Source: Bdellovibrionia bacterium (GTDB lineage: Bacteria; Bdellovibrionota; UBA1018). From it: a stretch of DNA of 11,993 nt. The position numbers and the translations under genes are program-made. The stretch lies in assembly GCA_045805065.1 (NCBI GenBank), contig JBJMMA010000158.1, forward strand, positions 1-11,993, given 5' to 3'. The notes below the pieces were generated by a model that was given only the letters and a program-made list of their open reading frames with translations, did not search any database and had not been told where the DNA came from. Of this stretch, positions 1-11,993 are shown piece by piece; the stretch's first letter is position 1, and each line of letters begins with the position of its first letter.

Positions 1-86
1 GCTGCAGCCAAGGCTAGAAGCGAAACCAGCCAGCCTATGACAGGTCTGATTCTACGATTTAACGTTTTCTCCGGGCTTTTATCCAT
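1..86 (-). CDS. Partial CDS (N-terminus only, runs off the left edge); probable exported or membrane protein
   Basis: ATG at 86 opens MDKSPEKTLNRRIRPVIGWLVSLLALAA with no stop before the edge: a basic n-region followed by a hydrophobic h-region. A sigma54-like motif lies upstream. No clear SD. Confidence 0.4.
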   Translation of the reverse strand, partial: MDKSPEKTLNRRIRPVIGWLVSLLALAA

Positions 87-143
87 CGGTACGAAATAGC
101 CCGCTCGCTGATCATCCTGTTGAAATGGCACTGTTCAACGGTT

Positions 144-160
144 TGCAAAGCATACGCCTA
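144..160 (-). promoter_or_regulatory. Candidate sigma54 (-24/-12) promoter
   Basis: Minus strand TA-GG-CGTATGCTTT-GC-A (GG at 158-157, GC at 146-145), with exact GG-N10-GC spacing and TTGCA. Intergenic and pointing toward the ORF at 86. Confidence 0.45.
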
Positions 161-174
161 AATAGGCATCAGTC

Positions 175-660
175 TCAAGCCAGCAAACGCTCCTGCTCAA
201 TCCAATTACCGGAGGACTCTGGATAAGGACTCGCGTCGGCAGATGCTGGAGGAAATCCAAAGTAGGCTCCACATGCGGCAAAAAGACCGTGCGCAATAAC
301 CTCTCCTCCAAAGAGAGGCCAGAGCCCGAATAGAGTGCGAGTCGGGGGAATAACGCCCAGCACAGAAAGAGGCGCCATAGCAAAGAAAACAGTCCTCGAG
401 TAGTACGTGGAAACTGGCCGTCCAACTTTTTGATCGGAAAAGTAGCTGAGAATTCCAGCAAGACCGAACGCTGTCAGAGCAACCTTATTAAAAACATTCA
501 GCGGAAACAGCCCAAGATACTGTCCATAACTCTTTTCAACTCGGAGGGGCGGCAATCCCGCTTCAGATGGCGATCGAGACAAACGAGGAATAGCGAGCGC
601 CGTAATGCCCATACCGAGCATCGAGGCTCCGCCGACGAGAGCAAACTTGCGTGCGTTCAT
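175..660 (-). CDS. DUF4383-like small integral membrane protein (161 aa)
   Basis: MNARKFALVGG...; about four hydrophobic segments. Motifs YGQYLGLFPLN, LGVIPPTRTLFGLWPLFGGEVIAH and GAYFGF resemble DUF4383 as I recall the family. Start moved from 858 to the ATG at 660 because the extension overlaps the upstream gene. Confidence 0.75.
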   Translation of the reverse strand: MNARKFALVGGASMLGMGITALAIPRLSRSPSEAGLPPLRVEKSYGQYLGLFPLNVFNKVALTAFGLAGILSYFSDQKVGRPVSTYYSRTVFFAMAPLSVLGVIPPTRTLFGLWPLFGGEVIAHGLFAACGAYFGFPPASADASPYPESSGNWIEQERLLA

Positions 661-673
661 AGAAGAACAAAAG

Positions 674-690
674 TGCAAGTCATGCGCCCG
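674..690 (-). promoter_or_regulatory. Candidate sigma54 (-24/-12) promoter, near-leaderless
   Basis: Minus strand CG-GG-CGCATGACTT-GC-A (GG at 688-687, GC at 676-675). The C of GC is 15 nt from the ATG at 660, which has no SD. Confidence 0.5.
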
Positions 691-710
691 CGAGCGGAGC
701 AACTGATCAT

Positions 711-756
711 GAATAATTTTGGGAATAATTTTGGGAATAACTTTGGGACTACTTTG
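711..756. repeat. 12-bp tandem repeat, 3 copies plus a degenerate fourth
   Basis: GAATAATTTTGG (711-722), GAATAATTTTGG (723-734), GAATAACTTTGG (735-746), GACTA-CTTTG (747-756, overlapping the stop codon of the upstream gene). Confidence 0.9.
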
Positions 757-1090
757 CAGCTTTCTTCTTAGTAGCCTTCTTTGCTGCAGGTTTTTTCTTG
801 GTGGTCTTGCCAGCTTTTTCAGAGGCCGACACCGCATTAAAATCGACCTTCTCAGCATCGATCTGCTCTTGAGTCAGGCCTGCACCCTTCAGGAAACCCA
901 TGAAAGGCTTGGATTCGCCCAAGGTGACATTGACCGCGACACCATCACTCAGAGTGACTTTCAAAATTTCGCTGATCATTTCTTGAGCCTGCGTGAGTGT
1001 GGAGTATTCAAAAATATCTCCGCCTTCTCTCATGCCTTTTTCGTTGGTGAATTCGTAACGCAAGTAAATCGATTTCTTAGCTTTCTTCAT
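749..1090 (-). CDS. Hypothetical protein (113 aa) with a histone-H1-like Lys/Ala-rich C-terminal tail
   Basis: GGAG SD 8 nt before the ATG at 1090. MKKAKKSIYLRYEF...; tail KAGKTTKKKPAAKKATKKKAAK; TAG stop at 751-749. Confidence 0.8.
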   Translation of the reverse strand: MKKAKKSIYLRYEFTNEKGMREGGDIFEYSTLTQAQEMISEILKVTLSDGVAVNVTLGESKPFMGFLKGAGLTQEQIDAEKVDFNAVSASEKAGKTTKKKPAAKKATKKKAAK

Positions 1091-1160
1091 ACTGACATCT
1101 CCGTTCTTGGGAGTGCTGGACCTAGCACATTCGGGGCTCGTCACCAAACTCATTTAATTC

Positions 1161-1166
1161 ATTATA
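1161..1166 (-). promoter_or_regulatory. Candidate sigma70 -10 element for the 749..1090 gene
   Basis: Perfect TATAAT on the minus strand about 70 nt upstream of the ATG, in an AT-rich patch. No recognisable -35. Confidence 0.35.
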
Positions 1167-1298
1167 ACGCCTTGCCCCATTTTAGTTGCCGAAAGTACAA
1201 CGTCGGAAAGATCTGCATCAAGAATCCTACCGCCTGGGGCGTCATCGGCCTTTCGGGATACGACCTTTTGATATTTTGAAACTTTGAGAGGAATAGAG

Positions 1299-1952
1299 AT
1301 GAAAAAGTCGATTCTTGTCCTGGCAGCTTCCATTCTGGTCACTTCCGCAGCTTTCGCTGCTGATCTATCGCTTGAGCAAAACAAGGCCGATCTCGGCGCA
1401 TGCGACGGCACAGCAAAGCTTGTCAGAACCTCGGACGGCAAAGCTGAAATCCGCATCAAGGATGTTCGCCGTTGCTCAAACATGACGCTTCAGATGAAGC
1501 TCGATCGCGACGCCCAAGGCGAATATTCAGTGACCATCCCGATGAACCTGGGCAAGGAAGCTGACATTCAACTCAGCTCCAACAGCGGCACGACATCCAC
1601 TCACCTGAACGTGAGCACGACTGAAGTTGAAACCGCTCCAGAACTTTTCTCAGGCGCAACTCGTGACCTTCAGAACTGCCAAGGTCTTGTCCGTTTCAGC
1701 GCAGGCTACTCCTCCCCTGCCACGGTCGTTTTCCAGAACGTGAAGAACTGCAACCACTTCACGATCGTCTCCGTGAACGGACATGCTTTTGATTATCAGA
1801 AGAAGCTTCAAGACCAGGGCGCAACCTGGGGTGGATCGTTCACCCTCCCAGCATCGGCCATGCAATACGGCCGTAACCGCGTAAAAGTCGCGGTCGAAGG
1901 CCCGATGAACAAGGATTCGTTCCTCCTCGTTTTCGACTCTTACCAGCGCTAA
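1299..1952 (+). CDS. Secreted hypothetical protein (217 aa) with two tandem Cys-x23-Cys domains
   Basis: SD GAGAGGA at 1286-1292. Sec signal peptide MKKSILVLAASILVTSAAFA|AD. Internal repeats DLGACDG...VRRCSN and DLQNCQG...VKNCNH. Followed by a terminator. Confidence 0.88.
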   Translation: MKKSILVLAASILVTSAAFAADLSLEQNKADLGACDGTAKLVRTSDGKAEIRIKDVRRCSNMTLQMKLDRDAQGEYSVTIPMNLGKEADIQLSSNSGTTSTHLNVSTTEVETAPELFSGATRDLQNCQGLVRFSAGYSSPATVVFQNVKNCNHFTIVSVNGHAFDYQKKLQDQGATWGGSFTLPASAMQYGRNRVKVAVEGPMNKDSFLLVFDSYQR

Positions 1953-1977
1953 GCTTTAAACTGAGTCTGGACACTAT

Positions 1978-2019
1978 AAACCCGGCGCTTCCCTTTCAGG
2001 GTTCGCCGGGTTTTCTTTT
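1978..2019 (+). terminator. Rho-independent terminator
   Basis: AAACCCGGCG (1978-1987) pairs with CGCCGGGTTT (2004-2013), with an inner CCCT/AGGG stem and a TTTTCTTTT tail. Starts 25 nt after the stop at 1952. Confidence 0.88.
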
Positions 2020-2026
2020 AGTAGTT

Positions 2027-2047
2027 GGTAAACATTATAGATTTACC
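2027..2047. promoter_or_regulatory. Inverted repeat upstream of the RND operon; candidate operator
   Basis: GGTAAA-CATTATAGA-TTTACC, AT-rich and intergenic, 23 nt upstream of a TTGACT (-35-like) hexamer at 2071-2076. Confidence 0.35.
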
Positions 2048-2131
2048 GCGATAACTCGGCCCTTCCATAATTGACTCATTGCGCCGCCCTTAGTAAGAGA
2101 AGCCCTTCAATCCACATTCCCGGGGGCCCTC

Positions 2132-3034
2132 ATGAGCAAAAGTAACCACGTATTGAGCCTTGCGCTCTTTCTCGCGCTGAGCGCGACTCTCGCTCCGTCT
2201 TTTGCTGAGACCGCACCTCCGGCTGCAACCGTTTTTGGGAAAAGCGTCACATCCGAGCTCTACAGTGACGAGCTGACCTACCCGGCCCGAGTCGTTCCTA
2301 AGATCAACAGCAACGTTCTGGCCGACACGGACGGCGTGGTCACCAAAATTCCCGCGGTCCTTGGCCAAAAGGTCAGTGCCAGGCAGACCCTGATCGTCAT
2401 CACTCACACAGATCCTGTTTATCAATTTGCGCCAATGAAGGTGGCCTCGCCCATCTCCGGAGTTGTCAGCGCCATCAACGTGGCTGAAGGCTCGCAAGTG
2501 AATAAGGGAGAAAAACTGGCGTCCGTCACGGATCCGAGAAAACTGAGAGTCGTGATTGAAGTACCGGCAGAAGATCTCGATTCGCTCAAGAAAGGCATTC
2601 CGGCTGAGTTCCGTATCTCAGGCCGCCCTGATCCCATTGCTGTGAAACTTCAAGGCATGAGTCCCTTCGTGGATCCATCCACCGGAACCGCAACCTGCGA
2701 GTTCGATGTGGATCCCGTTCACGCCTCTCTTTCTCCTGGAATCGTAGGGCGCATCATCATGAGCGTCCACCAGCGCAAGGGCATCCGCATCCCTGAGTAC
2801 GCCATCCTTTATCGGGGTCAGTCGCCTTACGCCCGAATCTACGAGAACGGAAAAGTCCGCTACTCCACTCTCAAGCTGGGAAAAAAGCAGGAAGGCTTCG
2901 TTGAGATCCTCTCCGGCCTCAAAGACAAGGACATGGTCATTGAGCGGGCCAGCCGATTTGTGGCTGATGGAGAATCAGTTCAGCTGGATCCAGGCAGTCA
3001 AGCAAATCAAGGCGCTCAGGGTCATTCATCATGA
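2132..3034 (+). CDS. RND efflux periplasmic adaptor (membrane fusion protein), hairpin-less type (300 aa)
   Basis: Signal peptide ending SFA|ET; two lipoyl half-motifs (DGVVTKIPAVLGQKV and SPISGVVSAINVAEGSQV); beta-barrel motifs ISP-like MSPFVDPSTGT and PGIVGR; membrane-proximal IPEYAI...LG...VEILSGLKDKDMV. ATGA overlap with the permease. Confidence 0.93.
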   Translation: MSKSNHVLSLALFLALSATLAPSFAETAPPAATVFGKSVTSELYSDELTYPARVVPKINSNVLADTDGVVTKIPAVLGQKVSARQTLIVITHTDPVYQFAPMKVASPISGVVSAINVAEGSQVNKGEKLASVTDPRKLRVVIEVPAEDLDSLKKGIPAEFRISGRPDPIAVKLQGMSPFVDPSTGTATCEFDVDPVHASLSPGIVGRIIMSVHQRKGIRIPEYAILYRGQSPYARIYENGKVRYSTLKLGKKQEGFVEILSGLKDKDMVIERASRFVADGESVQLDPGSQANQGAQGHSS

Positions 3035-6000
3035 AGAGCCTTTATTCAGCACCGCTTCGCGTTTACCTGATGCTGGCGGGACTCGCGCTGGCTGGAATTT
3101 ATGCCGGAATGGGCCTGCCCGTCTCGCTCTTTCCGAACAGCTCCAAGCCCACGATCGACGTCGTGATGAATTACGGGAACTATACGCCTGAGGAGTTCCT
3201 CAATGCGTTCGGATCCTCGCTCGAAGAACAGCTCCGCGGCATCAACACCGAGCGCCTGCACGTCAATCAAGTTTCCGCCAACTATGAACGGAGCTCGGTA
3301 GACATCTCGGTTGAGTTCGACTGGGGCTGTCCTCCACTCGAAGCGCTTCGTGAAGTGAATAGCGTCGTCAATGCTTACTCTGCGCGTTTTCCGAGCGAAA
3401 TCCGAAACAGCATGAGAACCTGGTCGAACAGTGAGAATTCGGGTTTCATGGCCGTCAGCTTTTACAGCTCCAAGCGATCTCTCAACGACATTTACAATGC
3501 GCTCGACCCGATCTTGTCTCCCCTTCTTGCCAAAGTTCAGGACGCAGGCGATGCCGGTCTTTACAACCCGGCTCGAAAAGATGTTCAGATCGAGATCAAT
3601 CCTGAGCGAATGGCATCTCTTCAACTGCTTCCCCGCGATCTGAGCCGAGCCATTGAGGATGGGCTTTATGGCGCAAACGGCGGCTCCTTTGCTTCCGTCG
3701 CCCAGACTTATTCCATCTCCATGCCTCGAGCTCTTCAAAACGTGGCAGATCTTGCAAAGCTTCCGGTGCGCTCCAATAGTGGAGCAGTCGTTCACCTGGG
3801 CGATATTGCGAAGATCGAGTATGCCATAAAGCCTGACGGAACACGAAGCTTCAAGACCAACGGAGCTCCCAGCATCATTCTATTCGCCGAACCCAAAGCC
3901 GGTGGAAATGTGAAACGAATGAGCGAGGACGTCCTGAGCGCTGTCGTGAAATCTCGCCCTAACATTCCAAGCGACATCGAATACAAGGTTCTGGTCGATC
4001 CTTCAGAGTTCATCCGCTCTGCCATCCAGAACGTCATGCGCGAAGTTCTGATGGGTGGATTGCTTGCAGTATGCATCCTGTTTCTCTTTGTCGGAAGCTT
4101 CCGCAATACCGTTACTGCTGCGATCGAGATCCCATTGAGCATGGTGCTCGCTTTTATTCCCATGAAACTCTCGGGAATGAACCTCAACCTTATCTCATTG
4201 GGTGGACTCGCCCTCTCAGCCGGCATGAATGTCGATGCTTCGGTCGTCGTGATGGAAAACATCTTCCGTCATTTCGAGGAAGAAAAAGGCCCCCTCACCT
4301 CATCCAGAAAGCTTGAGATCCTGATCCGCTCCGTGAAGGAAGTGCGATTCTCAGTCATCGCATCAACCATCGCGTCTCTCGTTGTTTTTCTTCCACTGGC
4401 GTTCACATCGCAGCTCAGTAACGCCATCCTGGGAGACCTGGCCAAGACCGTTGTCTTCTCTCACGGCTTTTCAGCGTTTGTCGCGCTGATCCTGGTGCCG
4501 ACCGTTCGGTTGCAACTGATGTCAGGTAAAAAGACCGAGCTTCACGTCAAATCGCCGATCGAACCCTGGATCGTCCGTTTGGAAAATCTTTACGAGAAGT
4601 ACCTGGATCTTTTCATCCGCAGCGCGCGCTATCAACGAATTACTTATATCAGCCTTGCGACGTCACTGGTCCTGCTTCTTGCTCTGGCTCTTCCCAGACT
4701 CCCGAAAGAAATCGTCGGAATGCCTGACACCGACTGGATCATGGTTCGGTTGAACGCCAAGGGCAATACGATGTTCCGTCAGATGGATGCTCAAACCGAA
4801 GAGTTTGAAGCGAAACTTCTCGCTGATTTTGGCGAGCACATTCAATACACCTTCACGCAGGTCAACCAGGCCAATCGCGCAAGCGTCATGGCACGCCTCA
4901 AAGACAAAAGCGAAATGCGCCAGATCTGGAAGGCGATGGAAGCAAAATACGTCAACACGCCTTTCATGCGCTTTGGTGTGGACTCGTGGAACCCGGCAGA
5001 ACTTCCGATTCCCAACCCTCCTGCGCTCAAGGTTTCCGTGCAAGGTGGCACTCTTGAGGATCGCTCGGCTGCGGCCGAAGAACTCTCCAACATGTTCGAA
5101 GAGCACCAAGTCGTGCCACGAGTCTGGACCAACCCCGATGTCTCTCACTCAGACACGATTGTGCTGAAGCCCAATCTTGACCGATGGGCGGCGCTCGATC
5201 CCTCCAAGCTTGGCCTTACGCCGAGCGATCTGGCCGATATGGTGCGAGTGGCAACCTCTGGCAAGCCTGCATCCATTGACCTGCCGATCGATGGCCGAAC
5301 CGCATCGGTCAATCTCAGGTTCCCGCAGGAGTACGTAAAAACTCCTGAGGATATCGGCTCGCTTCCTGTCGGTGCGGGCGGAAAGCTCATGCCCCTGCGC
5401 GGACTGGTGCAGGTCTCTGTTGAAAGCGCAAAGCCTCCGATCTACCGCGAAAACGGTCGCGAGATGTTTCAGATCATCGGACGCAATAATTCCAGCAGTG
5501 ACGGAAAAAGTTCCGATAAGTCATATCTCAAGCAGGCCGAGAAACTTGCTGATGAATGGAAAACCCGCGACGCTCAGAAAAATGGCGATCACCCCTCCGT
5601 GGTCTTCGAAGAAGCTGACAAGGATCTCAATGATGCCTTGAAGCAGCTCAGCGTGGCCGTGGGACTCTCGATTCTTCTGATTTTCATCACCCTCGTTGTT
5701 CAATTTGGCAGCTTCATGAACGCGCTGCTAGTGATGGTTGCAATCCCGCTGGGAATGATCGGGGTCATCGCCTCGCTATTCGTCTTCAGAAGCACGCTCT
5801 CGCTCAACTCCGCCTTGGGCGTGATTCTCTTGAACGGAATCTCGGTTGCCAACAGCATCATTCTGGTCGATTTCCAAAAGAAACTCTTTGATCAGGGCAA
5901 AACTCCTCTTGAAGCCGCTCTCGAAGCAGGAAGAAAACGCCTGCGCCCGATTTTGATCACTTCGCTGACAACCATTCTGGCCATGCTGCCGGTCGCGCTG

Positions 6001-6246
6001 GGTTTAGGTGAAGGGGGCAGAATTCTACAGCCTCTGGGGATTGCAGTGGCAGGAGGCCTTTGGGTTTCGATGGGATTCACCCTCTTTGTCGTCCCTGCCT
6101 TGCAGGTTGCCTATCTCAAGCGACAAAAACGCCCTGATTTAAACCCAACTGGAATTCCTGTTGAGACCCTTGAGGCCTTTGACAACGATGACTTTGACAC
6201 TCAAGGCATGCCCTCTCACCATCCCGCTCCGGAGATGATTCAATGA
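3031..6246 (+). CDS. RND efflux permease, AcrB/AcrD/AcrF-like superfamily (1071 aa)
   Basis: Length and topology fit RND. Motifs LPVSLFPN, IPLS, LNLISLGGLALSAGMNVDASVVVMENI, VFLPL, RLRPILITSLTTILAMLP and QPLGIAVAGGL. Confidence 0.97.
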   Translation: MKSLYSAPLRVYLMLAGLALAGIYAGMGLPVSLFPNSSKPTIDVVMNYGNYTPEEFLNAFGSSLEEQLRGINTERLHVNQVSANYERSSVDISVEFDWGCPPLEALREVNSVVNAYSARFPSEIRNSMRTWSNSENSGFMAVSFYSSKRSLNDIYNALDPILSPLLAKVQDAGDAGLYNPARKDVQIEINPERMASLQLLPRDLSRAIEDGLYGANGGSFASVAQTYSISMPRALQNVADLAKLPVRSNSGAVVHLGDIAKIEYAIKPDGTRSFKTNGAPSIILFAEPKAGGNVKRMSEDVLSAVVKSRPNIPSDIEYKVLVDPSEFIRSAIQNVMREVLMGGLLAVCILFLFVGSFRNTVTAAIEIPLSMVLAFIPMKLSGMNLNLISLGGLALSAGMNVDASVVVMENIFRHFEEEKGPLTSSRKLEILIRSVKEVRFSVIASTIASLVVFLPLAFTSQLSNAILGDLAKTVVFSHGFSAFVALILVPTVRLQLMSGKKTELHVKSPIEPWIVRLENLYEKYLDLFIRSARYQRITYISLATSLVLLLALALPRLPKEIVGMPDTDWIMVRLNAKGNTMFRQMDAQTEEFEAKLLADFGEHIQYTFTQVNQANRASVMARLKDKSEMRQIWKAMEAKYVNTPFMRFGVDSWNPAELPIPNPPALKVSVQGGTLEDRSAAAEELSNMFEEHQVVPRVWTNPDVSHSDTIVLKPNLDRWAALDPSKLGLTPSDLADMVRVATSGKPASIDLPIDGRTASVNLRFPQEYVKTPEDIGSLPVGAGGKLMPLRGLVQVSVESAKPPIYRENGREMFQIIGRNNSSSDGKSSDKSYLKQAEKLADEWKTRDAQKNGDHPSVVFEEADKDLNDALKQLSVAVGLSILLIFITLVVQFGSFMNALLVMVAIPLGMIGVIASLFVFRSTLSLNSALGVILLNGISVANSIILVDFQKKLFDQGKTPLEAALEAGRKRLRPILITSLTTILAMLPVALGLGEGGRILQPLGIAVAGGLWVSMGFTLFVVPALQVAYLKRQKRPDLNPTGIPVETLEAFDNDDFDTQGMPSHHPAPEMIQ

Positions 6247-7523
6247 GAGCACTGCATCTGATCCTGATCCCTTTGTCTCTGATGACCTCTGCTTTGGCAG
6301 GGGCCGGGGAAACGCCATTAGGGTTTGACCAGGCCCTGAATCAGATCATGGCTCGAAGCACTCAGATCGGGGCGCAGCGTGAGGCATACGAATCCCTTGA
6401 ATCGGCAAATCTGCCGACGCGGCTTTTTTATCTTCCCACCATTTCAACCAATGCAAAGGTCTCTTACAACGGAGATCCCAGCAGCGTCAGGCTCCGAACC
6501 GCACGCCATGCGGAAGTGCAAGCCGATCTGAACATCTTTCGCTTTGGCGCTGACTATACGCAGCTTCGGGCCGCGCAAAACGATGAGGCTCAGCAGAAAG
6601 AAGTCCTCTCGAGCACGATTCTTCAAACCGAAGATCAGGCGGTCCAGGCATTGATCGAAGCGATCAGAACGGGCTTCGAACTCGACGTTCTGCGCCGTCA
6701 GGTCAAAGTTCGAGAAGAAGCGCTGCAGATCGCACAAAAGCGCTATGAGCGTGGCTTTCTTGCCGAACAGGAAGTACGAAAAGTCCTGATCGATGTCTCC
6801 AATGCTCAATCGCGTCTGGCTCAAGGTGAGCTATCATCCATTGAAGCAAATTCCACTTTGCGCAGTCTGCTTGGGCCCGACCCTATCGCGATTCAATGGC
6901 CATGGAAGACGGCTCTGACATCAGCAAAAGCCGATGAGCTTACCAAACGATTCAAGTTCGATTTGAAAGACAGGCCTGACTGGGCGGCTGCACAGGCTCG
7001 GTTGACCGCTAATGAGTATCGACGAACACATAATTACTTGCTCATGCTTCCAAGCCTCGACGCGAGCATCACCTACGGCTACTACAAATATGACTTCGAT
7101 GCGGGGGCTCCTAACGGCCCTGCATGGCAGGGAGCCTTCGTGGTGACGCTTCCGATTTTTGATCGTCTGGTTAATTTGTCGAATGGGCGTGCACAAGCTC
7201 ACCTGGTCCGACAAGCTGCGTTTCAGCAAACTGAAGTCGAACGCAACGCTGATGCCCAAGTAAGTGCGGCAAAACAAAGCCTCCTACGTGCCGTGACTTC
7301 CGCTGCCGAAAGAGACACCACACTCTCAAAGTCCATGAACCTTTATCAGGACAGCTTGAGAAGATTTCAGAACGGCCGAGCCGATACCAATGAAATGCTT
7401 CTGGATCAAACGCGGGTACTAGATACGGAGCTTCTGGCAATTTCCGGTTGGTCTGAAGCGCATCTCGCGCTCGCCCGATTTTGCCATAGCCTTGGCAAAC
7501 GCGTCGCCGAGTGCCTGCGCTGA
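6243..7523 (+). CDS. TolC-family outer membrane efflux protein (426 aa)
   Basis: Signal peptide; two outer-membrane-factor repeats (YLPTIS...LNIFRFG...RYERG and RPD...LPSLDAS...LPIFD...RFQNG). ATGA overlap with the permease stop. Confidence 0.93.
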   Translation: MRALHLILIPLSLMTSALAGAGETPLGFDQALNQIMARSTQIGAQREAYESLESANLPTRLFYLPTISTNAKVSYNGDPSSVRLRTARHAEVQADLNIFRFGADYTQLRAAQNDEAQQKEVLSSTILQTEDQAVQALIEAIRTGFELDVLRRQVKVREEALQIAQKRYERGFLAEQEVRKVLIDVSNAQSRLAQGELSSIEANSTLRSLLGPDPIAIQWPWKTALTSAKADELTKRFKFDLKDRPDWAAAQARLTANEYRRTHNYLLMLPSLDASITYGYYKYDFDAGAPNGPAWQGAFVVTLPIFDRLVNLSNGRAQAHLVRQAAFQQTEVERNADAQVSAAKQSLLRAVTSAAERDTTLSKSMNLYQDSLRRFQNGRADTNEMLLDQTRVLDTELLAISGWSEAHLALARFCHSLGKRVAECLR

Positions 7524-7538
7524 CATTTCCTTGGTTCG

Positions 7539-8441
7539 TCACGCTGCGCCACGACGAATGGCGCACTCAACATCCGTCTCAGTCGGTGCTTTTGTTCGAA
7601 GATTTCCAAGCATCTGCGAGGCTCTCTCAATATTCTCACGCGCTCTTTTGACCAGAGACTGAATCCGCTCTGGAACAGGAGGCGATCTTCCAATCAGCTC
7701 GACCAGCAGAGAGAGTGCTGTCAAAGGCGTACGAATATCATGGATCTGCTTGCGGATGTATTCGTCCCGCATGGCATTCAAGACGCGCATCTTCTGCACC
7801 TCATCTACAGCTCGGCGATGAAGTGTCGCGTTGTGAATGGCCATCGCCGCAAGTGTTGCCAACTCCTGAGCCATCTGAAGATCAGCATCGTCATAGTGTC
7901 TGCCCGATCTCTCCGTCGTGAAGAACGTCAGGCCACCAATGATCTCCTTCTTTTCCCGTATCATTGGGACCGCGATTGCGGACACGACCCTCATTTCCCT
8001 TAAGATGCTGATCAACTCCGGGCTCCATCCCGCAGCTTCCAGAATGTTGAGATATTCCAAGCAGTGATCTGCCACTAAAATCGACTCTCCTGACTTCAAG
8101 ACATGAGAGATTCCAACTTTCGCATCTTTAGGAGGCGGTGAAGGCTTCATTCGATGCAATCGCTCATCAAAATCCGGGTCAGCATGATGATGAGCAACTC
8201 GCTCAAAGCTGCCGCTGGGAAGCAAACGATTGATTGTGGTCCAGTCTGCGATTCTGGGAACAACCAAAAGGCTGAGACATTTGAAAGTCTCCTCGTACTG
8301 AATCGAAGACGAAAGAACGCGAGCTGCTTCACTCAAAAAAGCGACCCGCTCGGACAAAGTCGACAAGGATTCCGCTTTTCTGGTCAGCTCGTCCACGCTT
8401 ACTGCAGCGGTTTGCTCCGGTGTCTTCGATTCACTCGCCAT
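7539..8441 (-). CDS. GAF domain plus HisKA (DHp) protein lacking the HATPase_c domain (300 aa)
   Basis: FLSEAARVLSSSIQYEET...VVPRIADW, SAIAVPM and DLQMAQELATLAAMAIHNATL (GAF); H-box HDIRTPLT at His234. Stops 66 aa after the His with no N/G1/F/G2 boxes. Confidence 0.88.
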   Translation of the reverse strand: MASESKTPEQTAAVSVDELTRKAESLSTLSERVAFLSEAARVLSSSIQYEETFKCLSLLVVPRIADWTTINRLLPSGSFERVAHHHADPDFDERLHRMKPSPPPKDAKVGISHVLKSGESILVADHCLEYLNILEAAGWSPELISILREMRVVSAIAVPMIREKKEIIGGLTFFTTERSGRHYDDADLQMAQELATLAAMAIHNATLHRRAVDEVQKMRVLNAMRDEYIRKQIHDIRTPLTALSLLVELIGRSPPVPERIQSLVKRARENIERASQMLGNLRTKAPTETDVECAIRRGAA

Positions 8442-8739
8442 AAACGCTCTATTCAGCGAAAGGTATGCAAAGGAGATGCTTCACGTTTATCGTATGGCTG
8501 ATCGAATCGGAGAGTACGCGAATCGCTCATCACAAAGCTCTGCAGTTTATCAACAAAACAGATAGAAAATGCCTTTGGTTTTGCGGACATCTGGTCTGTC
8601 TACTATCCAACTGCATAATCCCTGAACAGTATCATCCATTCCGACGACACCTCAACTGATCAAATTTCTAACACCCTAAATTCTGAAACTCATGACGAAA
8701 ATTCGCCATTGCTCATCGTGATCCACATTTTTTAGTGCG

Positions 8740-8756
8740 TTGGTCCGCCACCTGCA
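8740..8756 (+). promoter_or_regulatory. Candidate sigma54 (-24/-12) promoter for the lipoprotein gene
   Basis: TT-GG-TCCGCCACCT-GC-A (GG at 8742-8743, GC at 8754-8755), 36 nt before the ATG at 8792. SD AGGAG at 8781-8785. Confidence 0.4.
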
Positions 8757-8791
8757 ATTCGATCCAGAAAGAGTTTTGAGAGGAGTTCAGT

Positions 8792-9784
8792 ATGAACAAG
8801 AATTTTCAGAAGCGCCAAATTGCCTTCGCATTGATCACATCTTTAACCGCCATCCTGGCCTCGGGCTGTACGCAGGGATACATCACGGCTCGTGACAGCG
8901 GCATATCCACCTACGCAGCCCAGCTTCAAGCCCCGATCTCAACGGGCTTGGCAGTATTCCCTGCCGATGCTGATGACTGCGCCTTTGGCGGATCCATCGT
9001 CAAAACCTACAGTGACTTGAACGCGAGCGGAACTCTCGATACAGACGAGCCGATTCTCTCGATCACAAAAGTTTGTAACGGCGCTACGGGTGCAACCGGA
9101 GCTACTGGTGCGACGGGCGCAACGGGCGCAACGGGTTCTCAGGGCCTTGGCTCAGGAATCATCGTGACCCAAGCGCCCGCAGGGACGTGCCCTGCCGGTG
9201 GAAGCATCCTGAAAACTTTCGTAGACGCCAATAACAATGGAAAACTCGACTCCGGTGAAACGGTCACGTCGATCAACACGATTTGTAACGGCACCAACGG
9301 TACGGATGGCGCAAGCGCTCACCTCACCGTTGCCCCTGCAACGACAGCTCAGTGTCCAAACGGAGGCGTCGTCTACACAAGCTCAGTCGGAAACGAACCA
9401 GGACAGCAAACCGTGGTTTGTAACGGTCAAGATGGAAAGAATGCAAATCTTGCGATGGGACCCGTGGGACCTAACCCGCCAAACAAGTCCTACTCAGTCT
9501 GCCGTCACGACTATCTCTACATCCCGAATCTGAACGACAGCAGCCGTGGCTGGCTCACCTTCCGCCACCAGGCGAACGGTCAGAAGGACCAAGGCATCGG
9601 TTCCACTGGATTTAACATCTGGAACGTGGATATCGCAGACTTCCTTCTGGTCTCTGAAGAAGGCGCGGGTACTAAAGTCACTTACTGCAGCCTGCACTGG
9701 GATCCATATGGCAAGGTCCTGACCTACAAGGTCGTCGATAACACCGACAACCTGGCAGGACTCACCGGAACGATCAAGTTCTAA
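8792..9784 (+). CDS. Putative lipoprotein with three Cys-bounded repeats (DUF7151-like) and collagen-like linkers (330 aa)
   Basis: SD AGGAG; signal peptide ending LASG|C26. Repeats C63-AFGG...DLNASGTLD...VC95NG, C133-PAGG...DANNNGKLD...IC165NG and C188-PNGG...VC210NG. Gly-X-Y linkers follow each. The family name is from recall and needs an HMM check. Confidence 0.85.
   Translation: MNKNFQKRQIAFALITSLTAILASGCTQGYITARDSGISTYAAQLQAPISTGLAVFPADADDCAFGGSIVKTYSDLNASGTLDTDEPILSITKVCNGATGATGATGATGATGATGSQGLGSGIIVTQAPAGTCPAGGSILKTFVDANNNGKLDSGETVTSINTICNGTNGTDGASAHLTVAPATTAQCPNGGVVYTSSVGNEPGQQTVVCNGQDGKNANLAMGPVGPNPPNKSYSVCRHDYLYIPNLNDSSRGWLTFRHQANGQKDQGIGSTGFNIWNVDIADFLLVSEEGAGTKVTYCSLHWDPYGKVLTYKVVDNTDNLAGLTGTIKF
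9080..9145 (+). repeat. Coding 9-bp tandem repeat encoding collagen-like (Gly-Ala-Thr)6-Gly-Ser-Gln-Gly
   Basis: GGCGCTACG GGTGCAACC GGAGCTACT GGTGCGACG GGCGCAACG GGCGCAACG GGTTCTCAG GGC. Confidence 0.92.
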
Positions 9785-9805
9785 GCTGCAAGATTGAACT
9801 CAAAT

Positions 9806-9852
9806 GAAAAGGGCCAGCTAACGAGATCCACTCTCGGCTAGCTGGCCCTTTC
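9806..9852. terminator. Long hairpin between convergent genes; probable bidirectional intrinsic terminator
   Basis: AAAGGGCCAGCTA (9808-9820) pairs with TAGCTGGCCCTTT (9839-9851), with an inner CGAGA/TCTCG stem. Short U-runs on both strands, better on the minus strand (TTTTCATTT). Confidence 0.82.
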
Positions 9853-9880
9853 CGATTTGTACGTCTTGGATCTGATCGTT

Positions 9881-11971
9881 TTAAGGCATATCCGGAGCAA
9901 CTTTCATGTGCTGCAGGACAGCTTCCGCAATCTCCTTAAAAACCGGCGTAGCGTGAGAGCTGCCATGGGCGCCATCCTTGCTTTCAGGATCGCGGATCCC
10001 CACATAAACCTCAACCCGAGGGTTTTTCACAGGCGCAAAGCCGATGAAGTTAGCGTAATCTGGATCGCCATCAAACGGCATGAACCGAGGATAGTGAGAA
10101 GTCGCCGTCTTTCCGGCCGTTGTGTAGAGCTTGCTTTCTCCGTGAGGGCTTGCAGTTCCGGTCAAAACAACCTGTTGAAGGATCATTTTGGTTTTCTCGG
10201 CAGCCTCTGGTGAAAGAACCCGGCGGATGACTTGAGAATCGGAATCCGATGCGTTGGCAGGCAAAGGCTTCATCAACTTTCCGCCGTTGGCAATTGCGCC
10301 AAACGCCTGGACCATCTCGATAGGGCTGATATCGAGTCCCGCCCCTTCTGAAACGTAGGGGACAAGCCTCGGATGCTCAGGATCATCTTTTGAAGGCAAA
10401 CGACCACTGCGAGCAGCCGGGAAATTTTTCGCGGTGCCTTCAGGTCCGAAGCCAAAATTTTCAAGCATCGTCATCAGACCTTGGGCCCCAATCCTCTCAC
10501 CCAGCTTGATCGAACAAATATCACTGGAGAGCGCAATCGTCTGAGTCGTGGTCAGATGATCCCAGCCTGCCTTGTGCCAATCATGATAGACGCGATCTCC
10601 ATAGCGGTACTTGCCATTTTCACATGAGATCTTTTCATCGGGAGTCGTAAGGCCTCGATTGAGTGCTTCTGCGACAACGAGCGACTTCAACACCGATGCA
10701 GGTTCGAACAATTCACCTAAAGCCCAGTATCCTGAAAGTTTCTGGGTAGTATCGACATTGGCTACCGCTAAAATCTTTCCTGTCATCGGATCAGCAACGA
10801 TTGCAAATCCTGCCTTGGCTTTCTCCTTCGCCAGGAACCTGGAAAGAACTGAATCTGCAATTTTTTGAATTTCGGGATCAACAATTACTTTTCCTTCGTT
10901 AACGGAATTTTCATTCGTTTGCCGAATGGATTGCTCCGCGCCGAGAGCAATCGCTATTGTCATCAAACCAGTAACGGTACCTAATACTACGCCTGCCCAT
11001 CGATTGGCCTTGGACGCCACCTGAGAGGCATCATGACTCGTAAACATCTCTATTCTCCTTCGTAAGAACGATTTGAAATACGCAGGGTTCTTGGAATCCG
11101 CGGCCATGCACGTGGTACCGACGTACATTTGGCGGGATCCAAGCGCTGTCTCTGCCACCCTTACAAGACAGCTTCCGTACTCATACGAGGAGATCCTCTT
11201 TCGGCCGATCAAAGCCTCATCGCATGAGAATTCTTGCAATTCATTGAGCTCCTTTTTCCAGAAGTAGACGAACGGATTTGGAAAGAAGAAGCAGATCATC
11301 AGTTCCATCAAAATCGCCCAGAGCGTATCACCCTGGCGATGATGCTGAAGCTCGTGTTGAAGCGCGATGCGGAAGTCGTTGGATTTGCCAAGCATCTGGC
11401 TTGGCAATGCGACCCAACAGAGTCGCCCGAAACGAGCCGAAAACGGAATCGTGATCTCCTCGGAGACTCCGACGCAAACTTTTCCAACGAATCGAATGAC
11501 CGTGACACTTTGAAGGACTGTCTGGAGCTTGCGCAAATGAAACAGAAACCTTCCTAACATCAGAATCACGCCGGCCAACAAGGCGATCAAGGCGGCGAAA
11601 CTGAGCTGTTCCGAAGAAACCGGCCACTGATGTGAGAGCTGAGCTAAGTCTGAAGAAACTCGGGCAGTTGGAGGTCTTGCCTGATTTTTTCCTCCTGCTG
11701 GCATCTGAGGCACTCTGTGCCCCATTTCCGATGCCGGCTCAAAGAAACCCCATTGCACTCTGGGCAGCTGATTTTTGGGGACTTCATGGAACACAAAAGG
11801 GCTTAGACAAGAAAGGATGAGCAAAGCTTTCGCGATTTGAATGAGCTGGGAATGGCTCAAACTCACTCTCAATTTCCGTGTTAAATTCTTGAGCCCCAGA
11901 AAGGTCCCAAGACTGGCAAGCAGAAGGAGATTTGCGATGGAGTAAATCTCCAGAAGAGCAAAGGCCTTCAT
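9881..11971 (-). CDS. BlaR1/MecR1-like M56 metallopeptidase fused to an FtsI/SpoVD-type penicillin-binding transpeptidase domain (696 aa)
   Basis: N-terminal TM helices; H206-ELQH zinc motif followed by GD, FFPNP, QEFSCDE, YGSCL and LRRRI; a further TM helix; then DPMTGKILA, EPAS426VLK, S482SD, FGFG, ANGGKLMKP, AGK621TAT and FIGFAP. SD GAGAGGA at 11985-11979. Confidence 0.93.
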   Translation of the reverse strand: MKAFALLEIYSIANLLLLASLGTFLGLKNLTRKLRVSLSHSQLIQIAKALLILSCLSPFVFHEVPKNQLPRVQWGFFEPASEMGHRVPQMPAGGKNQARPPTARVSSDLAQLSHQWPVSSEQLSFAALIALLAGVILMLGRFLFHLRKLQTVLQSVTVIRFVGKVCVGVSEEITIPFSARFGRLCWVALPSQMLGKSNDFRIALQHELQHHRQGDTLWAILMELMICFFFPNPFVYFWKKELNELQEFSCDEALIGRKRISSYEYGSCLVRVAETALGSRQMYVGTTCMAADSKNPAYFKSFLRRRIEMFTSHDASQVASKANRWAGVVLGTVTGLMTIAIALGAEQSIRQTNENSVNEGKVIVDPEIQKIADSVLSRFLAKEKAKAGFAIVADPMTGKILAVANVDTTQKLSGYWALGELFEPASVLKSLVVAEALNRGLTTPDEKISCENGKYRYGDRVYHDWHKAGWDHLTTTQTIALSSDICSIKLGERIGAQGLMTMLENFGFGPEGTAKNFPAARSGRLPSKDDPEHPRLVPYVSEGAGLDISPIEMVQAFGAIANGGKLMKPLPANASDSDSQVIRRVLSPEAAEKTKMILQQVVLTGTASPHGESKLYTTAGKTATSHYPRFMPFDGDPDYANFIGFAPVKNPRVEVYVGIRDPESKDGAHGSSHATPVFKEIAEAVLQHMKVAPDMP

Positions 11972-11993
11972 TTGCCCATCCTCTCGTCCAGAA
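11968..11993 (-). CDS. 3' end of an upstream gene, probably a BlaI/MecI/CopY-family repressor (partial)
   Basis: The frame reads ...LDERMGK-TGA, and the TGA (11970-11968) overlaps the M56 start as ATGA. M56 genes are commonly preceded by a coupled BlaI-family gene. Only 7 codons are visible. Confidence 0.45.

Follow-up and report, generated by a model that had tools for sequence, protein, structure and literature searches.

A conserved family of RND periplasmic adaptors without the alpha-helical hairpin in Bdellovibrionota, encoded with its own permease and TolC-like channel

We studied a stretch of 11,993 nucleotides from a Bdellovibrionia bacterium (contig JBJMMA010000158.1 of assembly GCA_045805065.1), called the window below. 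Its forward strand carries three consecutive genes for the components of a tripartite pump of the RND class: a periplasmic adaptor, a permease and an outer-membrane factor (Table 1). The reading frames are tightly packed, with an ATGA overlap at 3031-3034 joining the adaptor stop to the permease start, and a second one at 6243-6246 joining the permease stop to the channel start; permease and channel are thus separate genes in the window. Upstream of the adaptor gene, the region 1955-2022 folds into a stem-loop with a predicted energy of -24.5 kcal/mol (z -3.55), and none of 200 shuffled sequences was equally stable; a scan with a terminator consensus did not list this structure. The promoter candidate that follows reads TTTACC-18-CATAAT and matches the consensus at 9 of 12 positions, one such site being found where 0.2 would be expected. 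On the other side, the negative strand encodes a GAF-HisKA protein of 300 aa (7539-8441), whose gene converges on the channel gene and ends 16 nt from it. Because of the stem-loop and promoter candidate on one side and this converging gene on the other, the adaptor, permease and channel genes were taken as a unit of their own.

Table 1 Features of the pump operon and its upstream border in the window
Feature	Position	Strand	Basis or remark
Secreted-protein gene, unrelated to the pump, 222 aa	1284-1952	+	Upstream of the stem-loop
Terminator-like stem-loop with U-run	1978-2019	+	RNA fold; 5' boundary of the pump operon
Sigma-70-like promoter candidate, 5' of the adaptor gene	2042-2071	+	Consensus match only
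RND periplasmic adaptor (MFP), hairpin-less, 300 aa	2132-3034	+	TIGR01730, AlphaFold2, Foldseek, family profile
Adaptor signal peptide, residues 1-25, SPase I-type features, no lipobox Cys	2132-2206	+	Sequence
Adaptor N-terminal lipoyl (barrel-sandwich) half, residues about 57-90	2300-2401	+	Model strands; BesA alignment
Adaptor 13-residue loop THTDPVYQFAPMK in place of the alpha-hairpin, residues 91-103	2402-2440	+	Family alignment
Adaptor C-terminal lipoyl half, residues 104-135	2441-2536	+	Pfam
RND permease, AcrB-type, 1071 aa	3031-6246	+	PF00873, 559.6 bits
TolC-like outer-membrane factor, 426 aa, with signal peptide	6243-7523	+	PF02321, two stretches

The other genes of the window are of mixed character. 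The secreted protein upstream of the stem-loop has a signal peptide and several Cys residues, and matched no Pfam or NCBIfam family. No ATPase domain was detected in the GAF-HisKA protein, which could be a histidine kinase in truncated or atypical form. Further downstream, a 696-aa BlaR1-like protein (9881-11971, negative strand), whose reading frame is open to the contig end, combines a Peptidase_M56 domain with a penicillin-binding transpeptidase domain. Two more reading frames, at 8792-9784 on the positive strand and at 175-858 on the negative strand, contain domains of unknown function, DUF7151 (in two stretches) and DUF4383, respectively.

The usual RND adaptor has a roughly 70-residue alpha-hairpin between the two halves of its lipoyl domain, a helical arm that extends to the channel in the outer membrane. 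A preliminary description of this DNA, made from the sequence alone, proposed that here the lipoyl half-motifs are joined by a linker of about 13 aa (2402-2440) and that the helical hairpin is missing. Several lines of evidence agree with both statements. Residues 91-103 of the adaptor map exactly to that interval. The protein passes the NCBIfam model for RND adaptors (TIGR01730, RND_mfp) with 116.8 bits against a cut-off of 94.9, in two separate stretches, the better of which aligns residues 102-284 to positions 135-320 of the 322-position profile; since the match is split and its main stretch starts at position 135, the hairpin region of the profile is left unmatched. Pfam domains in the adaptor are Biotin_lipoyl_2 (residues 103-132), HlyD_D23 (from residue 102) and HlyD_3. 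HlyD_D23 covers it only from profile position 109 onward; in a canonical, hairpin-bearing RND adaptor of 458 aa encoded in the same genome, it spans positions 22-214. When E. coli AcrA was added to the alignment of 27 family members, and positions at which 90% or more of the 27 rows have gaps were counted, residues 100-128 and 131-170 of the AcrA precursor (69 aa) had no counterpart in the family. The AlphaFold2 model of the adaptor, built on the 27 homologues, reached a mean pLDDT of 87.2 and is all-beta except for the signal peptide, one 6-residue helix and one 4-residue helix; its strands at residues 59-63, 68-72 and 86-92 form the N-terminal lipoyl half. Outside the signal peptide the model contains no helix longer than 6 residues, and thus no hairpin elsewhere in the chain. 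The ORF at 2132-3034 is therefore confirmed as an RND periplasmic adaptor that naturally lacks the alpha-helical coiled-coil hairpin, an element typical of RND adaptors but not universal among them, as it is also absent from BesA (see below).

Sequence searches showed that this architecture belongs to a family. A word-indexed search retrieved 78 homologues of 244-332 aa with 37-90% identity, below which the score dropped sharply to ordinary adaptors of 321-433 aa. An exhaustive profile search gave 252 cluster representatives at E<=1e-30, and nearly all among the 150 matches listed were collinear with the profile in a single stretch. Of 224 family rows aligned with hmmalign, 220 cover the linker region; the linker window has identical length in 214 of these, none of the 220 has an insertion in it, and no orthologue with a full hairpin occurs among them. 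The loop itself has the consensus [HN]TDP[VI][YF]x[YF]AP, with the D present in 206 and the P in 211 of 221 rows, a count that includes six non-family rows. Mean identity over loop residues 92-101 was 0.88 in the 27-sequence alignment, compared with 0.63 for the mature protein, and makes the loop the second most conserved 10-mer, exceeded only by the SPFVDPxTGT motif of the beta-barrel (0.92). The short linker is thus a conserved trait of a family found mainly in the Bdellovibrionota, bacteria of the predatory type, and not a deletion artefact. Explanations by a deletion in one strain, a pseudogene or faulty assembly have practically no chance, given that the same linker was found in 214 of 220 rows from many independent assemblies; the confident model and the intact operon oppose it further.

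The named relatives belong to Bdellovibrionota, Oligoflexia, Bacteriovoracaceae, Halobacteriovorax and Pseudobdellovibrionaceae, and the source of the DNA had rightly been taken for a non-spirochaete. In a sample of 401 genomes of the phylum to which the window belongs, the adaptor family was present in 75 genomes, nearly always in single copy, and in 53 of the 204 genera. The only further genome sampled from the genus of the window, 95% complete, had no match to the family. This distribution indicates that the pump is an accessory, patchily distributed trait.

The adaptor N-terminus contains one Lys, a 15-residue hydrophobic run and the sequence SFA before ET, and was read at the outset as an SPase I-like signal (SFA|ET) with no lipobox Cys. 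The absence of a lipobox was confirmed, the sole Cys of the protein being C189. The N-termini in the family alignment follow the same signal-peptide pattern as that of the window. From these features, the adaptor probably becomes a soluble protein of the periplasm once SPase I has removed the signal peptide. A regular expression for lipobox-like sequences matched 11 of the 92 complete N-termini of the family, about 7 of them convincingly, suggesting that a minority of the family are lipoproteins. RND adaptors without a lipid anchor are not unusual, CusB and ZneB being soluble proteins. In these two adaptors, a Met cluster at the N-terminus binds metal; residues 26-60 of the mature adaptor studied here contain no Met, and hence no such cluster.

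Structural comparison with BesA and AcrA, which the preliminary description had recommended, placed the adaptor closest to BesA. The top eight Foldseek matches in the PDB were the eight BesA chains (entries 4KKU, 4KKT and 4KKS), with E-values from 1e-18 to 3e-17, 18-20% identity and alignments over 261-268 columns. They were followed by AcrA, MexA, TMexC, CusB and ZneB, the E-value for AcrA and MexA being about 1e-15; to these two, as to BesA, the structural match extends over the full length. The best PDB match of the family profile was also BesA (8.7e-15, 57.9 bits), with profile positions 33-283 aligned to BesA residues 27-280 without a gap across the linker. All other solved adaptors aligned to the profile only from the second lipoyl half onward; ZneB reached 1.4e-14 (57.2 bits over half the length) and CusB 6e-13. 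BesA likewise consists of membrane-proximal, beta-barrel and lipoyl domains, with a short loop and no alpha-hairpin, and its gene is likewise accompanied by genes for an RND permease and a TolC-like channel. The two systems differ in several respects. The gene order is adaptor-permease-channel here and besCAB in Borrelia burgdorferi, a member of a different phylum. According to PMC3807786 and PMC2279261, BesA is lipidated at Cys26, and the 9 residues of its loop are flexible and include two positive charges, whereas the adaptor of the window has no Cys before residue 189, and the Bdellovibrionota loop keeps a fixed length, is strongly conserved and has an aromatic/acidic character. Compared with the more familiar adaptors, the window protein shares the three non-helical domains with AcrA and MexA, which serve HAE-1 pumps, but has neither their hairpin nor their lipid anchor; CusB and ZneB keep a helical domain that it lacks.

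BesA was the exception to the hairpin rule named at the outset, but it is not the only one: Greene et al. 2013 (PMC3807786) noted similar hairpin-less sequences in other spirochaetes and, rarely, in proteobacteria. The sequences without a hairpin-coding region named there, in the legend of a supplementary figure, are from Borrelia, Treponema, Spirochaeta and Sphaerochaeta, with one from Legionella pneumophila (Q5X3G2) and none from Bdellovibrionota, and the accessible portion of a 2021 Chemical Reviews article contains no mention of Bdellovibrio. A literature search, with most subscription journals outside its coverage, returned no paper on the Bdellovibrionota hairpin-less family, and for the Borrelia pump nothing relevant from 2016 onward. 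What was already established, in 2008 and 2013 (Bunikis 2008, Greene 2013), is the BesA-type hairpin-less architecture itself; new here are its occurrence in another phylum, the fixed and conserved loop, the usual absence of a lipid anchor, the dedicated channel and the recurrent permease-channel fusions in relatives (see below).

Short adaptors may be more widespread still. Look-alikes of about 270-310 aa in the Atlas came from Spirochaetota, Pseudomonadota, Omnitrophota and Bacteroidota; treated as leads only, they suggest that short adaptors also exist in the last three of these groups. The genome of the window itself encodes a second short adaptor of 273 aa, on the negative strand (L007:1486-2307, G000:C157). 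It has an N-terminal membrane helix, matches HlyD_D23 only from profile position 108, and lies directly upstream of a gene for a 416-aa membrane permease (L007:239-1489, negative strand). It could represent a further adaptor without a hairpin, perhaps one that serves another class of transporter.

The gene neighbourhood of the adaptor was well conserved. Of 44 family loci, 40 have an RND gene as the next gene downstream, and the contigs of the other four end at the adaptor; a channel gene comes next in 27 loci, and the loci with no channel end before or at the permease end. The three-gene operon, whose conservation had been left to be surveyed, thus appears at every related locus that is long enough. 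In the 401-genome sample, the channel family was found in 71 genomes, of which 70 also carry the adaptor family, so that 70 of the 76 genomes with either family have both. This co-occurrence, the strict gene order and the overlapping or fused reading frames all speak against a pump that does not span the periplasm, in which the adaptor-permease pair would move its substrate into the periplasm or act on the envelope while the channel works independently. We rate this arrangement as the least probable of the ways considered here in which the components could work.

The same survey bears on the proposal that the function of the hairpin is supplied in trans, either from a second adaptor, as happens where a pump has two adaptors, or from some other periplasmic factor. 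For BesA, the existence of such a factor was left open by Greene et al. 2013 (PMC3807786), and the genome studied here holds other adaptors with hairpins. On the other hand, across the 45 loci (the window and 44 related ones), no additional gene beside the operon was conserved in more than three and no candidate hairpin donor was found near it, none of the 44 related loci has, next to its pump, a counterpart of the secreted protein encoded upstream of the window operon, and the adaptor family is single-copy, its occurrence tracking only that of its own channel family. Supply in trans is consequently improbable, if slightly less so than a pump that does not bridge the two membranes.

The permease is collinear with solved HAE-1 pumps, which also gave its best whole-length matches, and shows no indel longer than 7 aa relative to AcrB. 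It was compared with AcrB and with six other RND permeases of the same genome, including the hairpins of the docking subdomains. Conservation in the docking subdomains was 0.53-0.55, against 0.54-0.59 in the rest of the periplasmic part, and was therefore not raised, and neither was that of their hairpins; nor did these subdomains contain any extension marking a special permease-channel interface. A DD pair is absent from TM4 of the permease, which like CusA and ZneA has one Asp there (NVDAS...MEN); the sole DD of the protein lies in the C-terminal tail. Residues 330-500 (4018-4530) matched ZneA and CusA with E-values of about 1e-17 to 1e-16, compared with 1e-11 for AcrB.

The absence of a marked interface weighs against docking of the channel on the permease only, an arrangement in which the adaptor loop would serve adaptor-adaptor or adaptor-permease packing. 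Its location is a second argument: in the alignment with AcrA, the loop lies at the distal lipoyl tip, where the hairpin emerges, and in canonical pumps the distal lipoyl end faces the channel. The repeated permease-channel fusions described below do fit a direct relation between these two proteins, and permease-only docking, while unlikely, is the strongest of the three competing explanations.

The channel showed no compensating change in size. Its AlphaFold2 model (mean pLDDT 90.4) has the TolC fold with two 67-residue helices, and Foldseek matched the model to TolC, OprJ and OprM with TM scores of about 0.7-0.8. A single-sequence phmmer search of the PDB gave no match at E<=0.001, whereas a profile search of the PDB matched outer-membrane factors. 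Since the channel is of standard TolC length, the missing hairpin is not compensated by a longer channel. We also mapped the family onto E. coli TolC (26 channels, at about 14% identity in the alignment). The tip glycines G147 and G365 are both kept; Y362 is replaced by an invariant Phe and R367 by A, V, T or I, D153 corresponds to Glu, D371 to D or E, and D374 to L, V or I. The lock residues were those described in PMC8277102, where OprM, VceC and CusC are reported to differ from the TolC lock and yet to work with hairpin-bearing adaptors. Replacement of lock residues is thus weak evidence, because channels paired with hairpin adaptors also differ from TolC; from the sequences, it is possible that the channel has locks other than those of the TolC type. 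BesC, too, is reported in PMC2279261 and PMC4446572 to be without the TolC network. One channel gene of the family, at locus L038 (about 6043-7344), contains one internal stop and may be a pseudogene or contain a sequencing error; it was excluded from the channel alignment for this reason.

In a part of the relatives, permease and channel are fused. Ten of the 27 loci showing both genes have them in one open frame of 1459-1493 codons (L009:6792-11192, L021:6849-11300, and loci L010, L016, L019, L022, L027, L039, L049 and L050). In the 401-genome sample, 16 of 72 channel matches lie in open frames of at least 1400 codons, and four more in frames of 940-1356 codons that were perhaps cut by contig ends; the counts of 10/27 and 16-20/72 overlap in genomes and are not independent. 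A fused protein of 1466 aa, present as a single protein in its NCBI record, matched ACR_tran (Pfam) over residues 9-1015, followed by two OEP repeats that reach residue 1455. At the junction, the order is the last permease helix, a short basic stretch, a signal-peptide-like hydrophobic segment with an Ala-rich end, and the mature channel. The fused state needs five changes on the permease tree, of which at least three are forced by well-supported branches. It is shared by three near-identical assemblies and by a second pair, which argues against random frameshift error. The linker is too short to tether the channel to the inner membrane, and so we infer that the internal signal peptide is cleaved. 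No paper on natural RND permease-channel fusions was retrieved by the literature search, within the same limits of coverage.

We propose that the three genes encode a dedicated RND pump with a BesA-like adaptor that assembles in a short form, the channel resting on a crown of permease and lipoyl domains with the conserved loop facing the channel; to this reading we assign a probability of roughly 0.6. A non-canonical route of assembly, which the preliminary description regarded as obligatory, is a reasonable supposition. The three domains that the adaptor has kept would hold the permease, as proposed for BesA (PMC3807786), and together the permease and the ring of lipoyl domains would form the crown on which the periplasmic tip of the channel directly rests. 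The pump would then be shorter than a canonical one by about one hairpin length (47 Å for AcrA, according to PMC3807786). The [HN]TDP[VI][YF]x[YF]AP loop would face the channel and do the work of the hairpin tip; its position, which in AcrA is the point of origin of the hairpin, makes it the obvious candidate for channel contact. An obligate one-to-one pairing of permease and channel would fit the fusions in relatives. The BesA papers argue by the same logic of direct contact (PMC3807786; PMC2279261, PMC4446572).

Several considerations weigh against this proposal of a short pump. With a canonical hairpin adaptor encoded in the same genome, pumps of both lengths would share one periplasm, and the short form is thus not forced by a general property of the envelope. 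The permease docking region, judged by its sequence, would also have been expected to show extra conservation or an extension, and has neither. The replaced lock residues of the channel, which count for little, and the minority of lipoproteins in the family belong on the same side. A complex prediction for the channel (residues 22-426) and the adaptor (residues 26-290) gave a score of 0.00 and no verdict, neither for nor against contact.

A more far-reaching version of the short-pump reading, which we hold tentatively and consider clearly less probable than the proposal itself, although still ahead of its rivals, is that these pumps form a distinct 'short' RND class. Six invariant lipoyl-tip loops would stand in for the coiled-coil hairpins and would dock and open a dedicated TolC-like channel; in about one quarter of the lineages, permease and channel would be made as a polyprotein whose internal signal peptide would act as a 13th TM segment and be cleaved to set the channel free, so enforcing a one-to-one stoichiometry.

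How tripartite pumping can proceed without adaptor hairpins has been a question since BesA was described, and for the Borrelia system Greene et al. 2013 reported that BesB could not be expressed and BesC could not be crystallised (PMC3807786). The non-spirochaete family described here is large and diverse, and gives structural studies a wide choice of other proteins. Mutagenesis has a clear target in the conserved loop on the channel side and in the dedicated channel, and the natural fusions are tethered permease-channel constructs that need no engineering. Should these fusions be cut at the internal signal peptide, one gene would give rise to both an inner-membrane and an outer-membrane protein; to our knowledge, no route for making the two from one gene in this way has been described before. 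The hairpin-less family of Bdellovibrionota could thus make the assembly of short pumps testable.
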